In this document: positions 1 to 64,000 of the stretch, in pieces
Numbering within the stretch: position 1 is the stretch's first letter
How the letters are laid out: every line of letters begins with the position of its first letter
The notes under the pieces: generated by a model
What the model saw: the letters and a program-made list of their open reading frames with translations, nothing else
What the model was told of the DNA's origin: nothing
Database searches by the model: none
IMG/VR virus record: IMGVR_UViG_3300005289_000016
Coordinates: 62,001-126,000 of that record
Length of the DNA stretch: 64,000 nucleotides
Reading direction: 5' to 3' (one strand)
Translations under genes and position numbers: made by a program

Positions 1-20
1 TTCACTAAGACCTGCACTGG

Positions 21-46
21 GGGAGAGCTTCGGCTCTCCCTCTTTT
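21..46 (+). terminator. Rho-independent terminator
   Basis: GGGAGAGC-TTCG-GCTCTCCC stem with a cUUCGg loop, followed by TCTTTT. Confidence 0.8.
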
Positions 47-60
47 ACGGAGAGACTCCC

Positions 61-657
61 ATGCAGCTTACCGACGATGATTTCAAACGGCTCGATGAAA
101 TGGATAAAGAAGCCAATGCTCGCATGTCCGAGCGTGACTTCACCCAGCGTCTCCTGCCGCACCTTGTGCCGAATGGTCGGGGTGAAAACGTCCGTGTTGA
201 CATTTATGTAGCCGCTGCTGGTCATGCCAACCGCATGATCGACGTCTTCGAGAATGGCAACCCAGGCAAGATCCTGTTCACCGTTCCACCGCTGATCTCC
301 CCGACTCCGATGACCATCCGCTCAATCCATGCGCGGCCTGAAACGGACATCGGTGAACTCAGCGCAGAGTACGACGCCCAAGTGACCACCAACGCCCCAG
401 GCATGGTGATTGACGGTTTCGTGCAGCGCCTCATGGCTTTGAACTACACTCCGGCTGACGCGATCTCCGCTGTCTACGGGTTGATGTGGGCCAAGATCTA
501 CCGTCGTTACAACATCCCACTGGAATTGATGTTCGGTGAAGCCGCTCCTGAAGTCGCCAAGCAATTGGGTCAGATCAGCGGTGAAGCGGATGTCGATACC
601 GGCCAGGCCAGGAAGACCCTCGATGACATTGCTGAAGACGACATCGAACCGCTCTGA
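61..657 (+). CDS. Conserved hypothetical protein of the phiKZ-like core block, 198 aa, acidic C-terminus EDDIEPL
   Basis: GGAG RBS upstream; codon usage matches the rest of the phage; overlaps the next gene. Confidence 0.75.
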   Translation: MQLTDDDFKRLDEMDKEANARMSERDFTQRLLPHLVPNGRGENVRVDIYVAAAGHANRMIDVFENGNPGKILFTVPPLISPTPMTIRSIHARPETDIGELSAEYDAQVTTNAPGMVIDGFVQRLMALNYTPADAISAVYGLMWAKIYRRYNIPLELMFGEAAPEVAKQLGQISGEADVDTGQARKTLDDIAEDDIEPL

Positions 658-1777
658 AAGACTCATGGCGTTCATCTCGGACATCCACTTAGCCCATCCA
701 CGTACCAACACGTACCACATCATCCAGAACCTCCGCAAGGCGTTTCCCGATGATGAGCAGACGGGCAAGCTCGATGTCATTTTCTTTGCAGGCGACGTCT
801 TTGACCGCCTGATGAGTTTGCCTCAGGATGAGGTGGACGCCATCCAAGAGTGGATCGGTGATCTTCTTCGCATCTGCGCGAAACGCAACATCCTCGTGCG
901 GGTTCTCGAAGGTACACCAAGCCATGACTGGCGCCAGTCGAAACAGTTCGTCAACGTCAACAACACGCTGGACAATCCCGCTAACCTGCGCTACGTCGAT
1001 ACATTGAGTATTGAGGTGATACAGGAGCTGGACAACCTGAGCGTGCTGTACGTGCCGGACGAGTGGAACGCTGACGCCAGTGTTACCTGGGCTCAGGTCC
1101 AAGAACTCCTTTCGATCCATGGGTTGGAAAAGGTTGACGTGGGCTGTATGCACGGCTCCTTCGACTATCAGTTGCCCATTGAGTCGAGCAAGAACCACAA
1201 CAGCGACGCGTACATGTCCATCGTTCGCCATTACATCGGCATCGGGCACGTACACATCCGCACAGAGCGAAACGGCAAGATCTTGGCCCAAGGGTCCTTT
1301 GATCGCCTGTCGCACGGTGAGGAAGCCGCTAAGGGTCATTACAGGGCATGCATCTCGCCTGCCGGTAATTACCACTGGTTCGTTGAAAACACCGGTGCCC
1401 GCATCTATAAGACGCTGGACTGCCGGGATCAGGTCATTGAGGAAACCATTGACCTGTTAGCGCAATACGAGAACGAACCCGATCAGTCGAACTTCCGACT
1501 GATGATCCAACGGGGCGGTACGGTGCACCACGGCTTGAAGGATTTGCGTAAGCGCTTCCCTCAGTTCCGGTTGACCACACAGCTTGATGATCTGAAGACC
1601 CAGGAAGAAGTCCAACTGGCTCAACAGCAGGCTCCGGTGGTGAAACCGATCAGCATCACGCCTACCAACATCACGCACCTTGTGGCTGAGCGAATGGCCC
1701 GTCAGGGAACTGACGTGACAGATCCTCGGGCATTGAAGGTCCTGGCTGTCTTGGACAAATATAAAGAGGCAGCATAG
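623..1777 (+). CDS. sbcD: SbcD/Mre11-like metallophosphoesterase nuclease (phiKZ gp65-like)
   Basis: Motifs ISDIHL, FAGDVFD, LEGTPSHD, MHG, IGHVH. Start is uncertain (623 or 665; the ORF track extends it to 536). Confidence 0.85.
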   Translation: MTLLKTTSNRSERLMAFISDIHLAHPRTNTYHIIQNLRKAFPDDEQTGKLDVIFFAGDVFDRLMSLPQDEVDAIQEWIGDLLRICAKRNILVRVLEGTPSHDWRQSKQFVNVNNTLDNPANLRYVDTLSIEVIQELDNLSVLYVPDEWNADASVTWAQVQELLSIHGLEKVDVGCMHGSFDYQLPIESSKNHNSDAYMSIVRHYIGIGHVHIRTERNGKILAQGSFDRLSHGEEAAKGHYRACISPAGNYHWFVENTGARIYKTLDCRDQVIEETIDLLAQYENEPDQSNFRLMIQRGGTVHHGLKDLRKRFPQFRLTTQLDDLKTQEEVQLAQQQAPVVKPISITPTNITHLVAERMARQGTDVTDPRALKVLAVLDKYKEAA

Positions 1778-1785
1778 GAGGTTGC

Positions 1786-2655
1786 ATGATTACTGATCCC
1801 AGCGCCCAAGCGGCGCTGTCGAGCCGTGAGCTGGGGCAGATCCCCATCTCCATCGGTACCAGTCTGGCCCTTGAGGGTGCCTTCGGCATCCTTGAGGACA
1901 ACCACAACCCAAAGCCAATCATCCATAATGTTGACGTCTTGTATGTCAACATCCGGACGTTGATCCGGAACATGGTGGGGGCAATCGACAACGAGCAACT
2001 GAGCGCGGTCTTCCCTGAGGACCTGGCCCACATCCTCGTGAATGAACTGACGACCATTGAGCAAGCCGTGTCACTGGTGTCCAAAGGCCGGGTGAAAGTC
2101 CAGCCTTACCTGTGCAACTACCGGGACCTGCCTCGCAAGTTCCAGTATGGCATCCTCAAGAACGCTAACACGGATCGGCAGCGGTACGCTGCCCTTCGTG
2201 AAGAGAACACGGTCATCGAGTTCAAGCGCATCCTGCACGAGCATCCGAACATTCGCCCTATCGAAACCGATATGGAGTTGCCACCCGATGCCCGCAAGGT
2301 GCTGCTGCTGTCTAACTACGCGGTAGACCTTCTACAGCGGTATAAGTTTGCAGCGATCACGCTACTGGAATCGCACACCGGCGCCACTAAGCCTCCAGCC
2401 CTGTGGTACACCAAGCTTACCAACGGTAAAGAGCTGGAGAACATTCCGTTTGATCGGATGACTCTGCAATTCTTCGGTGACAACGGTAACCTGTTCACAG
2501 GCTTCCCGATCAAGTTCCGCAGGATCATGCTCGACATCGCTCAGAAAAACCGCTGGCATGCCATGACGACGAAGGATTACATCATCGGTTGCGTCAAGAA
2601 GGCTTACGAGCCTGAACTGGAGCGACTGGTCATTAATCTGTACTCGAAAGGTTAG
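1786..2655 (+). CDS. Conserved phiKZ-like core protein (gp66-like), possible PIN/flap-nuclease-like fold
   Basis: GGAGG RBS; lies between the SbcD-like and ChmC-like genes; the fold guess rests on YVNIRTL and LLESHTG segments. Confidence 0.6.
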   Translation: MITDPSAQAALSSRELGQIPISIGTSLALEGAFGILEDNHNPKPIIHNVDVLYVNIRTLIRNMVGAIDNEQLSAVFPEDLAHILVNELTTIEQAVSLVSKGRVKVQPYLCNYRDLPRKFQYGILKNANTDRQRYAALREENTVIEFKRILHEHPNIRPIETDMELPPDARKVLLLSNYAVDLLQRYKFAAITLLESHTGATKPPALWYTKLTNGKELENIPFDRMTLQFFGDNGNLFTGFPIKFRRIMLDIAQKNRWHAMTTKDYIIGCVKKAYEPELERLVINLYSKG

Positions 2656-2738
2656 GGGAACCGGCGGGTAAAAAGAAACACCTGGGTCCTATCTTTTGAA
2701 TAGAAGCCGATCACACTTTTTGGTTTGGAGTAACACAG

Positions 2739-3521
2739 ATGAGTGAACAGAACGCGCGTCCAGAAACGATTCTGGACGACCCTTCCCTGGCCCTCAAAGC
2801 AAAGAAGCAAGACGGCATGGAAGGCGAGCCTACTCTGCGTCCGGCTTACTACGAAAACAACCCACGTCTGGTCGTGAAGACCCGCGTACCGAACGACAAG
2901 AACCACGGCAAGATCGAAGCAGCGCTGTCAAACCGCGCCTTCTTCTCGGTCCTGCGTGCTCTGGAACTCGTGGCTGAATCCACCGGCCCGATCCAAGTGT
3001 TCCTGGACAACAAAGGCCACCGCTTCGTCGATAAGAAGCGTGACCCGAACCCGTCCATCATGAGCATGATCAAGCTCGAGAAGAACAACGAAGGCGTGAT
3101 CTCGATCTGCATCAGTGCAGGCAAGAACCGTCCTTTGATCGAGTTCCCGTTCCTCGACTGCACCTACCATCAGTTCCGTGATGGCCAAGGTAGCATGCCG
3201 GTAGCGGTAGCTTCCAAGCTGTACTGCCTGGGTTGGATCGACGTCGTTCGTGAATACCTGCCAGTGGTCATCGAGAAGAACTACGCCAAGCCGGCGTGGA
3301 TGCAGCGCCGTGAGCAGAACAACGGCGGAGGCGGTGGTCAGTGGGGTGGCAACAACGGTGGTAACCGTCAAGGTGGCGGTGGCAACAGCTGGGGCGGCAA
3401 CAACAATGGCGGCGGTAATTCCGGCGGCAATAGTTGGGGCGGTAACAGTGGCGGTGGTCAACCTGCTCCTCAGGTATCTGGTGGAACCGGTTTTGACTTC
3501 AGCGATGATGTGCCTCTATAA
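2739..3521 (+). CDS. chmC: ChmC-like nucleus-associated nucleic-acid-binding protein with G/N-rich low-complexity tail (phiKZ gp67 position)
   Basis: Directly upstream of the gp68-like gene; folded N-domain, then a GGNNGG/WGG-repeat tail ending DFSDDVPL. Confidence 0.65.
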   Translation: MSEQNARPETILDDPSLALKAKKQDGMEGEPTLRPAYYENNPRLVVKTRVPNDKNHGKIEAALSNRAFFSVLRALELVAESTGPIQVFLDNKGHRFVDKKRDPNPSIMSMIKLEKNNEGVISICISAGKNRPLIEFPFLDCTYHQFRDGQGSMPVAVASKLYCLGWIDVVREYLPVVIEKNYAKPAWMQRREQNNGGGGGQWGGNNGGNRQGGGGNSWGGNNNGGGNSGGNSWGGNSGGGQPAPQVSGGTGFDFSDDVPL

Positions 3522-3543
3522 AACGAGCCCGACATAGCCAGCA

Positions 3544-3575
3544 TCGACACAGGACCCCACGCGGTCCTGTGTCGA
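3544..3575 (+). terminator. Strong hairpin, probable terminator
   Basis: 13-bp stem TCGACACAGGACC/GGTCCTGTGTCGA just after the stop of 2739..3521. Confidence 0.65.
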
Positions 3576-3599
3576 CTCTTATACCCTGACGACTATCCG

Positions 3600-3626
3600 T
3601 TCGACGTCTTTTCGGCGATACATTAT
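3600..3626 (+). promoter_or_regulatory. Putative phage early promoter TTCGA-N14-TACATTAT
   Basis: The motif recurs with identical spacing at six intergenic sites in the window. Confidence 0.7.
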
Positions 3627-3661
3627 CTTTGTGAATCAGTAACCATCGAGGTTGTACCAAC

Positions 3662-5227
3662 GTGCAGATTCAGCTTAATGAACTGTCGAGTAAGGGAATC
3701 ACATCCCTGACTCTGGATCACCGCGGCAATTCAATGAAGTTGTCAGCAGGCAGCTATCATTCCGCTGCGATCATCAACCGTGAAACACTGTTCAAGGAGA
3801 CCAATGACTTCCTCTCAAGCCTGCCGGCGGAGGATCAAGCCAAGCTTTGGGACTTGTATCTCAAGGTAAACGAGTACCTTTCGTCCGAAGAGATCCGGTC
3901 GTCGTACTTCATCCGCGCTGAAATTGAAGCGGTGGTGAAGCAGATGTACAAGATCATCACTTGGCCGGTGGTACGGGATTGGGTTGAGAAAGCCCGTCTG
4001 GAAATCCCAAGCGACGTCAATGAGAAGTTCGAAGAGTACAACGAGCGCGGTCGTAACTACCGCAGTCGGACGTACATCAAGTCGGACTACATCGACCTGC
4101 AAGCGTTGGCACTGGGGTTGCGGATGATTGTGCCTGTATGGGGCATGTACATCCAGAACGTGGCGTCCACCCACGGCAACGGGTACAAGGAATCGGAAGC
4201 TGTCAAGCTGATCGAGCTGGCTGGTGTGAACCAGTGGCCTCCTTATGTCCGCATGATGGAGTACATCGAGGCATCGGTGGACAAAGAGATCAGCATGACC
4301 ATGGTCATGGCCGGTCTGTCGAGTGAAGAAGTACCACGTCACTTGATGGCTATGGCATTGGTGCGCAAGATCTCCATCGGGCCGTTGTCCACTCCGGTGG
4401 ATCGGGACAGTCTGGCCCGGATTCTGTTCAACTACGTGACTGGCACTCACCTGCGCATGGACGGTCGCTTCCAAAGCGTCACCGGCGTAGTGCAGGCTAA
4501 ACGGTCCCGCAGTCTGGACAAAGGCGACGAAGACAACAGCTCGGTCTGGGACGACTACGGTCAAACCACCGAGATCACCGAAGGCGACCGGCAATTGCTG
4601 GAAGTGTTCAGTGAGAACACCAACGTCATCGTCGTACGTGCTGACCCAACTCTGGACATTGCTCGTGTGCAGCAATGCGTCGCCATCTGTTCTCGTCACG
4701 AAGAGCGCAAGGTGGAAGACTTCCAGAAGGCGATCATCTTCTGGGTTATCCGGACGATCTCGCCAGAAGCACGTGAGCTGCTGCTCAAGCGGACTGAGTT
4801 CCGTTTGATGGGTGTCGCTCAGGCAATCCTGGATCACTGGGGTTTCCACGAGCTGGCCATCCTGGTATCGGCGGAAGAGTACGTCAGCGATGAAGGTGAG
4901 ACCTACATCCCGACTGAAACCCGCAACAAGATCACCAAGCAGCAAGCAGAGGTATTGGACAAACAGTACCCGCACTGGCGCCAGGAAACGAAACGTCAGG
5001 AACCGGGCAAGCGTGGCAACGTAGCCGTGACTGCGATCGACATGGTCGTGGACTGGATGAGTGGCCGTGCTTGGAAACCACACGCACCTCGAGACATCAT
5101 TGAACGTGTGCCGATGCTTAATCAGACCGGCTACATGTACATCTCGGGCGACATCAGACGTCAACTAGCAGACATGATCATTCATGTCAACAACACTATC
5201 GGGAGCCGTACCCATGCAACTAATTGA
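3662..5227 (+). CDS. Non-virion RNA polymerase promoter-specificity (sigma-like) subunit, phiKZ gp68-like
   Basis: 521 aa, GTG start with GAGG RBS; size and position in the gp65-gp75 core block. Confidence 0.7.
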   Translation: MQIQLNELSSKGITSLTLDHRGNSMKLSAGSYHSAAIINRETLFKETNDFLSSLPAEDQAKLWDLYLKVNEYLSSEEIRSSYFIRAEIEAVVKQMYKIITWPVVRDWVEKARLEIPSDVNEKFEEYNERGRNYRSRTYIKSDYIDLQALALGLRMIVPVWGMYIQNVASTHGNGYKESEAVKLIELAGVNQWPPYVRMMEYIEASVDKEISMTMVMAGLSSEEVPRHLMAMALVRKISIGPLSTPVDRDSLARILFNYVTGTHLRMDGRFQSVTGVVQAKRSRSLDKGDEDNSSVWDDYGQTTEITEGDRQLLEVFSENTNVIVVRADPTLDIARVQQCVAICSRHEERKVEDFQKAIIFWVIRTISPEARELLLKRTEFRLMGVAQAILDHWGFHELAILVSAEEYVSDEGETYIPTETRNKITKQQAEVLDKQYPHWRQETKRQEPGKRGNVAVTAIDMVVDWMSGRAWKPHAPRDIIERVPMLNQTGYMYISGDIRRQLADMIIHVNNTIGSRTHATN

Positions 5228-6710
5228 TCTCGTATTCCGTGAGCGTTCGGGCTACAAGGACATGCAGCTCCGTCCTTATTACGCCGATGCCACCAAAGAT
5301 TTGATCGGTGAGTTGGACCGCGATACCCGTGGTGGTGATGACCTGACTCCTGCGGCCCTGAGCCGTGTGGCAGGCCGTATCATCCGCCCGGCCGCCCAGC
5401 ACCAAGGCGCAGCTATTATCGCCAACGGCTGGGGCGAGAAGCGGTTCATGTTCATGATGACCGTTCTGGTCCGCAAGAGCCGTACCGACATCCGGACCCT
5501 GGAGATCTCCGGTTATACCGACTACGTGGGTGCTTCCCAAGGCATCCGTGGCGTCAAGCTTGATGAGAACATGGCGCTGTACTTCAACTCGGTCACAGAG
5601 CTGAACCAGAGCTACATGGATACCCCGACCCGTCGCGGTTGGCAGACCCAGATCGCCAGTTCGAACCACCTGATTGCGCCTCAAGTCATGCCGGACTTCA
5701 GCCGTGATCGGATGTCCGCCGGGACACTGGTAATGCGTCCAGAAGACGTGTTCCACAATAACCCGAAGAACGTGGTGTCTAACGCGTTCAACCGCCGTGC
5801 CGAGAAAGAGAACTACCTGGACATGCGCCATGGGTTCACCGGCAAAGGCCTGCGGATGTCCAACCGCCTCAATGACTCGTCCACTCGTTACTTGCACCGC
5901 TCGATCAAAGCGCTGGCAACTGCAAACGAAGGCGAAGTGTTTGGCCAAGGCAATGCGTTCGACCGGGACACCGGCTCGATCCTGAAGGATGCCCGTTCTC
6001 AGGTCCGTGAGAAGACCGTGAGCAGCATCCCAGTCCTGGCTGACATTGCTCGTGAGACCAACATCCTCGAGCAAGGCTTCATCACCTACGGTGAGCTGAT
6101 CGCCATGAACCCGGACTATGTCTGGGACGACGTCAAGGTGTTCTTCGAGCGCCCTGAGACTGTGGACACCTTCCACAACCGTTCTGGTTGGTCGGGTCGT
6201 GACAACAGTACCATCGCTGCGATCCAAGTGGTTCGTGCGTTGCCAGCGTTCATGGCGTTCCACCACATTGCGTACGTCGAATTCACGGCGGACAACATGT
6301 CGGCATTGGGTGAGCCAGTCATCATCATCCCGCAGTGCCTCCCGATCATTGGCAAGCAGATCACCGATCGCTCGCTGATGGCATTCGAAGAGCGCATGGT
6401 CACTGAGCTGTTCTACGACATGCTCCCGTGGCCAGACTGCATGTTTGAGATCGAAGTCCGTGCCGGTCTGGCCAACGACATCGTGATCAAGCTCAAGCTG
6501 GAAGGCGAAGATCCGTTCGAGGACACCTTCCCAGTCTTCTGTGACTCCTTGGTACCACCGGTCATTGTGAATGATCAGGACACCATCGGAGCCATGAGTT
6601 CCTCGCTGACCGACATCGTCGAAAGCCTGGGTGCTGGCCGTCGTGGCCGGGACGATCCAGACTACGCCGATGCACCGGTCCTCAGCAACAGCGGCAATTT
6701 CAATTTCTAA
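5214..6710 (+). CDS. picA: PicA/Imp1-like phage-nucleus protein import factor (phiKZ gp69 position)
   Basis: About 500 aa, directly after the gp68-like gene; ATG 5214 follows GGGAG; N-terminal IANGWGEKRFMFMM segment. Assignment is mainly by synteny. Confidence 0.65.
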   Translation: MQLIDLVFRERSGYKDMQLRPYYADATKDLIGELDRDTRGGDDLTPAALSRVAGRIIRPAAQHQGAAIIANGWGEKRFMFMMTVLVRKSRTDIRTLEISGYTDYVGASQGIRGVKLDENMALYFNSVTELNQSYMDTPTRRGWQTQIASSNHLIAPQVMPDFSRDRMSAGTLVMRPEDVFHNNPKNVVSNAFNRRAEKENYLDMRHGFTGKGLRMSNRLNDSSTRYLHRSIKALATANEGEVFGQGNAFDRDTGSILKDARSQVREKTVSSIPVLADIARETNILEQGFITYGELIAMNPDYVWDDVKVFFERPETVDTFHNRSGWSGRDNSTIAAIQVVRALPAFMAFHHIAYVEFTADNMSALGEPVIIIPQCLPIIGKQITDRSLMAFEERMVTELFYDMLPWPDCMFEIEVRAGLANDIVIKLKLEGEDPFEDTFPVFCDSLVPPVIVNDQDTIGAMSSSLTDIVESLGAGRRGRDDPDYADAPVLSNSGNFNF

Positions 6711-6721
6711 GGGAGTAAAGC

Positions 6722-8161
6722 ATGGATCTCCATGAGTTCAATCCCCGTGTGCTCAATGCTATCGGGATCATCGACGAAACGGGCAAGGGTCACCTCAGCC
6801 GTGTGTTGGGCGAGAACCGTTACAGCCCGTTCATGATTGGTGAGAAGCGCGTGGTGCTGCCTACTTCCGAGCACCTGCGTAGTGACGACAAAGGGGTGGT
6901 GGTTTACCATCCCCTGTCCGAGAACATCACCCGTGGCGAATCGGACATGATCAAGTCCATGCGTGACCAGATCATGTTCAAGCTGACCGTAATCGCGGTG
7001 CAGTTGATCTCCGAGCTGGGCCGTGTGGCTGCTACTGACAGCGAGCATGGTCGCCTGGATGCAGCGTCGTCCAAGTACCTGAAGCAGGTCTCCGGCATGG
7101 ACGCTCGTTCGTACGAGTTCCTGAAGAAGGTCATCCTGCGTATCGGGCCTGAGCCTGAGAAGCGCCTGATCTCCATCAGCCTGCGTAAAGGTAACAAGGA
7201 CGGCGTCCTGCGCGCCGCCAAGTTCAAGTTCCCGGTTCTCGATCAGCTGCTGACCGACGAGCACGAACTGCTGGGTATGAAGTACCCGTCCAAGAAAGCC
7301 CGTCAGAACCTGATCGCGCTGTTCGAAATCGTGTTGGGCGACGAAGACACTCGTGCCAGCTACGACTACGGCAGCAAGAACATGGCAGCGCCGTACTTCC
7401 ATGCGCTGATGATGGGCTTCAATGCATTCGCGACGCATCTGAACGATGTGATCAAGAAGCACAAGAAGCTGCTGGGTAAAGCAGTTGACGAAGACGGCAA
7501 GGAAACTGGCCGCTGGATGTCCGACGACCTGCACATCGACCTGAGCTGGGTCGAAGGCATGGACGACCTGGCCGAGATGCGTCGCATCGTGCCTCCGCAA
7601 GAAGGTAACGAAGGCAGCATCATCGTGGCTGAGCCGAAAGACGTAGCCAAGACTGCCGAGAAGATCAGCAGCCGCATTGCGCCACCGACCCGCAGTTCTA
7701 CTGAAGGTCGTCGTGCTGAGCGTGCTGACGAAATGGATCTGCCGTTCGATGTGGACGACGATACCAATCAAGGCGCTCGCAGTGCACGTGGCGAAGTTCC
7801 TCCACCACCGCGCCGCAATGGGGCCAAGTCGCTGGACGATTACCTGTCCGGTGGCCGTGACCGTGATGACCGCCGTGGCGGTGGTGATCGCGATCGTGAT
7901 GATCGTGGTTCGAGCTGGAGTCGTGACCGTGGTCGTGATGACGACCGTCGTAGCTGGGGACGTGACCGCGATACCCGCGGTGGCCGTGACGATGATCGTC
8001 GTGGTCGTTACGATCTGGGTCTGGATCGTGATCGTGGCCGTGAAGAAGAGCGTGGCACCAGCTGGAGCCGCACTGACTTCCGTCGTGAAGAGCGTAGCAG
8101 CTCGGGTCGTCGTCCATTCGGTAGCGGTTCGCAGCAGACACAAGGCCGCGGTCGCTTCTGA
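6722..8161 (+). CDS. Conserved core protein (phiKZ gp70-like) with Arg/Asp-rich disordered C-terminal tail
   Basis: GGGAG RBS; position between the PicA-like gene and the RNAP beta gene; RDDDRR repeats. Confidence 0.7.
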   Translation: MDLHEFNPRVLNAIGIIDETGKGHLSRVLGENRYSPFMIGEKRVVLPTSEHLRSDDKGVVVYHPLSENITRGESDMIKSMRDQIMFKLTVIAVQLISELGRVAATDSEHGRLDAASSKYLKQVSGMDARSYEFLKKVILRIGPEPEKRLISISLRKGNKDGVLRAAKFKFPVLDQLLTDEHELLGMKYPSKKARQNLIALFEIVLGDEDTRASYDYGSKNMAAPYFHALMMGFNAFATHLNDVIKKHKKLLGKAVDEDGKETGRWMSDDLHIDLSWVEGMDDLAEMRRIVPPQEGNEGSIIVAEPKDVAKTAEKISSRIAPPTRSSTEGRRAERADEMDLPFDVDDDTNQGARSARGEVPPPPRRNGAKSLDDYLSGGRDRDDRRGGGDRDRDDRGSSWSRDRGRDDDRRSWGRDRDTRGGRDDDRRGRYDLGLDRDRGREEERGTSWSRTDFRREERSSSGRRPFGSGSQQTQGRGRF

Positions 8162-8171
8162 CTGACGGCAT

Positions 8172-8207
8172 AGAGAGGAGGCCACCACGGCCTCCCCTCT
8201 TTCTTTT
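8172..8207. terminator. Bidirectional terminator between convergent genes
   Basis: AGAG-GAGGCC/GGCCTC-CCCTCT stem plus TTTCTTTT. Confidence 0.7.
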
Positions 8208-8208
8208 G

Positions 8209-8547
8209 TCAGATTCGCCCTGGTGTTTGCAGGTAAAGGCTCTTGAGGGTATTGACAACTCCCAAGTCCGGCAACCGCATTTCCTTGAAGTCTCTGGTCA
8301 TCTGTGTAGGGCAGTCGAGGTCGTTTACCACCATGAAGATCAGCAAATTCTCGATCGGGTACTTCAATTCGACGATGAGCGACATGAAGTTGTATTCGAA
8401 CTTGTGAACCATCCCTGGATCTAGAGGGGTCTTTACACAGTTCGCCTTGAGGTATGCTTCGTGGGTGTGAATAAAGCTCAAGAACTCTGGTGAATGGAAG
8501 GTGGTATCGCCGTCGACCACCATCAGGTTGTTCAGTAGCTGGCTCAT
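8209..8547 (-). CDS. Small hypothetical protein, 112 aa (MSQLLNNLMVVDGDTTFHSPEF...TPGRI)
   Basis: C-terminal part of the track's antisense 1044-aa ORF. ATG at 8547 has a GGAG RBS, fills the 420-bp gap and ends at the bidirectional terminator. Confidence 0.7.
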   Translation of the reverse strand: MSQLLNNLMVVDGDTTFHSPEFLSFIHTHEAYLKANCVKTPLDPGMVHKFEYNFMSLIVELKYPIENLLIFMVVNDLDCPTQMTRDFKEMRLPDLGVVNTLKSLYLQTPGRI

Positions 8548-8561
8548 GCCCGTGCTCCTCG

Positions 8562-8588
8562 TTTGAATTTTCTTCAGTGATACATTAT
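8562..8588 (+). promoter_or_regulatory. Putative phage early promoter TTTGA-N14-TACATTAT
   Basis: Copy of the recurrent motif upstream of the nvRNAP beta gene. Confidence 0.7.
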
Positions 8589-8634
8589 CTAGTTGGTAAG
8601 CGAGTGCTAACCTGTAGTGTAATGGGAGTAATCG

Positions 8635-10869
8635 ATGTTCAACGACAGTACCCCGTCCGTGCAAGAGCAGTTGGCCCGGCTCTACGCGCAGCAAGAATGG
8701 CACAATCCAGTCGAGCTGCACCCTGAGCTGATGTCGCTGTACGGACTCAACCCATTTATCCGGCACATCTCCGCTAGCCGAGCGGCGATGTTTACTGGTA
8801 ACTTGGCGCAAATGGTGGTTATCAAGAACCCCATGCGCAAACGCATCCGTTCTGGGATGGAGCGCCCATTTGGCGAAGCCACGTTCTCTATTGAGTTCGC
8901 TGACGACGTCGAGGTGCTCGAGATCATCCCACGCTTTGGCCATACGGCAGGCGCTAACCGCATCCGTCACTCGCCTCAAACGGCAGTCATCTACGAGAAC
9001 CTTCGCACGAAGGAACTTGGCGTGACCATGTTGACGGACTACCATGTCACTCACCAGCACTTCGGCACCGAGTTCAAGCGCAACCGTGATGCGCTGGACA
9101 AGATGCGTAAAGGTGTCCGGTTCAAGAAAGGAACCCGACTGGCGCACAGCCCGTTGATCGACGAACACAAGAACTACATGTACGGCCGCGAGACTAACGT
9201 GCTCATGGCGTCCGACGTGGCAGGGACTGAAGACGGCGTGAAGGCGCGCAGAGGCTATCTGGCCGCGCTGGCTCCCACAGGATTTGAGACCCGCGTGTTC
9301 GAATTCGGGCGAGAGTTCTTCCCAACCAACCAATCGACCGTTCCCGGCATCTACAAGATCATGCCGGACCTGGGCGAGAAAGTAAGCAGTACCGGACTGC
9401 TGGTGGCACTGCGCCGCTACGATCCGATCAGTGCCGTGGCAAACATGACTGTCGACGCACTGATGCAGCCGGACTACATCTTTGACCGCAAGCGCTTCGT
9501 GCAACATATCGATGCCGAAGTGGTGGACATCCGAGTTGAGCGTAACACCTCGATCCCGATCCCGCCGTTGCCTGTGGGCATGGACGAGCAGTTGCTCAAG
9601 TATTACAACGCCGATACCGAGTTCTACAAGAAGATCGTAGACTTCTGGACCGAGCGTCGTAAGGATGCTCGCCGCCGTGGGTATCAAGAGCTGCCGATGG
9701 AACCAGAGCTGAGCCATCTGGTGTTCGAGGCCATTGGCCGCGTGACGCCGGACTACATCCGCCCTGACGGTGGCTTCAACAAGAAGTACGATGACAACGG
9801 CAAGGTCGACAAGGTCTACCGTGGGCTGAAGTTGGATGCTTGGCGGGTAGAGATTACCTTCAAGTACCTCTCGGTACCCAACAAAGGCTATAAGATCACC
9901 GACATCAACGGGAACAAGTCGGTAGTCGTTGAAGTAGTAGATGACGAAGACATGCCGGTCGATGAGAACGGTATCGTTGCGGACATCGTGGTTGACCCGA
10001 ACAGCCGCTGGAACCGGGTAACTCCGGCCTCCCCGATCGAGATGATCATCTCCGGGGCAGCGCGTGACTTGGGTAAACGGATTCAGGCATCGTTCGGCTT
10101 CCCGCTGAATGACCAGATCTCTGAGGAAGAAGCCACAGACGTGGTGTACGCCCCAGAGAACCGTGACTTGGTAGATGCAGCCTTTAATGAGCTGCTGGAG
10201 TTCTACAAGGTTGTGGTGCCGTTCCACTGGCAAGACCTGACTGACCCCGAGTACCACCGGTTCAATCCGGAGTACAAGTACTCGCAAGTGGCCGCGGTAA
10301 TCTACGACCACATGTTCGGGCTCGACATGGAAATGCCGACCAACAACCCGATCCACATGCCGGACGTGATCCGTACCATCAAGGAGCGCTGGCCGCCGTT
10401 CATTACGCCGGTGCGTTTCCGTGGTCGTGATGGCAACATGAAGGTTTCTCGTGAACCGATGTTGATTGCCCCGTCCTATTACATCAACCTGGAAAAGACC
10501 GCAGAAGACTCGTGGATGGCGGCATCGTCTGCGAAGTGCAACGTCTTCGGTACAACTGCGCGTCTGAGCAACAATGACAAGTACGACTCTCCCGGTCGTC
10601 AGTCGTCTATCCGTGTCGGTGAGTCTGAGTTCCGGTCCGAAGCTGCCGTGTGCGGCGGTGAAGCGATCGCAGATCAGAAGGATGCGTCCAACAACCCAAT
10701 CGCGCACAAGTTCGTGCTGCGGCGGTTGTTGACCCACCCTACACCCACAAACGTCGAAGAAGTACTCGACCGTGCCGTGGTGCCTGTTGGGGGACATCGA
10801 CCGTTGGCCTACATGCGCAACATGTTCGAATGCTCCGGCAAGCAACTCACCAACGAATACGCGGAGTAA
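8635..10869 (+). CDS. rpoB: Non-virion RNA polymerase beta subunit, C-terminal part (phiKZ gp71-73-like), uninterrupted
   Basis: RAAMFTGNLAQ, EDG, GYKITDINGNKSVV, DMPVDENG..DIVVDPNS and YINLEK correspond to conserved beta motifs. Confidence 0.85.
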   Translation: MFNDSTPSVQEQLARLYAQQEWHNPVELHPELMSLYGLNPFIRHISASRAAMFTGNLAQMVVIKNPMRKRIRSGMERPFGEATFSIEFADDVEVLEIIPRFGHTAGANRIRHSPQTAVIYENLRTKELGVTMLTDYHVTHQHFGTEFKRNRDALDKMRKGVRFKKGTRLAHSPLIDEHKNYMYGRETNVLMASDVAGTEDGVKARRGYLAALAPTGFETRVFEFGREFFPTNQSTVPGIYKIMPDLGEKVSSTGLLVALRRYDPISAVANMTVDALMQPDYIFDRKRFVQHIDAEVVDIRVERNTSIPIPPLPVGMDEQLLKYYNADTEFYKKIVDFWTERRKDARRRGYQELPMEPELSHLVFEAIGRVTPDYIRPDGGFNKKYDDNGKVDKVYRGLKLDAWRVEITFKYLSVPNKGYKITDINGNKSVVVEVVDDEDMPVDENGIVADIVVDPNSRWNRVTPASPIEMIISGAARDLGKRIQASFGFPLNDQISEEEATDVVYAPENRDLVDAAFNELLEFYKVVVPFHWQDLTDPEYHRFNPEYKYSQVAAVIYDHMFGLDMEMPTNNPIHMPDVIRTIKERWPPFITPVRFRGRDGNMKVSREPMLIAPSYYINLEKTAEDSWMAASSAKCNVFGTTARLSNNDKYDSPGRQSSIRVGESEFRSEAAVCGGEAIADQKDASNNPIAHKFVLRRLLTHPTPTNVEEVLDRAVVPVGGHRPLAYMRNMFECSGKQLTNEYAE

Positions 10870-10872
10870 GCA

Positions 10873-12975
10873 ATGCGTCGAATCAAAGCACGTGAGTTCA
10901 TGAACCGCGACATCGTCGCGGAGTGGCCACTGGACGATGAGCGGCTGGAGATTGAGTTCGACGACGGTATCCTTGAGACCACCACTCGCCGGACTGCGTT
11001 GAGCTGGTTCTGCTGGGAGTTGCACCGTCAGTTCCCACGCACCCCGCTGAACATGAACCACCACATTGGTAATGCGTTCCCAAGTGCCGACATGGTACCG
11101 AAGACGCTGTCCAACATCGTTCGGTCGCTGCACTACACCTACTTCACCCCTGGCATTGAAATGGCCAACCACGACCTGTGCTACGACCGGGAGGACGTGT
11201 GGCGTGTGGTCAAAGATGTAGGCAACGAAATCTACAACGTGTTGTCGATCAACCTCGAAGAGTGGCATGTGCACATCAACGGCTTCCACTTGCTGGAGCT
11301 GTACGATTACCCACCGCTGGTGGCGATCCGTGGCACGCTGCAAGAGAACCAGCTATCCATCAGTAACGCGATGGATAAGACAGCCGAAGTCTTGATGAAA
11401 GACCCGGCTATTCTGCACAACCCAATCGTGCGGGGCCTGCGTTCCAAGCAGATCAAGATGGGCCAGTTCATGCAGATCATCCTCTGCTTGGGCTACCGGA
11501 CTGACCTCGACCAGGTGATCTTCCGTAAACCGATCACGGTGGGCTTCTTCGAAGGCCTGACCAAGATGCACGACATCATGATCGAGTCGTGCTCCGCGAA
11601 GAAGGCTTTACTGTTTACCAAGAAGCCCCTGCGGATCGTTGAGTACTTCAACCGGAAAATGCAGCTGTCCACTACTGTTGTGGATAAGCTCATCTGGAAC
11701 GACTGTGGCTCGGATGAATACGCCGAGATCGTAGTCGACTCCAGCCTCTGGTCTCACCTCGACGGTAAGTTCTTCTTGAACGAGAAGACCAACAAGCTCA
11801 CCCCAATCCATGCCGATAACACGGCACAGATGAAGGCGCTGAAGGGTCAGACCATCAAGATGCGGTCTGGCATGTTCTGTCGTTACCGCGGCAATGGTGA
11901 AGTCTGCCATGTCTGCTTCGGCGAACTGGCTTGGTCCATCCCTCGGGAAACCAGTCTGGGCCACGTGTGTGCTACTGAACTGTGCCGGGAAGGTTCCCAG
12001 CGAACGCTGTCCGTGAAACACTTGGACGGCTCGTCGGTGGTGGAAGAGATCGTGATTGCGGAGGAACACTTGCCGTACATCGACGTCTGTGCCAGCGACC
12101 CGGCCATGAACGACAACGCAGATGTGGAAGTGATGTCGAACGTCACGGAAGAAGCACTGGGCGAAGCAATTCCTCAGACTGCCCGTGAATCGTCGTTGCT
12201 GAAGTTCAACCCACGTCTGAAGAAGATGAAGCCAATTCTGATCCTTCAGGCATCTGCGGACAAGAACACCGACAACGGGACCGAGCTGGCAGGTATCAAC
12301 AAAGATACCGTCATCGAACGTCTGAACATCCACCGCTTCACTGCCTTCCGGGAAGTGCAGATCCGGACCACCAACTTGCGGGAAGAAACCCACGATGCTT
12401 GGATTCCGGTTTGCCAAGGTGCACGTCTGGGCTCGCTGTCGCGGCTCATGCTGTACTACATCCAGGAACACGGGTACACCATCAACGAGAACGGTGACTT
12501 CTGCATCGACCTGAGCGATTGGGACTTCGGTGCACCGGCGTTCTCCCTGCCACGCCGCCATGCCAGTACGCTGGACTTCATGGCAGCAGTTGAGGCCTTC
12601 ATCCGATCTCCGGCGAAGAAGTCGGAACGGAATGGGTTCTCGGGCAAGATGCTGACCAGCTACACGGACCCCGTGGCAGCCTTGTTGGACTTCAGTGACT
12701 TGGTGAACTCGCAGCTGCGGGTATCCATCAGCCACCTTGAAGTGATCCTGCTGTCGCTCATGCGCCCAGCCGATGACCCGGACGACTACTGCCTGCCACC
12801 GTTTGGCCGGCCAACGAAGTTCGAGGAACACCGGACCCTGATGCAGTACCGCTCCGGCGGACAGCAACTGGCGTACGAGCGTCAACCGGACATGATCGAA
12901 GACCCAGACAGCTACTTGATTACCAAGCGGCCTGCTGGACTCCTCGATCCGTTCGTGTTCCCAGAAGTGATCTGA
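10873..12975 (+). CDS. rpoC: Non-virion RNA polymerase beta' subunit, C-terminal part (phiKZ gp74-like)
   Basis: GFFEGL, Zn-site CRYRGNGEVCHVCFG, trigger-loop-like EGSQRTLSVKH. Confidence 0.85.
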   Translation: MRRIKAREFMNRDIVAEWPLDDERLEIEFDDGILETTTRRTALSWFCWELHRQFPRTPLNMNHHIGNAFPSADMVPKTLSNIVRSLHYTYFTPGIEMANHDLCYDREDVWRVVKDVGNEIYNVLSINLEEWHVHINGFHLLELYDYPPLVAIRGTLQENQLSISNAMDKTAEVLMKDPAILHNPIVRGLRSKQIKMGQFMQIILCLGYRTDLDQVIFRKPITVGFFEGLTKMHDIMIESCSAKKALLFTKKPLRIVEYFNRKMQLSTTVVDKLIWNDCGSDEYAEIVVDSSLWSHLDGKFFLNEKTNKLTPIHADNTAQMKALKGQTIKMRSGMFCRYRGNGEVCHVCFGELAWSIPRETSLGHVCATELCREGSQRTLSVKHLDGSSVVEEIVIAEEHLPYIDVCASDPAMNDNADVEVMSNVTEEALGEAIPQTARESSLLKFNPRLKKMKPILILQASADKNTDNGTELAGINKDTVIERLNIHRFTAFREVQIRTTNLREETHDAWIPVCQGARLGSLSRLMLYYIQEHGYTINENGDFCIDLSDWDFGAPAFSLPRRHASTLDFMAAVEAFIRSPAKKSERNGFSGKMLTSYTDPVAALLDFSDLVNSQLRVSISHLEVILLSLMRPADDPDDYCLPPFGRPTKFEEHRTLMQYRSGGQQLAYERQPDMIEDPDSYLITKRPAGLLDPFVFPEVI

Positions 12976-12980
12976 CCATT

Positions 12981-13011
12981 AGAGGAGCCTTCGGGCTCCT
13001 CTTCTTATTTT
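12981..13011 (+). terminator. Rho-independent terminator
   Basis: AGAGGAGCC-TTCG-GGCTCCTCT plus a T-rich tail. Confidence 0.85.
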
Positions 13012-13017
13012 GTTTGA

Positions 13018-13052
13018 TGGACCTCCGTGGACGTCTATGGACGTTGGTGGAC
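13018..13052. repeat. Four TGGAC direct repeats at an exact 10-bp period
   Basis: TGGAC at 13018, 13028, 13038 and 13048. Confidence 0.85.
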
Positions 13053-13117
13053 AGTTTTTAATCATCTAAATGAGGTTTGTTATGTAACAGTCGTATGCCG
13101 CCAGTTAGGGATGTCCC

Positions 13118-14674
13118 ATGAAAATCGATGTCTATAGTCACGGTTTGAGGGTTACGGATGTAATCAACGACCGTGATCTCCAGGCGATGTTGGCGTTTTG
13201 CAGGCCCCTGATCGAGATGGGATATGAGAAGCAGGGCAGGCGATTCGTCCCCAAAGGCCTCCGTACATTTGCCTCCGCTACACGGAATCGAAAAGAGTTC
13301 TACTTCCACCGGAACCAACTCGATGCCCTGAAGCGCCACCTTTTCGGGAATCTGGGCTACGCGCAGCATCTGGTTCCAATCACTCACCACGTCGTTGCCA
13401 AGGACATCTTGCCCAAGGTAGAGTTCGACGTCCGTAAGATGTTCCCACCGCGTGAGCGCCAAGTCGGGATCATCGAATACGTCCTTGATGACCAGAACCC
13501 CAAGTGGGACCCGATCATCAAGATGGTTACATTGCAGACAGGCGGCGGTAAGACCTACGTTGCCCAGTACTGCATGAACAAGCTGCAACTGCGTACGGCT
13601 ATTCACTTTAAAGGCGGTTACGTCTCACGGTGGAAGGATGACCTTGAAGAGACGTTCAAGTTCAAGCGCGGTGAGTTCCTGATTGTCCGTGGTGGTAAGG
13701 ACATGATTGCCCTTCAGCAAATGGCGCTGGACGGTGATCTAGACAAGCTGAAAGTCGTGATCATCACGGCTGCTACCATGCGCGACTACATCAAGAACTA
13801 CGAGGAGTCCAACGGTAACAGCAAGCTGTACCCGATCAAGCCTATCGACTTCTACCCGAAGACCGGTATTGGCTTCCGGGTCACGGACGAACTGCACCAA
13901 GAGTTCCACAACAACTACCGCATCGACCTGTACACTCACACGTACAAGACGCTGGGCCTGTCCGCTACCATGGTCAGCTCGGATGCGTTCAAGAACCGGA
14001 TGTACGACATTGGCTACCCGACGTCTCAGCGACACGACGGTGGCGGTTACAACGTCTACATCGGTGTGACAGCGATCCTCTACCACATGGACCCGGATGT
14101 TCGGATCAAGTTCATGGGGGCTCAGGGTTACTCGCACACCACGTTCGAAGAATCCGTCATGCGGCATAAAGGGCTCCTGAAGTCCTACCTCAAGATCATT
14201 GACCACGCGATCTACAATCGCTTCGTGTCGGTGCGTGAGGAAGGACAGAAGGCACTGGTGTTCTTTGCCCGTGTAGACCTCTGTACGCTCATGGTAGAAC
14301 GTCTGAAGAAGATGTACCCAGAACTGAACGTCGTTCGGTACGTGGGCTCTGAAGGCGACTCCTACGATGAATTGCTGGAAGCCGACATCGGCGTGACCAC
14401 CATTGGTTCTGGTGGTACCGCGATCGACATCAAGAACCTGCGTTGCTCGTTCATGTCGACGGCTATCGATTCGCGTCAATCCAACGAACAGGTACTGGGT
14501 CGTACCCGCCCCCTGATCGGCTGGCCAGACGTGACACCTGAGTTCATTTACTTCGGGTGCCTCGAGATCGAACAGCATTGTAAATACCACCGTAACAAAA
14601 TCGAGTTCTTCAAGGGCAAAGTTGTTTCGCACATGGAAGTCATGTCGAAATACGTCCTGACACTCGCTGGGTGA
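13118..14674 (+). CDS. Superfamily 2 DNA helicase (phiKZ gp75-like)
   Basis: Walker A LQTGGGKT, DELH, GLSAT, motif VI QVLGRTR. Confidence 0.9.
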   Translation: MKIDVYSHGLRVTDVINDRDLQAMLAFCRPLIEMGYEKQGRRFVPKGLRTFASATRNRKEFYFHRNQLDALKRHLFGNLGYAQHLVPITHHVVAKDILPKVEFDVRKMFPPRERQVGIIEYVLDDQNPKWDPIIKMVTLQTGGGKTYVAQYCMNKLQLRTAIHFKGGYVSRWKDDLEETFKFKRGEFLIVRGGKDMIALQQMALDGDLDKLKVVIITAATMRDYIKNYEESNGNSKLYPIKPIDFYPKTGIGFRVTDELHQEFHNNYRIDLYTHTYKTLGLSATMVSSDAFKNRMYDIGYPTSQRHDGGGYNVYIGVTAILYHMDPDVRIKFMGAQGYSHTTFEESVMRHKGLLKSYLKIIDHAIYNRFVSVREEGQKALVFFARVDLCTLMVERLKKMYPELNVVRYVGSEGDSYDELLEADIGVTTIGSGGTAIDIKNLRCSFMSTAIDSRQSNEQVLGRTRPLIGWPDVTPEFIYFGCLEIEQHCKYHRNKIEFFKGKVVSHMEVMSKYVLTLAG

Positions 14675-14698
14675 GAGGGAGGGCTTCGGCCCTCCCCT
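14675..14698 (+). terminator. Hairpin/terminator followed by TATGCCG
   Basis: GAGGGAGGGC-TTCG-GCCCTCCCCT, then TATG at 14699. Confidence 0.7.
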
Positions 14699-14763
14699 TA
14701 TGCCGCCTGTCAAAGAAAATGAACTCTGTCTATTATCTGAACGCACCACACCGAGACCTCACC

Positions 14764-15453
14764 ATGGATAACAACATCGTAGATTTCACTACTCGTTTCC
14801 AGCTAAAGAAAGAACTGGCTGAGAAGCCTGTACCGCTGGAAGGCTACCAGTTACCTAACAGCGAGATTCTGATGGACCCGAGCCTCAAGCTCAACGTCCT
14901 GCTCCAGCACACCGCTGATAAGTTTCTTGATGGCGATATGGATGCCTACAAGATCCATCGCCTGTTGTCACTCATGGAGCACGTCTACGCAGGGTTCGTT
15001 CCCACGTTCGACCTCAAGACTTCCATGGTCATCCGTAAGCTCCCGACCGAAACCTCCCCGACAGACTTCTCGGTCTATTCGTGGGGCATTGCCATGGACC
15101 GCATGATCGGCAAAGATCACGAGCCAGCGACTTCATTCCGTCCCAGCTATCAACTCGAAGCGCAGCTGATCGAAGTCGATGAAGGCACCGTGACCAAAGT
15201 GGGCACCATTTACCCTGACGAGTGGATGGACTTCACCTTTGCGGAGGATGACATCATCACCGCTCGCACTCCGAAGCATTTCATCCGCCGAATGAACGAT
15301 CTGGTGAAGATCAATGGCGGTAAAGGCATCGTCACTTCCGATGGTGGTTATCTCGTGGCGTTGCCTTATGGTGGACGTCTTGCGTACATGATCGCTCTTG
15401 TGCTCGAGAGCCCAATCGTACTGCTCCCTCCAGACCAACGCAAACCATTGTAA
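14764..15453 (+). CDS. Hypothetical protein
   Basis: ORF with phage-like codon usage. ATG 14764 preferred over the track start, which overlaps the terminator. Confidence 0.65.
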   Translation: MDNNIVDFTTRFQLKKELAEKPVPLEGYQLPNSEILMDPSLKLNVLLQHTADKFLDGDMDAYKIHRLLSLMEHVYAGFVPTFDLKTSMVIRKLPTETSPTDFSVYSWGIAMDRMIGKDHEPATSFRPSYQLEAQLIEVDEGTVTKVGTIYPDEWMDFTFAEDDIITARTPKHFIRRMNDLVKINGGKGIVTSDGGYLVALPYGGRLAYMIALVLESPIVLLPPDQRKPL

Positions 15454-15462
15454 GGACGTTCC

Positions 15463-15951
15463 ATGGCTATTCCAGAGTACGCTGATAAACGTGCCCACAA
15501 GCACTTCACACGCGGTTTCGTCGGTAGTCGGCACGGTGACAACGGTACGCAGTACAGCACGTCGTGGGACGCCTTGAGCGAAGCCGTACCTACGACTTAC
15601 CACGTCTACGACAACGGTCACGGTCGTGTCTGTGTCTACTGTGGCAATCGTCCATTTCCCATCCAAGACCACGTAGGCGGAGCAGTCCTTGACCATGCTT
15701 GTGTCTGCGCTGATGCAATGGATGAAGTGGAATGGAAGAAGGAGTTCAACGCCCTGCTAATGAAGCAGAACCGGGAACGTGAAGAGCTGCGTAAGAAGGC
15801 TCCGAAGACTAACCCGGAAGTGTTGACCAAACTCGTCAGTCGTGTGTCTGCCAAGATCGTTGAAGAAGTCGAGCGTGGCTGGGGCCACTCCGAACTCAAG
15901 CGACTTGGCGTAAACTTCGCCGCTCCCTGTGATCAATTCGATAAGGACTAA
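15463..15951 (+). CDS. Hypothetical protein with possible Zn-binding Cys motifs
   Basis: AAGGA RBS; CVYCG and ACVC motifs; C-terminal coiled coil. Confidence 0.7.
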   Translation: MAIPEYADKRAHKHFTRGFVGSRHGDNGTQYSTSWDALSEAVPTTYHVYDNGHGRVCVYCGNRPFPIQDHVGGAVLDHACVCADAMDEVEWKKEFNALLMKQNREREELRKKAPKTNPEVLTKLVSRVSAKIVEEVERGWGHSELKRLGVNFAAPCDQFDKD

Positions 15952-15953
15952 CC

Positions 15954-16949
15954 ATGCTCCCTAGCAACGAGAACATCGTCTACCACATGGCCGAACAGTT
16001 GGCTGCTAACCTCATGAATAACAATGTGGGGCACGCATACCCGCAACTGGTGCCTGTGCTCCAGACCATGGGCTTCGACCTGCGTAACGTCTTTTCCCAG
16101 CTGCTGGGAGCGCAACGTCAGGAGCTGTTCTTCGGTGAGGCACCGTGGGCCAAGCTGTACGAACTCCAGACCGGCAGAACGATTTGCGTGCCGGATCGCA
16201 CCATCCTCAAGAACCTCTGCCCAGAGCGTGGCTCGATGGTCGGTGACCGTCCTTGGGAGGAGATCCTCAAGTATTTCCTGGCTGGCTGGGAGAACCCTGA
16301 GGGCGATGAGGAGTGGCACTTCTTCCTCGGTGGACCGACGGACTACGACAACCAGGTCGTCATCAATTTCAAGAATATGTGCGCTACGTACTACTGGGCC
16401 AACAACGACATGTGCCTGACGCTGCCGGTGTTCTCTCACAGTCGTGGTCAGTTGACCTGCCCACTGTTCCATGAGCCGTATGACGTGGATGTCGAGTACC
16501 CTTACATTCAGCGTACACTACTCGATCAATTGATGGCGGGTATGTTGACGATCTGGGACAAGGCCAACCTCGACCCTGTCGACAGTGATCTACTCGTTCA
16601 TCAGTGCTATTACGGCATTGATGGTAAGGAAGTGAAGGACGAAGACAACGTCAAGCAACTGGCCGTGTTGTTCAATGGCAACATGTACAGCAAGTACGGT
16701 AAGGCGTACGGGTACGTGGATTGGAACGGCTACCGTCTTCAGTTCTCTACCAAGCGCGATTGGAACAGCGATCCGTCCATCGTTCTGAAGGTGGCGGTCA
16801 TGCATCCAATTGACGACAAGAACCCCCACGATCGTTCTGTTTACAACTGGCACAAGAACCCATTGTTGGTAGCGGACCTGCGGGCGGACATGGACACGAT
16901 CCTGGATCAGTTGATCACGCAGCATGAACTCTCGATGAAGGAACAGTAA
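15954..16949 (+). CDS. Hypothetical protein, 331 aa
   Basis: AAGGA RBS; operon-coupled; ends at a terminator. Confidence 0.7.
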   Translation: MLPSNENIVYHMAEQLAANLMNNNVGHAYPQLVPVLQTMGFDLRNVFSQLLGAQRQELFFGEAPWAKLYELQTGRTICVPDRTILKNLCPERGSMVGDRPWEEILKYFLAGWENPEGDEEWHFFLGGPTDYDNQVVINFKNMCATYYWANNDMCLTLPVFSHSRGQLTCPLFHEPYDVDVEYPYIQRTLLDQLMAGMLTIWDKANLDPVDSDLLVHQCYYGIDGKEVKDEDNVKQLAVLFNGNMYSKYGKAYGYVDWNGYRLQFSTKRDWNSDPSIVLKVAVMHPIDDKNPHDRSVYNWHKNPLLVADLRADMDTILDQLITQHELSMKEQ

Positions 16950-16955
16950 TAAGGC

Positions 16956-16983
16956 GAGGGCTCCGGCCCTCCCTTTCTTTTTT
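16956..16983 (+). terminator. Rho-independent terminator
   Basis: GAGGGC-TCCG-GCCCTC plus a long T tract. Confidence 0.8.
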
Positions 16984-16985
16984 GA

Positions 16986-17012
16986 TTCCAAGAATCTGAA
17001 ACCCTACATTGT
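16986..17012 (+). promoter_or_regulatory. Putative phage early promoter TTCCA-N14-TACATTGT
   Basis: Variant of the recurrent motif with the same spacing. Confidence 0.6.
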
Positions 17013-17045
17013 AATGATGAGACAACCAATAACCAAGGAGTCACC

Positions 17046-17639
17046 ATGGGCATTGCCGAGCAGCGTATCCAAATCGTTAATGCGTTTGAAGATAAATGGC
17101 AGATCAATGATGCTGCGCATCGAGCCAATCACTTCGAAGCGGTGTTTCAGTGTGCGTTGAAGATCAGTGAACGGTTAGGGATCAATTACGATCACAAGCC
17201 GATGCTGTTCACTGCGTACTTCCATGATCTGTTTGCATGGAGTCGATTCAATCACCATGAGTTGAGTTTCCATTGGATGATGACTACGGATCATCCGGTG
17301 ATCTGTGATAACTTGAAGCCAGCGGAAATGATGCTGGTGGCGTGGGCGTGTCATCAACATCGGGCATCATTCAAAGGCAAGTTCAAGTATGAGTTCTGTG
17401 AGTTGATGAACTCTGCTGATCGGGAAGAGCCGGGTGATGTGGGTCGGATGTTGGAACGGGCGATCATGTATCGGGTCGGGAATCATCCGGAACAATCGGA
17501 TGATGAGCGGTATGCTGAATCGGTGAAGCATCTGAAAGAGAAGTTCGGGAATGGCGGTTATGCACGCTATCCTGAAATGTATCTGAAGTGCTTCAAAGAA
17601 GAGCTGCAAAAGCAGCGTGATGAAATTGCGATGTTGTAA
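17046..17639 (+). CDS. HD-domain phosphohydrolase-like protein
   Basis: AHRANH...AYFHDL...HH...CHQHR...SAD pattern of HD superfamily metal ligands; AAGGAG RBS. Confidence 0.75.
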   Translation: MGIAEQRIQIVNAFEDKWQINDAAHRANHFEAVFQCALKISERLGINYDHKPMLFTAYFHDLFAWSRFNHHELSFHWMMTTDHPVICDNLKPAEMMLVAWACHQHRASFKGKFKYEFCELMNSADREEPGDVGRMLERAIMYRVGNHPEQSDDERYAESVKHLKEKFGNGGYARYPEMYLKCFKEELQKQRDEIAML

Positions 17640-17650
17640 GGGGAAAGTTA

Positions 17651-17989
17651 ATGAGTGCTTATGGATTCAGGACGTTGCACGTTTACGGCATCTCCGAAAA
17701 GCAGGGGATGGCACAGGTGCTGGCCAAGTGTGAGGAACTTGGCTTGCAAAACACAGGCATTCACACCTGTGCACCGAACGGAGGGCAGTATCTGTCTGTC
17801 CTTCCTCGGGACAGCAAGCTGGGCTGGCCTGAAGTCGAAGAGCAGCGTCTCAAACTCTACGAGGTGATGTCCGTGTGTCATCGCTATAACGAAGAGAGTG
17901 GATGCAGAGACCTGCACTTCACGCTGCTGTACAGTTACGAGCATGAACAATTGAACAAGTGGCAATCGATCATCGAAATTTCGATCTGA
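17651..17989 (+). CDS. Hypothetical protein, 112 aa
   Basis: AAGGGG RBS; ends at a terminator. Confidence 0.65.
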   Translation: MSAYGFRTLHVYGISEKQGMAQVLAKCEELGLQNTGIHTCAPNGGQYLSVLPRDSKLGWPEVEEQRLKLYEVMSVCHRYNEESGCRDLHFTLLYSYEHEQLNKWQSIIEISI

Positions 17990-17996
17990 CGGAATA

Positions 17997-18040
17997 GAGA
18001 CAGGAGCCCTAGGGCTCCTGTCTCCTTTCTTTTTTCTTTT
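17997..18040. terminator. Bidirectional terminator
   Basis: Perfect 28-bp palindrome GAGACAGGAGCCCTAGGGCTCCTGTCTC plus a T tract, between convergent genes. Confidence 0.85.
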
Positions 18041-18052
18041 GCCGCTAACGGA

Positions 18053-20944
18053 TTAGCTCAACCCGTAGTATGCCAACAGATTTTGTCTGGTCTTCTCGTT
18101 GGTGATTTCCTTCAGAGAAGCGTTCCACTCGATGACCTTGATGGAGCGGTCACGAGTAGCTGGGTCAGCGGTCTGCATCAGCACAGCGGTCATGTTGTTG
18201 AAGATGCGCAGGCCTTTTGGAGTGATGGTCATTTGACCCACACCAGTGTAGACCTTCTTCGGCGACATGATGCCGTTGCTGTTCTTGTGGAAGAAGTTCA
18301 GCAGCTCGGTCCAGCCCTGCACGAAGTCTTCACCGTCCAGACGCAGGACACGGTTGATGCAACGATCCAGCATGGTCTGGTATGGTGCAGCAAGGGCGCT
18401 GTTGTCAGCAGCCTTGTTGCGGCCATCCTCGTACGCCTTCAGGTCTTCGGTAACAAACAGAACGGTCATGGTCATGGATTCCTCAGTAATGGCACTGATA
18501 CGTTTCTTGATCGCATCAGCATCGAGCAGGGTAGTTACCCCAAAAAGATCAGCAGCACGCTTGATCATGACTTCAGGACTTGCAGTGATCGCAGGCATGA
18601 TCTGTCCACGGCACCAAGCCTTGATTTCACGACGGGTCCAATGCTTCACCGGACGTGCATCACGGTTACGGTCACGTATCCAGATACCCGATGGCGTAGC
18701 AGGGACTTGTCTGCCGGTTAGAACATACGATTTGGCATCCTCGCGGTACCAGAACAACGGAACACGGAAGCGCACGTAGATTTCGTCCCACAGGGCGTCC
18801 TCAGGTGCCTTCACGGTTTCGGTGATCTCACCACGCAACCATGCTTTCAATTCCGCATCACGCCATTCGATCGCTTGCTTGAGCGGTCGGGTCGGGTCGT
18901 TGATGAAGACGCCGTTCTCCAGCGACTTGGGTTTGGAGTTGGTCAGCAGGTACTGAACGCAATCTTCATCCGACCAGTGCGCAGGGCTCACGCCAAACTG
19001 CACATCAATCAAACGACGAACGCGGAGCATTGCATCGGAGATGGAGAAGTCAGCAGTAATCTCGCCAGCAGCCAGAGCACGCAGTTCCTTCCACGACCAG
19101 TTGGTGTATTCGTCCGAACACCTCATCCGATCTTCCACCAGCGTCCCGTCAGCCAACCGCTTAGGCGAAGAGCCATTGCGAATGTAGGCCAGCAAGTGGG
19201 CATTGGTCCAATGGATATCAATGCCGTACGCTTGGCGAGCTTGGACGAAGAGGCGCTCTTCTTCTGCTTTCTCAGCAGGAAGTTCACCTTTCAACCACGC
19301 ATCCAGTTGACGCTTGGACACGGGCTTGCCGGATTCGATCGGAGGAATCGTGTCGTCGGGCAGGATGCCTGTCACGATGTACTCCTTGACTTCTTCGTCG
19401 TTCAGGCGATCAGGGATCTTGAAGCGGTTACGAGCAGCCAGCAGGATACGATCAGCGTTCACCGTAGTGCGCACTTTACCGTCAGCCCATGCCCTCAGCT
19501 CTTCCTCTCTCCAATCCCCAGGGTGCATCTTGTCACGGATGCAGTCCTCGACCAGAACCCCTGTCTCAATGCCCTCAGGAAGCTCCTGAGAGACGACAAA
19601 GGCCTTGACCGCACTGTCAGACCAGTTGATGACGAAGGCACCCAGAGCGACTCGTAGAGCCGTAATGAGAGTCTCGTCCGTGGTGTTCAGGCTGTTAGGG
19701 ATTTCACCCCGAGCCCAACCAATGAGTTCAGCCAGAGTCCACTTGGACGCACTGAGCAAACGCCGACGATCGGTGTCTGCGATTACGACATCAGGTGTCC
19801 CAGCGACAAGTGCTTCATAGACCGGCGAACCTTCCGGCACCAGATCCGTCCAGAGCACCGCAGGCGGTTCCTCCACATCCGGTTCCGGCGTCTCCGGGCT
19901 ATGATCCTCATCGCTAGGTGCATCCGGTCCAGGTTCAGGTTCTTCAGGCTCGTCAACAGGTTCTCCGTCTTCTGGATCAGAGCCTGTCTCTGGCTCTCCT
20001 CCGCCGTCGACCGGGAGTTCGGGAGGAGTGGGTACTGGGGTTGGTTCATCTTCGTCTTCCTTGGGTGGGTCGAACGCAGGATGGCGACTCAGTAGTTCAT
20101 ACTGAGCCTCTTTGTCGTTGTCTTGTTCAGCCAACACCGTCAGCTGTTCGTCACTGTACTGTTTGTAGTTGATGTCAGGGTACACATCACGGATGACGTA
20201 ATCCTTGACCATGTCCTTGGTCCAGTAGCGGCCCACATTGAACAACTGAATGGCGCGTTCCAGTACGCGCTTATCCAGACGTTCGTTGTCGATCACCAAC
20301 TCGTCCAGCAACCACGCCTCAACTTCAGCCTCAGTCCACTGATCAATCGTCTTGGCTTTGCGGTTACGGTCATTGACCAGCAGGCCGTTGGAGGTCAGAG
20401 CGGGTTTGACCTTCGTGGTGATGTACGTGCAGAAGTCTTCCCACGTGATCCCGACAGGCAGGTCGAAACGCTCACTGGCTTCGTCGAGGATGTAGAGCTG
20501 GCTCTTCTCCGGCTCACCGAAATAGCCTGCACCAAGATCCGCCAACTCAGTGTCGTTCCACTTGCTTGCATCTTTGACCCAACGATCTGGATCATTGATG
20601 TAGTAACCGTTCGGGCTCTTCGCAGGAGGACGCTCAAACAGCAGCCAGTTGTACAGATCCTCCTCACCCCACTTGACCGCATCGCGATCATCAAGTACGG
20701 CCTTGCCACGAACAGCGTCGTAGAAGTCACCTGTGCCCGTGGTGTGGAAAGAATACAGTTCACCGTTGCCCAATGCGAACAATTCAGCCAGAGTCCAGTC
20801 CTTCAACTCCTTGGCTTCACGTTCCCCGTCAGTGACCCACAGTCCATTGGAGGACTTTGGCGGCTCACGACCGGTCTCCACATAGGCTTGGGTCTCTTGC
20901 TCCGTCCAGGCCTTGGGATAATTGCCGTTGTATTTGTCAGTCAT
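18053..20944 (-). CDS. 963-aa tandem-repeat protein (about 9 copies of a ~75-aa Trp-rich module, acidic Pro/Glu linker)
   Basis: Repeats of W..E...Y..TG..P....G....D..R......W...EL.AW..GE; co-transcribed with the virion RNAP beta' gene. Confidence 0.8.
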   Translation of the reverse strand: MTDKYNGNYPKAWTEQETQAYVETGREPPKSSNGLWVTDGEREAKELKDWTLAELFALGNGELYSFHTTGTGDFYDAVRGKAVLDDRDAVKWGEEDLYNWLLFERPPAKSPNGYYINDPDRWVKDASKWNDTELADLGAGYFGEPEKSQLYILDEASERFDLPVGITWEDFCTYITTKVKPALTSNGLLVNDRNRKAKTIDQWTEAEVEAWLLDELVIDNERLDKRVLERAIQLFNVGRYWTKDMVKDYVIRDVYPDINYKQYSDEQLTVLAEQDNDKEAQYELLSRHPAFDPPKEDEDEPTPVPTPPELPVDGGGEPETGSDPEDGEPVDEPEEPEPGPDAPSDEDHSPETPEPDVEEPPAVLWTDLVPEGSPVYEALVAGTPDVVIADTDRRRLLSASKWTLAELIGWARGEIPNSLNTTDETLITALRVALGAFVINWSDSAVKAFVVSQELPEGIETGVLVEDCIRDKMHPGDWREEELRAWADGKVRTTVNADRILLAARNRFKIPDRLNDEEVKEYIVTGILPDDTIPPIESGKPVSKRQLDAWLKGELPAEKAEEERLFVQARQAYGIDIHWTNAHLLAYIRNGSSPKRLADGTLVEDRMRCSDEYTNWSWKELRALAAGEITADFSISDAMLRVRRLIDVQFGVSPAHWSDEDCVQYLLTNSKPKSLENGVFINDPTRPLKQAIEWRDAELKAWLRGEITETVKAPEDALWDEIYVRFRVPLFWYREDAKSYVLTGRQVPATPSGIWIRDRNRDARPVKHWTRREIKAWCRGQIMPAITASPEVMIKRAADLFGVTTLLDADAIKKRISAITEESMTMTVLFVTEDLKAYEDGRNKAADNSALAAPYQTMLDRCINRVLRLDGEDFVQGWTELLNFFHKNSNGIMSPKKVYTGVGQMTITPKGLRIFNNMTAVLMQTADPATRDRSIKVIEWNASLKEITNEKTRQNLLAYYGLS

Positions 20945-20953
20945 GGGTCACCC

Positions 20954-22300
20954 TTAGGTAAATGCAGCCATCACATCGAGTTTGGCCGTCTTCAGTTCCT
21001 TGGCGTGAGCCGAGGCCATCATGATGTCCATGAACTTCGATGCAACGGAGGTACTTTCAGCACCGATAGCGAACGGAATGGCTGCCAGAGCATCGCCCAC
21101 GCACTTGGCACAGAAGTCGGTACCGCCCGTTTTGCAGAATTGAGGAGAACGGGTACGGATGGTCTTGCCTTCGAGACTCTTGGCACGGTCTTCGGTCAGT
21201 AGAGCGATGCCAGTGGACGTGATTTCCCACAATCCAGCGTAGTACTCGCCTTGACCTTTCTCGATAGTGCGTTCGATACCCAGCCGAGCACCGCAATCGT
21301 CCTCAGAAATGGCCACGTTCTGGAACACACGCATGAAGAACTTCACCGCTTCCCCGCCGAGCGCTGTCAGAGCACCCCGGTAGAAGGAACCTGCACGTGT
21401 GGAGTTGAACATCGCCACCAGTTTGTCGGTATCCCAACCTTCTTCCAGCGAGTTGACCACGAGTTCAGCGTTACCGCCCTCGTTAAAGCCCGCTTCAGGA
21501 CCGTGAATGAGGAACAAACGCTTACGTGCCGTACCCCAAGTCTTGTTCGACAGGAGGAAACCTTCAGACGGGTCGTCTTTGAGCCACGCTTTGTCTATGT
21601 CGATGAGTTCGTTCTGGATCTTAGCCACGACAACAGGGTCGTGGAGACGATCCGCGTGCTCCTCCAGCAGCTCTGCACGGCGCACACGCACCGCAGGGTC
21701 AGTCTGGAGCGACTTGGGTGTCAGTGTAGGGACGAAGACCTGTGTAAAGCCTGCCAGAGCACCTACGCAACGACCAAAGCGCATGTACATCTTCACTGGG
21801 ATCTGATCAGGACCAGGTTCGATACCCGAGATCTCAGGATCATCCACCAGTTTCTTGGCAATGATGCGTTCGATGTTGCCAATCTTCACCGGACCGACCT
21901 GATAGTCGATGCGATCATGGAAAGGTTCGACCAAAGCGATCCAGTTGAATAGCAAATCGCCAAACGTGGAGTCCACGGCAGCCTTGCAGTTCGGAATCAT
22001 GGCTGGAGTGACGTTAAGGTCATCACCTGGGTAGAACAACGGCGTCATAGCCACGGTATCTTGAATGGAGACCCACTCATTGCCACCCGAAGTCGGAACG
22101 TAGACCTCAGTGGACTCACGACCGTAGCGAATCGAGTACAAATCCCACGGTACTACGACGCCTTCGCCCATTTGCGACTCGGGAACCGGGCCTGTGAAGG
22201 ATTCCTGATCCCGTACCACCGAGAAAGCACTGATTACCCAGTCTTTCCGGCGGTATGCACCGGCTTGCAGTGCATCAATGTAAAAGTCAAGCTTCTTCAC
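20954..22300 (-). CDS. rpoC: Virion RNA polymerase beta' subunit, middle part (phiKZ gp80-like)
   Basis: EEGW..MFNSTRAGSFYRGALTALGG (bridge-helix region), ISEDDCG, RSPQFCK...FCAKCVG Zn site. Confidence 0.85.
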   Translation of the reverse strand: MKKLDFYIDALQAGAYRRKDWVISAFSVVRDQESFTGPVPESQMGEGVVVPWDLYSIRYGRESTEVYVPTSGGNEWVSIQDTVAMTPLFYPGDDLNVTPAMIPNCKAAVDSTFGDLLFNWIALVEPFHDRIDYQVGPVKIGNIERIIAKKLVDDPEISGIEPGPDQIPVKMYMRFGRCVGALAGFTQVFVPTLTPKSLQTDPAVRVRRAELLEEHADRLHDPVVVAKIQNELIDIDKAWLKDDPSEGFLLSNKTWGTARKRLFLIHGPEAGFNEGGNAELVVNSLEEGWDTDKLVAMFNSTRAGSFYRGALTALGGEAVKFFMRVFQNVAISEDDCGARLGIERTIEKGQGEYYAGLWEITSTGIALLTEDRAKSLEGKTIRTRSPQFCKTGGTDFCAKCVGDALAAIPFAIGAESTSVASKFMDIMMASAHAKELKTAKLDVMAAFT

Positions 22301-23133
22301 GGGGTATTCTCCGGCGGCAGCTCAGTCAAACGCTTGCTGACGCGCTTGTAAGCCTTCTGAACCATGAACGGGTCCTGGATAATGTTCTCTGCGAAGAACA
22401 TCACTTCGTCTTGCATGGCATCGCGTGGAGTCTTGGCCACGATGGCGATGGACAGGAGCTGATCAGCCAACTCTTCCGGTGGCAACTCTGCCAGACGGCC
22501 TTGAGATTGACGCACCAGCTCTTCAGCCGAACTACCGACCTCAGTACCAGACTGCAACGACTCCATACCGACCGTGAGTTTCTCACCCACGAGGCTCTGG
22601 TGGTGGTTGAGCAGTTGGACTGCTTCCTGGACGCCTTCTTCAGCCTTCTCGAGGTAGCTGAGGTTACGCTCAACGACTTCCCGGATGGCCACGATCACCG
22701 CACCATCACACCCAGTGACGTATTCCATCAATTCGACGGCATCGCACTGCATGTAGATGGCCAGAACCTCTTGCAAGGTCTCTTCTGAATCCTCACCTGC
22801 ATCCAAAGCAGCCAGATACTCTGAATCATTATCGCTAGGTGCAAAGACCAGACACTCCAGAATCATGGATAGTTTGTCCATGCTCAGAATGTCCAGATCC
22901 AACTCGATCTTCATCTGTTGGGTCAGGGCACGCACTTGGTCGTAGACGATCGAGATCGCTTCGTCGGCCAGAGTGATAGGTTCGCGGTTATTCGCATCCA
23001 TCCGCAATTGAATGATGCGCTCTTTGTACTGGACAGCTTGATGCTTCTCCAGTGCTGCACTGAGTGACACCATTCCACTGTAGATGGCAGGGTGCACAGT
23101 GTCCTGAAGAATGTCAGAGAGTTCTTGGAACAT
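22297..23133 (-). CDS. Probable virion structural protein (phiKZ gp79-like)
   Basis: 278 aa, upstream of and overlapping the gp80-like gene; assigned by synteny. Confidence 0.55.
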   Translation of the reverse strand: MFQELSDILQDTVHPAIYSGMVSLSAALEKHQAVQYKERIIQLRMDANNREPITLADEAISIVYDQVRALTQQMKIELDLDILSMDKLSMILECLVFAPSDNDSEYLAALDAGEDSEETLQEVLAIYMQCDAVELMEYVTGCDGAVIVAIREVVERNLSYLEKAEEGVQEAVQLLNHHQSLVGEKLTVGMESLQSGTEVGSSAEELVRQSQGRLAELPPEELADQLLSIAIVAKTPRDAMQDEVMFFAENIIQDPFMVQKAYKRVSKRLTELPPENTP

Positions 23134-23170
23134 TGTGATTTCCTAATAAAAAAAGTTTAGCCGACCTACT

Positions 23171-23614
23171 ATGAGTAAAGTACAAATAATTGGCCAGTCC
23201 ATTTTCCATATTACTGGGGTTCAAAAGATCATGTCCACACTGACGAAGAGCCAGGGTCTTCAAGCCCTGCACCAGCAGTCGCTGAAACTACTGCTGAGTC
23301 TTGCTAAATCCACTGTCGATGCTGCTCGCTACGACTGGACCCGTTCTCCTCACGGTAAACGTGTTGCAGAACTGACCCGCATCATCAAGCGTGATCTCGA
23401 AGAGATGAAGAAACGTCTCAATGGGATCAAGGCTAAGCACGACAAGGAGATCACCTCCGCCGTGCTGAATAATCCCAATCACCCTGTGCTTCTGAAAGCC
23501 GGTGGTGATTATTACGATTTCATTGACCAGACCACTTCGACCATTACTCCCCATTCCGGTGAGCTGATGGATCTGATTGCTGATCTGGTTCGTTCCGAAA
23601 AGCAGACGGCTTAA
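23171..23614 (+). CDS. Hypothetical helical protein
   Basis: Divergent from the gp79-like gene; start may be ATG 23230. Confidence 0.65.
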   Translation: MSKVQIIGQSIFHITGVQKIMSTLTKSQGLQALHQQSLKLLLSLAKSTVDAARYDWTRSPHGKRVAELTRIIKRDLEEMKKRLNGIKAKHDKEITSAVLNNPNHPVLLKAGGDYYDFIDQTTSTITPHSGELMDLIADLVRSEKQTA

Positions 23615-23627
23615 ATAAGGCAGAGTC

Positions 23628-25226
23628 ATGAGCGACGACCAGAAACCCCAGAATGAAGGAATGGACGAGGTAGAGTTGGATACGTCTAACCTGATCCCAA
23701 ACGTAGATGCTTCGGCTGAATCGTTTGCTCAGGCGACCCAACAAGCAGCGGCCACTGCTAAAGCACCTCAAGAAGCACATGTACCTGAAGTCACCATGGA
23801 AATCGAAGGGCTGTGGAATGAGTTCGACATCCCGAACACTCACGTCACCATGCCAGAACCGATGTTCAAGCGCCAAGCCATCGACCCGCGTCGTCCGGGT
23901 TTGGTAGCGTTGAAAGTCGGTATGGATGAGATGGGGATGATCATGGAACACCGTGGTCTGAACGAACTCTCCGACGAAAAGGCCAAGGCCCTGTCTCCTG
24001 AAGACAAGCGTCTGGTCAACCTGTCCCGTAGTCTGTCGGCCATCTGGCAAGACTTGTACTTCGACGGCATCGACAAAGAAGGCGACTGGCACAACACCGT
24101 GCTGCACAACGAAACCAAACTGGGTGCTGGTAAGGTCAAACCTGCCAACATGAAAGACCCGGTCATGGCAATCCGTGCTACCTTCGGCCAAGGCTCGATG
24201 GTACAGGTTCCGTTGTGGAACACTGGTCTGTGGATCACCTTCCGTGCTCCGACCATCCAGGCCCTGCTGGACTTCGAACAGAAGACCCGCATGGAGAAGA
24301 TGAACCTCGGTCGTTCCTCCAACGGCATGGTGTTCTCGGCAGTGGAAGTCTACACTGTTGAAACCTACATGCGCTTCGCTCTGGAGCACGTGGTCTCTGT
24401 GAACTATGCGTTCGAGACCGGTGAGACCGTGGACGAACTGTTGCAGGTCATTCGCAGCCGTGACTACCAGCAAGTGCTGTGGGGTCTGGCCTGTGCAATG
24501 TACCCAGACGGCTACCCACTGCGTCAGCCATGCGTGGCCGATCCAGACAAGTGCAAGCACGTCGACGAAGTACTGATCAACTTTGCTCGTATGGGCTTCG
24601 TGGATCGTTCGAAGATCTCGGCAAGCCAAGCACTGAAGATGGCTTCGCGTAACAGCAAGCGTGATGCCAAGTGGCTGGCTGAATACCAGGCCGAGTTCAC
24701 CTTCTTCGAGAAGCGTGTCGCACTGGGCAACAACCTGACGGCTGTTCTGCGCGTGGCTTCGCTGGGCGATCAGATCGACTCTGGCCACATCTGGGTCGAC
24801 GGTATCTCCAAGGCCACCAACGATGCGTTCGGTGCACGTCTGTCCGAGATGGACCGCGTCCGACACATCATGCGCAGTGGTGCGTTGACGAACCTGCGTC
24901 AGTACAGTCACTGGATCGCTCACTTCGAGCATGCGCTTGACCCCGATAGCGCCCCGGTGATCTACGATGACCTGGTCAACAAAGACCGTATCCTCGAGAT
25001 GCTGTCCGAAGACCCGGAAGTCGGTGACAAGTTCACCACCGAGATCCTTGACTGGATCAAGAAGTCGACTGTCTCGTACATCGGCTTGCCGAAAGTCAAG
25101 TGCCCGGCCTGCCAGAAGATGCCTGAGGACCAGACGCACCCGCACCTGATCCCCATCGACATCGGTTACGTTTTTTTCACCCTAGCCGCACTGAAGATCA
25201 GCCAAGTAGAAGGCGCGGCAGTCTAA
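23628..25226 (+). CDS. Conserved 532-aa protein with Cys motifs, possibly a baseplate-hub/tail assembly chaperone; slippery site near its 3' end
   Basis: CVADPDKCKH and CPACQK motifs; GTT TTT TTC at 25170-25178. Confidence 0.7.
   Translation: MSDDQKPQNEGMDEVELDTSNLIPNVDASAESFAQATQQAAATAKAPQEAHVPEVTMEIEGLWNEFDIPNTHVTMPEPMFKRQAIDPRRPGLVALKVGMDEMGMIMEHRGLNELSDEKAKALSPEDKRLVNLSRSLSAIWQDLYFDGIDKEGDWHNTVLHNETKLGAGKVKPANMKDPVMAIRATFGQGSMVQVPLWNTGLWITFRAPTIQALLDFEQKTRMEKMNLGRSSNGMVFSAVEVYTVETYMRFALEHVVSVNYAFETGETVDELLQVIRSRDYQQVLWGLACAMYPDGYPLRQPCVADPDKCKHVDEVLINFARMGFVDRSKISASQALKMASRNSKRDAKWLAEYQAEFTFFEKRVALGNNLTAVLRVASLGDQIDSGHIWVDGISKATNDAFGARLSEMDRVRHIMRSGALTNLRQYSHWIAHFEHALDPDSAPVIYDDLVNKDRILEMLSEDPEVGDKFTTEILDWIKKSTVSYIGLPKVKCPACQKMPEDQTHPHLIPIDIGYVFFTLAALKISQVEGAAV
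25172..25178 (+). other. Candidate -1 programmed ribosomal frameshift site T_TTT_TTC
   Basis: X_XXY_YYZ heptamer in frame. The -1 frame is open from TGA 25124-26 through ATG 25268 to the stop at 25678; hairpins lie downstream. Confidence 0.7.
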
Positions 25227-25267
25227 CCCTTCCGTTAGGCTACCATGCTGGCGATCGTCGCTTTGGG

Positions 25268-25678
25268 ATGGAGAAGCTGGAGAACAAAGAGGACATCACT
25301 GCCCTCGATGAAGTGTTGTCGAAGTTCGATGGGACTCTCGACAGCATTCCAGCCCAGATCATCATCACAGAGTGCTACGACGATTACTTCGGTGTTTACG
25401 AGCAAAGCTCCCAGGGCTCTAGTCCTTACGCTCTGGTTGCGATGCACGAGGCTGAAGACCTGGCATTGGTTGACCCGTTTGATGTGTACCTTGAACGATA
25501 CTTGGTCGCCAACGTACTCAAGTACACCGGGATGTCACTTGAAACATTCATGAAGATGCCCCGCGATCGTGCGGAAGCAGTCCTCAAGCGATGTGACAGC
25601 GTGTCGACGAAAGAAGACACAGAGGTCAGCAAGTTGATGAACGGTGTCCCGGGTCCTGCCGGTGGAAAGAAAAAGTAA
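25268..25678 (+). CDS. Small protein, probably the C-terminal extension of the upstream gene via -1 frameshift
   Basis: No obvious RBS before ATG 25268; the frame is open from the slippery site; KYTGMSLETFMKMP segment resembles tail-chaperone extensions. Confidence 0.7.
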   Translation: MEKLENKEDITALDEVLSKFDGTLDSIPAQIIITECYDDYFGVYEQSSQGSSPYALVAMHEAEDLALVDPFDVYLERYLVANVLKYTGMSLETFMKMPRDRAEAVLKRCDSVSTKEDTEVSKLMNGVPGPAGGKKK

Positions 25679-25680
25679 GG

Positions 25681-25702
25681 GGAGGGCTTCGGCCCTCCTT
25701 TT
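25681..25702 (+). terminator. Rho-independent terminator
   Basis: GGAGGGC-TTCG-GCCCTCC-TTTT. Confidence 0.85.
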
Positions 25703-25703
25703 A

Positions 25704-25730
25704 TTCGATTTGGTTAAGACGATACATTAT
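25704..25730 (+). promoter_or_regulatory. Putative phage early promoter TTCGA-N14-TACATTAT
   Basis: Exact consensus copy. Confidence 0.7.
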
Positions 25731-25756
25731 CAAGTTGTATACCAGAGGCCATCTCA

Positions 25757-26218
25757 ATGTCATTAACGATCGTGGAACAAGACCTGTTTGACGTCCCTGC
25801 CGACACCCGTGTGATCACGATCAATCTGGTCGGGGCAATGGGAGCCGGTGTGGCTCGAACTGCCCGTAACACGGTCCCAGGGCTTCACAAGCACTATCGC
25901 AAGATGTACCCAACGATTGAGCCAGGGAACATCATCACGTATAAACACGAAGACATGCGTTACCTGCTGGTGCCTACCAAACTGGACTGGAGAGATTCTT
26001 CTCCACGGAGTCTGGTGATTCATCACATCAACAAGTTAGCCGTCTTGGCCAGCCGGCACAGACTCGGACGCATTGTCTTACCACCATTAGGTTGCGGTCA
26101 TGGCGGGTTGAGTTGGGAAGACGATATTCAGTACGTCTACCGGGCTCTCTATCCGTTCATTGAAGCAGACATCACAGTCGCTCTAGGCGACAGCAGGAGA
26201 AAGAATGGAAGGTCCTAA
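25757..26218 (+). CDS. Macrodomain protein, DarG/Poa1p-like ADP-ribosylhydrolase
   Basis: INLVGAMGAGVA, LVPTKLDWR and LPPLGCGHGGLSW match the DarG-type macro motifs. Confidence 0.8.
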   Translation: MSLTIVEQDLFDVPADTRVITINLVGAMGAGVARTARNTVPGLHKHYRKMYPTIEPGNIITYKHEDMRYLLVPTKLDWRDSSPRSLVIHHINKLAVLASRHRLGRIVLPPLGCGHGGLSWEDDIQYVYRALYPFIEADITVALGDSRRKNGRS

Positions 26219-27098
26219 CTATTTCCGCACGGCGTATGAATTCCTTCATCGTGGGAACGTCAAACGAGTGCCCGGTAGTCCTGATCAAGTGGCGTTGCTG
26301 AAGAGTGCTCTTACTGCACCCAAGTTCGCCTTGCCTGAAGGTGGTCGAATCCTCGATAACAACCTACGCTGCCTGCCGAACGTCATTCGGTTGCCGTACC
26401 CGGTTGTGGTCCTCGAGTATTTCCACAATGAGAACTACCTAAAAGGGATTGCGGAAGAAGCCACCCGTGAAGGTATCCCAGACCGTGTCTTGCAGTTGAT
26501 GACTCATGGCATGTACACCCGGGACAAGATCATCGTCATTGCTAGCCAGCCTGTATCTGGAGGCCCTATCAGCGTTGGAGTGATCAGTCACATCCCTGCA
26601 CAGAAAGATTGGGTAGTGGCTCCGTTCATTTGCAGCATGCCTGCCGATAAGGGCGATATGCTCCAGCACCTCGAGTCAGGTCGTATCCCGACCGAATTGT
26701 TCTCCGAGACTAGCCTGAGCAAGGTGTGGTTCGAAAAGCTGTCGTCGGCTACCCTGACTGGTCCGGTTAAGGCCATCTGTGAGTTGTGTGAGGCCTTTGC
26801 ATTCAGCAACATCTCTGAACAGGAAATCCCTGCCAAGAAGATGACCTTCACCGAACAGCGCAAGAAGGCACTTCCTTACGACAGCTACCGTGTGCTGGTC
26901 GTCAACAAGAAAGAGCGCATCGTGTCTGCTGGTCGGACCGAGACTGGTCCGTGTGGAGAACGTCGTCAGAGCCGTGAGCACGACCGTCGTGGCCATGACC
27001 GGACTTATAAACGCTCTGGCAAGATCATCTGGATCAACCCCATGATTGTGAACGCCGGAGTGGGCGGACGCATCATCAAAGACTACCAACTGAAGTAA
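26205..27098 (+). CDS. Hypothetical phage protein with basic C-terminal REHDRRGH motif
   Basis: RLPYPVVVLEY and RQSREHDRRGHDRTYKRSGKIIWI, a pattern I recall from uncharacterised phage proteins. Confidence 0.7.
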   Translation: MEGPNYFRTAYEFLHRGNVKRVPGSPDQVALLKSALTAPKFALPEGGRILDNNLRCLPNVIRLPYPVVVLEYFHNENYLKGIAEEATREGIPDRVLQLMTHGMYTRDKIIVIASQPVSGGPISVGVISHIPAQKDWVVAPFICSMPADKGDMLQHLESGRIPTELFSETSLSKVWFEKLSSATLTGPVKAICELCEAFAFSNISEQEIPAKKMTFTEQRKKALPYDSYRVLVVNKKERIVSAGRTETGPCGERRQSREHDRRGHDRTYKRSGKIIWINPMIVNAGVGGRIIKDYQLK

Positions 27099-27113
27099 CC
27101 CTAGGAGAAACGC

Positions 27114-27542
27114 ATGACCCGTCTCGTTAACATCAGCAAGAACCGCCTGCAACAAGTCGACCCCAAGGCCCCTGTGATCTCGATCACCGACCGTTACAGC
27201 AACGGCGTAGCCATCCCCGGCAAGGACCAACGTCCGCTGCTGCAAGTGATGTTCTTCCCTCGTGACCATGCTCCAGAACTCGACCCGGAAGGTTGCATGA
27301 CCCAAGAGCGTGCAGAAGAGATCTTCAAGTTTGCTGAAGAGCAACGCGATGCCGGTGCTGAAGTGATCTACGTCCAGTGTGGTGAAGGCCGTATTCGTTC
27401 GTTCACCATCTGTGCCACCCTCGCACAACTCGATGGCTTCGAACACGACCATGCCAACAGCTGCATCAAGTCCGGCATTCTCGATCGTTACACCTACAAC
27501 ATCCTGGGTGACGAGCTGGACAAGCGTCTCCGGGCCGAGTAA
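27114..27542 (+). CDS. Cys-based (PTP/DSP-like) phosphatase
   Basis: CX5R motif VQCGEGRIRS; N-terminal VISITD. Confidence 0.7.
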   Translation: MTRLVNISKNRLQQVDPKAPVISITDRYSNGVAIPGKDQRPLLQVMFFPRDHAPELDPEGCMTQERAEEIFKFAEEQRDAGAEVIYVQCGEGRIRSFTICATLAQLDGFEHDHANSCIKSGILDRYTYNILGDELDKRLRAE

Positions 27543-27568
27543 AAAAGTCCGGTTTGGAAGTAGTCTAT

Positions 27569-27683
27569 GAAACACCGGTGGTGGCACATCGCCGGTACTT
27601 TTAGGGGGTCTGTAGAAGGCCTATTCTAGCCTGCTCCGAGACTAGCGTACCCGTCCGCAACATGGCTCGGCTATGAGACCCCC
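27569..27683 (+). ncRNA. Candidate structured leader or small RNA
   Basis: TATG at 27566; ACCGGTG/CGCCGGT hairpin; GGGGGTCT/AGACCCCC stem enclosing TAGAA/TTCTA and CCGAG/CTCGG stems. Confidence 0.45.
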
Positions 27684-27714
27684 GCCTATTTCAATAACCG
27701 GTAAGGAACTACCG

Positions 27715-28578
27715 ATGCAACTGAATTCTTTCTACACTGGCAGCAAAGTGGTTGGCGCTATCCCAATGTCTCACGACGATTTCTGTCGTTACGTTGGCCG
27801 TGATATCGACCCAGAAGCACTGGACCTCACTGGTTATCTGGTGGAGTACCTGGACGGCGGCAAAGCCAACCACCCGGGCCACGTTGGTTACATCAGCTGG
27901 TCTCCTTCCGAAGTGTTCGAGAAGAACTACATCAGCATCGGTGACATTACCGGCCTAGCGCCGTTCATCATCCGCTTGAAGGCTGAGCGGGCTGAGAACT
28001 ACGACCGCCTCCAGAAGCTGCGTAGCTTCCTGGACATCCAGGACGAGAAGACTCGTGACGAACCTCGTACTGACGAGCGTCAAGCGTTCCTCGACAAGAT
28101 CCCGACCCTGGACATCCAGCATCTGGCCCTGCAACAAGAGCAACTGCGCCTGATGCAAGGTCTGGAAGAAGTTCTGACCCAGCGCTTGGAATTACTGGTA
28201 CCAGAAGCCCGTGTCGAGCACAAAGCCTCGATCCGTTTCTCGGTAGCCAACGGCACTCGCTTCGACATCATGCCACGCGTCTTCAAAGCGCTGGAAGGTC
28301 AGATCGACGCCTGCTGCTACACCGGCACCATCTACAACATCCCGGTCAACTCCATCAAGGTCTTCGGCCAGAATGGCGATCAACTCGATGACGCTACTGT
28401 GCGTGTTGAGAAGATGGTTCGTGGTTTCGGCATCTCTGGCGACATCGGTGAAGAACTGTTGTTCGACATCGGCATGGACGTCCAGCGCGGCATCACTCAC
28501 GTGACCAGCTCGTTCTCGGAAGACTTCCAGATCGAGATCGAAGTACAACTGGCCGACATCAATCGTCGTCTGGTGTAA
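27715..28578 (+). CDS. Phage protein with N-terminal YLVEYLDGGKANHPGHVGYISWSP domain and coiled coil
   Basis: AAGGA RBS before ATG 27715; the N-terminal motif is common in uncharacterised phage proteins. Confidence 0.7.
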   Translation: MQLNSFYTGSKVVGAIPMSHDDFCRYVGRDIDPEALDLTGYLVEYLDGGKANHPGHVGYISWSPSEVFEKNYISIGDITGLAPFIIRLKAERAENYDRLQKLRSFLDIQDEKTRDEPRTDERQAFLDKIPTLDIQHLALQQEQLRLMQGLEEVLTQRLELLVPEARVEHKASIRFSVANGTRFDIMPRVFKALEGQIDACCYTGTIYNIPVNSIKVFGQNGDQLDDATVRVEKMVRGFGISGDIGEELLFDIGMDVQRGITHVTSSFSEDFQIEIEVQLADINRRLV

Positions 28579-28592
28579 CACCCTCCTGCATA

Positions 28593-28615
28593 GCGCCGTG
28601 CTTAGTGCACGGCGT
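28593..28615. terminator. Hairpin flanked by CATA/TATG
   Basis: GCGCCGTGC-TTAGT-GCACGGCGT, then TTATGCCCC. Confidence 0.6.
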
Positions 28616-28685
28616 TTATGCCCCGTCTTTCAACTAAGTCCTTGTATTCGTGTAAAAAAATACACGATGGTTATAGTCTATGTGA

Positions 28686-28737
28686 AGTGCCCTTGTCCCT
28701 TGACTTTCGGTCGTAAGCGGAAAACGTCCTGGGCACT
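28686..28737 (+). ncRNA. Candidate three-way-junction RNA at the start of the non-coding island
   Basis: AGTGCCC/GGGCACT closing stem, GAC-TTTCG-GTC hairpin; TATG at 28679 just upstream. Confidence 0.45.
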
Positions 28738-28745
28738 GAAGCGTT

Positions 28746-28853
28746 TGAGAAAGGGCCTGGCCGCCTGCGGCCGTGATCCGTGCAGCCTTTGAGCAAGCAG
28801 AGGGATCGGCAGCCTTGTGCAGCCACTTGCCGCCGGCGCTGGGCCCTTTCTCA
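28746..28853 (+). ncRNA. Candidate 108-nt structured RNA with a long terminal stem
   Basis: Perfect 12-bp TGAGAAAGGGCC/GGCCCTTTCTCA, internal GGCCG/CGGCC and GATCC/GGATC stems, three GCAGCC copies. Confidence 0.55.
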
Positions 28854-28861
28854 TCCTATCC

Positions 28862-28950
28862 GGAGAGATTTCTGAGCGGTCAAAAGAATCAGACTGTAAA
28901 TCTGACGTGCGTAGCGCACTTCGTAGGTTCGAATCCTTCTCTCTCCACCA
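28862..28950 (+). tRNA. tRNA-Tyr(GUA)
   Basis: GGAGAGA/TCTCTCC acceptor, TCAGA-CTGTAAA-TCTGA anticodon arm, long variable arm, GGTTCGAATCC, encoded ACCA. Confidence 0.95.
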
Positions 28951-28957
28951 TTTCAAT

Positions 28958-29013
28958 GACGGTCGCAGCAATGCGAGGTTGACCCCGCACTGAATCAACA
29001 GTGCCTGTCGCCA
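28958..29013 (+). ncRNA. 56-nt tRNA-like mini RNA ending in GCCA
   Basis: GACGG/CTGTC terminal stem plus GCCA; TCGCA/TGCGA and GCACTG/CAGTGC hairpins; no T-loop consensus. Confidence 0.55.
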
Positions 29014-29015
29014 TA

Positions 29016-29092
29016 GGTTCTATAGCTCAGTTGGTTAGAGCACCGGCCTGTCACGCCGGGGGTCAGGGGTTCAAGTCCCCTTAGAGCCGCCA
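29016..29092 (+). tRNA. tRNA-Asp(GUC)
   Basis: GGTTCTA/TAGAGCC acceptor, CCGGC-CTGTCAC-GCCGG, GGTTCAAGTCC, GCCA. Confidence 0.95.
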
Positions 29093-29097
29093 CATTT

Positions 29098-29176
29098 AGG
29101 GGTGTAGCCAAGTCTGGCCTAAGGCAACAGGTTTTGATCCTGTCATTCTCTGGTTCGAATCCAGATGCCCCTTCCA
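29098..29176 (+). tRNA. tRNA-Gln(UUG)
   Basis: AGGGGTG/TGCCCCT acceptor, ACAGG-TTTTGAT-CCTGT, GGTTCGAATCC, TCCA. Confidence 0.93.
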
Positions 29177-29185
29177 TGTTGTATA

Positions 29186-29287
29186 GTTCACTGCCCATTG
29201 GCCGCATAGTCCCGCAAGCCCCTTCAAGGCGAAGCGAATGGGACTGGCAGCGCAGGGGTTCTGGGTACAGCCCAGCAGTGAACGCCA
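29186..29287 (+). ncRNA. 102-nt tRNA-like RNA with an 8-bp acceptor stem and GCCA end
   Basis: GTTCACTG/CAGTGAAC plus GCCA; CTGGG/CCCAG arm stacked on it; central arm AGTCCC/GGGACT ending in GCC-CCTTCAA-GGC. Confidence 0.6.
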
Positions 29288-29288
29288 T

Positions 29289-29364
29289 TCCGCGATAGCT
29301 CAGTTGGTAGAGCATACGGCTGTTAACCGTAGTGTCCCTGGTTCGAGTCCAGGTCGTGGAGCCA
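29289..29364 (+). tRNA. tRNA-Asn(GUU)
   Basis: TCCGCGA/TCGTGGA acceptor, TACGG-CTGTTAA-CCGTA, GGTTCGAGTCC, GCCA. Confidence 0.95.
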
Positions 29365-29367
29365 TAC

Positions 29368-29550
29368 GCGCTCGAAAGAGCCAAACAGTAAGGTTGGTTA
29401 AATTCCGACACGCTGACCGTGGGCAGTTGCGAAGGGAGTGCGGTTCGATCCCGCATGATAAGTCTCAGAGGCAATAACCTCTGAGTAACTCTGGTGAGAC
29501 AAATGGTCAGGCCGACCCGGCCTTTAAACGCACTGGCGTAATCCAGTCGA
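29368..29550 (+). ncRNA. Candidate multibranch ncRNA containing T-arm modules
   Basis: GCTC-GAAA-GAGC; GTTGG-TTAAATT-CCGAC; TGCGG-TTCGATC-CCGCA; CTCAGAGG/CCTCTGAG; long-range CTGACCGT/ATGGTCAG. Confidence 0.55.
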
Positions 29551-29563
29551 GGGGTGGAGATAT

Positions 29564-29674
29564 AGTCCTGTAGCTCAGTTGGTTAGAGCGCTGCCTTTTC
29601 AGGCCGGACCCTTCGGGGTCGTCGGCCTAACAGACACGGCGGAGGTCGGTAGTTCGAATCTACCTAGGACGACC
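29564..29674 (+). tRNA. Atypical tRNA (Glu-UUC-like) with a 35-nt insertion in the anticodon loop; functional status unknown
   Basis: Intact D arm TAGCTCAGTTGGTTAGAGC, anticodon stem CTGCC/GGCGG, AGGTC, T arm GGTAG-TTCGAAT-CTACC. The 42-nt loop holds a cUUCGg hairpin; 6-bp acceptor pairing; no CCA. Confidence 0.75.
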
Positions 29675-29680
29675 CTTTCA

Positions 29681-29735
29681 ATCAGCGGCATTCATGCGCG
29701 GCGCGCATGGTGTACTCGGACGAGGTCCCGCTGGT
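29681..29735 (+). ncRNA. Candidate small structured RNA
   Basis: ATCAGCGG/CCGCTGGT stem enclosing CATGCGC/GCGCATG and GGAC/GTCC hairpins. Confidence 0.4.
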
Positions 29736-29750
29736 TGGATTCAGTTAGAC

Positions 29751-29902
29751 GATGATATAGCTCAGTGGTAGAGCGGTGAGGGTAAAGACGAGACTCGGGT
29801 TCGATTCCCGGAGGACTGTGCTAGAACACAGGCCTTAGCTCAGTGGTAGAGCGCGGTCGTGCACCTTGCAGGCGTCGGTTTGATTCCGGCTATCGTCGCA
29901 CC
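29751..29902 (+). ncRNA. Twin, strand-swapped tRNA-like RNA with two D arms and two T arms
   Basis: Two identical TAGCTCAGTGGTAGAGCG D arms, two T arms, outer 7-bp GATGATA/TATCGTC acceptor, inner loop-capped AGGACTG/CAGGCCT acceptor. Confidence 0.7.
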
Positions 29903-29904
29903 TA

Positions 29905-30050
29905 CACGTCTCATGGGTGTGCACGCCCAGTGAGCTGACTCTACTCGAGGTCCGTCTGAGTAGATGTCAGAGTGTTACCTGATGGACTGCTGTACGATCT
30001 GGCTCATGCCAGCCGCAGCATGTGACTCGACCGAACAGTGGTCGACAAAG
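29905..30050 (+). ncRNA. Candidate multi-hairpin RNA at the end of the island
   Basis: CTCA-TGGGTG/CGCCCA-G-TGAG; CTGAC-TCTACTC/GAGTAGA-T-GTCAG; CTGGC/GCCAG; TCGACC/GGTCGA. Confidence 0.45.
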
Positions 30051-30141
30051 CCTCTAGCTTGCTCGCTTGTCTTTTAAGGCAGGCGGGCAGTTATGCCGTT
30101 TCACTATCGCTTGGGGAAGCGATCCAACTAGGGAGCGTTAC

Positions 30142-30525
30142 ATGCACTACTATCTGTTTCATCCATCGATCCACGGTGCGTACGATGATAGCCCTGAACT
30201 GCTGAAGTGGTTCATGGGCATCGGGAAGTCGTACAGCCATGCTTTAGAAGTGGGGGCTGCAAAGGTCAAGCAACTAGAGAACCATGAAAGCGACAGCGAC
30301 ATGATGGCGTTGGTCAATGGGTTCACTGTTACCCAGATCGACCAAGTCCATGCCCGCGTCGTCGAGAAGGTCATTGCGTTGTTTGGCCATGATCTACGGA
30401 CAGCAGAACCTAATGCGAAGGCTTCGCTGTCAATGATCACCCTGCTGCTTAACCGTGGCCGGTACGATGTGATCGATCAGATCATCGGCGGTACACCGAT
30501 ATCTGCCACAGAGTTCAGTGCATGA
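30142..30525 (+). CDS. Hypothetical protein
   Basis: GGGAG RBS before ATG 30142; ends at a hairpin. Confidence 0.65.
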   Translation: MHYYLFHPSIHGAYDDSPELLKWFMGIGKSYSHALEVGAAKVKQLENHESDSDMMALVNGFTVTQIDQVHARVVEKVIALFGHDLRTAEPNAKASLSMITLLLNRGRYDVIDQIIGGTPISATEFSA

Positions 30526-30528
30526 CTA

Positions 30529-30544
30529 GGAGGCTTCGGCCTCC
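30529..30544 (+). terminator. Hairpin followed by TATGCCG
   Basis: GGAGGC-TTCG-GCCTCC, TATG at 30548. Confidence 0.6.
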
Positions 30545-30588
30545 GCTTATGCCGCCACCATTATAATTAAACCATTGGGAAATACACC

Positions 30589-31029
30589 ATGCTCATGCGT
30601 AACTCGCAATACACCCGTGAAGAATGTAACGCCATCCGTTCGATGTTGCTGAATGACATCAACCGTAAGATCCAAGCCCAACTCAAATTGGACAAAGAGT
30701 TCCTCAAGCAGTTTGGGCGGGTCTATTACCTCGTGAAGATCCACAACCCTAACAAGGTAGAAGTCACTCTGTTGGCCGGTGAAGCACCTCTGAGTGTGGC
30801 ACGTAGCACGTTGCAGAATAAGCAGCTCTACGGTCAGAACTCTTACTTCGGTCGGGTCAACTGGGATGGCAAGCAGTGCCGCTTTGCACGCGAACTTAAA
30901 ATCAATGACGCGACCACGTACGCGTCTGAACGTAAGCTCCTGACGTTCTGGTTGAATGTTGGCATCGTTGCTAAGCGTCACTCGCCTGAGAACATCAAAG
31001 CTGCCTTCAAATACTACCGAGGAAAGTAA
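30589..31029 (+). CDS. Hypothetical protein
   Basis: 146-aa ORF with phage-like codon usage. Confidence 0.65.
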   Translation: MLMRNSQYTREECNAIRSMLLNDINRKIQAQLKLDKEFLKQFGRVYYLVKIHNPNKVEVTLLAGEAPLSVARSTLQNKQLYGQNSYFGRVNWDGKQCRFARELKINDATTYASERKLLTFWLNVGIVAKRHSPENIKAAFKYYRGK

Positions 31030-31030
31030 G

Positions 31031-31507
31031 ATGCAAAAGCCACAATACTACGTTGGTCTGGTCTACGGATACTTCGTGGGCTACTTCACGGGGGTACGTT
31101 CAGCTCAGAAGTTTCTGAAGCTCAATGAGCAGTACGGAGGCATCCAGCACATCCCTACACGCGATTTGGAGAAGCTTGGACGGTCAGCCGGTATGTTCGT
31201 CGGGCGTCAACGTCTCATGCTTGCAGCGATCGCTCTGCGCCATCTGACGGGCAAGTACGTCAACAACGAGTTGCCGCACACCATCAATGTAGTCGCTAAC
31301 TATCTGGACTTCAAAGACATCGGCGCTGCCAGTCAGTCCCGCATGGAGTCCATTGCCAAATCAACGAGTGTAGTGCATGCATTGGCCACCTACGCTTCAA
31401 CTTATGATGCGTTGGACATCCCTGAGTTGCACAAGGCGATGATGGCTCAGCAACACCTGCATCTGTGGCACATGTTTGAAGACAATGTGCTACTGCGTGT
31501 GAACTAA
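31031..31507 (+). CDS. Hypothetical protein
   Basis: GAGGA RBS before ATG 31031; ends at a palindromic terminator. Confidence 0.65.
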   Translation: MQKPQYYVGLVYGYFVGYFTGVRSAQKFLKLNEQYGGIQHIPTRDLEKLGRSAGMFVGRQRLMLAAIALRHLTGKYVNNELPHTINVVANYLDFKDIGAASQSRMESIAKSTSVVHALATYASTYDALDIPELHKAMMAQQHLHLWHMFEDNVLLRVN

Positions 31508-31512
31508 GGATC

Positions 31513-31539
31513 GAGGGGGTGCACCCCCTCTTTCTTTTT
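31513..31539 (+). terminator. Rho-independent terminator
   Basis: Palindrome GAGGGGGTGCACCCCCTC plus a T tract. Confidence 0.8.
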
Positions 31540-31544
31540 GTTGA

Positions 31545-31571
31545 TTCGAATATTTTTCAACAATACATGAT
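31545..31571 (+). promoter_or_regulatory. Putative phage early promoter TTCGA-N14-TACATGAT
   Basis: Variant of the recurrent motif with the same spacing. Confidence 0.6.
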
Positions 31572-31626
31572 TGCGGAGAGTAGGAAGAACAATCTACCTA
31601 CCGACCTAACCTTGTAAGGAGTCGCC

Positions 31627-32418
31627 ATGAAGACTAATCACGAGTTCTATGAAAACGGTGCTGGTTGCGTGATCGTGACCAATGAAGACGATCTGGAAAT
31701 CGACTACGGTCGTATCCGTACCTTCGAGACCGAGTCAGGTTTCAAGATCGTATCGGACATCACCAACTACGGTGATCTGGTTGAGACGTTCCGTCTCGAA
31801 TCCATGGCCATGGGCAAGTTCGACGGGTGTGCCAACTTCGATCTGCTCATCATTGTTGGCGATACTGTCACCAGCAATATCCGCATCTGGCCAACTGACA
31901 ATGCAGACGTCGATCGTCTGTGCCGTCTGCTGACCGTGGAGATGGGTGAGGTGGTCACCGTTGAATCGAAGTCCCGCATCCTGGCGGTCTACGATCGCAC
32001 CGAGCAGAAAGAGAAGGCTCACGGGCTCGATCACTTCTACCTCGACGTTGATCCGGCTGACATCGAAGCCACCACCTGGCCTCGCATGGAAATGACCTAC
32101 GACGAAGCTGTCAAGGTTCTTTCCGCTGCGACGCGTGATGAGCTGCGAGATCATGCGTTTGGTGATCGGGAAATCTACTGGACCAACAGCTACGAGCAAT
32201 CGGTGGCAACGGGCTACGTGGGCAGTGGTGGTTGTGAGATCGACTTCACTGGGTTTGACTTGACCCTCGAAGAAGATCAATATCGTGATCTCATCAACTT
32301 GGGCCAGATTGGGAACGTGGAACGTAACGACTCCACTGGGCCGGATGAGTTCGAAGAAGGTGCGTGCTTGCCAGGGCTTACTCTGGAAGGCGTCCGCAAG
32401 GAGTTAGAAGGCGAATAA
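31627..32418 (+). CDS. Acidic hypothetical protein
   Basis: AAGGAG RBS; 263 aa. Confidence 0.7.
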   Translation: MKTNHEFYENGAGCVIVTNEDDLEIDYGRIRTFETESGFKIVSDITNYGDLVETFRLESMAMGKFDGCANFDLLIIVGDTVTSNIRIWPTDNADVDRLCRLLTVEMGEVVTVESKSRILAVYDRTEQKEKAHGLDHFYLDVDPADIEATTWPRMEMTYDEAVKVLSAATRDELRDHAFGDREIYWTNSYEQSVATGYVGSGGCEIDFTGFDLTLEEDQYRDLINLGQIGNVERNDSTGPDEFEEGACLPGLTLEGVRKELEGE

Positions 32419-32497
32419 AAACTTGCCTTCGAATCGTTATGGGGATATACTCCCCAACAATAAGAAACAACACTAACCAGTACAAGGAAGATACACC

Positions 32498-32863
32498 ATG
32501 GCTCAACAAATGTCCGCTAAGCAACTGAACCAGAAGTTCATCGAACGTCTGAATCAATTGGCAGCCGCTAACATCATCGATGACACCGGCTGTGACACAA
32601 TGGGGCAATACTTCCACATCGAGTATTCGAAGGAAGATGGGGAAGTGCGTTTTGACCAGTATGGCCGTGTGGTCTGCCGGGCAAAACAAACTGACATGGG
32701 CTTTGGCAAGATCGAGATCCTCGATCCTGAGATTCATGTGATGGATCTTATCGAAGCTACCTGCGATGTCTTGAACGTAGGTCCGACCATGTTGGACATG
32801 TACGGCGTCAAGCAGCGTTGGTTCACCACCAAAGGAGCTGGGGCTCTCGGCCTCAGTTTCTAA
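32498..32863 (+). CDS. Hypothetical protein
   Basis: AAGGA RBS; ends before a terminator. Confidence 0.65.
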   Translation: MAQQMSAKQLNQKFIERLNQLAAANIIDDTGCDTMGQYFHIEYSKEDGEVRFDQYGRVVCRAKQTDMGFGKIEILDPEIHVMDLIEATCDVLNVGPTMLDMYGVKQRWFTTKGAGALGLSF

Positions 32864-32877
32864 GCAGCGTAAATAGG

Positions 32878-32907
32878 AGAGGGGCATTTGCCCCTCTCTT
32901 TTATTTT
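32878..32907 (+). terminator. Rho-independent terminator
   Basis: AGAGGGGCA/TGCCCCTCT plus a T tract. Confidence 0.75.
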
Positions 32908-32928
32908 CTAACCAAGGGATACATCACC

Positions 32929-34278
32929 ATGAATCGCGAAGAACTGAAGAAACACATCACCAACTTCCGCCTGAACCTGCCACACGGCATGAAGTTCGCT
33001 GTCATCGCACAATCTGCTGCCGTGCTGGAATCATCTAAGGACCTGCACTGCGATTACCTGTACGTCGCCATGGAACGCACTGGCCACTTCTGGGCCCTGC
33101 AAACCTACGGTGATGTGGAAACCCGCATCGAAGGGACGTGGACTGGTAACTCTTGGTTGAAGGTCTATCCATGCTACGACGAGGAACACCTTGTCATGGT
33201 CGATGGCATTCCTTGCCAGTATGTCGGAGAGACCAACCCGTTCATGGACGATCCGATGCTGGAGCGTCCCATCCCGAACATCACCGACTACATGAAGCAC
33301 CCTTCTAAGCAGAGCAGGGCGATACATGAGATGGCGAACATCCTTCGGGAAGGGATGACCGAACGTGATGGTCTTATCGACATCTCGCCAGAGGCCCTTC
33401 AGGCAGCTATGGATGTAGGTATCGACAAGCCGTCAATCCCGGTTGTAGTGACTGGGGCTGAACCGATGATCACTCGCAACACCTTGGAAACGCGTGAGCC
33501 TTTCCTACACAAAGGGATCATCGTTAGTCCTCCACCACTGGTGCTCACCGACAAGAACGTGGACTTCGCTGATGTCTGTGGCGACTACCTCGGTCTAGGT
33601 GGTCTGGTTGACGACATGATGGAAAGTCGTTCGGCAAGTAAGGCTCTTCTTCGGAGTCCTACCTCGCTGAAGGACACGCCACACGGTGAGTTCCAAGCGT
33701 GGCGTCGTCTTCCGTTCAACACGGCGGAGTACCGAGGTCGTTTGGTGCGGTGTTCTGAAGATCAGTTGAAGCTGACTGACGATCTAGAACAGAACCGTCG
33801 TCGTTACAACAGCGCTTCGCTGAAGGTCAAGGTGACCTACAAGCGTCGTCTGGCTGCCTGGGCTCGTGCACTGGATCGGGAGTCGATGACAGCTCAATGC
33901 ACGGTGCTATTAGACATCAACTCTGGCTGGATGACGCGTCGGACCCAAGCCGTCGTGAAAGATGACTCCGGCAATCTGCACGTTGGTTTCACTGGCAGTC
34001 ATCTGCTTCAGCCACCAGGGGGCCACATTGAACCTGAAGATCATACGGTCGATTCGATAGCCACGGCCGGCAGGTTCGGTGCACTCGTTCGCAAGCAATT
34101 GCTCGGTAAGGACTTCCATAAAGGCTACCGCATCCGCGGGCTAGACGAGGAAACAGGCCCGATCAAACAGACCGAAATGGGGGCAGACATCGATGGCGAT
34201 ATGGTAGATGGCGAGTTCTACCTTGACCCTGTCGGTAAAGCCGCTCTTGAGCGTCAGAAGAAGGAGGAAGATAAATGA
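32929..34278 (+). CDS. Hypothetical protein (~449 aa) with a C-terminal ADIDGDM motif
   Basis: AAGGG RBS before ATG 32929. Confidence 0.7.
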   Translation: MNREELKKHITNFRLNLPHGMKFAVIAQSAAVLESSKDLHCDYLYVAMERTGHFWALQTYGDVETRIEGTWTGNSWLKVYPCYDEEHLVMVDGIPCQYVGETNPFMDDPMLERPIPNITDYMKHPSKQSRAIHEMANILREGMTERDGLIDISPEALQAAMDVGIDKPSIPVVVTGAEPMITRNTLETREPFLHKGIIVSPPPLVLTDKNVDFADVCGDYLGLGGLVDDMMESRSASKALLRSPTSLKDTPHGEFQAWRRLPFNTAEYRGRLVRCSEDQLKLTDDLEQNRRRYNSASLKVKVTYKRRLAAWARALDRESMTAQCTVLLDINSGWMTRRTQAVVKDDSGNLHVGFTGSHLLQPPGGHIEPEDHTVDSIATAGRFGALVRKQLLGKDFHKGYRIRGLDEETGPIKQTEMGADIDGDMVDGEFYLDPVGKAALERQKKEEDK

Positions 34279-34505
34279 GTGACGATAAGAATCTTCCCAC
34301 ACGCCTCTCGAGTCCTCAGGCGGATTTCGATGGCGACATGTTGAACGGACTGCCGTTACCTAAGGTGCTCGACCCACGTCGTGAGCGTCAACGGTTCAAC
34401 AACAAGTCCCTCACCGCAAAGAACAAGGTAAGGAGAATCAGGAAGATGTTAAGGTACTCGAAACTCACCAAGAAACAGCGAAGGGAGATGTATCCCGCCA
34501 AGTAA
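34275..34505 (+). CDS. 76-aa basic mini-protein containing ADFDGDMLN
   Basis: AGGAGG RBS; 4-bp overlap with the upstream gene; followed by a hairpin. Confidence 0.7.
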   Translation: MSDDKNLPTRLSSPQADFDGDMLNGLPLPKVLDPRRERQRFNNKSLTAKNKVRRIRKMLRYSKLTKKQRREMYPAK

Positions 34506-34513
34506 ACCTGTGC

Positions 34514-34538
34514 ACTGGGGAGAGCGGTTCTCCCCAGT
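34514..34538 (+). terminator. Hairpin/terminator
   Basis: ACTGGGGAGA/TCTCCCCAGT. Confidence 0.6.
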
Positions 34539-34567
34539 CACCCCCCGTCAAAGCCGACGAACGGTCA

Positions 34568-34595
34568 TTGACATGTAACGGGGAAATGTTACACT
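34568..34595 (+). promoter_or_regulatory. Sigma70-type promoter with an overlapping operator-like palindrome
   Basis: TTGACA-N16-TACACT with an extended -10 TG; TGTAAC-N8-GTTACA inverted repeat at 34574-34593. Confidence 0.6.
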
Positions 34596-34622
34596 ATTAA
34601 TAAGGGCCACACGGAGGACCAC

Positions 34623-34889
34623 ATGAATGTAAACAACAATAAGAGAGGCGTTATGAAGAAAGTAGCAAACTGGATCACGAACCGATTAGACAAATGGTTC
34701 AAGTTCAAAACTGTCAAGCTGTTCAATTTTGAGGCTGAAGACATGAAGGTAGTAGGATACGGATTGATGGCACTGGCTTTTGCAATTGTCGTCAACGCTG
34801 GAGCCAACATCTACGCGGTACATGAAGGGAAGGACATCCACCAGAACTTCGAAGTCAACATCATCAAGAAGGAGGAACCAAAGTCCTGA
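34623..34889 (+). CDS. Small single-pass membrane protein
   Basis: GGAGG RBS; hydrophobic VVGYGLMALAFAIVVNAGANIYAV. Alternative start at ATG 34653. Confidence 0.65.
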   Translation: MNVNNNKRGVMKKVANWITNRLDKWFKFKTVKLFNFEAEDMKVVGYGLMALAFAIVVNAGANIYAVHEGKDIHQNFEVNIIKKEEPKS

Positions 34890-34910
34890 TTACGGACACA
34901 CGAAATAGAA

Positions 34911-34946
34911 CCCAGGCCATGACGGCCCGGGCTTTATTTTTTCTTT
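34911..34946. terminator. Terminator between convergent genes
   Basis: CCCAGGCC/GGCCCGGG plus a long T tract. Confidence 0.65.
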
Positions 34947-34948
34947 GT

Positions 34949-36673
34949 TTACGCAGCTTGACGCAGTTCTTCCTCGAAAGCTTCCAGCAGTTCGAACGGA
35001 TCTGGTGCCTTCATCACATCGGTCATGATCTCGATTGAGTTCACCGGCCCGCCTGTGAGGTTGATACCCACCAGTCGTTGCTTGCTTGCTGTGACCCCCG
35101 CAATCCGACAGACCTCGTACATGGTCGTCATCTTCGACAGGTTCATGATGATCTCGCCGTTCGGATACGTAGACCCGATGTCGGCGTCAGACGTGTACCG
35201 ACGTACGAATGAACGTACGCTTGGCAGGTCTTTGATCATGAACACGCCATTCGCTTCCACCAAACTGGTTGGCAGCGTAATGATCCAGTCTTCCTTCCCG
35301 AGCAGCAGACGATCCAACTCGTCTTCCATCCGGTCCGAGAGCGTGCCCGTCATCATTCCGTCTTTGAGCATGTCAAAGTAGAAGTCGTTGACGTTACGTT
35401 TCGGGTTGGAGTTGAAGATGCTGTATTCCGACGACCCGGACAAGATACCGATCTGGGTGTTCAGGTCAGTAACTTTCTCATCCAGTAGCTCTACACCCAA
35501 GCAGTCGTAAACGTTATACACGACGTACGGGATCTTGAAGTGCTTCTGCATCTGCATGTGCCATTCGACACTACCCGGGTGAGCACTGGAGTCCCCAGTC
35601 GGGAAGTACAGCTTGCCGAAGTCCTCACCGAGGTTCTTCTTCAAGATCTTGTCGAGGGCGTAGCTTGGCTCCTTACCCTTGGCCCGACGGATGTTCCGAT
35701 AAACAGCCGCACTGTCGATCCAGAAGTGACTGGATGGAGTGGTCACGGTGTGCCAACGATCGTACCATGCCAAGTTCTCAGACTTACCGTCAGCCTTGAC
35801 CTTCTGATCAGGACCACGCTTGTACTTGAAGTACTTGTACTCCTTCGGCACTTCCGGAGCACTGAAGACTTCAGCGAGGTTGTAGCCCTCGTTCTCCAGA
35901 GCACGGATCATTACGGTCATGTCGAAGTCCATGTTCCAGAAGGACACGAAGTCCGGCATCCAGTCATGGCACTTGTCGACACACTCCTTGACCATGGCCC
36001 CAGGGGACTTCATGATCTTGATCTCGAACTCAATCCCACGCGGCTTGACGATATGGCCCAAGTGCGTGTTCAGGGCTTCCTTGATCTGGTTGATCGCATC
36101 GGGAATGCCTTCGATCCATGTGTCGAGGATCGTCACAATCGCCTTGTTCTTGAACGTCACCGTGGAGATGATGATGTCCTTACCGTCACCGTTCCACATG
36201 TCGGTCTCGGTATCGAGTACAGCGACTTGGTTGGCATAGAACAGACCAGGCCACTTCTCTTGGTACTGGCGTTTCAGCAGAGTGGCTGGGGCAATGTCTG
36301 CCCCGTAGATGTACTGGTTACGGCATAAGGTGCGTAACTGCTGCTTGGGGTTGCCGTACCCCATACGACGGACGATCTGGTTGTTGAGGTCTCGCTGAGT
36401 GGTCTCGCAGAGGATCAGCTTATCGAGGTCCTCTACTTCTTTTTTGTCTTTGTGGTTACGGTATTTTTCTTTTGTGATGCCGAATGGACGCTTGCGGTTA
36501 GGGTAGAACCGAAGTCGTGGCACACGAGTCCCGTCTTTCAGCCATACCAGCTCCTTTACTGTCAGGAGGTCATCGGTATCGTTGAGCTGATGTTCGGTGT
36601 AGATCGCGTGCTTGCACTCAAGACCTAATACGTCCTCTTTGTTGAACAGAGGAGCTTTCTTCACAGCTGTCAT
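34949..36673 (-). CDS. Split family-B DNA polymerase, 3'-5' exonuclease subunit including palm motif A (phiKZ gp82-like)
   Basis: ExoI VLDTETD, ExoII FWNMDFD, ExoIII YNVYDC; C-terminal DADIGSTYPNGEIIMNLS resembles PolB motif A. Confidence 0.85.
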   Translation of the reverse strand: MTAVKKAPLFNKEDVLGLECKHAIYTEHQLNDTDDLLTVKELVWLKDGTRVPRLRFYPNRKRPFGITKEKYRNHKDKKEVEDLDKLILCETTQRDLNNQIVRRMGYGNPKQQLRTLCRNQYIYGADIAPATLLKRQYQEKWPGLFYANQVAVLDTETDMWNGDGKDIIISTVTFKNKAIVTILDTWIEGIPDAINQIKEALNTHLGHIVKPRGIEFEIKIMKSPGAMVKECVDKCHDWMPDFVSFWNMDFDMTVMIRALENEGYNLAEVFSAPEVPKEYKYFKYKRGPDQKVKADGKSENLAWYDRWHTVTTPSSHFWIDSAAVYRNIRRAKGKEPSYALDKILKKNLGEDFGKLYFPTGDSSAHPGSVEWHMQMQKHFKIPYVVYNVYDCLGVELLDEKVTDLNTQIGILSGSSEYSIFNSNPKRNVNDFYFDMLKDGMMTGTLSDRMEDELDRLLLGKEDWIITLPTSLVEANGVFMIKDLPSVRSFVRRYTSDADIGSTYPNGEIIMNLSKMTTMYEVCRIAGVTASKQRLVGINLTGGPVNSIEIMTDVMKAPDPFELLEAFEEELRQAA

Positions 36674-36791
36674 GAGCTAATCCTGAAATCTGTTGGTGGG
36701 TATATACAAATCAATACCGAGTCTTTGTAAGAAATAACGCCAATCTCTATGATTGGGTACCTACGCCAAGCCACCTTCACGAGACTCTGTC

Positions 36792-38108
36792 ATGAATCCA
36801 GCCCTCATTGCCTCGATGGAAGCAATTGACTTCCAACGCGACTCCACTCTTCTCAAAGAGATGGCGTTCCAGATGGATGCCTGCCTCCGCGATCCGTCGA
36901 AAGACACCTTCAACAAAGCCAGTGCGGCTCTGCATGACATTGCACAGAAAGCCACTGGCATGAACTTCCGTTTCAACTTCGCACGACTGGGCGGTCCTAA
37001 CGCCTTCGTTCTGCCACCGCAGGCTGACATCGCCAACCCGATGCGTCCTGATGAGATCGCCACCAAGGTTAAACGCTTTGGTCGTCCGATGTCCGAACAG
37101 GAACTCTTCAAGGGTACTGTGGACATCAAGACCGGCAAGGTCTCTGGCATCTACTGCGAAATCCCGATCGACATCTTCATCGCTACCGAGTTCTTCACTG
37201 ACCGTAGCATGGTAGGTATCCAAGGCATTCACATTGCGGCCATTGGTTGCCACGAGATGGGCCATGGCTTCACCTACCTGCGTTACCTCGGTCGCATGGT
37301 CATGTCCAACGTCGTGGTCTCCGAGATCACCCGCCGTCAGCACGAAGGTGCCGATGACAAGATCATTCAGGAAGTGGTCAAGGTCGCTGAGCAACGTACT
37401 GGCTGGCGTCTGCGTGATCTGGGCGAGATCAACGGTTCCACCGACCCACTGCTGATCCAGCAAGTGGTCATGGCCGGCATGGTTGAGAGCATCCGTTCTG
37501 AACTGGGCACCAAGTTCTACGACCTGCGTGCATTTGAGTTCTCCTCGGACCAGTTCGTGGCCCGTCATGGCGGTGCTCAGTACATCGTGGAAGCACTGGA
37601 CTACATGTACAAGTCCTTCCCGGCGTACTTCAAGGAATATCGTGGTCGCAAAGCCAACATCATGGCCTCCATCACCGGCTACGGCATTGCCATGCTGGGT
37701 GCGTTGGGCGTGGTAGGTGGGGTCATGACTGGCCTGATCCCCATCGCAGTCATCGGTATCTTCATGGTCTTCATGACCCTGTTCAGCGGCAGTGATGACG
37801 GCGTCTATGACCCGATCCCGAAACGTTACGAAGCCATGCGTCGTGAGCTGATCGCCTCTTCCAAGGAAGCGTACCTCTCGGTCAAGCAGCGTCAAGAGAT
37901 CATCAACCAGATTCAGGCCATCGACCAGATCCTGTCCGAAATCACCCGCAACTCCAAGGGGTACTTCGGTCCTGATGTGATCGTCGAGTACATCGCCGGT
38001 ATCTTCTCGGGCAAACCGGCAGAACAGAAGTTCCAACGCATGTTGGAAAACCTGGTCAACAACCGCCTGTTCGAACTCTCCAACCAACTTCAAGCCAAGA
38101 CGGTGTAA
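36792..38108 (+). CDS. Virion head protein with an HExxH zincin-like motif
   Basis: N-terminal SMEAIDFQ processing site; CHEMGH; C-terminal hydrophobic segment. Confidence 0.7.
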   Translation: MNPALIASMEAIDFQRDSTLLKEMAFQMDACLRDPSKDTFNKASAALHDIAQKATGMNFRFNFARLGGPNAFVLPPQADIANPMRPDEIATKVKRFGRPMSEQELFKGTVDIKTGKVSGIYCEIPIDIFIATEFFTDRSMVGIQGIHIAAIGCHEMGHGFTYLRYLGRMVMSNVVVSEITRRQHEGADDKIIQEVVKVAEQRTGWRLRDLGEINGSTDPLLIQQVVMAGMVESIRSELGTKFYDLRAFEFSSDQFVARHGGAQYIVEALDYMYKSFPAYFKEYRGRKANIMASITGYGIAMLGALGVVGGVMTGLIPIAVIGIFMVFMTLFSGSDDGVYDPIPKRYEAMRRELIASSKEAYLSVKQRQEIINQIQAIDQILSEITRNSKGYFGPDVIVEYIAGIFSGKPAEQKFQRMLENLVNNRLFELSNQLQAKTV

Positions 38109-38110
38109 GC

Positions 38111-38545
38111 ATGAACATCATTCGCCTCAATGAACTCCTCGGGGCCGTTGCGAACCCTGCGGAACGCAAACCCTTCCTGGAAACTGCTCTGGCTGTCGAG
38201 CTGGGCTACAGCTTCCCACTGCCATCCTCCAAGGTCGACTCGGTCGTGGTTCACTTCGAGCAGTTCCATGCCGACGTGACCAAAGAAGTCATCGGTCGCC
38301 TCAACGAGATGTACCCGTTCTCCGTGAACGTGACCTACAACATGGTCGTGGACATCTACAAGAACCGCTACGTGCTTTGCCACGAGCCTCGCCTGCTGAC
38401 CGTCGAAGACATCTGCGCACAACTGCGCCGTTCGGCCTTCGAAGCTTCGGTTGATGAAGTGCATGCCAACGTCCTCAACAACAGTGTTGGTGGCCTGATG
38501 CGCAGCGACCTGAGCGACTACATCCGTCGTTTCATCGTGGCCTGA
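38111..38545 (+). CDS. Probable virion protein
   Basis: Operon-coupled within the structural cluster. Confidence 0.6.
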   Translation: MNIIRLNELLGAVANPAERKPFLETALAVELGYSFPLPSSKVDSVVVHFEQFHADVTKEVIGRLNEMYPFSVNVTYNMVVDIYKNRYVLCHEPRLLTVEDICAQLRRSAFEASVDEVHANVLNNSVGGLMRSDLSDYIRRFIVA

Positions 38546-38551
38546 CACCAC

Positions 38552-38575
38552 CGAGAGGGGCTGCGGCTCCTCTCG
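38552..38575 (+). terminator. Hairpin followed by TATG
   Basis: CGAGAGGGGC/GCTCCTCTCG, TATG at 38579. Confidence 0.6.
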
Positions 38576-38593
38576 CTTTATGAGGATAACCTA

Positions 38594-39787
38594 ATGCCAA
38601 TGATTTCCGAATCCGGTGCGATCAGGGACATCAATGAACTCGCGGCTGCTTTGGAACTGACTCCACAAGTAACCGAAGAGATCAATGCCCTCTCGCTCGA
38701 GCAGATCTTTGACGAAGTCGACAAGTTCGTGGTGGATCAGAACCTGAGCGATGAAGACGCCGTCATCCTCACTCCGGCACTTGAAAGCCTGCGTCATGTC
38801 TACCACAGCGTGCGTGACTCCGGTCACATCTCGCGGGCTGACGCTCAGGTATTGATGGGTATGACGACGTCGCTGGAGAACTTCCGCGATCCGTTTGAAA
38901 CCATGCCTGCCAACAGCTTTACCGAGCTGCCGTCCAAGGTCAACTACACTCCGGCAATGGAAGGCATTCTGTCGTCTATCCTGCGCAAGATCTGGGAAGC
39001 CATCAAGGCGTTCGTTGCCAAGATCAAGGGTTACTACTCTGGGTCGGCCATGATGGAAACCCGCAGTGCGGTCATGGAACAGAAGGTCGAAACCGAACTG
39101 GCCAAACGGGTCATCAAGGTCGACTTCAAGAAAGTGGAGAAGGTTACGGCCCTCCCACAAGTCGATACCAAGGTCTGGAAGGACGTCAATGCCTTCTTCG
39201 ACACTGCGATCAAAGACAACCGTCTGGTCACCGTGGTGTACGCCTACGAACCATTCCTGAACTCTGCCTTGCAGAACATGGACGGTGCTCTGGCTGCTCT
39301 GTTCGATGCGAACTCCAAAGTCGCTGCTATGTTCTCGGTCGAGTTCGGCCCTGTAGAACCAAGCTGGGACCAATGGAACATCGCTGTACGGCAGATGCTT
39401 GACATCATCAAGCACTTCAATACCCTGAAAGCAACGCCTGTCAAATACAGCGTTTCTGACATGCCTACCGTGCTGCGTCAGGTTGACACTGCTGCTCAGC
39501 AGACCAAGAAGTTCGGTGTGCTGCGTATCTTTGCCCTGTGGAAGAAAGTCTGGGCGAAGTTCAATGCTGAACAACGTGAATACAACCAACAGTACCGCGA
39601 AGCCGAAGAAGCCGGCAATGAAGAGAAGGCCAACCAGTTGCTCGATTTCATCAGCAGCCGGTACTCCATCTCCCATGCGCTGGCCAACTTCAACACCATT
39701 CGTAACCTGATGGCCGGCGTCAAGCTGGACATGGCTCGTCTGGTCGATGGCGTGGAAACGCAAGTGGATGAGCTGCTCGCAGCATAA
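38594..39787 (+). CDS. Internal head protein (processed paralog family)
   Basis: Acidic propeptide with SLE/ALE/AME sites, then SILRKIWEAIKAF, shared with the paralogs at 46936-51058. Confidence 0.7.
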   Translation: MPMISESGAIRDINELAAALELTPQVTEEINALSLEQIFDEVDKFVVDQNLSDEDAVILTPALESLRHVYHSVRDSGHISRADAQVLMGMTTSLENFRDPFETMPANSFTELPSKVNYTPAMEGILSSILRKIWEAIKAFVAKIKGYYSGSAMMETRSAVMEQKVETELAKRVIKVDFKKVEKVTALPQVDTKVWKDVNAFFDTAIKDNRLVTVVYAYEPFLNSALQNMDGALAALFDANSKVAAMFSVEFGPVEPSWDQWNIAVRQMLDIIKHFNTLKATPVKYSVSDMPTVLRQVDTAAQQTKKFGVLRIFALWKKVWAKFNAEQREYNQQYREAEEAGNEEKANQLLDFISSRYSISHALANFNTIRNLMAGVKLDMARLVDGVETQVDELLAA

Positions 39788-39794
39788 GGCCCAA

Positions 39795-39828
39795 CATAGA
39801 GCGCAGGGCAATTGCCCTGCGCTCTATG
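39795..39828. terminator. Perfect 34-bp palindrome between convergent genes with TATG on both strands
   Basis: CATAGAGCGCAGGGCAATTGCCCTGCGCTCTATG. Confidence 0.75.
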
Positions 39829-39831
39829 CCG

Positions 39832-42753
39832 TTACGCCGAGTGTTTCACGAACTGGATCTCGATGCTGTCAGCCACACCGAAGGTGGCGTTAGGCAGGGT
39901 CACCAGCTTCTTGCCAATGCACAGACGAGACGATTCATCTGCCATGGTGATCACACTGAAGTTGCGAGATGCACCGAGACCTGAGATGGATACGCCGGTC
40001 ACGTCATCGCCCATCGTGGTCTTCAGAAGGTTCTCAAGGCCGTTACGGGTCACTTGAAGTTCCTTGAAGGCTGCGGTAAGGGTCTTACGTGTCGCCTTAC
40101 GGATCTCTTCCTGGAGGGCCAAGTCCTTATGGACCGTGTCGGATACAAAGTACTCGACGTACAGGTGTTGAGCCGCTTGCATGTTGACTGCCAGACTGTC
40201 ATCCACGATAGCACTGATCAGACCCACCGTCGATTTCGGATGGAACCACAGTTTGGTCTTCTCCAGCAATTTCTTGCGGGTTGGGGCCAAGGTGATGTTG
40301 ACCCATTCCACGATCTGGTTAGGGACCGTGTCGCGGTAGTTGACATCCGTGGTGTTGGTCACGAAGTAGTAGGCACCGTCAAACAAGCACAGCTCTACTT
40401 GACGCAGGACCGAACGAGGAGACGAGACGATCGGTTCACCGTTTTGGTAAATGATCGAGTTGGCAGCATGAAGGATCTCAGGTCTGCCGGTCTCTTCATT
40501 GATCTTGACGTCGCCCACGCGGTGCTTGTACACCACGTACGGACGGTTCTGAGCATCGTAGGCAATCTTCACTGCCCCAGTGTCAGTCTTTTCAGGTACG
40601 TCAGAGGCCCACAGTTCGTAGACATCGTCTTCGTAGCGCAGGTATTGCTCTTCACCCACAGTCGAGCGTGCACGTGCCCACAGACCGTCGAGGACAGCGC
40701 CCAGCACGATAGTGACCTGCTCATGGTACAGGCCCATGACGGCTTCTTCGTACTTGAACTTGCCCATCAGCTGATCGATGGTGGTGTACTCGCCTGGAAT
40801 GACCAGATCCTGCAACACACCGAAGAAGATGTCGAACACGGTGGTCATGGCTGCTGGGTATGCATGCGGTGAAATCTGATCCGCTTCAAACCCATTCAGG
40901 TAGACGTTGTGCTCAGGGTCTACGTCCCAGTTCGATTCAAACTCGAACTCGAAGATCCATTCCTTGGTCTGTGGATCACGGCCCATCAAGGTACCGTTCA
41001 GGTAGACGCGTGTCACTTCACCTGGTGGAATGTACGCCAACTGAGCCACCAGCACTTCATCGTCCATTTCTTTCAACGTGTCAGTGCTGTCGGTCATCAC
41101 CTGCAACTTCCAGCCCTTTTCAGTGCGCATGAAGTTGTGGTTGTTGGAGTTCACCCCGATGCCCATGGTGCCGTTGTCTTCCACAAAGAAGCGACGGGTC
41201 AACTGTGGGTTACCGAAGTAGTACGGACGCACTTCCAGAACGTTGTCAGAGACGTCGTAGACGTAATGGAACGGCGTGTAGAAGTAATCCCCGCCTGTGA
41301 TGCGTTCGACCAGCACATCAGGCGTCAGGGCCTTCAGAGCGTCACGGTCTTCGTTGTCCACCACCGACAGGTAACCGCCTTCATCCTTGTACAGCGTGCT
41401 TGGTAGGATGGTGATCCGCTGACCGTTGTCCATCACGTCGGCCGTGGCCAAGATCTGGTCCATGGTCTTGCTCAAAGTCACGACGTTGGCACCCATCCCG
41501 GTCGACACTTCCTTGATGTCAGGGGCTGGCAGTTCACGCGACGCAGCGTACAGACGGTTGGTCACGTTGTCGATGTCAGTAACGCAACTGAAACCGGCAT
41601 CGGTCAGCAGGTCCAGTTGAGTCTGAATCTGGACGTTGGTGATCGGTACGTCGATACGACCCAGTGCGTTGTTGATGACACGCTCTTTCAGCTTCTCGAA
41701 GCTCAGGGCATTGGAACCGCCCGTTGCAGGAGCCGAGGCCATGAAGTAACCACTGACCAACTTCTGGATCGGCGAGGTGTACTTGCCGTTGTCATCGTTG
41801 TCGTAGTCATTATAGACCGCTTTGAACATGTCAGAGCTGTAACCCTGAACAGCCAACTCCAACGCACCCCGAGTGGTGTACACGTCAACACGCAGCGTCC
41901 GGTTCATTTGACCGGTGCTGTAGTAGACTTGCGGGATGGAGACGTTCAGTTGGTTGTTGTCGAGGACCTTGAGCACGGCAGTTGGGGTCAGGGGATCGTA
42001 CACCTGATCGCTGTGCGTGGTCTTGATCTCTTTCCAGCCACCGTTGCCATCACTCATGTAGACCCGGCAGAAGTAGTACTGGTCAGCGTAAGGGTAGGTC
42101 TTGTTGAAGACCCGCGAAGCCGTCAGAGGAGCCGTGTAGCTCTTCATCTCGAACTGTTGCACCGGGACTTCCAGTTGGATGTATTCCTCGTGGCCGATGT
42201 TGTAGTTCTCGATGGTCGACTTGACCTTGTTGGATTCCAACGCCATCAGTGGCGAAGGCTTCCCGTTGTCGTAAACGATCTGCAAACCGCCGTGAGGCAG
42301 CACACGCAGTTCGATCGGGTACTGCAACGTGAACGGTACATCGCCAGCCAGGATCTTGGTGTGACGCGGGATCACCAGCTTACGCATCCCAGCTTCACCC
42401 GTAGCCACAGCCTTCTCCAAGATCTCGTCCTTATGGTAGACGAGTAGGAGTGTGGTCTGAGAAGCACCAGAGAACACGTTGATGTAATCCACGTCGCTCA
42501 TGTGGTGATACAGGTCAGAACGGGTCTGAGCCAGCTCTGGGTATTGCAGACGGTTGAGGAACTCGTCCTTACGTGCCCCGTTAGCAAACAGGGTCGAGGC
42601 AAATTCCATCAAGTACACCATGGCGTTACTGGCGTCAACGATCTCGACTTCGCCATTACGGACGCGTTCGAGGTATTCGATGCCAGCACGTTGTACAGCC
42701 ATTGGATTGAGCTTGGCCAGCTCAATCATGGTATTCAGGTCGGACCTGGACAT
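39832..42753 (-). CDS. Large virion structural protein, baseplate-wedge-like (phiKZ gp87-like)
   Basis: 973 aa; APATGGSNALSFEKLKERVINNA resembles baseplate J/wedge motifs; synteny. Confidence 0.65.
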   Translation of the reverse strand: MSRSDLNTMIELAKLNPMAVQRAGIEYLERVRNGEVEIVDASNAMVYLMEFASTLFANGARKDEFLNRLQYPELAQTRSDLYHHMSDVDYINVFSGASQTTLLLVYHKDEILEKAVATGEAGMRKLVIPRHTKILAGDVPFTLQYPIELRVLPHGGLQIVYDNGKPSPLMALESNKVKSTIENYNIGHEEYIQLEVPVQQFEMKSYTAPLTASRVFNKTYPYADQYYFCRVYMSDGNGGWKEIKTTHSDQVYDPLTPTAVLKVLDNNQLNVSIPQVYYSTGQMNRTLRVDVYTTRGALELAVQGYSSDMFKAVYNDYDNDDNGKYTSPIQKLVSGYFMASAPATGGSNALSFEKLKERVINNALGRIDVPITNVQIQTQLDLLTDAGFSCVTDIDNVTNRLYAASRELPAPDIKEVSTGMGANVVTLSKTMDQILATADVMDNGQRITILPSTLYKDEGGYLSVVDNEDRDALKALTPDVLVERITGGDYFYTPFHYVYDVSDNVLEVRPYYFGNPQLTRRFFVEDNGTMGIGVNSNNHNFMRTEKGWKLQVMTDSTDTLKEMDDEVLVAQLAYIPPGEVTRVYLNGTLMGRDPQTKEWIFEFEFESNWDVDPEHNVYLNGFEADQISPHAYPAAMTTVFDIFFGVLQDLVIPGEYTTIDQLMGKFKYEEAVMGLYHEQVTIVLGAVLDGLWARARSTVGEEQYLRYEDDVYELWASDVPEKTDTGAVKIAYDAQNRPYVVYKHRVGDVKINEETGRPEILHAANSIIYQNGEPIVSSPRSVLRQVELCLFDGAYYFVTNTTDVNYRDTVPNQIVEWVNITLAPTRKKLLEKTKLWFHPKSTVGLISAIVDDSLAVNMQAAQHLYVEYFVSDTVHKDLALQEEIRKATRKTLTAAFKELQVTRNGLENLLKTTMGDDVTGVSISGLGASRNFSVITMADESSRLCIGKKLVTLPNATFGVADSIEIQFVKHSA

Positions 42754-42764
42754 TGATTACTCCG

Positions 42765-43946
42765 TTATACAGTCGTTGAGGCAGTGGACGATGGATCGCC
42801 AGCGAAGACCAACGAATCTGGATCACTGGTATCGGCAGGCAACGCAGTCAGGGTCGCATTGAAGTTACCCTTGGTCACGGTGGCGTACTCGGCTTTGTCC
42901 ATCCACCACTCCAGCTCGTTGTTAGCTGCAAGGTTGATGAAAGGGAAGCCTTTGTAGTTGAGCAGTTTACGCTCATCAGCCGTGATCTTGACCATGTTGC
43001 TCTGGCGTACACCATCACCCATGTCAGGGTTGAACATGACCACCAACTTGTTGAATTCCCACAAGGTGATTGGGTCGTTGTATTCGGCCACTGTACATTC
43101 AAACGTGGTCTGAATGGACTTCTGGCTTTCGTTGTACGGATTGTCCCGGGAGTAGTTGAACGCACTACCCATCGACAGACCTGCTGGGAACCCTGCCCCA
43201 CACGCTGCCCACTTCTGAATGTACCGACCAGACCAATCCATCACGAAACGATAGATGCGGGTGTTGTAGTCCATCTCGTTCTGCACGATGCTGTAACCAG
43301 CCGGCTGAATCTTGGTGCCGATGTAGACACCACCGATGTACAAAAGCCACGCAAACAGCGTCAATGATATAGGATCGCCTAAGGTATTTTCGAATGTGCA
43401 GTCCAGGGAGTAGCGCCCATTGATCTCTGCAATGGTGTCGTTCATCATCCAGGATTCTTTCGCCATCCCCTCCGATGTGCTGTATGCATGGAGGGTCAGG
43501 TCAGGCCACCCGGACATGTTTGTCAGGGCGTTGCTCAACAGCGGCATAAAGGCTTGACGGTTATCGAAGATGGTGTTGTCTTTCTTTATATCTGATTCGT
43601 AACTGTCCGGCCAGAGCATCCTTCGGATGATCCGGCTGTAGCTGCGAGGGTTATCGCTGGCCAAAACCGACAATTGCCGGTACGCCATGATGTTATCGTA
43701 TGACAGGTTCAAATTCGGACGTGAGAAAAACGTCAAGCCCTGCATGTCAGTGTTAGCTGGCACCGCAGAACCCTGCTGTGTACGGTTGAAACCTCCGAGC
43801 AAATCATGGAATCGGCCGCCAATGGCACCGGTGCCTTGTTCGCGGGTCAAACGGCGCATCAAGGCGTCATCGCTGTCGAAACCTCCGTGCTGGGCAATAG
43901 TGTCCAGCACTTGTTTCATCACCTTATAATCGCTCATTTCTGGCAC
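42765..43946 (-). CDS. Virion structural protein (phiKZ gp88-like)
   Basis: GLTFFSRPNLNL motif; co-transcribed with the gp87-like gene. Start may be ATG 43937. Confidence 0.6.
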   Translation of the reverse strand: MPEMSDYKVMKQVLDTIAQHGGFDSDDALMRRLTREQGTGAIGGRFHDLLGGFNRTQQGSAVPANTDMQGLTFFSRPNLNLSYDNIMAYRQLSVLASDNPRSYSRIIRRMLWPDSYESDIKKDNTIFDNRQAFMPLLSNALTNMSGWPDLTLHAYSTSEGMAKESWMMNDTIAEINGRYSLDCTFENTLGDPISLTLFAWLLYIGGVYIGTKIQPAGYSIVQNEMDYNTRIYRFVMDWSGRYIQKWAACGAGFPAGLSMGSAFNYSRDNPYNESQKSIQTTFECTVAEYNDPITLWEFNKLVVMFNPDMGDGVRQSNMVKITADERKLLNYKGFPFINLAANNELEWWMDKAEYATVTKGNFNATLTALPADTSDPDSLVFAGDPSSTASTTV

Positions 43947-43959
43947 GCCTTAAAGGGAA

Positions 43960-45360
43960 ATGTTCATGGACAAAAAACTCACGTCGTACCAAGTCTCGCA
44001 AGAGTTCCTTGGTACGGGACTTCTGGTCACCGCCGGTATCGGCCTTCTTGCCAAGTACACCCCTCAGGTCGTCGCTGCTCTCACCAACAAAATCGGCGAG
44101 AAAGCAGCAGGCAAAGTCATCGAAAGTGCGAAGACTGTGCTGGCCGGTAGCAAGGAAGGCGACTTGGTTCGCTTCACACAATCTGCGCGTGTTGAGCCCA
44201 TCTTGCTGATGGACAAGCGTGCTGTGAACATCCCGTTCATTCAAGACGTGGTTCACACGGCGTACAACATGTTCACTGGTTACTGGCTTCTGGCCGTCTC
44301 TCTCGACACCAAGATCAACGGTGTGTCGGTAGGTCGTCGCCTGGACAAGTTCGCCACTGACCGTGACTTGGCTGATGCCACGCTCACCATGCTGACTGAA
44401 TCGCCTTCCATGGAATCCTTCGCCGCCTCGATGGCTGACTTCGGTCTGCCGTTCATCGACGAGATTCTGGCTGAGCAACATCAAGTCGCTATGGAATCGG
44501 TCAGCAACGGCGACATGTCCGCTGCCAACGTCGTAGCCGACATCCTCGAAGACGACCCTGTCAAAGCTGGCGCTGAAGCTTCGAAGTACGGTCAGAAGAA
44601 AGCCGAAGCCGCTGATGCTGCCTCTGCTGCTGATGCCAAGCGTAAAGCTGAAGAAGCTGAACGCAATGCCAAGATGAAGAACGGCACCGGTGTTACCAAC
44701 GCTGCCAAGTACGTCGAGAAAGTCAACAACCTCGCTGTGGGTAACGTTATCGACGTGACCATCAGTGAAGACGGCAAAGACGCTGTGGTTCCTGTGACCA
44801 TCCGTCTGCGTGTGGCTTCCATGCCTTCTGACGTCATGACTCAGACGCTGGCCGTTGGCGGTACCGACGTGACCATGCGTAGCCGCTGGAGAGCCTGGCG
44901 TGCTGGCGAGATCGGCTTCTGGTCCGACTTCGTGCTTCAGATGGACCGTGTGGATGCTCACCGTGCCGCGATGATGAAAGACGAGACTGGCTACTACAAG
45001 ACCGTCTATGCTCGCGCTGCCAAGAACTCCGCTGCCTCGGCCATGGCCGGTGGTCCTTCGCTGGGCACTGCTTCGGCAATCCTGGTAATGGACGTCAAGA
45101 CTGCTACCGACCTCGAGCGTCGGATCGGCGGTCAGCTCAGCAACTTCAAGACCCGTCAGGGCATCTTCGGTCACACCTACTCGATGCTGATGATCGTGGT
45201 GGACCCGGATTGGGAATCGGTCACCATCTACACCCGCGGTATCGAAATGCCGTCCAAGCTGAGCAAGAACGACATCAAGTCGTCGGGCAAGTCTGACAGC
45301 AAAGAGCTGATGGACATCCTGAAATCTTACCAGCTCGGCAAAGCACCAGGCCGTATCTGA
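43960..45360 (+). CDS. Inner-body/head protein (phiKZ gp89-like)
   Basis: SME/AME processing sites; strongly biased codons; synteny. Confidence 0.65.
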   Translation: MFMDKKLTSYQVSQEFLGTGLLVTAGIGLLAKYTPQVVAALTNKIGEKAAGKVIESAKTVLAGSKEGDLVRFTQSARVEPILLMDKRAVNIPFIQDVVHTAYNMFTGYWLLAVSLDTKINGVSVGRRLDKFATDRDLADATLTMLTESPSMESFAASMADFGLPFIDEILAEQHQVAMESVSNGDMSAANVVADILEDDPVKAGAEASKYGQKKAEAADAASAADAKRKAEEAERNAKMKNGTGVTNAAKYVEKVNNLAVGNVIDVTISEDGKDAVVPVTIRLRVASMPSDVMTQTLAVGGTDVTMRSRWRAWRAGEIGFWSDFVLQMDRVDAHRAAMMKDETGYYKTVYARAAKNSAASAMAGGPSLGTASAILVMDVKTATDLERRIGGQLSNFKTRQGIFGHTYSMLMIVVDPDWESVTIYTRGIEMPSKLSKNDIKSSGKSDSKELMDILKSYQLGKAPGRI

Positions 45361-45388
45361 TCCCCCATCCGTTTAAAGGAAGATAGCA

Positions 45389-46276
45389 ATGCGTATCCTT
45401 GATTTCCTGCGCCGTATGGCGTCGTCCTTCACCAAGGATGAACTGAAAGAGAAGCTGAGAATCCTTTCTCAAGCTTTGCAAAAGTCGCTCGAGACGTTCA
45501 TGAACGCCGAAGGCACACTGAACTCGTTCAAGTCCAAGGCCGGTAAGCAGTTCGAAACCGACTTGGGCAAGACCGTGCGTCTGCCCCCACGCATGACCGC
45601 CATCGGCTTCGTCCGTCAAGTCCTGACGAATATGTCGGTGACGCTGGAACTGCTCTCCTCGATCGCTGAGAAGAGCTACGGCAAGGACATCGTCGTGGAA
45701 GGTATCACCTACCGCCGGGCTGAGCTGCTGCGCACTATCGGGTACATGGACTTCGTGGTCTCGTATTCGATGCAGTTGCTGCATTACCTGCTGGTCGCTG
45801 AAGCCTGCGTCGTTTCGAAAGAGCACTCTGAAGGTGCTGAGCGTCCTCGTCCTGAACTGGCGTGGCTCAAGGCCAACCAACTGGCGTTCTTCACGCTGCT
45901 GGTGACCTTCTCGAAGCCTAGTCGTGAAATCGCCTCGCTGATCGAATCCATCCCGGACATCGTGATCGGCGAAGACGACGACAAGATCATCGCCCCTCAA
46001 GTGGGCATCCTGAAGCTCGACCCGCTGAAGAACAACTTCATCCCGGGCGTCTCCAGTGTAGCGCTGGCCATCGGTATCTGGTGGTCGACGTTGCAGGTGG
46101 CCAAGTACGAACGTCTGAAAGAAGACGCGCGTTCTATCCAGCTGCGCCTGGAGCAGCTTCGCCTTCAGAACGAAGGCAAGAACGATGCTCAACTGGAGCG
46201 GACCATCTCGAAGTATGAGGACTACCTCAACGCTACTTCCGAGAAGATCATGAAGATGGAGGCGAAGAACGCATGA
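45389..46276 (+). CDS. Head protein (phiKZ gp90-like)
   Basis: 295 aa with a C-terminal coiled coil; synteny. Confidence 0.6.
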   Translation: MRILDFLRRMASSFTKDELKEKLRILSQALQKSLETFMNAEGTLNSFKSKAGKQFETDLGKTVRLPPRMTAIGFVRQVLTNMSVTLELLSSIAEKSYGKDIVVEGITYRRAELLRTIGYMDFVVSYSMQLLHYLLVAEACVVSKEHSEGAERPRPELAWLKANQLAFFTLLVTFSKPSREIASLIESIPDIVIGEDDDKIIAPQVGILKLDPLKNNFIPGVSSVALAIGIWWSTLQVAKYERLKEDARSIQLRLEQLRLQNEGKNDAQLERTISKYEDYLNATSEKIMKMEAKNA

Positions 46277-46800
46277 GCCTGACCACTCATCGCGGCTTCA
46301 TCATGAGCACCGACGGTCGGCATGGTTACGTTGATCTCCCTGTGATCGATACGATCTATCATCATATGGAGACCAACAACCACTTTGCCGACGACTGGTC
46401 GTACGTGCAAGATGTGTTGAAAGCTGCCAAGCAAATCCTGTTCGACCGCAATGGCCAGTTCTTGCTGGCCAAGCAGTTGAACACCCCGTGCTCCCATTGG
46501 GTGTTCAACTTCACTGTGTCGACACTGGCGTTCCTTTCTGGTCAGCCCCGCAAGCTCTCTCTGGAGAACTACCGGGACCTGCTGATCTTCCATCCTGAAG
46601 ATTTGGTTTCGGTCGACTCCAAGCGTGTGGTCCGTGAACAAGATCTGGGCTGGGTGTTCGGCGCTGATGCGAGCACGATCCTTTCCCGTTGGCTGTCTCA
46701 AGAAGACGGCCTCACCGATCTGGTCATGTCGTTGAACCTGATCGGCGGTAGCCTGCCGAAAGGTTGGTACCATCAGACCGAGGCACGTCCTCCAAGCTGA
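46273..46800 (+). CDS. Conserved hypothetical protein (phiKZ gp91-like)
   Basis: Overlaps the upstream gene; synteny. Confidence 0.6.
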   Translation: MSLTTHRGFIMSTDGRHGYVDLPVIDTIYHHMETNNHFADDWSYVQDVLKAAKQILFDRNGQFLLAKQLNTPCSHWVFNFTVSTLAFLSGQPRKLSLENYRDLLIFHPEDLVSVDSKRVVREQDLGWVFGADASTILSRWLSQEDGLTDLVMSLNLIGGSLPKGWYHQTEARPPS

Positions 46801-46935
46801 TGGTTGCAGTTCACTTCGGGGCGGCTAGACCGCCTCGTTGTCAAAAAACACCGTATGGTGTGCAGAGATGCGGAACTGTCCTAGGCTCCGTCTGCGTCTC
46901 ATTCCTTCTGTTTGCAAACACGGAGTTTTATACTC

Positions 46936-48240
46936 ATGCGTAACTCGATTCTGCACAGTGCTCTGAACGTCTCCATGGAAGGCATTGACCCGAATGCCAG
47001 CCAAGAAATCAACCCGGTAACCGAAGAAACCATCGTCCAAGTGGACGAGGTTCTGGAAGAAGCCCGTGGTGATTCCGCAGTCGTTGACCAGCACGACGAA
47101 GCTGTTGAAGAACTGTCGCAAGCTGCCGACTCCATGGAAAGCCTGATCGCTTCCCTGGAAAGCGCCATCGCCGACGGCGGCATGAGCCCTCAGTCCGCTG
47201 ACATCCACGGCCGCGCTCTGGCAATCGCCACCCGTCGCCTGCCGATCGATGCTGCTGAATTCACCGTTTCCACCGAATCCTTCGGCGGTACCGGCGACAA
47301 GCTGCAAGCCTCGATGGAAGCTCTGGAAGGCGCCAAAGCCCTTCTGAGCAAAATCTGGGAAGCGATCAAGAACGCCGTTCAAGGCGCCTGGGCCGCTGTG
47401 AAGAACTTCTTCGCCACCATGGGCAAATCCGGTCCTGCCGTAGTTGCTGCTGGTCAGTCCCTGAAGCAACGCGCTGCTGCTGCCAAAGGCCAAAACCCTT
47501 CGGCTGGCAAGATCAACCTGGGCTCGGCTCTGAACTTCGTCGTCGTTGACGGCAAGCTCGCTCCTGCTCAAGCCCTGGCCGCCATCAACCATGGCTACGA
47601 CGTGGGCGTGAAGACCTACACCAACAAGATCCTGGCCGCGCTGAACCCGCTGTACCAGTCGATCCAGAAAGGTGAAGTTCATCCTGACCGTCTGAAGCAA
47701 GTTGCTGCCTCGATCAACGTCGAAGCCTGCCTGACCGAAGACATGAAGGGCAAGCTGCCTGGCGGCTACTTCTTCGACCTGACCGTCAGCGACAAAGAAG
47801 GCCTGGACGGCTTGGCCGATGCCAGCCTGAAACTGTCGCAAGACAAAGGCGCCAAAGTGGCTGCTGCTGAAGGCGACATCCCTACCGTTGACGAAATCAG
47901 CAAACTGGCTGACCAGATCGTCAACATGGGCAAGCTGATCATCTCGTCCAAGGCCGTTGCTGGCATGGCCGAAAAAGGTATCAACGACGCGGTCAAAGCT
48001 GGTAACAGCCTGGTCTCGAAAGGCGATACCCTGGACAAAGCAGAAGCTGGTTCCGCCAAAGCCGTTCTGGCCAAGCTGAACAAAGCCGCTCGCCTGACCA
48101 CTGGTTGCTCGCACCAGTATCTGTCCTTCATGGGCAGCGCTGCCAAAGCCTCCGCATCGTTCGGCGCCAAGGTGCTGTCGATGTACGGCAAAGCAGCCAA
48201 GAAAGCTGACGCCGCTGCGGCCGCTGCTCCGGCAGCCTAA
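46936..48240 (+). CDS. Abundant internal head protein, Ala-rich (phiKZ gp93-family-like)
   Basis: GGAG RBS; multiple SME/SLE/STE sites; LLSKIWEAIKNA; very strong codon bias. Confidence 0.75.
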   Translation: MRNSILHSALNVSMEGIDPNASQEINPVTEETIVQVDEVLEEARGDSAVVDQHDEAVEELSQAADSMESLIASLESAIADGGMSPQSADIHGRALAIATRRLPIDAAEFTVSTESFGGTGDKLQASMEALEGAKALLSKIWEAIKNAVQGAWAAVKNFFATMGKSGPAVVAAGQSLKQRAAAAKGQNPSAGKINLGSALNFVVVDGKLAPAQALAAINHGYDVGVKTYTNKILAALNPLYQSIQKGEVHPDRLKQVAASINVEACLTEDMKGKLPGGYFFDLTVSDKEGLDGLADASLKLSQDKGAKVAAAEGDIPTVDEISKLADQIVNMGKLIISSKAVAGMAEKGINDAVKAGNSLVSKGDTLDKAEAGSAKAVLAKLNKAARLTTGCSHQYLSFMGSAAKASASFGAKVLSMYGKAAKKADAAAAAAPAA

Positions 48241-48257
48241 GTAGCACTCGGCTTTAG

Positions 48258-48294
48258 AGATGTCCACCTGGCTTCGGCTGGGTGGACATCTTTT
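48258..48294 (+). terminator. Rho-independent terminator
   Basis: AGATGTCCACCTGGC-TTCG-GCTGGGTGGACATCT-TTT. Confidence 0.85.
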
Positions 48295-48355
48295 ATTCCG
48301 TTTGAACGAATTCTATGGTGAATTATCCTCCTCCATCCTTTAAAGAGCATTTGTC

Positions 48356-49624
48356 ATGTCTGATGAAGAACTGCCAGCAATGGCGGGCAACGAGAGTGAG
48401 GGGTTCGTAGACGTCCTTGAAGCCGAGCGTGATCTGGTCCAAGGAAAGGCTCAACTCGAATCACTGCTCAATGCCACCGACGCAATGGAGTCCTTGATCC
48501 ATCATCTTGGTCACCATGATGTTGTTACTCCGGGCCACAAGGCCGCCATTACTGTTAGCTTCGAGAACCTCATCGGTAACGTTGGCCTCACGGTCGCTGA
48601 CATTATTCCCGAGTTGGAAGGCCATGAGAATGGTCAGGTCTCCACCGAATCCCTGAAGGATCGTCTGAAGGAATTGTGGAAGCGGTTGGTCTCTGTGATC
48701 CTGTCCATCCTGAAGTCCCTGAGAGGCTTCTGGGGCAAGATCTCGACTTACCGTGGCCGTCTGCGCATCTCGGCTCAACAACTCGCTAAGCACGCTGCTG
48801 TAAGGCGTTACGCCACAGTCCGTACACCGAACATTGACTTGGGGCTGGAGATCAAATCGCTGATCACTGGTAACTCGGTCATGCAAGATCCCGACGCCAT
48901 CATTCGGTCGATCAGTGCTGCACTGGAACAGTACCGGATCTTCACTGATGCTTACGGTCCCGGCATGCTGGAGATCGGTAAGCAGTTCGAGCGTATGCTG
49001 ACTGAGGGCAGTACTGGCAACAGCAAGTTGAACGAGGTGTCCAACCTGTTCTCCCAGATGCCAGTGGATCAGATCGCATCCAAGATGAAGGCCATGGTGT
49101 ACCGTGACCCTCGCTTCGGTCGTCGTCTGACCCTGACCGCTCCTCCGATCATCGGTGGTTGGTCTCTGTTCTTCCTGACGCTGGAGCCTGAACAGCGAGG
49201 TCTGGGTGCAACTAATCCATTGGCCTTCGCTCAAGCAGTTCGTACCACTGGCGTGAAGTTCGCCATGACCAACGTCAACACCAGCAGCATCACCTCAGGC
49301 ATGGTCAAGGCTGCCAGCGGGATGCAGGTCGAGATCTTGGCCAAACGGGTCATTGAGATCCTGGACGTCATAGAGGCTCAGGAGCGGGCGATCGGCTTCA
49401 GTCGTGTCGAGGCCCAGATCAAGAACGTCTTGCGTGCTGGCGAGCGTTACCAAGCCTCTGCATCGTCGTATGGCGACAGTGCAGGCGCTGACGAAAGTGT
49501 ACTTCGGTTTGTACGCAACTATTCCGGTTGGGCCATTGGTCCGGTGGATCAAATGACCACCAACTTGCTCACCGTTTCCCGTAACCTGCTGACCTATGGT
49601 CGCAAGTCTCTGACTGCTCAATAA
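48356..49624 (+). CDS. Internal head protein paralog
   Basis: AMES/SFEN/VSTES sites, LKELWKRLVSV. Confidence 0.7.
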   Translation: MSDEELPAMAGNESEGFVDVLEAERDLVQGKAQLESLLNATDAMESLIHHLGHHDVVTPGHKAAITVSFENLIGNVGLTVADIIPELEGHENGQVSTESLKDRLKELWKRLVSVILSILKSLRGFWGKISTYRGRLRISAQQLAKHAAVRRYATVRTPNIDLGLEIKSLITGNSVMQDPDAIIRSISAALEQYRIFTDAYGPGMLEIGKQFERMLTEGSTGNSKLNEVSNLFSQMPVDQIASKMKAMVYRDPRFGRRLTLTAPPIIGGWSLFFLTLEPEQRGLGATNPLAFAQAVRTTGVKFAMTNVNTSSITSGMVKAASGMQVEILAKRVIEILDVIEAQERAIGFSRVEAQIKNVLRAGERYQASASSYGDSAGADESVLRFVRNYSGWAIGPVDQMTTNLLTVSRNLLTYGRKSLTAQ

Positions 49625-49633
49625 GGTAAAGTC

Positions 49634-51058
49634 ATGAAAGCCAGCTTGGAATCCCTGCTTGCCGATTCGCTGAATGGTGTCACTCAGCCTGTCGCCACCA
49701 ACACCGATGACCAAGGTCCTGTTGAAGGCCTGTCGCTCATCACCTCCGAACAGATCTCGGCTGATGTGGTCGAGCACATGAAGGACGATCGTTACAAGGA
49801 CCCGGAGTTCCTCTCCGAGACCTGCCGTGACTTCCTCGAGCAGAACGAACTGGAACACGCTGAATTGCGCAGTTCGATCAATGAGATCCGTGACGCGGTC
49901 GGCGGCACCATGGCTTCCATGGAAATGCTTGCCACCCTCGCTTCGATGGAAAGCATTGACTCGACGGCACTGACCACTGCCAATGGCGCGATCAGCAGCA
50001 TCAACTCGCAGTACGGCATCGGCGCTGACGTCCCGGTGCTGGTCTCCGAGAACAACGTCCTCACCACGGCCTCGATGGAAGGTCTGGTGGACTGGGTCAA
50101 GAAAGGCCTGCTCGCGATCAAGAAGTGGATCGTCGAGAAGTTCCAGAACATGGCGATCAACCAGCGTCGTTCGGTCATCAGTCGCGAATCCCTGTTGGCT
50201 CGTGCTGAAGCCGTGCGTAAGCGTATGGAATCGCTGGGTGATGACTACGGCATCCCGGCCAAGCAAATGCGCTACAACCCGAAAGCAGTGTTCTCCTGCT
50301 ATCGTGAAGGTGCATTCATTCCGTTCGAAGCGGCTGCCATGTCTGCTGCGGTGAAAGAAGCTTCCGAGATGATGGTCTTCGCCAACGAGACCCTCTACAA
50401 GGACGCTATCACTCGTTCTGACGCGATTGGTGACGTCATTGCTGACGTACTGGTGGCTCGTGACGAAATCGCCGCTGAAGAAAAGATGCGCGGTATCTTC
50501 AAGCAGGCTACTCAGCCGATGCCAATCGACACCTACATGGCTCAGCACAACGTGCGTGAACGTGAGATCGTCGGTGGTATCACCTTCATGGACCCAGCAC
50601 GCCAGTACCGTTCCAACTACCGCGATGCGGAATGGATCATGGAACTGGTGCGCATGGTCGACATGAACCAGGCGATGCTGAAGTACCGTCAAGTGGGTTC
50701 CGTACCGAACAACGTCAATGACCTGCCAGTGCTGGCAGACATCCTGAACGCTGTCGGCGACATCCTCGACAACCCAGCCATGTCCGACATGACGTTCTAC
50801 AACGAACTGGGTCAGGCATGGGGTCAGGCCAACAAGGTCTACGGTCGTCTGTATCAGATGGTCGTGTCGATGGACTTCCCGCACATGAACAACGAGCTGT
50901 GGCGTGCTCTGGACGTAGGCTGCACCGCCATGTTCATGTTCCTGGACAAAGCCTACTACCACACGCACATCCTGCGCTCGCCGATGTACCGCTACGCGGA
51001 TGGCCTGCTCTACGTGCTGGAAGAGCAGCTGAAAGCCTACGTGGCTGTCAACCGCTGA
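49634..51058 (+). CDS. Internal head protein paralog
   Basis: SLE/SME sites, GLVDWVKKGLLAIKKW. Confidence 0.7.
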   Translation: MKASLESLLADSLNGVTQPVATNTDDQGPVEGLSLITSEQISADVVEHMKDDRYKDPEFLSETCRDFLEQNELEHAELRSSINEIRDAVGGTMASMEMLATLASMESIDSTALTTANGAISSINSQYGIGADVPVLVSENNVLTTASMEGLVDWVKKGLLAIKKWIVEKFQNMAINQRRSVISRESLLARAEAVRKRMESLGDDYGIPAKQMRYNPKAVFSCYREGAFIPFEAAAMSAAVKEASEMMVFANETLYKDAITRSDAIGDVIADVLVARDEIAAEEKMRGIFKQATQPMPIDTYMAQHNVREREIVGGITFMDPARQYRSNYRDAEWIMELVRMVDMNQAMLKYRQVGSVPNNVNDLPVLADILNAVGDILDNPAMSDMTFYNELGQAWGQANKVYGRLYQMVVSMDFPHMNNELWRALDVGCTAMFMFLDKAYYHTHILRSPMYRYADGLLYVLEEQLKAYVAVNR

Positions 51059-51064
51059 CATCCG

Positions 51065-51086
51065 GGGGAGGGCTTCGGCTCTCCCC
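51065..51086 (+). terminator. Hairpin followed by TATGCCG
   Basis: GGGGAGGGC-TTCG-GCTCTCCCC, TATG at 51088. Confidence 0.7.
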
Positions 51087-51140
51087 TTATGCCGAATCGA
51101 CTGATTTTATGACAAAGATCATCCACCCGGGGGAGCCCCC

Positions 51141-52802
51141 ATGCCTAACCTACTTATCCCGTTACCAAACACCTACGATACCGTCACACGCCGTGTGGCC
51201 AAGTCGGTGATCGATAACGTCGTGCGCATCTCTCGAATCCCCGACACTCGTATTGAGATCAGGGGTGACTCGGGTGTTGCAGCACAACCCGGTACTGAAC
51301 TGGGTGACACCAAACTCATCAACCGTTGGCAACATGACGGGCGTGTGATTGTCTCTCTGCGTGAAACTTACGTGGACTCCGAGGTGATCAACAGCGAAGT
51401 CCGTCACCCGTACGCCCAGCCTATTTTTGCTGACCCAGAAATTGGCGTGCACATCAAGCCCATCTATAGCAACACCGAGATGGAGCTGAACTTCACCTAC
51501 CGTGCCAAATCTAAACAGGAAGCGGCGGTGTGGCGTGACGACATCAAGGTGCGTATGGCGGACAACCGTCAATCCCACCTGCACCAAGCCGAGTACTTCT
51601 TTGCAGTGCCTGACTTCTGTGCAGCGTTGTTGCTCCACATGCACGAGTTGCGTGAGAACGTAGCTGGCTACGGTGAAGAGCTGGGTCCCTACCTGCGTCG
51701 GTATTACACCAAGCGGGCCAAGGTACTGACCAACCAAGCCGGTAATGAGAACGTTACTCTGTTGGTCATCGGTGAAACGCAGATCGGTATCCAAGGCTGG
51801 TTTGATTTCGACCTGCCGGTGGAAGAAGAGAAGCAGGAAGACGGCCCAAGCTACCTCGTGCAGTTCAACTACAAGTTCAGTTACCTGAAACCGGTTGAGT
51901 TGAACATCGTCTACCCGCAGATCGTTCACAACCAACTCATCAAGCCTGACTTCCTCGTCGTCAAAGCGAAGACCGAAGACCCGATGCAGTTGCCGAGCTA
52001 CAAGAGTGACTACCGGTTTGCATTGGATCACTTCGACTACCTCGCCCGTATTCCGAAGAAGCCTATCGGCGGGATCATGATCCCTGACTTCGATGAGTGG
52101 ATTCCGAAATCGGTCATGCCGTACACCACATCGTTCATCAACTGGATGACGGTGATCGAACCGGCTGACTTGACCTTGGTCCTGTCGGAGAAGGACATCC
52201 TCGATGTGGGCTTCTTGCCAGAGTTCATCGAATGGATGCAGCGTCAAGGCAACAAGATGGCGACACTGGGCCGTAGCCCGATCCATTTCAGCCTGTTCCG
52301 CGGTGACGAGTTCATCGATGACGGTGACATGGAAGTGACGGTCACGGACAAAGCGTTCGAGATCCGTTGCAAGACGCCTGCTAACCTGCGCCAGACTTAC
52401 CATGTCCGCATGGGCTTCTGCACTGAGCTGGCCAAGTATACCGAAGACGCTTTGATGGGCATGCACGAAGAGGGTTACAACACCCTGCGCCTGTTCCAGA
52501 CTGTCGTGAACCGTCTGGATGTGGAAGATGCTCAGCTCAACCACATGACCGAAGATGGCAAACTCAGCATCTCGTACATCAAGCGCTTCTTTGGCTTCCT
52601 GCAAGACCAACGCATCGGTTCTGAGAACGTCGGACCGGGTCCTTCGGGCAGCAACAACAACGATCGTCACCCTAGCGAGAGCTGGTATGACAATGATGAC
52701 AACTTCGGCTTCCGTCTGGACATCCCGTACGTGATGTACTTGACGGTCATTGCTGGTAACCGTAACAGGGTGAATGAAGATGCCAGTTCCAGTAATTCCT
52801 AA
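51141..52802 (+). CDS. Virion structural protein (phiKZ gp98 region)
   Basis: GGGGAG RBS; 553 aa; synteny. Confidence 0.6.
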   Translation: MPNLLIPLPNTYDTVTRRVAKSVIDNVVRISRIPDTRIEIRGDSGVAAQPGTELGDTKLINRWQHDGRVIVSLRETYVDSEVINSEVRHPYAQPIFADPEIGVHIKPIYSNTEMELNFTYRAKSKQEAAVWRDDIKVRMADNRQSHLHQAEYFFAVPDFCAALLLHMHELRENVAGYGEELGPYLRRYYTKRAKVLTNQAGNENVTLLVIGETQIGIQGWFDFDLPVEEEKQEDGPSYLVQFNYKFSYLKPVELNIVYPQIVHNQLIKPDFLVVKAKTEDPMQLPSYKSDYRFALDHFDYLARIPKKPIGGIMIPDFDEWIPKSVMPYTTSFINWMTVIEPADLTLVLSEKDILDVGFLPEFIEWMQRQGNKMATLGRSPIHFSLFRGDEFIDDGDMEVTVTDKAFEIRCKTPANLRQTYHVRMGFCTELAKYTEDALMGMHEEGYNTLRLFQTVVNRLDVEDAQLNHMTEDGKLSISYIKRFFGFLQDQRIGSENVGPGPSGSNNNDRHPSESWYDNDDNFGFRLDIPYVMYLTVIAGNRNRVNEDASSSNS

Positions 52803-54198
52803 TATCGACACCGTCATCGCCAAACCGGTCAATGAGCCTGTCAAGGTCCAGCCCAAGGCATACGTCGGTGCTACGGTCGACACGAGCGAGACTACGTTCG
52901 ATCAGCTGACCAGTTACATCGCTGGCCAGTCGTGGCACATCGACTACTTCTGGCTGATCCGTGGTCGCGATGATGACAACCGTCTGCAAGAGCGGGACAC
53001 GCACCCGATCTTCCAACAGTACAAGCTCATCAAGGGCTTCGAACTGAAGGTCACTCAGGCATTGCAACCGTCTCAGGTCGGTGACACCAAAGACATGACC
53101 CTCAAAGGGTCGGCAAACGTCTACGGTGTCCTGATCCCGAAGGAAGGCGACATCTTCCTGGGTGACATCGGCGATGGTCGTGAAGGCATGTTCGGGGTCA
53201 CCTCCTCGAACCGTCTGACGCACTACACCTCGACAGTCCATGAGATCGAGTACAGCCTCATCTCGCCTGTGGACCAAGAGCTGCACGACAAGCTCTACAA
53301 CTTCAGTGCCCAAGAGACCACGATCTTCCACAAGGACTTCTTGGACACTGGCAACGATCCGATGATCTCTGAGGCTCAGACGGAACTCGTCAACAACCTC
53401 AAAGAACATTACGAGCGTTTGATCACGTTGTACTTCCACGACTTCTTCTCCCGTGAGCGTAACTCGCTCCTCGTGCCGAACCAGCGTATCGCCGGAAGGC
53501 CTCGGGTGACGTACGATCCATTCATCGTGCGCTATCTGAAGACCATCCTGACCACGCAAGATCATCCTGCCATCCGCCACATGGTGGAGTTCAACGTGCA
53601 GGGCGATCAGAAGATGTACGAGTTCACCTTCTGGAACTGCTTGGAGACCATGGACCATGCCATGCTGTCGATGAGTGTCCATGAAGCAGGCATCGTTGAC
53701 GTCAAGCAGTTCTACAACCGTCGTCCGACGTTGAACAGCGTGTATTACTCGGGTGTAGAGGCTGTCGTCTACCCTGACATGACTCGGACCGATGTTGACG
53801 GCGGTTACTATGCGTGTAACACCGATCCTGAGTTGGAACGGATCGTACGTGGTTCCGCACGTTTCAGCGACCTGGGCCGACTGGTCAAAGATACGTTGGA
53901 CATGGACCGTTCGTTGGAGATCTACGAAGCCATCTCGCCTGAGCGTACGCCTCAGATCAAGCGGGTGTCTGTCGATGACTACTACGTGCTGAGTAAAGAC
54001 TTCTATCTCCACAAGCCGGACACGAAGTTGAGTAAGCTGGAGACCTTGACCTTGGCAGCCTTGAAAGGGGAAGCCATTGACATCGCCACTCTGGACTACC
54101 TCTGCACCAACGCCATCAAGTGGGACAACGTCGAACGGTTCTATTACTTCCCGATTCTGTTCACGCTGCTGCGCGTGTTCAAAAGGAGATTCAAGTGA
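52774..54198 (+). CDS. Virion structural protein (phiKZ gp99 region)
   Basis: 474 aa; PKEGDIFLGDIGDG; synteny. Confidence 0.6.
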   Translation: MKMPVPVIPNIDTVIAKPVNEPVKVQPKAYVGATVDTSETTFDQLTSYIAGQSWHIDYFWLIRGRDDDNRLQERDTHPIFQQYKLIKGFELKVTQALQPSQVGDTKDMTLKGSANVYGVLIPKEGDIFLGDIGDGREGMFGVTSSNRLTHYTSTVHEIEYSLISPVDQELHDKLYNFSAQETTIFHKDFLDTGNDPMISEAQTELVNNLKEHYERLITLYFHDFFSRERNSLLVPNQRIAGRPRVTYDPFIVRYLKTILTTQDHPAIRHMVEFNVQGDQKMYEFTFWNCLETMDHAMLSMSVHEAGIVDVKQFYNRRPTLNSVYYSGVEAVVYPDMTRTDVDGGYYACNTDPELERIVRGSARFSDLGRLVKDTLDMDRSLEIYEAISPERTPQIKRVSVDDYYVLSKDFYLHKPDTKLSKLETLTLAALKGEAIDIATLDYLCTNAIKWDNVERFYYFPILFTLLRVFKRRFK

Positions 54199-54791
54199 CG
54201 AACAAGACCATGTTTCCCGGTCTGGACTTGACCAACATTGATTCGGTGCGCAAGCACATCTTCAATGCGACCTACCTGTACGCCATTCCCGGCTACTATC
54301 GTTACTCCAAGGAGTACAACGAGAAGGTCGGTCACCTGAGTACCGGGTCGAAGAAAGGCGATGCTGATGCCTTGTCCGAATACGTCAACGTCGGTGGCAC
54401 CATCATCGACATCCTCAAGCTGTACGAGAAGGGTGCCGACATCCTGATGCAGCACCGTGAAGACCTCGTGACCATCTACGAAGTCCTCGTGGCGCACTTG
54501 GGCTTCTGGTCGACGCACATCGACCGTGACCCGAACGTGAAGGATGCTCCGCTTCAGTCGTTGTACTTGATGTCCGACTACTGCAAGACCATCCAGGCGC
54601 AGGTCATGGGCTTCAAGCCTAAGGTGGACGATGTCCCTCAGCTCAAACGCATGTCGTCGTTGTTTGGCGGTATCGTGGGTGCGGAAGAACTGTTCAATCC
54701 ATCGGGTGTCGGCAATGCGGTGCAAGAGACTGCTCCAATCATGAGCCGTATCGAGCGTTTGCTGGCTGAACGTAACCAGAACAAAAAGTAA
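54195..54791 (+). CDS. Conserved hypothetical protein
   Basis: AGGAG RBS before GTG 54195. Confidence 0.65.
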   Translation: MTNKTMFPGLDLTNIDSVRKHIFNATYLYAIPGYYRYSKEYNEKVGHLSTGSKKGDADALSEYVNVGGTIIDILKLYEKGADILMQHREDLVTIYEVLVAHLGFWSTHIDRDPNVKDAPLQSLYLMSDYCKTIQAQVMGFKPKVDDVPQLKRMSSLFGGIVGAEELFNPSGVGNAVQETAPIMSRIERLLAERNQNKK

Positions 54792-54806
54792 TCGCAAGGG
54801 GTTGCC

Positions 54807-56189
54807 ATGGAATTCTCCCAGACGACCCTCAGCGCTGAATACGACCTGATCCGCCGTGATGGGCAAGAAACCTATTACAGCTACGAGGCCACCTTCGTCA
54901 CCGAAAAGGAAGAGATTCCGGTGATGATGGTGGTCAGTAGCGATTTCATCCGTGACTACCGCCATGCGGCAGCCGATGAGATCCTGATCAGTGTCGTAGT
55001 GCCCTGGGGACAATACCTGCACCGCGTTCTCCCGTTCAAGGAGAACCTCAAGATGACAGTGACGCGTACACGAGTCGGCCAACAAGGCGAACCGTCTGCT
55101 GATGCTGTCATGGTGCAGACCTTTACCGCTCACCTGCCCATTGAAGGCGAAACCGCTACAATGGCAGACAGCCCCGAGACGTCCACCGAATACGCGGCAG
55201 ACCTCTCGGGCATGAAAAAGATTCAGGTGCAGTTGCAAGAAGAAGCATTTGCCCTCAGTCGGTCTGAAATGATCGGTGGGGTCTTCCGAGACAGCACGCC
55301 GTTTGATATCCTGATCTCCGTACTCAATCGTTCGATCAAGGAAATGGATCTGGAAGTCGAACAAGCCATCCTTGGTATTGACAGCGTTCCGCCGAACAAC
55401 ACGACCAAGCGCAGCACCACGTTGATCCAGCATGGTACGCCGCTTGTATCGCTCGCTGAGAAGCTTCAGAAGCAGTTCGGTGGTATCTATACCTCGGGCA
55501 TCGGTTGCTACCTCCAGAAGGGCTTCTGGCACGTCTGGCCGCTGTACAACTACAAGCGGTACGATGAAGCCGAGTACACCGCATTGTTCGTTCTCGCTCC
55601 CTCTCAGCAGTATCGGGGCGTGGAGAAGACATGGCGCATGGTCGACAAGCATCTGACGGTGTTTGTTACCGGCGGGGTGCAGCGTCAAGACCCGTCTGAG
55701 CTGCGTTTGCTCAACGAAGGTAACGGCGCGCGGTTTGCCAACACCGATGCCATGATGGAAGGGTTCTTTGAGGTCAGTAACAACAAGGCCGTGGCAAAAA
55801 GAACAAACAATGCAAATGAGTACGAGGCAGTCAATCGAAAAGCTAACCCAATGTCCCGTGTAAGCGGTGATATGATGTCCTCCAACGCATTCAACGAAGC
55901 AAGCAAGATCGCTGAACGCAATGGTGCATTCCTGACTATGAACTGGGAGAACAGTAACCCAGACGTCATTAAGCCAGGGCTGCAAAGTGAGATCGGCTTT
56001 ATCGTGAACGGCACTCCAGCGTTTGTGAATGCAGTAGTCGTGCATGCACACTCGTACTCAGCAGTAGCAGGGACAGGGCTGCACCAGAAGATCCATCAGA
56101 TCACCACCGAGGTGGTCGTGATGGTCGACAGGACTAACCCGGCCTACCAACAATACCTGGATTCGGCAAGCGATTCGACGCAATCGTAG
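54807..56189 (+). CDS. Virion structural protein, possibly baseplate-hub-like (phiKZ gp101 region)
   Basis: 460 aa; GGIYTSGIGCYLQ and WENSNPDVIKPG; synteny. Confidence 0.55.
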   Translation: MEFSQTTLSAEYDLIRRDGQETYYSYEATFVTEKEEIPVMMVVSSDFIRDYRHAAADEILISVVVPWGQYLHRVLPFKENLKMTVTRTRVGQQGEPSADAVMVQTFTAHLPIEGETATMADSPETSTEYAADLSGMKKIQVQLQEEAFALSRSEMIGGVFRDSTPFDILISVLNRSIKEMDLEVEQAILGIDSVPPNNTTKRSTTLIQHGTPLVSLAEKLQKQFGGIYTSGIGCYLQKGFWHVWPLYNYKRYDEAEYTALFVLAPSQQYRGVEKTWRMVDKHLTVFVTGGVQRQDPSELRLLNEGNGARFANTDAMMEGFFEVSNNKAVAKRTNNANEYEAVNRKANPMSRVSGDMMSSNAFNEASKIAERNGAFLTMNWENSNPDVIKPGLQSEIGFIVNGTPAFVNAVVVHAHSYSAVAGTGLHQKIHQITTEVVVMVDRTNPAYQQYLDSASDSTQS

Positions 56190-56200
56190 CCGTACATTAT
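56174..56200 (+). promoter_or_regulatory. Putative phage early promoter TTCGA-N14-TACATTAT
   Basis: Exact consensus copy at the start of the downstream accessory cluster. Confidence 0.65.
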
Positions 56201-56234
56201 TCAGGCGTAGTAACTCAACCTGAGGTCCACAGCT

Positions 56235-56942
56235 ATGCAGGAAAATCATACGCTGGGGAGGATTGTCGTCAGGGCAGGAGAAATACTCACCTTCACATTC
56301 GACGAATCTGTTTCTGGACATAAACGTCACCTCACAGTCGTGGCCATCGCTGACATCGAATTGAGTCGAGAGATGGCCCTGTTCTGTGAAGCGACTGATA
56401 GGTCGGGCAAGGACATCTACACGGAGAATGCTCTTCCAGAGTTTCTCCAGTCCTTGTCAGAGAAGCAGTTGATTCACGTCGGGAAAGAGATCAGCGTGCA
56501 CTTTGGCGATAGAGGTCGTCCTGCTGCACGTCTGATGAACGAGTATCGGTTCCGGATCAATCCTGAGTCTTACTGGGAGGACAAGCTAGTCAATCGCTAC
56601 ACGACTGGCTCGTTCACGGTCTTTAACCACCAACACCACTGTTTGACAGTGATGCAGGGCACAGACGCACCGTTCACTGCCCACGCTGTTATTGTGGATA
56701 TGCAAGGGGAGTATTTAGGGCACCTTCGGTTGTCCGTTCTGCCAGATCAACGACATTCTTTCATCAGTGACGAAGACATCGAACGAATCCGTCTAGCCCT
56801 ACAGGCTGACATAACCCTCAACGTTGAAGAGATCAGCGTCATGGTGGAACGAGTCACAGTGACATCCAACCCTGACTTTGGTCAAAATGTATTCAAGAAG
56901 CACTCCGCTCCACTCAAACATTCCTCAGAGAAAACAACTTAA
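56235..56942 (+). CDS. Hypothetical protein
   Basis: GAGG RBS; 235 aa. Confidence 0.6.
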   Translation: MQENHTLGRIVVRAGEILTFTFDESVSGHKRHLTVVAIADIELSREMALFCEATDRSGKDIYTENALPEFLQSLSEKQLIHVGKEISVHFGDRGRPAARLMNEYRFRINPESYWEDKLVNRYTTGSFTVFNHQHHCLTVMQGTDAPFTAHAVIVDMQGEYLGHLRLSVLPDQRHSFISDEDIERIRLALQADITLNVEEISVMVERVTVTSNPDFGQNVFKKHSAPLKHSSEKTT

Positions 56943-56955
56943 AGGTACCCTTGTA

Positions 56956-57279
56956 ATGGCTCAACAAAACTCGTGGAAAGGTTCTCGCCCATCCGCTACT
57001 GTGGATCGTCGTCCTAAGCCCGTCGGCAACTCCCTGAGCAGCCTCGAAGCTCTGCGTGACCTCACCGTCCCAGAGCGTAAGCCTCAGGTCCAGCCGGCTC
57101 CGCTGAAGTTCGAAGGGGCGTTGAATGCTTGGTACAAGACTGTGCGCAACGGTGTCACGTCGAAGATCTTCCTGGTCGAAATCCGTAAGGACGTCGCCCT
57201 GTTCAAGGACAAGGAAGAAGACAAACACACCCAAAGCCTGTCGCTGGCCAAATTCATGAAGTTCTACGTGGCAGCCTGA
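56956..57279 (+). CDS. Hypothetical protein
   Basis: AAGG RBS before ATG 56956; ends at a hairpin. Confidence 0.65.
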   Translation: MAQQNSWKGSRPSATVDRRPKPVGNSLSSLEALRDLTVPERKPQVQPAPLKFEGALNAWYKTVRNGVTSKIFLVEIRKDVALFKDKEEDKHTQSLSLAKFMKFYVAA

Positions 57280-57284
57280 CATAC

Positions 57285-57306
57285 AGGGAGGGCTTCGGCC
57301 CTCCCT
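57285..57306. terminator. Hairpin flanked by CATA and TATGCCC
   Basis: AGGGAGGGC-TTCG-GCCCTCCCT. Confidence 0.7.
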
Positions 57307-57366
57307 TATGCCCGTTAGAACAAGTTAAAACATACAAACTCGATAGATGGTTTGTATGTAAGGAGT

Positions 57367-57552
57367 ATGCAAATGAAACCTGTACCGATCAGCGAGACTT
57401 TGGAGTTCGACTCTCGTGATGATCTTGAAAAGGCTTACTTCCAAGGTAAGCTGCACCGTGGTCAAAGCTACCACGTCAAGAACAAGAACGCCACCTATCG
57501 CCTTAGCGTCTGTCGCAAAGGCTTTATCGAAATGAACAACACTCAGAGGTAA
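57367..57552 (+). CDS. Small hypothetical protein
   Basis: AAGGAG RBS. Confidence 0.6.
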   Translation: MQMKPVPISETLEFDSRDDLEKAYFQGKLHRGQSYHVKNKNATYRLSVCRKGFIEMNNTQR

Positions 57553-57554
57553 GT

Positions 57555-57899
57555 ATGGACCACATCTTCATCTGGTGGTTGGACAAATGGCATCTGATGG
57601 CAACCGAGATGGTGCTTGAAGAAGCCGAAGCGGCAAATGTCAACACGCCTGTCCTGCCCGGCCATATCCAGATGGCGTTGCGGCAGGCTAAAGGCCACTA
57701 CTACGGTGGCCAGCTCTATCCTCCCGTCACCCTGAGTATCATCGACCGGGATCACTTGAACTTCGTTGAGCATGAAGCGACTTTGGTTGCCATTCTGTCC
57801 AACGGTTGGTTCGGTATCCCGTTCGAAGAAGTACACCTACCTACGATGCGCCAGTACCCGGGCATCCTCACCACTTTCGGCCTAAAGGCGATCAAATAA
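57555..57899 (+). CDS. Hypothetical protein
   Basis: GAGG RBS; operon-coupled. Confidence 0.6.
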   Translation: MDHIFIWWLDKWHLMATEMVLEEAEAANVNTPVLPGHIQMALRQAKGHYYGGQLYPPVTLSIIDRDHLNFVEHEATLVAILSNGWFGIPFEEVHLPTMRQYPGILTTFGLKAIK

Positions 57900-58510
57900 T
57901 GCGCTTTCTCGACTTCCTCGTAAACACTGACAAACAACGTACCCTCAACGCACCTCAGGCTGTGGAAACCGGCCTGCTCCGTGCCAACATCACCGCACAG
58001 ACTGCCCAGCAGATCAAGGCCCGTTACGACGTCTTGTTCACCCCGGGCAACAGCTTCGGCCACATGACCGGTGGCTTCGATCTGGCAGTGGTAGATGTCT
58101 TCGGTCGTGAAGTGCAGACCAAAGTGCTGCGCGCTATCCGTGAGAAGTACTCCGGCATGATGCCTGTCGGTTACGCTGAAGTTGTCGTGGTCGATGACAA
58201 GGCTGTGGTCTACGTGCCCACCATGTTCGCCCCGACCTCCAACGTCGATCCGATTGCCCCGTACATGGCGATGCACATCGCGCTGCGTGCCTTGGCTGAG
58301 TACGAAGAAGAGAACGACGCGTACTTCGACCGTGCGCTGGTTCCGCTGTTCTGCACCGGGACTGCGAACATCCCTCATGAAGTGGCACTGTTCCAGCAGA
58401 ACGAAGCCCTTGTGGAATTCCAACGTGCCCGTCACCAGGAAGACCTCGGCTGCGTGCATCTGTTCGACGACGGCATGGCGCGCTACAACGCTCTGATCCA
58501 ACCACGCTAA
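57899..58510 (+). CDS. Macrodomain (ADP-ribose-binding/hydrolase) protein
   Basis: TPGNSFGHMTGGFDLAV, YVPTM, PLFCTGTA; TAATG coupling gives the start at 57899. Confidence 0.8.
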   Translation: MRFLDFLVNTDKQRTLNAPQAVETGLLRANITAQTAQQIKARYDVLFTPGNSFGHMTGGFDLAVVDVFGREVQTKVLRAIREKYSGMMPVGYAEVVVVDDKAVVYVPTMFAPTSNVDPIAPYMAMHIALRALAEYEEENDAYFDRALVPLFCTGTANIPHEVALFQQNEALVEFQRARHQEDLGCVHLFDDGMARYNALIQPR

Positions 58511-58518
58511 GGACAGCT

Positions 58519-58839
58519 ATGACAGCGCCTCTTAACCTCTCGGACTTCTGGGGTCCGTACACCGCTACCATTTGTGAGCTGTTCAATTGGTTGGGTGGTG
58601 GCGGTGTTCTTGTATTCGGCGTCATCATGTTGATGTTCATCCCATCGGCAATTGACGACGATGAGCATCACAGCTACTGCACTCGGTTCTGCAAGCCGTA
58701 CAAGATGAGTATTTGGCGCAAGTTCGGTATCTGGGCTGGCTATGCTTGTGGTGGCTGTGCAGCTATCTGGGCGCTGTACTTTATTGCGGCGATGTTGACG
58801 CATGCGTTTCTGATCATCAAGTTCATTGTTTGGGGGTAG
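58519..58839 (+). CDS. Small membrane protein, 2 predicted TM segments
   Basis: Two hydrophobic stretches; AAGGA RBS. Confidence 0.65.
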   Translation: MTAPLNLSDFWGPYTATICELFNWLGGGGVLVFGVIMLMFIPSAIDDDEHHSYCTRFCKPYKMSIWRKFGIWAGYACGGCAAIWALYFIAAMLTHAFLIIKFIVWG

Positions 58840-58841
58840 GG

Positions 58842-59486
58842 ATGGATTTCTGGAAGGCGATCGGATGGAACTGGCGTTTCACTTGGTGCGGTGTAGGTAG
58901 CCGCAATGACTTACCTGCCGAGTGGGAGCCATTACTGCGCTGGGTTGGGCAGTGTATGGCCATGCTGGGCGGTGTGTTGTGTACAGGTGATGCTCCGGGT
59001 TCTGACACCGTCTTCTGGGAAGGCTACGAGCTCGGTAAAGGTCCCATGATGCCTCCGGCTCAGATCTACTACACCAAACTCAAGAACATGCGGAACCTGA
59101 AACAGGATCACCTGAAGGGACACCATGAAGCGGAGTGGTACGGTACGTACGATGAAGCCCAAGCAATGGCCTTCAAAGCGCGTGGGAGCTTCAATGGCCT
59201 GTTCCCCTCTGGGATAGCCCTGCATACTCGCAATGCCTTTCAGGTGTTGTCTGAGGACCTCGATAAGCCACGGTGGATCACGGTCTTCTGGGCTGTACCA
59301 ACCGGCAAGAAAGGTCTCGTGAAGGGCGGCACCAACACCGCAGTACAATTGTCCATCATGAACCACATCCCGATTGTGAACCTCTACGTAGAGGAACAGC
59401 GGACTCAGTTCATCGAGTGGATCAAAGCACAAATGACTAAGCAGGGTCTTGAGATCCCGCCTTTAGAACTACCCGTAGCGGCTTAA
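58842..59486 (+). CDS. SLOG/DprA-like (Rossmann) protein
   Basis: CGVGSR, CTGDAPGSD, HTRNAFQV, KGGTNTAV. Confidence 0.7.
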   Translation: MDFWKAIGWNWRFTWCGVGSRNDLPAEWEPLLRWVGQCMAMLGGVLCTGDAPGSDTVFWEGYELGKGPMMPPAQIYYTKLKNMRNLKQDHLKGHHEAEWYGTYDEAQAMAFKARGSFNGLFPSGIALHTRNAFQVLSEDLDKPRWITVFWAVPTGKKGLVKGGTNTAVQLSIMNHIPIVNLYVEEQRTQFIEWIKAQMTKQGLEIPPLELPVAA

Positions 59487-59511
59487 ATGCCGCATCACCA
59501 AGGAATTCACC

Positions 59512-59991
59512 ATGGCCACTGTCAAGCTGACTCAGACAATCACAACCACCGTCCACATGAGCAAGGTAACCATCGGTCCCCAGTCATCGGTCAAGACATT
59601 CTTTGAATCCAAGGACGACGAGTTGGTCTTGTCCTCATGGAGCCTGGACGTCGATCTGGAAAAGAACGATTACTGGAACCTGTACGACGAGCGCGACAAC
59701 CGTCGCTATCTCGTTGAGTTCCCTAAGGGGACTTTCAAAGGCAACCCGCAATTGGTCACCAGTGCGTTGCTCAAGGAGTATGTTGAGTGGAAGAGTCTGG
59801 TCTTCGGCGAATGGTACAACAAGTTCCACGGGAAGGTTGTCCAGATCCTCAATAACACCTTGACTCACCATACTGACGTGGAACCTATTCCGGATAGAGA
59901 CCGTATCTATTACTGGACTCGACCTGGTAATGATCGTGTGTTTAACCGCAGGGCAGTCAAGAAACATAAACGATACACCACGACCATCTAG
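59512..59991 (+). CDS. Hypothetical protein
   Basis: AAGGA RBS. Confidence 0.6.
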   Translation: MATVKLTQTITTTVHMSKVTIGPQSSVKTFFESKDDELVLSSWSLDVDLEKNDYWNLYDERDNRRYLVEFPKGTFKGNPQLVTSALLKEYVEWKSLVFGEWYNKFHGKVVQILNNTLTHHTDVEPIPDRDRIYYWTRPGNDRVFNRRAVKKHKRYTTTI

Positions 59992-60001
59992 GAGATCTGC
60001 C

Positions 60002-60136
60002 ATGGAACCTAAATACAAACTGACTGACATGCACGGTTGCAGAGGGGTTCTTGTCGAGGTCAAAGAACCCGTCCGTGTAAAAGGCTTCACCTTCGCCCAG
60101 TTGTTCAACCTCGCCCACTACAACACCAGGAGCTAA
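60002..60136 (+). CDS. 44-aa hypothetical protein
   Basis: AGGAG RBS; fills the gap before tmk. Confidence 0.5.
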   Translation: MEPKYKLTDMHGCRGVLVEVKEPVRVKGFTFAQLFNLAHYNTRS

Positions 60137-60137
60137 C

Positions 60138-60818
60138 ATGCTGTTACCGCACCACAAGGGCTTCTTGCTCGCAATCGAAGGACCAGATGGGGCTGGCAAG
60201 ACCACCCTGCGTGAATGGCTGAAAGAGTGGTTCCTGACCCACAGCATCACCCCAATCATCACCCGTGAGCCAGGCGGTACTCCGGAAGCTGAGATGATCC
60301 GTCAGGACATCCTGCGCAAACGTAAGATCCATGAAGAACCTGTCTGCGCCCTGACTCAGACGCTCAAGTTCATGGCTGCTCGTGCTCAGCACATTGAGAC
60401 GCTCATCAAGCCTCGTTTGGCAAACGGTGAGCTGATCATCACGGATCGGTTCTGTGACAGTACGTTTGCCTACCAGACTCAAGAGGGCGTCCCTACCAGC
60501 AAGCTGCGTGTGCTGCACGACGTGGCGTTCGATAACTTCAAGCCGGATTTGACGATCCTACTCGATGGCAATCCTGAAGTATTCCGTGAGCGTATGGCAG
60601 AACGAGGCGAAGATGCCTTGAACTTCTACGACCTCAAGCCGATCGAGTTCCATCACGCTACGCGCAAGGTATACAACGAATGTGCGTGGATGGATGCCAA
60701 CCGTTACGCGGTCATCGACGCTGAGCAGAACTTCGAACAGGTGCAGGCTCAGTTGATCCCGTACCTGATGCAGATCGACGCGCACATGCGCAAGCGTCCT
60801 GTTAACGCAACTGCATAA
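60138..60818 (+). CDS. tmk: Thymidylate kinase
   Basis: IEGPDGAGKTT, TREPGG, DRFCDSTFAYQ. Confidence 0.95.
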   Translation: MLLPHHKGFLLAIEGPDGAGKTTLREWLKEWFLTHSITPIITREPGGTPEAEMIRQDILRKRKIHEEPVCALTQTLKFMAARAQHIETLIKPRLANGELIITDRFCDSTFAYQTQEGVPTSKLRVLHDVAFDNFKPDLTILLDGNPEVFRERMAERGEDALNFYDLKPIEFHHATRKVYNECAWMDANRYAVIDAEQNFEQVQAQLIPYLMQIDAHMRKRPVNATA

Positions 60819-60825
60819 CCCCGCG

Positions 60826-60847
60826 AGTGGTGGCTTCGGCCACCGCT
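60826..60847 (+). terminator. Hairpin followed by TATGCCC
   Basis: AGTGGTGGC-TTCG-GCCACCGCT, TATG at 60849. Confidence 0.65.
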
Positions 60848-60867
60848 TTATGCCCGAGGAGGGTAGC

Positions 60868-61182
60868 ATGACCATCATCATGACCACTATCTTGGCTGGT
60901 GAAGAAGAGCCGATGCAACCTGTCGGGGTTGACCCACATGGCGTACACCGTTTCCTTGAGAACCGTATCGTTCGTGATCTTCTTGATAAGAGCAGTCAAG
61001 TGGGCTTCTCTTTGAACGAAATCGCGGTGGGTAACTACAGCCAAGCGGAACGCCGTCAAGTAGCCCAGCTCATTGGCTACAGTGTCAGCGGCTACTCCGA
61101 TCTGTCGTACGTGGATGACGATTCATACTTCCGTGCGACCGAACGGTCAGAGGCATTGCTGGAAGATTCAAACGAGTCCTGA
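60868..61182 (+). CDS. Hypothetical phage protein
   Basis: GAGGAGG RBS; QVAQLIGYSVSGYSDLSYV, a motif I recall from phage hypotheticals. Confidence 0.65.
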   Translation: MTIIMTTILAGEEEPMQPVGVDPHGVHRFLENRIVRDLLDKSSQVGFSLNEIAVGNYSQAERRQVAQLIGYSVSGYSDLSYVDDDSYFRATERSEALLEDSNES

Positions 61183-61217
61183 GCCTACATTACAAGAGTA
61201 CATACACCTAGGAGACA

Positions 61218-61619
61218 ATGATGTCGAACACCAACGCAAAGAAGCTGGCTGACGCAGTTAAAGCTGTCGAAGTCAACATCAACACCATCGAAGAACTCGT
61301 AGCCCAATCCTTCGCCAACGCCGACTTTAACTTCGTCGATCAGTTCCGCGGTGCGCGTGGTGCAACGCTGGAAGAGTCCGGCCTCATCATGAAGATGCTG
61401 GTTGGCAAGATGCAGGACAAGTTGGGCACCCTGGCCAACGTGCTGTATATCCGCGAGCTGGAATCTACTCGTGGCTACACAGATCCGTGGCGTGAAGCCG
61501 CAACTGAAGGTCGTCGTGTTGAGGCCATCGCTCTGTTGCGTAAGTTCGCCCAGTCGCGTGCCTTTGACATCTCGGAAGCTCGGGATGTCGTTGACGCATT
61601 CCTCAAACACCCGTTCTAG
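61218..61619 (+). CDS. Hypothetical protein
   Basis: AGGAG RBS. Confidence 0.65.
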   Translation: MMSNTNAKKLADAVKAVEVNINTIEELVAQSFANADFNFVDQFRGARGATLEESGLIMKMLVGKMQDKLGTLANVLYIRELESTRGYTDPWREAATEGRRVEAIALLRKFAQSRAFDISEARDVVDAFLKHPF

Positions 61620-61627
61620 GAGGCGGT

Positions 61628-62068
61628 ATGGTTCAGCAAGATCAGTACCCTGTGCTCGTCGCCGAGGCCATCGAGCAACTGAAAACAGAAGATAAATTTG
61701 GAATGAGTCTCCTGAACATCAGTAACCCGAAGGGTGGCTACTTGGAGATTGCAATCACCAAGGAACGTCATCGAATGGAAGGCTGGCATGCCGTGTTTCA
61801 TGGCGGACCAGATCCTCGCTACTGTGACAGTACCCTTGAAGAGGTAGCTGCATCGTTTGATTCTGTCCGGTTCGACACGAAGAACCTGATGGCAGTCGAG
61901 CAGTTCACCACGCTCATGGGTAACAACTTCCACGTCAAGAAGTTTGTGGACGTAGAACATCAGTTCATCGGAATGAGCGATGATCGTCTCGTGCTCTTCC
62001 ACATCAGCAATGATTGGGGTCACGTACGTGACACTGTCGGTCAACACGTAAGCTTAGCCATTAACTAA
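61628..62068 (+). CDS. Hypothetical protein
   Basis: GGAGG RBS. Confidence 0.65.
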   Translation: MVQQDQYPVLVAEAIEQLKTEDKFGMSLLNISNPKGGYLEIAITKERHRMEGWHAVFHGGPDPRYCDSTLEEVAASFDSVRFDTKNLMAVEQFTTLMGNNFHVKKFVDVEHQFIGMSDDRLVLFHISNDWGHVRDTVGQHVSLAIN

Positions 62069-62078
62069 GGGAATCATC

Positions 62079-63539
62079 ATGCATACTTCTCAAACGACCC
62101 ATCACCGCATCTTCTTCGCCAACGTTACCAAACCAGACTACCTTGAAGGTCTGTGTCTGGACCTTGGCTTCGAGAAGGTGAGCGACACCATCTACGACCT
62201 CGTTCTGGACGAAGGCCACTCGATGAGCGTGGAAGGCGCCTGCCGTATCGCCGTCAAGGTAGCTGCACTGGGCAACGCCGAAGGCGATCCGGAAGACCTG
62301 CAATTCATGCTGGGTGCGCTGGCACGCTTGCTCGCTGAACGTGGCTACACGCCTCACAGCACCACCTTCGACGCTGACGTCGATCTGGAACTGTTGGTCG
62401 ATCAAGACATCTCGTGCCTGGAACTGTTCGACCTGCTGTCGGCATTGTCTTACGGGTACGAAGTGCGCGGCATCTACTCTCAATGGGCCATGAACAGCAG
62501 CAAGGCAGAGTTCGGTGCTCATGCTGGCGGAACCCGCATCACCATGCGCGATTTCTCCATCCCGTGCCAAGTGTATCCGAACGATGCAGAAGGTCTGATC
62601 CACCTGCTCGCTCAGCACAGTCCTGAGAACATCGGCGACATCTACCTCATGAAGCTGATCCTGCCTCTGATCGAGATGCCGGGTATCTTGAACAAGACCA
62701 TGGAGCTGTCTGTCCATGCTGCCCTAGCCCGTTTCTTGGGCGGTGTGCCTCAGATAAAGTTGTACCACGAACGCCCCAACGCACCGGTCCCGGATATTGG
62801 ACCCGACCCACTGGCTCGTGAGTACACCCCACCGATCGCTCCAGCGTTGATCGCTCAGACGTTTGCGAGTATGCAGCGTCAAGGCATCGACCCGAAAGAC
62901 ATCGAGATCAAGGGTGTAAAGTTCCGTGATTCCAAGCCTCTTACTCCGAACGACTTCCGCAACTTCCAGCCGGCACCATTGAGCGGTATTCCGGTCGACC
63001 TGCAATTCTACCTGCTGTGGTACGGCTACTCACCACTGAGCTACATCCGCGGTGAGCTGGAGATCGCTTGCGACATGGAGAAGATCTCTGCTCAGGTGCA
63101 GGCAATTCGTGAAAGTCTGGAATGTGGCGATGATTCGAAGATCCCGCCGATGGGCCGGTTCAACGAGCAGTACATCTCCTCGCCGAAAGACCCGGTCCTG
63201 CGTCCTGACGACGTTCTGGAACGCGGTCGTTCGACCATGCTGTCTCAGACTGGTTTCGAGCAGGATGCGGTGCCGTTTGACCGTGGAGTTTTGCAAGACA
63301 TCCACAATGAAGCCGCAGGCATGGCACGCAGCAGTCAACGTGACGTGATCGACCGTGAAACCCATCGCCCTACCTCGCAGAGTGAGCCGGGTATTCCAAG
63401 TGTCATGGTTCTAGAGAAGACCGGCCCAGACTATTCGGAAGTGTCTTCTTCACGCCAGTCGTTTGCTGAACCTTCCCCGTCACCGTCTCCAGACAACAGC
63501 CCAAGCAGCAGCGACAACAGCACTTCGTCGTTCGACTAA
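62079..63539 (+). CDS. Hypothetical protein with a Ser-rich acidic C-terminal tail
   Basis: AAGGG RBS; 486 aa; ends SPSSSDNSTSSFD. Confidence 0.7.
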   Translation: MHTSQTTHHRIFFANVTKPDYLEGLCLDLGFEKVSDTIYDLVLDEGHSMSVEGACRIAVKVAALGNAEGDPEDLQFMLGALARLLAERGYTPHSTTFDADVDLELLVDQDISCLELFDLLSALSYGYEVRGIYSQWAMNSSKAEFGAHAGGTRITMRDFSIPCQVYPNDAEGLIHLLAQHSPENIGDIYLMKLILPLIEMPGILNKTMELSVHAALARFLGGVPQIKLYHERPNAPVPDIGPDPLAREYTPPIAPALIAQTFASMQRQGIDPKDIEIKGVKFRDSKPLTPNDFRNFQPAPLSGIPVDLQFYLLWYGYSPLSYIRGELEIACDMEKISAQVQAIRESLECGDDSKIPPMGRFNEQYISSPKDPVLRPDDVLERGRSTMLSQTGFEQDAVPFDRGVLQDIHNEAAGMARSSQRDVIDRETHRPTSQSEPGIPSVMVLEKTGPDYSEVSSSRQSFAEPSPSPSPDNSPSSSDNSTSSFD

Positions 63540-63551
63540 CCAAACATAACC

Positions 63552-63571
63552 GGAGGGGCGTGTGCCCCTCC
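63552..63571. terminator. Hairpin/terminator
   Basis: GGAGGGGC/GCCCCTCC, with CATA 3 nt upstream. Confidence 0.55.
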
Positions 63572-63605
63572 ACCTTAACCGTATAGACAACTAGGAGTTT
63601 CACCC

Positions 63606-64000
63606 GTGGACGAAACCACCAAAGCAGTTGACAATATCGAATTCGATACTCTGAAACAAGAGTCGGCCATCTTGGACATGTTCGAGGCGATCAAGAACCC
63701 GAACTACAAGAAGGTCAAGAAGTTTGCTGCTCGCATGTACAACGAGTGCACCCTCGAGATCCAGAAGCGTCTGTGCCGGGACATCTACCGCGCTGACGAT
63801 CCGGTCAAGTACATGCGTTCGTGCATCAACAAGATTCGTGACTGTGCCATTCTCGTGGAACAGTTCATCGAAGACGGTTGCCACGGCATGATCTTCACCG
63901 GCGCCAACGGTACTGACGTGTGGCCTGTCCAACTGACCACTCGCATTGCCGTGAGCTGGTTGGAAGACGGCAAGCGTTGGGACGAAGAGCAGGAAATGAT
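63606..64000 (+). CDS. Hypothetical protein, truncated by the window end
   Basis: AGGAG RBS, GTG start, open to the end (MDETTKAVDNIEFD...). Confidence 0.65.
   Translation, partial: MDETTKAVDNIEFDTLKQESAILDMFEAIKNPNYKKVKKFAARMYNECTLEIQKRLCRDIYRADDPVKYMRSCINKIRDCAILVEQFIEDGCHGMIFTGANGTDVWPVQLTTRIAVSWLEDGKRWDEEQEM

What the first reader, a model, noticed from the sequence alone, without database searches (positions are those of the whole stretch)
23628..25678. Unannotated -1 programmed frameshift fusing two conserved genes (G/GT-like chaperone pair)
Seen: the 532-aa ORF reads TAC GTT TTT TTC near its end, a T_TTT_TTC heptamer at 25172-78. The -1 frame is closed by TGA at 25124-26, then open (F-H-P-S-R-T-E-D-Q-P-S-R-R-R-G-S-L-T-L-P-L-G-Y-H-A-G-D-R-R-F-G) straight into ATG 25268, which has no Shine-Dalgarno sequence. 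Potential stimulators start 6 nt downstream (GCCGC 25185/GCGGC 25215; AGTCTAAC/GTTAGGCT). The predicted fusion is about 683 aa. Established: many tailed phages make tail-assembly chaperones G and GT this way (lambda, P2, Mu), normally next to the tape-measure gene. Inference: the same strategy here, beside the virion RNAP operon; I am not aware of it being reported for phiKZ-like phages.
Basis: partly seen in the sequence, partly recalled or inferred. Interest (0 to 1): 0.72.

Follow-up and report, generated by a model that had tools for sequence, protein, structure and literature searches.

The report
Conserved -1 frameshift in jumbo-phage core gene
Near the end of a core gene of nucleus-forming jumbo phages (the phiKZ gp77 family), a run of T's very probably makes some ribosomes slip back one base and add a 166-residue domain that genome annotations list as a separate small gene, which would change how more than 200 phage genomes, phiKZ included, should be annotated.

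Summary
ORF A (23628-25226, 532 aa) carries T_TTT_TTC at 25172-78. The -1 frame is closed by TGA 25124-26 and then open into ORF B (ATG 25268-25678).

Comparative evidence for a real recoding event:
- All 90 scorable related loci (phiKZ, PhiPA3, Erwinia, Ralstonia, Xanthomonas, Bacillus and metagenomic relatives) have a T5-T8 run at the same Phe-Phe.
- In all of them the -1 frame is open for 152-190 codons from the run. The +1 frame is open for a median of 12 codons.
- The "intergenic" 41 nt evolve as -1-frame codons.
- A conserved H-x5-FG motif lies upstream of any start codon in most genomes. In phiKZ the only start, PHIKZ076.4, sits in the middle of the domain.
- ATG 25268 is absent from some close relatives.

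The 683-aa A-B fusion is therefore very likely real. Ribosomal -1 slippage is the most likely mechanism; transcriptional slippage is not excluded.

The "G/GT chaperone" homology is not supported. A is Chimalliviridae core gene cg18, a distant relative of T4 gp26 (baseplate-hub assembly). B has no known relative. The proposed RNA stimulators are not significant and not conserved. I found no prior report. No protein-level evidence exists yet.

The parts
23628..25226 (+). ORF A, 532 aa. It is the 0-frame product and the ortholog of phiKZ gp077, PhiPA3 gp074, 201phi2-1 gp136 and Chimalliviridae core gene cg18. It is a distant relative of T4 gp26.
   Evidence: phrog_4585 at E 2e-89. tblastn finds it in 222 phage records. 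Orthology notes are in the PhiPA3 record. cg18 is listed in the supplement of PMC10299810. AF2 model pLDDT is 81. BFVD and atlas link it to the gp26 family.
25124..25126 (+). TGA that closes the -1 frame upstream of the shift site.
   Evidence: Sequence. The -1 frame is open from 25127.
25172..25178 (+). Slippery heptamer T_TTT_TTC (T7 run 25171-25177), encoding the conserved Phe-Phe. This is the proposed -1 shift site.
   Evidence: A T5-T8 run sits at the same Phe-Phe in all 90 scorable loci. The motif is a canonical X_XXY_YYZ in 54 of 66 non-redundant loci and at least a U_UUN A-site tetramer in all 66. U_UUU_UUY is among the efficient motifs in E. coli (PMC4066793).
25178..25226 (+). Dual-coding overlap. 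The 0 frame encodes A's C-terminal tail and the -1 frame encodes the start of the extension.
   Evidence: This stretch is identical in DT01, although the whole finding region (23628-25678) is only 77.6% identical to DT01. Variation is suppressed at all three codon positions, 0.07-0.17.
25227..25267 (+). Apparent intergenic spacer that is in fact coding in the -1 frame. It holds the conserved H-x5-FG motif.
   Evidence: Substitution periodicity in the -1 frame is 0.23/0.18/0.60 for codon positions 1/2/3. The alignment with relatives is ungapped. The motif is conserved across the family.
25268..25678 (+). ORF B as a gene caller would list it (136 aa, phrog_12109). It is proposed to be the C-terminal part of the frameshift extension (25178-25675, 166 codons).
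   Evidence: ATG 25268 is replaced by ATT, TTA or CTT in the close relatives L015, L017, DT01 and L020. The AF2 model of the extension has pLDDT 80 and is mostly helical.
25185..25241 (+).
   Evidence: Both are present in the minimum-energy fold at -20.7 kcal/mol, but z is only -1.42. The second hairpin is not conserved in DT01. The family-wide mean z is +0.23. A role is not supported.
25674..25705 (+). Intrinsic-terminator-like hairpin with a T tract directly after B's stop. It is the likely 3' end of the A-B transcript.
   Evidence: LucasX has an annotated terminator at the same relative place. RNA contigs of a phiKZ-type phage end about 6-10 nt after B's stop.

Best explanation
ORF A and 'ORF B' form one recoded gene. 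Most ribosomes translate A to its stop at 25224-26 and make the 532-aa protein. A fraction slip back one base on GTT_TTT_TTC (T_TTT_TTC, 25172-78), with tRNA-Phe in the P and A sites re-pairing on UUU UUU. These ribosomes then read CAC CCT AGC ... in the -1 frame, cross A's stop and the apparent intergenic spacer, and finish at 25676-78. The result is a 683-aa A-B fusion (junction ...GYVFF|HPSR...).

Shown here:
- the site and the frame arrangement;
- their conservation in every relative examined;
- the coding signature and conserved motif upstream of any usable start codon.

Inferred:
- that the shift is ribosomal rather than transcriptional;
- that slippage is driven mainly by the U-rich motif and is therefore probably low-level;
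- the function. A is a distant T4 gp26-like protein (gp26 is a baseplate-hub assembly factor). The two products share the A body, and the minor form carries an extra helical B domain. The likely logic is that of lambda G/GT: a fixed ratio of a short form and an extended form of an assembly factor, with the extension supplying a second binding function. Confidence in the function is about 0.4, much lower than in the recoding itself.
For: (1) Family-wide conservation. In 90 of 90 scorable loci (11 GenBank phages plus IMG/VR contigs, at 22-88% aa identity) a T5-T8 run lies 8-37 codons before A's stop. From the run the -1 frame is open for 152-190 codons (median 163). The +1 frame is open for a median of 12 and at most 105 codons.
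(2) B is annotated in the -1 frame of A in 11 of the 12 loci compared (the window plus 11 GenBank phages).
(3) The shift window is pinned. A -1-frame stop lies as close as 2 codons upstream of the A-site codon (3 codons or fewer in 5 loci), and A's stop lies as close as 9 codons downstream. The T-run is the only shared slippery element in that interval.
(4) The spacer 25227-67 shows -1-frame codon periodicity of 0.23/0.18/0.60 and aligns without gaps.
(5) The -1 product aligns across 66 loci, with a conserved H-x5-FG motif just after or across A's stop. In most loci this motif lies upstream of any ATG, GTG or TTG.
(6) In phiKZ the only start-like codon in the 167-codon -1 ORF is the ATG of PHIKZ076.4, inside the conserved domain. 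DT01 has no start before a TTG 40 codons into the conserved region. ATG 25268 is not conserved in close relatives.
(7) Codon choice. At the site the first Phe is TTT in essentially all loci, against 34% TTT at other Phe codons of the same genes and 22% genome-wide.
(8) Motif class. 54 of 66 loci have U_UUU_UUU, U_UUU_UUC or U_UUU_UUA, and the other 12 keep U_UUY in the A site. In E. coli U_UUC and U_UUU are the second and third most shift-prone tetramers, and H_HHU_UUY heptamers are among the most efficient (PMC4066793).
(9) No in-frame A-B fusion occurs among the top 150 of 1762 family representatives, so the split arrangement is itself conserved.
(10) RNA contigs of a phiKZ-type phage cover A's 3' end, the T-run and B in one piece with no indel at the run. 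A terminator follows B in the window.
(11) A's 0-frame tail (FFTL..Q...I) is also conserved, so both products appear to be under selection.
(12) Co-folding of A with the extension scored 0.39 against a best control of 0.00. The tool's verdict is weak support; in its calibration the mark was reached by 58 of 80 solved complexes and 2 of 110 mismatched pairs, and scores of 0.60 or under are more often wrong than right. The runs agree in at least 47% of contacts, and the partner pLDDT is at least 54.
Against: - There is no direct evidence for the trans-frame protein. No proteomics, ribosome profiling or reporter data were available.
- No conserved downstream stimulatory RNA structure was found: family mean z is +0.23, and the window scores z -0.84 against gene-internal controls and -1.42 against shuffles. 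No upstream SD-like stimulator was seen.
- 12 of 66 loci lack a canonical heptamer.
- The window does have an ATG at 25268, so some independent B synthesis cannot be excluded in this phage.
- T7-T8 runs could also support RNA-polymerase slippage, and assembled RNA contigs cannot reveal minor indel species.
- The functional assignment is weak. The Pfam T4_baseplate model matches only 1 of 66 members, at E 0.017. hhalign against T4 gp26 gives probability 18% over 28 columns. No solved structure matches.
- Neither gp77 nor gp76 is mentioned in the 40-protein phiKZ virion atlas. This fits a non-structural assembly factor, but it is also uninformative.
Confidence: 0.8

Rival explanations
1. The same A-B fusion is made by transcriptional slippage. 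The phage (or host) RNA polymerase adds one extra U while copying the T7 run, so a subpopulation of mRNAs encodes A-B in a single frame.
For: The conserved element is a homopolymer, T7 or T8 in most loci. UUUUUUU is known to be avoided in genes, partly because of transcriptional slippage (PMC4066793). Chimalliviridae use unusual multisubunit RNA polymerases whose slippage behaviour is unknown (own knowledge). The deposited RTH11 sequence has a run one T shorter than the family pattern, which shows that the run length is labile or error-prone.
Against: The run is only T5-T6 in 19 of the 66 non-redundant loci (12 of the 66 also lack a canonical heptamer). That is too short for the slippage known in bacteria, which usually needs 8-9 or more (own knowledge). 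Every locus nevertheless keeps a U_UUN A-site tetramer in A's frame. RNA contigs of a phiKZ-type phage show the genomic T7 with no indel listed at the run, although contigs hide minor species.
Confidence: 0.1
2. There is no recoding. A and B are two separate genes, and B starts at ATG 25268 (or at the annotated starts in other phages).
For: An ATG exists at 25268, and several relatives have some start codon somewhere in the -1 ORF. Every GenBank annotation seen lists two CDSs. Weak or absent SD sequences are common in this window.
Against: The -1 frame shows codon periodicity and a conserved motif upstream of the starts. Start positions are scattered and non-homologous. ATG 25268 is lost in L015, L017, DT01 and L020. 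In phiKZ and DT01 the conserved N-terminal half of the domain has no start codon. The -1 frame relationship and the openness back to the T-run are kept in 90 of 90 loci, which independent genes would not require.
Confidence: 0.04
3. Termination-reinitiation or another form of translational coupling: ribosomes that finish A restart on B without frameshifting.
For: The A stop and the B start are close (41 nt here, 17-26 nt in some relatives) and lie on one transcript.
Against: Reinitiation still needs a start codon, and it would leave the conserved, codon-periodic stretch between A's stop and the first start untranslated. The gaps reach 89-218 nt in DT01, AgentSmith and phiKZ. It also does not explain why the -1 frame stays open back to the T-run, nor the TTT codon choice.
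Confidence: 0.02

Closest known systems
Lambda gpG/gpGT-type tail assembly chaperone frameshift (also P2 E/E+E' and Mu; Xu, Hendrix and Duda 2004; reviewed in PMC5009743)
   Same: A -1 slip on a heptamer near the 3' end of a phage morphogenesis gene yields a minor, C-terminally extended product that shares the body of the major product. The arrangement is conserved although the sequences diverge. [quoted passage not shown]
   Different: The upstream ORF is 532 aa rather than about 100-150 aa. The pair is not located between tail-tube and tape-measure genes; it lies beside a virion RNA polymerase subunit gene. There is no sequence or fold similarity to chaperone families. The slippery motif is U-rich, whereas lambda uses G_GGA_AAG.
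T4 gene 26 (gp26, baseplate hub / hub assembly; Pfam PF12322 T4_baseplate), which also makes a second product, gp26', by internal initiation
   Same: The model of A matches predicted structures of proteins of about 250 aa annotated as the T4-like baseplate hub assembly protein or hub subunit (E 6e-5 to 1e-3, TM by target 0.5-0.57). 85 of 100 named ESM-atlas feature hits fall in clusters carrying PF12322. Both share a C-terminal '..VP.KCPxCGK'-type motif at the same relative position. Both genes give two related products; 26 and 26' are annotated in NC_000866.
   Different: A is 2.5 times longer and has an extra variable N-terminal region. The Pfam model does not reach significance (1 of 66 members, E 0.017). 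T4 makes its second product by internal in-frame initiation, not by frameshifting. The neighbouring T4 gene 51 is divergently transcribed and unrelated to B.
Structural-protein frameshifts that add a C-terminal domain (T7 capsid 10A/10B; Listeria phage PSA capsid and tail proteins, +1) - named from own knowledge and a reference list
   Same: A large, complete protein receives an alternative, longer C-terminus in a fraction of molecules through slippage close to its stop codon.
   Different: Those products are virion components. Neither gp77 nor gp76 is mentioned in the phiKZ virion atlas. The gene family is also different.

Membership tests
-1 programmed ribosomal frameshift cassette | X_XXY_YYZ slippery heptamer in the 0 frame that allows P- and A-site tRNA re-pairing | tested here: met
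   T_TTT_TTC at 25172-78 in A's frame. The motif is canonical in 54 of 66 relatives and keeps an A-site U_UUN in all 66.
-1 programmed ribosomal frameshift cassette | An overlapping -1 ORF that is open from the site, extends well beyond the 0-frame stop, and is conserved in orthologs | tested here: met
   The -1 frame is open for 152-190 codons in 90 of 90 loci; the +1 frame has a median of 12 codons.
-1 programmed ribosomal frameshift cassette | The trans-frame region is under protein-coding selection upstream of any independent start | tested here: met
   Codon periodicity is 0.23/0.18/0.60 in 25227-67. The conserved H-x5-FG motif lies upstream of start codons. phiKZ and DT01 have no start there.
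-1 programmed ribosomal frameshift cassette | Downstream stimulatory RNA structure (hairpin or pseudoknot) 5-9 nt after the heptamer | tested here: inconclusive
   The window hairpins fold at -20.7 kcal/mol with z -1.42. The family mean z is +0.23 and only a few lineages have strong hairpins. Pseudoknots were not tested. Some known sites, such as lambda G/GT, work without a strong stimulator.
-1 programmed ribosomal frameshift cassette | Direct detection of the trans-frame protein, and dependence on the heptamer | not testable with these tools
   No proteomic or ribosome-profiling data were reachable. Only assembled RNA contigs were available.
Lambda G/GT-type tail assembly chaperones | Gene pair located between the tail tube (or major tail) gene and the tape-measure gene | tested here: not met
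   The neighbours are a virion RNA polymerase beta subunit, a gp79-like and a gp78-like protein, and a macro-domain protein.
Lambda G/GT-type tail assembly chaperones | Small upstream protein (about 100-150 aa) with the chaperone fold or a chaperone Pfam family | tested here: not met
   A is 532 aa. Neither A nor B has a Pfam hit, and no chaperone appears among the Swiss-Prot AFDB or PDB matches. The P2 GpE atlas hit for B scores 0.85, which is only a lead.
Lambda G/GT-type tail assembly chaperones | -1 frameshift near the 3' end that gives an extended minor product | tested here: met
   See the frameshift rows above. The shift lies 15 codons before A's stop.
T4 gp26 family (PF12322 T4_baseplate) | Significant match to the family's sequence model | tested here: not met
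   There is no hit for the window protein. Only 1 of 66 family members matches PF12322, at E 0.017. hhalign against T4 gp26 gives probability 18% and E 1.3e-3 over 28 columns.
T4 gp26 family (PF12322 T4_baseplate) | Shared fold with family members | tested here: inconclusive
   BFVD Foldseek gives E 6e-5 to 1e-3, probability 1.0 and TM by target 0.5-0.57 to several annotated gp26-like proteins. Atlas features link 85 of 100 named hits to PF12322 clusters. Both sides are predictions, and no solved gp26 structure was found.
T4 gp51 (hub assembly catalyst), considered for B | Sequence-profile similarity to the gp51 family | tested here: not met
   hhalign of the B profile against T4 gp51 gives probability 0.45%. 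Against an 8-member gp51 alignment it gives 0.14%.

The most novel reading that the evidence does not exclude
The B domain exists in all nucleus-forming jumbo phages only as the frameshift extension of core gene cg18 (phiKZ gp77 joined to 'gp76.4'). The slippage-set ratio of the gp26-like protein to its extended form controls baseplate-hub or tail assembly. That would be an independently evolved functional analogue of lambda G/GT, in a different protein family and at a different genomic position.
Probability: 0.35. Interest if true: 0.75.

Novelty: new variant of a known kind. Interest (0 to 1): 0.63.

Why it matters
- phiKZ-like (Chimalliviridae) phages are a major model system (phage nucleus, therapy candidates), and their core genome has been catalogued. 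cg18 (phiKZ gp77) is listed there simply as 'hypothetical protein', and the B region is not listed as a core gene.
- If the frameshift is real, a conserved protein of about 680 aa is missing from every annotation and from every proteomics search database for this family.
- More than 200 deposited genomes then carry a spurious small ORF with arbitrary start codons, such as PHIKZ076.4 (80 aa).
- Genetic screens that score the two ORFs separately would need re-reading.
- It would be a recoding signal that has persisted while protein identity fell to about 22%, apparently with no conserved RNA stimulator. That makes it a clean natural test case for heptamer-only frameshifting on U-rich motifs.
- It suggests that fixed-ratio short and long assembly factors arose more than once in tailed phages.

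Tried and rejected
- Downstream RNA stimulators. I folded the window segment and the 60 nt after the run in 66 loci against gene-internal controls. There is no family-wide signal, and the second hairpin is not conserved in DT01.
- B as a T4 gp51 relative. A tempting 'DDYFG' match to T4 gp51 disappeared when a gp51 family profile was used.
- B as a tail chaperone. There is only a sub-threshold atlas lead to P2 GpE and no Pfam hit.
- Solved-structure relatives of A or B. None was found by Foldseek PDB, VIA-align wide, or sequence profiles against the PDB.
- RNA-seq of this phage. No run holds it (best share 0.28, from metagenomic relatives). Runs holding a phiKZ-type phage are kept only as assembled contigs, so minor +1 U species cannot be measured.
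- A second frameshift candidate elsewhere in the genome (TTTTTTA in an ORF at genome 214352..216715, minus strand). It looks like a spurious antisense ORF with an implausible -1 product, so I dropped it.
- My crude ORF caller picked the 533-aa antisense ORF instead of A, so the genome-wide heptamer census is only approximate.
- Natural in-frame A-B fusions. None occurs among the top 150 family representatives. The 686-687-aa BFVD hits (phiEaH2 and a metagenomic myovirus) were not checked and may simply be N-terminally extended.
I repeated it with permitted rows only.
- PCH45 transposon and proteomics data for the two ORFs are not given in the main text of the preprint.
Full report
**1. Observation**

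The sequence is as described. ORF A (23628..25226, +, 532 aa) reads TAC GTT TTT TTC at 25167-78. This gives a T7 run (25171-77) and the heptamer T_TTT_TTC (25172-78) in A's frame. The -1 frame has TGA at 25124-26 and is then open to 25678. It contains no ATG, GTG or TTG before ATG 25268. A slip on TTT TTC followed by reading CAC... gives 517 + 166 = 683 aa.

The site is not a chance feature.
- The 276,032-bp genome (G+C 54%) has only five T runs and two A runs of 7 or more bases.
- Phe is TTT in 22% of codons.
- Phe-Phe is encoded TTT-TTY in 7 of 152 cases (approximate gene set).

**2. What the genes are**

The closest named relative is Pseudomonas phage pPa_SNUABM_DT01, at 77.6% nucleotide identity. 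A is phrog_4585 and B is phrog_12109, both of unknown function. Neither has a Pfam hit.

tblastn finds A in 222 phage records, all jumbo phages of Pseudomonas, Erwinia, Salmonella, Serratia, Ralstonia, Vibrio, Klebsiella, Xanthomonas, Burkholderia and Bacillus. Record notes identify A as the ortholog of phiKZ gp077, PhiPA3 gp074, 201phi2-1 gp136 and EL gp47, and B as PhiPA3 gp073 and 201phi2-1 gp135. In the Chimalliviridae core-genome table phiKZ gp077 is core gene cg18, 'hypothetical protein'. The next entry is gp079, so B is not listed (supplement of PMC10299810). A profile search of 1.84 billion representatives finds 1762 family members.

Synteny is fixed in most of the fetched GenBank loci (the Bacillus phage AgentSmith locus and the truncated PCH45 and phiKZ loci do not show the RNA polymerase gene). 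The order is a virion RNA polymerase beta subunit and a gp79-like gene on one strand, then a gp78-like gene, A and B on the other.

**3. Comparative test of the frameshift**

I collected 11 GenBank loci and 80 IMG/VR loci.
- In the window and 10 of the 11 GenBank phages the annotated B is in the -1 frame of A.
- In all 90 scorable loci a T5-T8 run lies 8-37 codons before A's stop. It encodes the conserved Phe-Phe of '..P.D....FFTL..'.
- From the run the -1 frame is open for 152-190 codons (median 163). The +1 frame is open for a median of 12 and at most 105 codons.
- In 66 non-redundant loci the motif is U_UUU_UUU (35), U_UUU_UUC (18), U_UUU_UUA (1), G_UUU_UUY (11) or G_GUU_UUU (1). Every locus therefore keeps at least a U_UUN tetramer for A-site re-pairing.
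- The first Phe codon at the site is TTT throughout, against 34% TTT at the other Phe codons of the same genes.
- A -1-frame stop lies as close as 2 codons upstream of the A-site codon, and A's stop as close as 9 codons downstream. Entry into the -1 frame is therefore confined to a short interval whose only shared feature is the T-run.

**4. The 'intergenic' region is coding**

Among nine close relatives the 41 nt between A's stop and ATG 25268 align without gaps. They vary with a 0.23/0.18/0.60 pattern at -1-frame codon positions 1/2/3. This matches B proper (0.41/0.23/0.63) and mirrors A upstream in its own frame (0.12/0.02/0.38). The dual-coding overlap is suppressed at all positions, at 0.07-0.17.

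The -1 products of 66 loci align over their whole length. They share a conserved H-x5-FG motif immediately after (in some lineages across) A's stop, followed by Y....GI, PL..VA.H..ED and EFL.LPR blocks. Start codons in this frame are scattered and non-homologous.
- ATG 25268 is ATT in L015 and L017, TTA in DT01 and CTT in L020.
- DT01 has no start until a TTG 40 codons further on.
- PhiPA3's ATG lies inside the H-x5-FG motif.
- In phiKZ the 167-codon -1 ORF opens 4 codons before the run ACT TTT TTT ACT. Its only start-like codon is the ATG of the 80-aa PHIKZ076.4, in the middle of the domain.

A conserved coding region that no start codon can reach, contiguous with a conserved slippery run, is the signature of recoding. 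A's own 0-frame tail is conserved too, so both products seem to matter. None of the top 150 family representatives is an in-frame fusion.

**5. Mechanism**

Ribosomal -1 slippage is the most economical reading. The motif class is right: in E. coli U_UUC and U_UUU are the second and third best tetramers, and H_HHU_UUY heptamers are among the most efficient (PMC4066793). Lineages with only T5-T6 keep the A-site tetramer.

Transcriptional slippage at the T run would give the same protein and is not excluded. RNA contigs of a phiKZ-type phage carry the genomic T7 and span A's 3' end, the run and B in one piece, ending just after B's stop. However, contigs hide minor species, and no raw reads were available.

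Across 66 loci the 60 nt after the run fold no better than other windows of the same genes (mean z +0.23). A few lineages do have strong hairpins. Slippage may therefore rest mainly on the motif and be low-level, as in lambda G/GT. That is an inference.

A terminator-like hairpin follows B directly (25674-25705).

**6. Function**

AlphaFold models are confident: A has pLDDT 81 and the extension has pLDDT 80 and is mostly helical. No solved structure matches either, and nothing matches in Swiss-Prot AFDB.

Against predicted viral structures A matches its jumbo-phage orthologs. More weakly, it matches several proteins of about 250 aa annotated as the T4-like baseplate hub assembly protein or hub subunit (E 6e-5 to 1e-3, TM by target 0.5-0.57). 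Language-model features place 85 of 100 named neighbours in clusters carrying PF12322 T4_baseplate. hhalign against T4 gp26 aligns only the C-terminal '..VP.KCPxCGK' motif (probability 18%). The Pfam model itself matches 1 of 66 members at E 0.017.

I therefore call A a probable distant gp26 relative, not a demonstrated member. T4 gp26 and gp51 have been proposed to act as chaperones or cofactors in morphogenesis (PMC9024508). T4 gene 26 also yields a second product, 26'.

B is unrelated to gp51 and to chaperone families. Neither gp77 nor gp76 is mentioned in the 40-protein phiKZ virion atlas. Co-folding of A with the extension gave a score of 0.39 against a best control of 0.00. The tool rates this as weak support and notes that scores of 0.60 or under are more often wrong than right.

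**7. Comparison and novelty**

The expression logic is that of lambda G/GT (PMC5009743), but the defining features of that family are not met. Those features are position between the tube and tape-measure genes, a small chaperone fold, and family models.

Full-text searches for frameshifting together with phiKZ, jumbo phage, Chimalliviridae, SPN3US, 201phi2-1 or gp77 found no description of this site. All annotations seen list two CDSs. Subscription-only papers were not searched, so prior mention cannot be ruled out.

**8. Verdict**

- Recoding that fuses A and B is very probably real and family-wide (about 0.9).
- The ribosomal -1 mechanism is probable (about 0.8 overall).
- The role as a baseplate-hub assembly factor is tentative (about 0.4).
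- The G/GT homology and the proposed RNA stimulators are not supported.

Noticed in passing
L092:2198-2701 (phiKZ NC_004629, about 71945-71442, minus strand): In phiKZ the B region is annotated only as the 80-aa ORF PHIKZ076.4, with a 218-nt 'gap' after gp77. The -1 frame is open for 167 codons from the run ACT TTT TTT ACT. The predicted product is a gp77-gp76.4 fusion.
   Followed up: yes
L008:3513-3519 (Xanthomonas phage RTH11, OQ790161): The deposited T-run is one T shorter than the family pattern. As a result the canonical A tail (FFTLLGQR) is in the -1 frame, the B domain is in the +1 frame, and the annotated A runs on for about 60 codons in a non-conserved frame. This is either a homopolymer sequencing error or a real length variant.
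   Followed up: partly
window 23544-25145 (-): A 533-aa antisense ORF covers almost all of gene A, one residue longer than A itself. A longest-ORF gene caller picks the wrong strand here. There is no evidence that it is coding.
   Followed up: no
window 25674-25705 (+): A strong terminator-like hairpin (14 pairs, then a T tract) overlaps B's stop codon. LucasX has an annotated terminator at the equivalent position, and RNA contigs of a phiKZ-type phage end there.
   Followed up: partly
window 25757-26218 (+): The next gene encodes a 153-aa protein with a near-threshold Macro domain match (PF01661, E 3.4e-4, 21 bits against a cutoff of 22) and a hit to phrog_335 'phosphatase'. DT01 has one extra CDS between B and this gene.
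   Followed up: no
L094:5803-7229 (T4 genes 26, 26' and 51): T4 gp26 and gp51 are adjacent, divergently transcribed hub-assembly genes. Both carry a '..(I/V)P(V)..CPxCGK' motif like the one near A's C-terminus (hhalign probability 18% and 31%). This may be a shared zinc-knuckle-like element or an old paralogy.
   Followed up: partly
L005:3631-3766 (Erwinia phage Simmy50; also RAY, L058): In Agricanvirus records the downstream ORF is annotated with a 136-nt overlap into A, starting from an upstream in-frame start. This shows how arbitrary the start calls for B are across genomes.
   Followed up: partly
window 23148-23154 and 28654-28660: These are the only two A7 runs in the whole genome, and both lie in this window. 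The first sits in the AT-rich divergent intergenic region upstream of the gp78-like gene and may be promoter context.
   Followed up: no
genome G000:C1:214008-216715 (-), outside the window: An in-frame TTTTTTA with a 149-codon open -1 frame lies in a 788-codon ORF. Both the ORF and the -1 product look like non-coding antisense sequence, so I judged it spurious.
   Followed up: partly

What the first reader, a model, noticed from the sequence alone, without database searches (positions are those of the whole stretch)
28680..30060. A 1.4-kb island of tRNA-mimic RNAs interleaved with real tRNAs: candidate decoy-RNA system
Seen: four canonical tRNAs (Tyr, Asp, Gln, Asn) alternate with at least eight structured non-coding segments, leaving almost no unstructured spacer. 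Two segments end in a tRNA-style GCCA (29013, 29287). Two are clearly tRNA-derived but abnormal (29564, 29751), and one carries free-standing T arms (29368-29550). An A-tract plus TATG (28654-28682) sits just before the first stem. Established: TATG marks phiKZ late start sites, and phage tRNAs can counter host anticodon nucleases and tRNA-sensing defences. Inference: one precursor is cut by the host tRNA-maturation enzymes into real tRNAs plus acceptor- or elbow-mimicking RNAs. These could titrate tRNA-targeting toxins or nucleases, or tRNA-binding factors.
Basis: partly seen in the sequence, partly recalled or inferred. Interest (0 to 1): 0.9.

Follow-up and report, generated by a model that had tools for sequence, protein, structure and literature searches.

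The report
Phage tRNA operon with tRNA-mimic RNAs
A giant Pseudomonas phage has a 1.4-kb stretch with no protein genes, in which four normal tRNAs alternate with about nine folded RNAs conserved in related phages, several built from tRNA parts; what they do is unknown, and the idea that they act as decoys is untested.

Summary
The window comes from a 276-kb phiKZ-like jumbo phage of the pPa_SNUABM_DT01 clade. Positions 28,682-30,090 look like one non-coding transcription unit. It is bounded by two copies of a phage-wide "GC hairpin + TATGCC" signal and preceded by a conserved A-tract/TATG promoter-like site.

It holds tRNA-Tyr, Asp, Gln and Asn plus nine or ten structured modules. Folding of the window sequence alone barely beats chance (z -0.3 to -3.2). 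Eight related phage loci settle the matter. Every module shared with a relative keeps its helices through compensatory changes; for example, the 3' module has 22 of 57 pairs with double changes, against 1-4 in slid controls.

Several modules are tRNA-derived:
- two closed stems that end in CCA 1-2 nt before the next tRNA;
- a tRNA with a 35-nt hairpin insert after anticodon-loop position 37;
- a 147-nt RNA in which two tRNA bodies share one long anticodon-like helix.

None reaches an Rfam threshold except as tRNA. The closest precedent is the phage T4 tRNA precursor, which also yields RNAs C and D of unknown function.

The decoy function is untested.

The parts
28590..28620 (+). GC hairpin followed by TATG(CC): the generic punctuation signal that ends the upstream gene
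   Evidence: The same hairpin + (Y)TATGCC motif recurs at 14699, 30092, 39825, 51088, 57307 and 60849 on the + strand and at 8172 on the - strand.
28649..28682 (+). Promoter-like site: palindrome CGTGTAAAAAAATACACG, then TATG with the predicted start at G28682
   Evidence: Unique in the window. Conserved in L027, L003, L004, L005 and L060. Resembles the phiKZ middle (AAanTTACc near -24) and late (TATG, +1 = G) promoter elements (PMC4666361).
28682..28742 (+). Module A: 5' leader hairpin
   Evidence: Alifold on 5 sequences. The outer stem GUGCCC/GGGCAC becomes AGCCU/AGGCU in relatives.
28746..28853 (+). Module B: long closing stem enclosing branched hairpins with GCAGCC motifs
   Evidence: Modules A and B together have 53 predicted pairs, 15 with double changes, though the alignment is messy. 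A B-like stem with compensations is also seen in DT01.
28862..28950 (+). tRNA-Tyr (GUA), CCA encoded
   Evidence: 55 bits.
28957..29013 (+). Module C: three-way junction. Closing stem UGACGG/CUGUCG, GCAA-capped hairpin, 6-bp hairpin stacked on the closing stem, then 3' CCA at 29011-29013, 2 nt before tRNA-Asp
   Evidence: Alifold on window, L027 and L060 gives 19 pairs, 4 with double changes. The closing stem is GGCGG/CUGCC in L060 and CCA is kept in all three. Single-sequence z = -2.3.
29016..29092 (+). tRNA-Asp (GUC), CCA encoded
   Evidence: 72 bits.
29098..29176 (+). tRNA-Gln (UUG), CCA encoded
   Evidence: 53 bits.
29186..29287 (+). Module D: 8-bp closing stem GUUCACUG/CAGUGAAC, a long arm, a hairpin stacked on the 3' strand, then G-CCA (29284-29287) 1 nt before tRNA-Asn. 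The 5' end resembles a type I-F CRISPR repeat
   Evidence: 36 pairs, 99.3% paired, 6 with double changes against 0 in all slid controls. Match to the I-F repeat scores 12 in the window (15 of 200 null sequences reach it) and 15 in L003 (0 of 200).
29289..29364 (+). tRNA-Asn (GUU), CCA encoded
   Evidence: 67 bits. 100% identical in five relatives.
29365..29410 (+). Stretch with no homologous structure in any relative; contains a small hairpin and a T-arm-like hairpin (29394-29410, loop UUAAAUU)
   Evidence: Its only BLAST match is the window itself. z = -0.3 for 29365-29427. Not supported as a conserved structure.
29411..29553 (+). Module S4b: multi-branched RNA with a canonical T-arm hairpin (29440-29456) and three further hairpins
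   Evidence: Window against L060: 43 pairs, 10 with double changes.
29564..29672 (+). Module F: tRNA scaffold with a 42-nt anticodon loop. It reads UUUUCA (29596-29601), a hairpin (29602-29627), then the tail UAACAGACAC (29628-29637)
   Evidence: Rfam tRNA 50 bits. Conserved in L027/L004 and L003/L005. The insert hairpin differs in sequence but keeps its pairing (5 double changes; 6 of 500 shuffles reach this). The 5' half is 81% identical to tRNA-Asp.
29678..29738 (+). Module G: 11-bp closing stem with two hairpins (Y shape), starting 6 nt after F
   Evidence: 24 pairs, 3 with double changes. Consensus fold -31.9 on the + strand against -20.9 on the reverse complement.
29751..29898 (+). Module X: nested double-tRNA RNA. 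Parts in order: 7-bp acceptor-like stem (29751-57 with 29891-97), D arm 1 (29758-75), a ~12-bp helix, T arm 1, a capped stem, D arm 2 (29836-53), T arm 2 (29874-90)
   Evidence: Alifold on window, L029 and L060: 47 pairs, 96.5% paired, 11 with double changes against 0-2 in slid controls. Covariance model R1 gives full-length hits only in these three loci (162-190 bits); ordinary tRNAs score about 30.
29905..30046 (+). Module I core: closing helix CACR/YGUG, five hairpins, and conserved unpaired stretches (GAGUGUUACC-GAUGGAC)
   Evidence: Present in all 8 relatives. The whole alignment (including the terminal hairpin) has 57 pairs, 97.4% paired, 22 with double changes against 10.3 +/- 2.0 in shuffles (0 of 500 reach it) and 1-4 in slid controls.
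30060..30095 (+). 13-bp GC hairpin (30060-30089) plus TATG (30092-30095): predicted end of the island transcript and start signal for the gene at 30142
   Evidence: Same motif class as the other hairpin + TATGCC sites. z = -3.2. The 16-mer GCGGGCAGTTATGCCG is invariant in the window and in every related locus except L060.

Best explanation
**What it is.** The region is a dedicated non-coding operon of a phiKZ-like jumbo phage. It would be transcribed by the phage RNA polymerase from the A-tract/TATG site near 28682 to the hairpin at 30060-30089.

**What it yields.** The precursor carries four ordinary tRNAs (Tyr, Asp, Gln, Asn) interleaved with conserved structured RNAs. At least four of these are built from tRNA parts:
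- C and D are closed stems ending in CCA.
- F is a tRNA body with a foreign hairpin in its anticodon loop.
- X is two tRNA bodies fused through a shared anticodon-like helix. Its inner D-loop/T-loop 'elbow' is invariant.

**Proposed mechanism (inferred).** RNase P cuts at each tRNA 5' end. That cut also creates the 3' ends of C and D, 1-2 nt after their CCA. Host 3' exonucleases trim back to CCA. The acceptor-like stems of F and X make them substrates of the same enzymes. The tRNA-like folds then make the products stable small RNAs.

**Proposed function (inferred).** Their most likely role is to occupy proteins or RNAs that recognise the tRNA acceptor end or elbow during infection. The tRNA part would serve as processing and stability scaffold, and the inserted parts as the payload.

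**Shown versus inferred.** Shown: conservation of the structures, their strand, and the tRNA-derived architecture. Inferred: the single transcript, the processing, the stability, and any action in trans.
For: **Structure and strand.**
- Compensatory changes support every shared module.
- All consensus folds are better on the tRNA strand than on its complement, and roughly 7-16% of paired cells are G-U.

**No competing signals.**
- No Rfam family other than tRNA reaches threshold.
- No sigma-70 promoter, intrinsic terminator or TATG lies inside 28683-30091 on the + strand.

**Transcription boundaries.**
- The promoter-like site is conserved and phiKZ-like.
- The closest cultured relative encodes phiKZ-type virion and non-virion RNA polymerases (PMC8541153).
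- In phage 201phi2-1 a tRNA is transcribed from a middle promoter, and a small RNA lies immediately upstream of a tRNA (PMC11512511).

**tRNA mimicry.**
- CCA directly abuts the next tRNA in C and D and is conserved.
- The inner T arm 1 and D arm 2 of X are almost invariant in three phages whose neighbouring protein is only about 48% identical.

**Precedent.**
- The T4 tRNA cluster is a ~1.75-kb primary transcript that yields eight tRNAs plus species I and II RNAs (RNAC, RNAD) of unknown role (PMC2330249, PMC3014915).
- A tRNA-like Y RNA domain is cut by RNase P and receives CCA (PMC4201824).
Against: - There are no expression or end-mapping data for this phage or any relative.
- The comparison set is small: 9 genomes, 2-8 sequences per module.
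- Modules come and go between close relatives. S4b and X are absent from L027 and the L003-L005 group. D and F are absent from L060 and DT01. X is replaced by tRNA-His in L027 and L003. So no single module is essential.
- The outer elbow of X is degenerate: D loop 1 has GA instead of GG in two of three sequences, and T loop 2 varies.
- F and X lack an encoded CCA.
- Thermodynamic signal from single sequences is weak.
- Neighbouring genes give no RNA-related clue.
Confidence: 0.55

Rival explanations
1. The structured segments act only in cis. They would keep neighbouring tRNAs from misfolding, position RNase E, RNase P or exonuclease cuts, or protect the precursor, and would then be degraded without a function of their own.
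For: They sit exactly between tRNAs. The AU-rich linker UUUCAAU follows both tRNA-Tyr and F. Module content is fluid between relatives while the tRNAs are nearly invariant. In 201phi2-1 a leader-derived small RNA lies upstream of a tRNA.
Against: Insulators would not need conserved CCA ends, an invariant inner elbow in X, or long conserved unpaired stretches as in module I. In relatives many tRNAs abut each other with 4-9 nt spacers and no insulator.
Confidence: 0.2
2. The segments are decaying tRNA pseudogenes and recombination scars with no function.
For: F's 5' half is 81% identical to tRNA-Asp. X looks like two tandem tRNAs that lost their anticodon arms. phiKZ carries a truncated tRNA-Asn half, and Noxifer an unannotated odd tRNA-like gene. 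The distribution of modules is mosaic.
Against: Helices are maintained by double substitutions across phages whose flanking protein is 42-54% identical. Slid-partner controls give 0-4 double changes against 6-22 observed. The X closing stem pairs the 5' end of 'tRNA 1' with the 3' end of 'tRNA 2' and covaries at three positions.
Confidence: 0.07
3. Module I (29905-30089) is a cis-regulatory leader, a riboswitch- or attenuator-like element. It would control read-through from the island into the conserved downstream gene at 30142.
For: It is present in all relatives, always at the 3' end of the island and upstream of the same gene family. It ends in a strong hairpin and has conserved unpaired nucleotides typical of ligand- or protein-binding RNAs.
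Against: The terminal hairpin + TATGCC is a generic signal found at at least seven other sites in the window, so the downstream gene probably has its own start. In L029 another ORF lies between module I and that gene. No Rfam riboswitch matches.
Confidence: 0.15
4. Module D carries an RNA anti-CRISPR (Racr). This would be a solitary mimic of the Pseudomonas type I-F CRISPR repeat that binds Cas6f.
For: L003 and L005 read GTTCACTGCC-CATT-GGCAGCT. The P. aeruginosa I-F repeat is GTTCACTGCCGTATAGGCAGCTAAGAAA (PMC9854967). The alignment score is 15, and 0 of 200 null sequences reach it. Racrs are known in phages (PMC10651486).
Against: - In the window the hairpin is broken (GGCCG; U-C mismatch), and the score of 12 is reached by 15 of 200 null sequences.
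- The 5' flank GUUCACUG pairs with the 3' end of D, with a U-A to C-G covariation. That fold excludes the Cas6f hairpin.
- The 3' handle is not repeat-like.
- None of these contigs appears in the Racr paper's supplementary files.
- The similar string TTCACTGCCA is simply the acceptor end of tRNA-Ser in L060.
Confidence: 0.05
5. Some modules are self-cleaving ribozymes that release the tRNAs, like the HDV-like ribozymes reported beside phage tRNAs (that report is cited from memory).
For: They lie directly next to tRNA ends and have compact multi-helix folds.
Against: No ribozyme family appears even at E <= 10 with permissive filters. No hammerhead core is present: CUGAUGG in the window is CGGAUGG in relatives. 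The predicted folds are simple junctions without the nested pseudoknots of HDV-like ribozymes.
Confidence: 0.04

Closest known systems
Bacteriophage T4 species I and II RNAs (RNAC, RNAD) in the T4 tRNA gene cluster
   Same: They are small non-tRNA RNAs encoded among phage tRNA genes. They are made from the same ~1.75-kb primary transcript as eight tRNAs, and their role is unknown (PMC2330249, PMC3014915).
   Different: T4 has two such RNAs. Here at least nine modules outnumber the tRNAs. No sequence relationship was tested because no T4 sequence was fetched. The nested double-tRNA and the insert-bearing tRNA architectures are not, to my knowledge, described for T4.
YrlA / bacterial Y RNA tRNA-like domain (Rfam RF02553)
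   Same: The inner part of X has the YrlA order: T arm, capped acceptor-like stem, D arm, with the anticodon-stem position leading out of the domain. [quoted passage not shown]
   Different: The score is 23 bits against a threshold of 69, the same level as any adjacent tRNA pair (32 bits for His-Asp of phage D6). X has no Ro60-binding helix. The outgoing helix ends in a second tRNA body instead.
ROOL and GOLLD ornate RNAs
   Same: They are large structured RNAs of unknown function in phages and prophages, often near tRNA islands. GOLLD sometimes has tRNAs within its linker (10.1101/2024.12.08.627333).
   Different: No Rfam match. Here there are many small independent modules of 55-150 nt that shuffle between relatives, not one 600-800-nt RNA.
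Phage tRNAs as counter-defence against anticodon nucleases
   Same: The canonical tRNAs here fit the idea that phage tRNAs replace host tRNAs cut by defence nucleases (PMC10264068). Asn, Asp, Tyr and, in relatives, His form the GUN set.
   Different: That model concerns functional tRNAs. It says nothing about non-decoding mimics such as C, D, F and X.
RNA anti-CRISPRs (Racr)
   Same: They are phage-encoded small RNAs that mimic a host RNA to titrate a defence protein (PMC10651486). D's 5' end resembles the I-F repeat.
   Different: See the rival explanation on Racr: the hairpin is broken in the window and covariation supports a competing fold.
Engineered tRNA scaffolds for expressing recombinant RNA (from memory: Ponchon and Dardel 2007)
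   Same: F and X have the same design: a foreign structure inserted at the anticodon of a tRNA body, which in E. coli confers correct processing and stability.
   Different: Those are artificial constructs. Natural phage examples of this design are not known to me.

Membership tests
Canonical tRNA (RF00005) | Score at or above the Rfam gathering threshold with a full cloverleaf | tested here: met
   Tyr, Asp, Gln and Asn score 53-72 bits. F scores 50 bits over model positions 1-71.
Canonical tRNA (RF00005) | 7-nt anticodon loop able to decode (applied to F) | tested here: not met
   The F loop is 42 nt (29596-29637), with a conserved hairpin inserted after position 37. U33, UUC and A37 are present in the window, but L003 reads UCA at the same place.
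Canonical tRNA (RF00005) | Threshold score (applied to the two halves of X) | tested here: not met
   24.0 and 22.2 bits against a threshold of 29. Only the D and T arms match and there is no anticodon arm.
Intron-containing tRNA (group I or bulge-helix-bulge type) | A self-splicing group I core, or a bulge-helix-bulge motif at the exon-intron junctions | tested here: not met
   The insert is 35 nt, with no Rfam intron hit at E <= 10. By inspection the intron 3' part (UAACAGACA) cannot pair with the anticodon region to form the central 4-bp helix.
YrlA Y RNA (RF02553) | Rfam gathering score (69 bits) over the whole model | tested here: not met
   23.1 bits, model positions 28-81 only. L060 and L029 copies score 27.1 and 24.7. 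Adjacent ordinary tRNA pairs score 24.6-32.1.
YrlA Y RNA (RF02553) | Order T arm - capped stem - D arm forming a tRNA-like domain | tested here: met
   The inner part of X has this order, supported by covariation.
YrlA Y RNA (RF02553) | Ro60-binding helix and a neighbouring Ro60 (TROVE) gene | tested here: inconclusive
   X has no such helix. Its ends form an acceptor-like stem. Ten neighbouring ORFs have no TROVE domain, but the rest of the 276-kb genome was not searched.
RNA anti-CRISPR, type I-F | Repeat-like sequence with an intact Cas6f hairpin CUGCC/GGCAG and the base pair at the foot of the stem | tested here: not met
   The window has GGCCG (a U-C mismatch). The hairpin is intact in L003, L004, L005 and L027.
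RNA anti-CRISPR, type I-F | Hairpin free to form (solitary repeat unit) | tested here: not met
   The same nucleotides form the covarying closing stem of D.
T4-type tRNA-operon small RNAs | Encoded among tRNA genes on the same strand with no intervening promoter or terminator | tested here: met
   This covers consensus scans and TATG only; the phage's own signals are incompletely known.
T4-type tRNA-operon small RNAs | Accumulate as discrete stable RNAs processed from the tRNA precursor | not testable with these tools
   No transcriptome data for this clade are held.
ROOL / GOLLD / tmRNA / known ribozymes and riboswitches | Match to the family covariance model | tested here: not met
   No such hits at the gathering threshold in the window, and none at E <= 10 in 28500-30200. 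ARAGORN finds no tmRNA.

The most novel reading that the evidence does not exclude
The island is an RNA-based counter-defence or host-takeover cassette. Its tRNA mimics would be released by the host's own tRNA-processing enzymes. They would then bind and neutralise factors that recognise the tRNA elbow or CCA end, such as tRNA-cleaving or tRNA-modifying immune effectors. The candidates are X, with an invariant elbow held on a second tRNA body; C and D, with CCA ends; and F, with an anticodon-loop payload. X would be a natural 'two-tRNA' RNA able to bridge two tRNA-binding sites.
Probability: 0.15. Interest if true: 0.9.

Novelty: new variant of a known kind. Interest (0 to 1): 0.6.

Why it matters
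Phage tRNA clusters are usually read as lists of tRNAs. Here most of the cluster is something else: covarying RNAs that no database family describes.

- **A long-open question.** The old T4 puzzle of what the extra RNAs in a phage tRNA operon do could be addressed in a system with many modules and natural presence/absence variants.
- **New RNA designs.** The double-tRNA RNA X and the insert-bearing tRNA F look like natural versions of the 'tRNA scaffold' trick. They are defined targets for structure determination and pull-downs.
- **Possible new counter-defence.** If any of them binds a tRNA-directed defence protein, that would add RNA mimicry of tRNA to the known phage counter-defences.
- **A practical point.** Annotation pipelines miss all of this. 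The published DT01 genome reports only two tRNAs in the homologous region and calls a CDS inside it.

Tried and rejected
- **Rfam searches.** I ran them at the gathering threshold and at E <= 10 on the region, on relatives and on other jumbo-phage tRNA islands. Only tRNA reached threshold. The weak YrlA, sX4, mascRNA, tmRNA-fragment and plastid UTR hits are all explained by tRNA arms.
- **YrlA membership.** Rejected, because adjacent ordinary tRNAs score as well or better.
- **Search for more relatives.**
  - Megablast and blastn against GenBank phages found only DT01.
  - Protein-anchored scans of IMG/VR and of metagenomes gave six further loci.
  - Three DNA-motif scans of IMG/VR added one relative, L060; all other hits were chance matches.
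  - The single genome-contig scan returned only chance matches in unrelated taxa.
- **CRISPR-repeat reading of D.** Followed with the literature and a null model, then downgraded.
- **Type I-E repeat similarity.** None.
- **Intron reading of the F insert.** Rejected: too small for group I and no bulge-helix-bulge motif.
- **Protein-coding reading.**
  - ORFs in the region overlap tRNAs or are not conserved.
  - Alignments carry 1- and 2-nt indels.
- **Neighbouring genes.** Ten ORFs were scanned against Pfam. Only a sub-threshold Macro domain and a crAss001_48-related domain appeared, nothing RNA-related.
- **Single-sequence folding.** z-scores are uninformative on their own.


Full report
**Source and setting.** The window is identical to IMG/VR contig IMGVR_UViG_3300005289_000016 (276,032 bp). 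Its only GenBank relative is Pseudomonas aeruginosa jumbo phage pPa_SNUABM_DT01, at about 77% nucleotide identity over 42% of a 20-kb query. That phage encodes phiKZ-type virion and non-virion RNA polymerases. Its paper reports only two tRNAs and no non-coding RNA (PMC8541153). The finding lies between ORF 27673-28578 and ORF 30142-30525, both on the + strand. No conserved ORF lies between them.

**Checking the observation.** ARAGORN and Rfam find tRNA-Tyr(GUA), Asp(GUC), Gln(UUG) and Asn(GUU) at the stated places, all with encoded CCA.
- Rfam also calls 29564-29672 a tRNA (50 bits) with about 37 nt unaligned inside the anticodon loop.
- At a permissive threshold it gives two partial tRNA hits (29758-29811 and 29836-29890; 24 and 22 bits) that cover only D and T arms.
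- GCCA sits at 29010-13 and 29284-87, 2 and 1 nt before the next tRNA.
- The A-tract + TATG at 28654-28682 is unique in the window.
- Folding each inter-tRNA segment alone gives z-scores of only -0.3 to -3.2 against dinucleotide shuffles. 'Structured' therefore cannot be established from this sequence by itself.

**Relatives.** Eight related loci were obtained by four routes:
- protein-anchored scans of IMG/VR: L003, L004, L005;
- a protein-anchored scan of metagenomes: L027, L028 (partial) and L029;
- a motif scan of IMG/VR: L060;
- GenBank: DT01, held as L001.

The downstream protein is 42-54% identical between the window and the DT01, L003, L004 and L005 loci, about 48% for L029, and 91% for L027. 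All other motif hits in IMG/VR and in 185,579 prokaryotic genomes were chance matches. The clade is small and the modules are restricted to it at the sequence level.

**The island is modular**. Its order in the window is: promoter-like site, A, B, Tyr, C, Asp, Gln, D, Asn, a stretch with no homologous structure in relatives, S4b, F, G, X, I, terminal hairpin. Relatives keep the ends (A and B; I) and the tRNAs but swap the middle:
- C occurs in the window, L027 and L060.
- D, F and G occur in the window, L027, L003, L004 and L005; G also in L028, which holds only the 3' part of F.
- S4b occurs in the window and L060.
- X occurs in the window, L060 and L029, and is replaced by tRNA-His in L027 and L003.
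- Other loci carry extra modules (E, H, J), small ORFs, or tRNA-Ser.

**Comparative structure.**
- *Module I* (8 sequences): 57 pairs, 97.4% of cells paired. 22 pairs have changes on both sides, against 10.3 +/- 2.0 in column shuffles (0 of 500 reach the observed value) and 1-4 when partners are slid by 1-3 columns.
- *X* (3 sequences): 47 pairs, 11 with double changes, against 0-2 slid.
- *D* (4 distinct sequences): 36 pairs, 6 double, against 0 slid.
- *F* (3 distinct sequences): 32 pairs, 5 double, four of them in the inserted hairpin.
- *S4b* (2 sequences): 43 pairs, 10 double.
- *C*: 19 pairs, 4 double.
- *G*: 24 pairs, 3 double.
- *A+B*: 53 pairs, 15 double, on a poorer alignment.

Consensus folds are always more stable on the tRNA strand than on the complement. 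For example, X gives -52.6 against -38.0, and G gives -31.9 against -20.9. Roughly 7-16% of paired cells are G-U. This points to RNA on the + strand rather than a DNA feature. The sample is small and related, so the shuffle counts are not probabilities. The slid-partner contrast is nonetheless large throughout.

**What the modules look like.**
- *C* (28957-29013) is a three-way junction. Its 5-6-bp closing stem stacks on a 6-bp hairpin and is followed by CCA. The closing stem changes from GACGG/CUGUC to GGCGG/CUGCC in L060 while CCA stays.
- *D* (29186-29287) has an 8-bp closing stem with a hairpin stacked on its 3' strand, then G-CCA. CCA is present in three of four distinct relatives.
- *F* is a full cloverleaf. 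Its anticodon loop reads UUUUCA, then a 26-nt hairpin, then UAACAGACAC. U33, a UUC 'anticodon' and A37 are in place, and the insert begins exactly after position 37. The hairpin sequence differs completely between relatives but stays paired, and the single-stranded tail is conserved. The insert is too small for a group I intron and shows no bulge-helix-bulge motif. I read F as a tRNA scaffold carrying a payload, not as a decoding tRNA. Its 5' half is 81% identical to the neighbouring tRNA-Asp, which suggests origin by duplication.
- *X* (29751-29898) is the most unusual. A 7-bp acceptor-like stem (GAUGAUA/UAUCGUC) covaries as GACGUUA/UAACGUC in L029 and GACGUCA/UGACGUC in L060. It closes, in order: D arm 1; a roughly 12-bp helix (GGUGAGGGUA.. 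with ..UGCACCUUGC); T arm 1; a capped stem; D arm 2; the return strand of the long helix; and T arm 2. Topologically this is two tRNA bodies joined through a common anticodon-like helix. The outer body has open ends. The inner body has its acceptor closed by a loop.
  - The inner T arm and D arm (canonical UUCGAUU and GG loops) are almost invariant in all three phages.
  - The outer elbow is degenerate.
  - A covariance model of X finds full-length matches only in these three loci (162-190 bits); ordinary tRNAs score about 30 bits.

**Transcription signals.** The site before module A combines an A-rich element (AAAAATACAC, centred about 21 nt upstream) with TATG. phiKZ middle promoters have AAanTTACc near -24, and late promoters have TATG with the G as start (PMC4666361). 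In 201phi2-1 a tRNA is expressed from a middle promoter, and a leader-derived small RNA lies just upstream of a tRNA (PMC11512511).

Scanning the window for strong hairpins directly followed by TATG revealed a recurrent signal, GC hairpin + (Y)TATGCC. It occurs at 14699, 28617, 30092, 39825, 51088, 57307 and 60849 on the + strand and at 8172 on the - strand. Two of these bracket the island. The terminal hairpin of module I (30060-30089) is therefore a generic terminator/restart signal, which also explains the near-invariant 16-mer GCGGGCAGTTATGCCG. Between 28683 and 30091 there is no TATG, no sigma-70-like promoter and no intrinsic terminator on the + strand.

**Comparison with known families.**
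- Nothing but tRNA reaches an Rfam threshold.
- The YrlA (Y RNA-like) hit to X reflects the T arm - capped stem - D arm order, which is the YrlA tRNA-like domain layout (PMC4201824). It scores 23-27 bits against a threshold of 69, and adjacent ordinary tRNAs score 25-32 bits. X is not a YrlA, and it lacks a Ro60-binding helix.
- The closest functional precedent is T4. There a ~1.75-kb transcript yields eight tRNAs plus species I and II RNAs (RNAC, RNAD), whose roles remain unknown (PMC2330249, PMC3014915).
- ROOL and GOLLD RNAs show that ornate RNAs of unknown function cluster with phage tRNA islands, but there is no similarity to them here.

**A side lead.** The 5' end of D resembles the P. 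aeruginosa type I-F CRISPR repeat (sequence from PMC9854967).
- In L003 and L005 the match, GTTCACTGCC-CATT-GGCAGCT, beats all 200 null sequences.
- In the window it does not (15 of 200 null sequences reach it), and the hairpin carries a mismatch.
- The same nucleotides form D's covarying closing stem.
- I rate an RNA anti-CRISPR role as unlikely for the window and unresolved for the L003-type copies.

**Interpretation.** What is shown: a non-coding, single-strand-specific set of conserved RNA structures interleaved with tRNAs, several of them tRNA-derived chimeras. What is inferred: one precursor, release by RNase P and 3' trimming, stability, and action in trans on tRNA-recognising factors. 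The pseudogene reading is disfavoured by the covariation. A purely cis-acting processing role is the main rival.

**Limits.**
- There are nine genomes and no expression data.
- S4b rests on two sequences, and C and X on three each.
- Alignments of A and B are uncertain.
- The phage's own promoter and terminator rules are extrapolated from phiKZ.

Noticed in passing
window 14699, 28617, 30092, 39825, 51088, 57307, 60849 (+) and 8172 (-): A recurrent intergenic signal: a strong GC-rich hairpin followed immediately by (Y)TATGCC. It is probably a combined terminator and late-type (TATG) start signal of this phage. Several of the + strand sites (for example 39825, 57307, 60849) also have a hairpin + TATG on the opposite strand nearby.
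   Followed up: partly
window 29186-29205; L003/L005 2925-2944: The 5' end of module D resembles the P. aeruginosa type I-F CRISPR repeat. The Cas6f-type hairpin is intact in L003, L004, L005 and L027 and mismatched in the window. It competes with D's covarying closing stem.
   Followed up: yes
window 28862-29364 and relatives; L266, L267, L268: The tRNA sets of this clade and of other Pseudomonas jumbo phages are built around the GUN anticodon family: Asn, Asp, Tyr, His. Gln (and Lys in Noxifer) is added, so they read NAN codons. From memory, the GUN family carries queuosine and is the target set of colicin E5-type anticodon nucleases. This fits a counter-defence role for the real tRNAs.
   Followed up: no
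L003/L005 3106-3220 versus window 29596-29601: At the anticodon position of the insert-bearing tRNA, the window, L004 and L027 read UUC (Glu-like), but L003 and L005 read UCA (complementary to the UGA stop codon).
   Followed up: no
window 27673-28578: Residues ~6-175 of the upstream ORF are similar (tblastn) to phage proteins annotated DUF2829, one of them labelled anti-CRISPR. Pfam finds only a crAss001_48-related domain at residues 97-173. This is possible, but weak, anti-defence context.
   Followed up: partly
window 25757-26218: An ORF with a Macro-domain match just below the Pfam cutoff (21 bits against 22). The DT01 paper also notes Macro, NADAR and NUDIX genes in that phage.
   Followed up: no
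L267 (Noxifer) 4483-4578 and 4154-4365: Noxifer has an unannotated tRNA-like gene after tRNA-Asn. It has an acceptor stem + GCCA, a D arm, a 23-nt anticodon loop and an atypical T loop. Noxifer also has a 212-nt unannotated spacer between tRNA-Asp and tRNA-Asn. Insert-bearing tRNA-like genes may be common in Pseudomonas jumbo phages.
   Followed up: partly
L266 (phiKZ) 6205-6337: In phiKZ a truncated tRNA-Asn 5' half, running up to the anticodon, lies directly upstream of an 89-nt tRNA annotated Asn that has a long extra arm.
   Followed up: no
L001 (DT01) 2681-2914: The GenBank CDS PA10_00181 ('hypothetical protein') lies inside the DT01 version of the non-coding island, in a segment unique to DT01. 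A T-arm-bearing tRNA-like element follows at 2922-2985.
   Followed up: no
L003 3370-3510, L004 3375-3512, L060 4655-4790 (- strand): Module H is absent from the window. Its roughly 10-bp closing stem is completely different in sequence between L003 (CAGUGAAGC/GGCUUCACUG) and L060 (CUGUAGGGC/GCCCUACAG). It is followed by a U run and sits next to small ORFs inside the island.
   Followed up: no

Follow-up and report, generated by a model that had tools for sequence, protein, structure and literature searches.

The tRNA Cluster of an Uncultivated Jumbo Phage

The stretch of DNA analyzed here (the window, 64,000 nt) comprises bases 62001-126000 of a 276,032-bp IMG/VR virus record, which is rated complete by CheckV. 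Its source is an uncultivated jumbo phage with a 276-kb genome of 54% G+C. All tRNA-type genes of this phage, as detected over the whole genome by ARAGORN and the Rfam tRNA model, are located in one cluster on the + strand, and the true tRNAs of the cluster encode their own CCA (NCCA ends). Between tRNA-Tyr and tRNA-Asp lies a 56-nt element at 28958-29013 (+), a four-armed cloverleaf that fills 56 of the 65 nt separating the two genes. A sequence-only reading of the window had described the stems and sequence of this segment, and both were found at this position when the DNA was re-read. The cluster is organized as follows, in window coordinates, with positions inside the element counted from G1 at 28958.

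28862-28950 (+), tRNA-Tyr (GUA), the upstream neighbor; called by ARAGORN, Rfam tRNA 55.1 bits, encodes CCA
28951-28957 (+), linker UUUCAAU, 7 nt; its final U (position -1) is invariant, and it is gained and lost with the element
28958-28962 (+), 5′ strand (GACGG) of the outer, acceptor-like stem, partner 29005-29009; every alignment cell paired
28963-28976 (+), hairpin 1, 5 bp, with GNRA tetraloop GCAA (GUAA in L049); every alignment cell paired
28977-28986 (+), short middle arm, pairs G20-C29 and G21-C28, loop UUGACC; covariation
28987-29004 (+), hairpin 3, 6 bp, loop AAUCAA; covariation
29005-29009 (+), 3′ strand (CUGUC) of the outer stem
29010-29013 (+), tail GCCA; purine-C-C invariant among 8 sequences
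29014-29015 (+), spacer UA, 2 nt, before tRNA-Asp; 1-5 nt in relatives
29016-29092 (+), tRNA-Asp (GUC), the downstream neighbor; called by ARAGORN, Rfam tRNA 71.6 bits
29098-29176 (+), tRNA-Gln
29289-29364 (+), tRNA-Asn
29564-29672 (+), match to the tRNA model with a 37-nt insert; Rfam tRNA 50 bits
29758-29811 and 29836-29890 (+), two tandem weak tRNA-like cores; tRNA model, 24 and 22 bits

Two reverse-strand ORFs (28678-28998 and 28995-29474) overlap the tRNA genes and were treated as spurious. A consensus scan found no promoter-like (sigma-70-like) or intrinsic terminator-like site in or beside the element which, having neither signal of its own, is probably transcribed with the tRNAs. Across relatives of the phage, designated here by L numbers, the cluster is a mosaic of cassettes, and in some relatives it contains GIY-YIG, NUMOD4 or SNase ORFs. 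ORFs with GIY-YIG, NUMOD4 (faint) and SNase matches are found at L033 7028-7612, L034 5031-5564, L037 5174-5623 and L039 5108-5557. These endonuclease-type ORFs lie in or beside the tRNA clusters of the relatives, the GIY-YIG one being ~1.8 kb downstream, and their presence fits endonuclease-driven turnover of cassettes at the locus.

Additional Conserved Features of the Locus

The gene at 29564-29672 (+) carries its 37-nt insert as a hairpin in the anticodon loop of the tRNA-model match; it has a 1:72 mismatch and an ACCC end. ARAGORN leaves it uncalled in standard mode; the tRNA-Glu calls made there in the -mt and relaxed intron modes conflict with each other. The gene recurs in L006, L007, L031, L034, L037 and L041 with inserts of 37-44 nt, in which the hairpin sequence changes and the pairing is kept. 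The insert may be an intron, or the gene may encode a non-decoding tRNA-like RNA. Directly after this gene, a conserved three-way junction at 29669-29745 (+) starts with the same UUUCAAU linker. Read from the sequences, it shows compensatory differences between the window and L006/L007: CAUGCGC/GCGCAUG versus CCUGCGC/GCGCAGG, and CUCG/CGAG versus GGCG/CGCC. The two cores at 29758-29811 and 29836-29890 (+) consist of a D-arm and a T-arm (tRNA-model positions 8-63) with no acceptor stem, and run X1 contains a near-identical population variant from which 29737-29904 is missing.

In a conserved structured leader upstream of tRNA-Asn, at 29197-29286 (+), the distant strands UCACUGC...GCAGUGA form a long-range stem, inside which lies the hairpin CUGGGUA.AGCCCAG; every relative has this leader, L037 and L039 in a shortened form. 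A cassette of ~195 nt at 29365-29560 (+) contains a T-arm-like GUGCGGUUCGAUCCCGCAU and several hairpins; of the fully read relatives, only L049, which is also the most distant, shares it. L049 also encodes, at 5447-5526, an ARAGORN tRNA (Rfam tRNA 62.5 bits) whose 8-nt anticodon loop holds a four-base 'anticodon', tgca.

The non-coding leader (28690-28860) and trailer (29905-30066) of the cluster, both on the + strand, are conserved down to pPa_SNUABM_DT01 (L214), where their counterparts are at 1400-1550 and 2290-2420. This cultured Pseudomonas aeruginosa phage has a syntenic flanking gene (31% identity) and is without the element. The conservation of leader and trailer as far as this phage suggests a Pseudomonas-like host for the clade. 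The flanking ORF at 27673-28578 (+) encodes a PF21825 (crAss001_48 / 'Sequestin') domain, and its N-terminal part is common to hundreds of unrelated phages. An upstream ORF at 25757-26218 (+) has a weak Macro-domain match.

Fold of the Element

The outer stem (GACGG/CUGUC) includes one G.U pair, and the two larger hairpins (UCGCA-GCAA-UGCGA and GCACUG-AAUCAA-CAGUGC) have pair probabilities of 0.87-1.0 in single-sequence folding. The middle arm has 2 bp and a 6-7-nt loop and lengthens to 3-4 bp in L049. It had earlier been drawn as GG-UUGA-CC, a register that is broken by GC-UUGACC-GC in the relatives; the pairs that are retained instead are G20-C29 and G21-C28. Once the arm is drawn in this way, the junction holds no unpaired bases. 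The outer stem and hairpin 3 form a potential stack of 11 bp, or of 12 bp if U(-1):R53 is counted. An 11-bp stacked domain close to the top half of a tRNA had been proposed here. The helices for such a stack are upheld; the last loop is not a T-loop and has 6 nt (AAUCAA) in the window and 8 nt in L037 (AGCAUAAA).

Folding of the single sequence gives an ambiguous picture. The default minimum-free-energy fold (-20.7 kcal/mol) is not a cloverleaf and pairs the 3′ GUCGCC with GGUUGAC, and the cloverleaf has an energy of -19.8 kcal/mol in the GG-UUGA-CC register and of -20.3 in the corrected register. The outer stem of the cloverleaf competes with other pairings of the 3′ strand and has a pair probability of 0.33, and the shuffle z-score of the single-sequence fold is -2.47. 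Closing stems followed by NCCA are common genome-wide. A descriptor requiring a 5-bp closing stem, NCCA, at least two hairpins and -0.35 kcal/mol per nt or lower has 6 matches in 552 kb, both strands included; at least three of the five matches other than the element are inside long open reading frames, with two minus-strand matches unchecked. About 0.01 matches are expected in the non-tRNA part of the cluster. Given the ambiguous fold, the modest z-score and the frequency of closing stems with NCCA, a single sequence would not settle the structure.

Homologs and Compensatory Changes

Homologs were fetched through relatives of the flanking protein, with identities of that protein from 88% down to 45%. 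The resulting set consists of the window together with L025, L026, L029/L030, L031/L032, L037, L042/L043/L044 and L049, which amount to eight distinct sequences. The phages that carry the element come from compost, rhizosphere, sediment and invertebrate metagenomes. Logan contigs from four public runs add relatives in compost, rhizosphere and freshwater sediment that are colinear across the spacer. Among the differences listed for these contigs (three studies), four fall inside the element, and these four make up two compensatory pairs.

Covariation in homologs had been suggested as a way to check the structure, and the eight distinct sequences provide it, with compensatory changes in all four helices. 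In a MAFFT alignment (A2) of the eight sequences, standard pairs occupy 97.9% of 144 cells, compared with 28-44% when the partners are slid by 1-3 columns. Both-sided changes are found in 6 of the 18 pairs and are spread over all four helices, and the covariation score was reached by none of 500 shuffles (0/500). The changes are the following.

Pair 2:51, A-U to G-C in L042 and L049
Pair 6:19, U-A, C-G or U.G among alleles A and B and L049
Pair 9:16, C-G to U-A in L042
Pair 21:28, G-C in 3 sequences and C-G in 5 (allele A versus the others)
Pair 31:46, C-G to U-A in L049, with a C.A intermediate in L026
Pair 34:43, U-A to G-C in L037, together with the longer (8-nt) loop

Pair 20:29 is G-C, G.U or, depending on the alignment, A-U in L049. 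Pair G30-C47 is invariant in the eight sequences, and hairpin 3 has a single A.G mismatch, in L042. RNAalifold arrives at the same cloverleaf independently and adds the pair U(-1):R53, a U.G wobble in six of the sequences and a U-A pair in the other two. The G4.U49 wobble is invariant, and further G.U pairs occur in L042 and L049. Since the invariant wobble is possible on one strand only, the strand of the element is that of the tRNAs, and the G.U pairs argue for an RNA rather than a DNA cruciform. The version found in the window (allele A) recurs in L029 and another version (allele B) in L025, L026 and L031, a distribution that departs from the flanking-protein tree. Because both alleles recur across the tree, some of the changes among these eight sequences of one clade are shared and not independent.

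Identity of the element to its most distant relatives is 77%. For comparison, tRNAs Asp, Asn and Gln are 78-88% identical in L049 and 82-100% identical in L042, and the flanking protein of the most distant carriers is only 45-51% identical. By these figures the element, where present, is about as conserved as the neighboring tRNAs. For the choice between the cloverleaf and chance, the decisive evidence comes from this comparison of homologs. The element is a selected RNA structure, a four-helix junction encoded on the strand of the tRNAs.

With ViennaRNA set to permit coaxial stacking (dangles=3), the cloverleaf is also the minimum-energy fold of both alleles A and B. The default fold, in which G20/G21 pair with C55/C54, was rejected; this pairing is broken in five of the eight sequences. 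A second alternative is the thermodynamic minimum of allele B. Its inner helix is paired in only 78% of cells and is unable to form in allele A; in its outer helix, which joins positions 4-6 and 8-11 to 48-51 and 53-55, 98% of cells are paired. Folds in which the 3′ strand pairs differently and the GCC tail is buried lie within about 1 kcal/mol of the cloverleaf. According to these folding models, the tail-burying outer helix, which is compatible with nearly all sequences, may represent a second conformation.

An Optional Cassette

The covariance model of the element detects no second copy in the phage's own genome. In each carrier the element lies 1-5 nt upstream of a tRNA, which is tRNA-Asp in seven sequences and tRNA-Asn in L049; no tRNA-Tyr precedes the element in the latter phage. 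L027, L028, L035, L039 and L007 are devoid of the element, their tRNA-Tyr and tRNA-Asp being separated by 6 or 7 nt (7 nt in L007), and in L041 a tRNA-Ile stands in its place. A partial version occurs in L005/L006, where the 3′ end of a 173-nt Tyr-Asp spacer retains only the closing stem and a first hairpin, with no last hairpin or CCA. L005, L006 and L007 were the first IMG/VR relatives and share 66% identity on the flanking ORF at 27673-28578. The empty site reads TTTC-TA, and in the filled site the element and part of the linker are placed between those bases. Such a clean indel separates phages with near-identical flanking proteins (L026/L027 and L037/L039). On the flanking-protein tree, the presence of the element requires at least 5-6 gains or losses, which is no better than for shuffled labels.

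Comparison of these close relatives shows the element to be an optional cassette, either present or cleanly absent. Degradation as spacer and lack of conservation had been named as the findings that would refute the earlier inference. On conservation, the outcome is divided: the element is conserved where it is present, and it is also dispensable, being absent from at least five close relatives.

Further copies were sought in several collections. An exact 27-mer of the element has no match in viral_contigs, and a 17-mer retrieved only the L042 phage and four chance matches in coding regions. A gapped pattern combining the 3′ end of tRNA-Tyr with the 5′ end of tRNA-Asp returned only the window's own contig from metagenome_contigs. 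A degenerate 20-mer gave four matches in viral_contigs, one of which is real. The same 20-mer gave 71 matches in genome_contigs, which is about the chance estimate; these were discarded, all scoring 20 bits or less with the covariance model, by which true members score at least 78 bits. The model found no copy in 76 loci that share the N-terminal domain of the flanking protein, nor in pPa_SNUABM_DT01 at the syntenic position, and a blastn search of 50,697 phage records with the element as query produced only one 28-nt chance match (E=8). Contig, phage-record and covariance-model searches found no copies outside the clade, and neither literature searches nor Rfam 15 yielded a description of such an element. 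Public runs labelled RNA contained only 5-10% of the sampled words, which we infer to be conserved parts of tRNAs.

The Acceptor-Like End

Three features of the element's ends are invariant in the eight sequences: U(-1), the G1-C52 pair and the purine-C-C of R53-C54-C55. The fourth base of the tail is A in five sequences, U in two and C in one. The tail is GCCA in the window, L026 and L031; ACCA in L042 and L049; GCC followed by UA in L025 and L029; and GCCC-UUUGA in L037. The GCCA end on which the sequence-only reading relied is upheld in its purine-C-C, which is invariant, and weakened in its final A, which only five of the eight homologs have. The insert-bearing tRNA-like gene of the same cluster ends in ACCC. 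The phage encodes no CCA-adding enzyme with a PF01743 nucleotidyltransferase domain, so that any repair of CCA would be left to the host.

Proposed Maturation and Rival Explanations

On comparative grounds, the element is a real, optional and previously undescribed small RNA of a phage tRNA operon. The explanation favored here, to which we assign a probability of about one half, is that tRNA-processing enzymes excise the element as an accessory small RNA whose end resembles that of a tRNA acceptor. Its release during the processing of neighboring tRNAs, as had been proposed earlier, is plausible from its position. The element would be co-transcribed with the tRNAs and then freed by the tRNA-maturation enzymes of the host. 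Cleavage by RNase P at +1 of the downstream tRNA would set the 3′ side and leave a trailer of 1-5 nt; 3′ exonucleases would trim this trailer back to the protected end, and a host enzyme would restore CCA where the final A is missing. Two enzymes could generate the 5′ end: RNase E, by cutting within the U-rich linker, or RNase P, by cutting between U(-1) and G1. In the second case, RNase P would recognize U(-1), G1, R-C-C and the stack of 11-12 bp. What results would be a compact, stable RNA of ~56 nt with a tRNA-like acceptor end and no anticodon. Several findings count against this explanation: the full CCA is missing in three of the eight sequences and the phage has no PF01743 enzyme, tRNA models do not recognize the element, the elbow formed by D-loop and T-loop is lacking, competing folds hide the GCC tail at nearly the same energy, close relatives are without the element, and the homologs all belong to one clade.

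The most speculative step concerns the role of such an RNA. It might mimic an acceptor end and thereby compete for, or act as a decoy of, a protein that acts on the 3′ ends of tRNAs, a role useful in some hosts and inessential. We prefer this guess since no part of the element is more invariant than its end. In its full form, the proposal is of an acceptor-arm-only tRNA mimic of jumbo phages that is matured by RNase P and the host CCA enzyme and is a decoy for a host factor attacking or modifying tRNA 3′ ends; stated in such detail it is unlikely. The factor might be, for instance, a defense toxin acting on the acceptor end. The element may then toggle between free-tail and buried-tail forms, and its patchy presence would mirror which hosts carry the targeted factor.

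The main rival to an excised accessory RNA is a cis-acting spacer module, structured and later degraded, that insulates the folding of the pre-tRNA or guides and paces RNase E, RNase P or exonuclease trimming. Such a module, which we regard as possible but less likely than excision, fits an element that is always directly upstream of a tRNA, arrives with its own U-rich linker and sits in an operon whose other spacers (e.g., 29197-29286 and 29669-29745) are conserved and structured; its optional presence also fits a modulatory role. However, sister phages mature the same or nearly the same tRNA-Asp without the element, and insulation leaves the invariant U(-1)/G1-C52/R-C-C end, the G.U wobble and the conserved GNRA loop unexplained. 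Very improbable is a segment with no function of its own, whether the relic of a decaying tRNA gene or a neutral hitch-hiking recombination cassette. Gains and losses of the element do resemble those of the Gln, His, Ile and Ser tRNA cassettes at this mosaic locus, which also takes up homing-endonuclease-like ORFs, and the partial version in L005/L006 could be taken for a stage of decay. Against this, the compensatory changes in four helices, and a conservation as high as that of tRNAs among relatives whose protein is 45-51% identical, indicate that the fold is under purifying selection, and tRNA models detect no residual similarity.

A small self-cleaving ribozyme, HDV-like/theta-like or of a new class, could in principle trim the 3′ trailer of tRNA-Tyr, and theta (minimal HDV-like) ribozymes are known to adjoin phage tRNAs (PMC10879173). 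The HDV helix order is obtained if UCAAU of the linker pairs with GUUGA of the middle loop, the strands following one another as linker, outer 5′ strand, hairpin 1, middle loop, hairpin 3 and outer 3′ strand. However, this pairing has 3-5 bp, with only 3 bp in five of the eight sequences, and at least 3 bp form in 77% of random pairs of like composition; the HDV-like pseudoknot was rejected because the linker-loop pairing is not above chance. In HDV-like/theta ribozymes, the J4/2 strand characteristically begins with the catalytic cytosine (PMC10879173). The element has no such strand, since the outer stem follows hairpin 3 directly and G30-C47 is invariant. A GNRA tetraloop is unable to form P1.1, and the strand that would have to serve for P1 lies within the covarying 21:28 pair. 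The Rfam ribozyme families gave no match to the element at E<=10, and L049 has no upstream tRNA. Together these points make self-cleavage extremely unlikely. Chance hairpins in a G+C-rich spacer would agree with a z-score of only -2.47 and with the genome-wide abundance of closing stems with NCCA, but not with eight homologs that carry compensatory changes or with a descriptor that expects about 0.01 matches in the non-tRNA part of the cluster. Chance retains next to no probability, being refuted by the comparison of homologs.

Annotations of phage tRNA clusters usually distinguish only tRNAs and 'spacer'. Here, one spacer is an RNA under selection that has its own architecture and that enters and leaves the operon like a tRNA gene. 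If released and stable, an accessory RNA of this kind would give the tRNA-like small RNAs of eukaryotes a counterpart in bacterial viruses, and would be a compact natural substrate for defining the minimal requirements of RNase P, 3′ trimming and CCA-adding enzymes. If it is a decoy for a host factor directed at tRNA ends, it would bear on why phages carry tRNA clusters. The further conserved non-coding elements at the locus make this clade promising for new phage RNAs.

Comparison with Known RNAs

The Rfam tRNA model (RF00005, gathering threshold 29 bits) gave no match on 28951-29015 at E<=10 in a 2.5-kb scan or at E<=1 genome-wide, and ARAGORN left the element uncalled in its standard, -mt and relaxed -ps80 modes. 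With canonical tRNA the element shares the cloverleaf topology, a G1-C closing stem, a purine discriminator and CC(A). It likewise resides in a tRNA operon with similar spacers and is gained and lost like tRNA cassettes. It differs in its length of 56 nt, its 5-bp closing stem and a junction that has no linker bases. Whereas canonical tRNA has a 5-bp anticodon arm with a 7-nt loop and a UUCRANY T-loop, the element has no D-loop or T-loop motif and no anticodon arm. Without a T-loop or D-loop, the elbow that is read by RNase P and other tRNA-binding proteins is missing. The earlier description of the element as a minimal tRNA mimic holds in part: the cloverleaf is real and covarying and has an acceptor-like end, but neither the Rfam tRNA model nor ARAGORN recognizes it.

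RNAs of the mascRNA family are excised by tRNA-processing enzymes (RNase P and RNase Z) and given CCA. mascRNA is eukaryotic, derives from the 3′ end of a long non-coding RNA and has T-loop-like features. mascRNA and MEN-beta are like the element in size (about 56-61 nt) and in having a cloverleaf with a stunted anticodon arm. The likeness to mascRNA that had been drawn from the sequence is borne out by the similar size and not by the RF01684 (mascRNA-menRNA) model, which does not match the element at E<=10; the sole regional match of this model is tRNA-Asp, at a weak 16.5 bits. Among phages, the T4 'species 1 and 2' RNAs (RNA C/D) are small stable RNAs other than tRNAs that are co-transcribed and excised with phage tRNAs. 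They are about twice the length of the element, are not known to resemble it in sequence, and have no known function. Theta ribozymes are similar to the element in their size of ~50-60 nt, in their adjacency to phage tRNAs and, superficially, in strand order. The element differs in being tied to the 5′ side of the downstream tRNA and not to the 3′ end of the upstream tRNA.

Bacterial RNase P and the CCA-adding enzyme accept minihelices, in which an acceptor and T-arm stack of ~12 bp is combined with a 3′ RCCA and G+1. The element differs from these substrates in that it has no T-loop and in that the A of CCA is absent in three of the eight sequences. It is like them in its potential stack of 11 or 12 bp, its U(-1) and G+1, and its invariant R-C-C.
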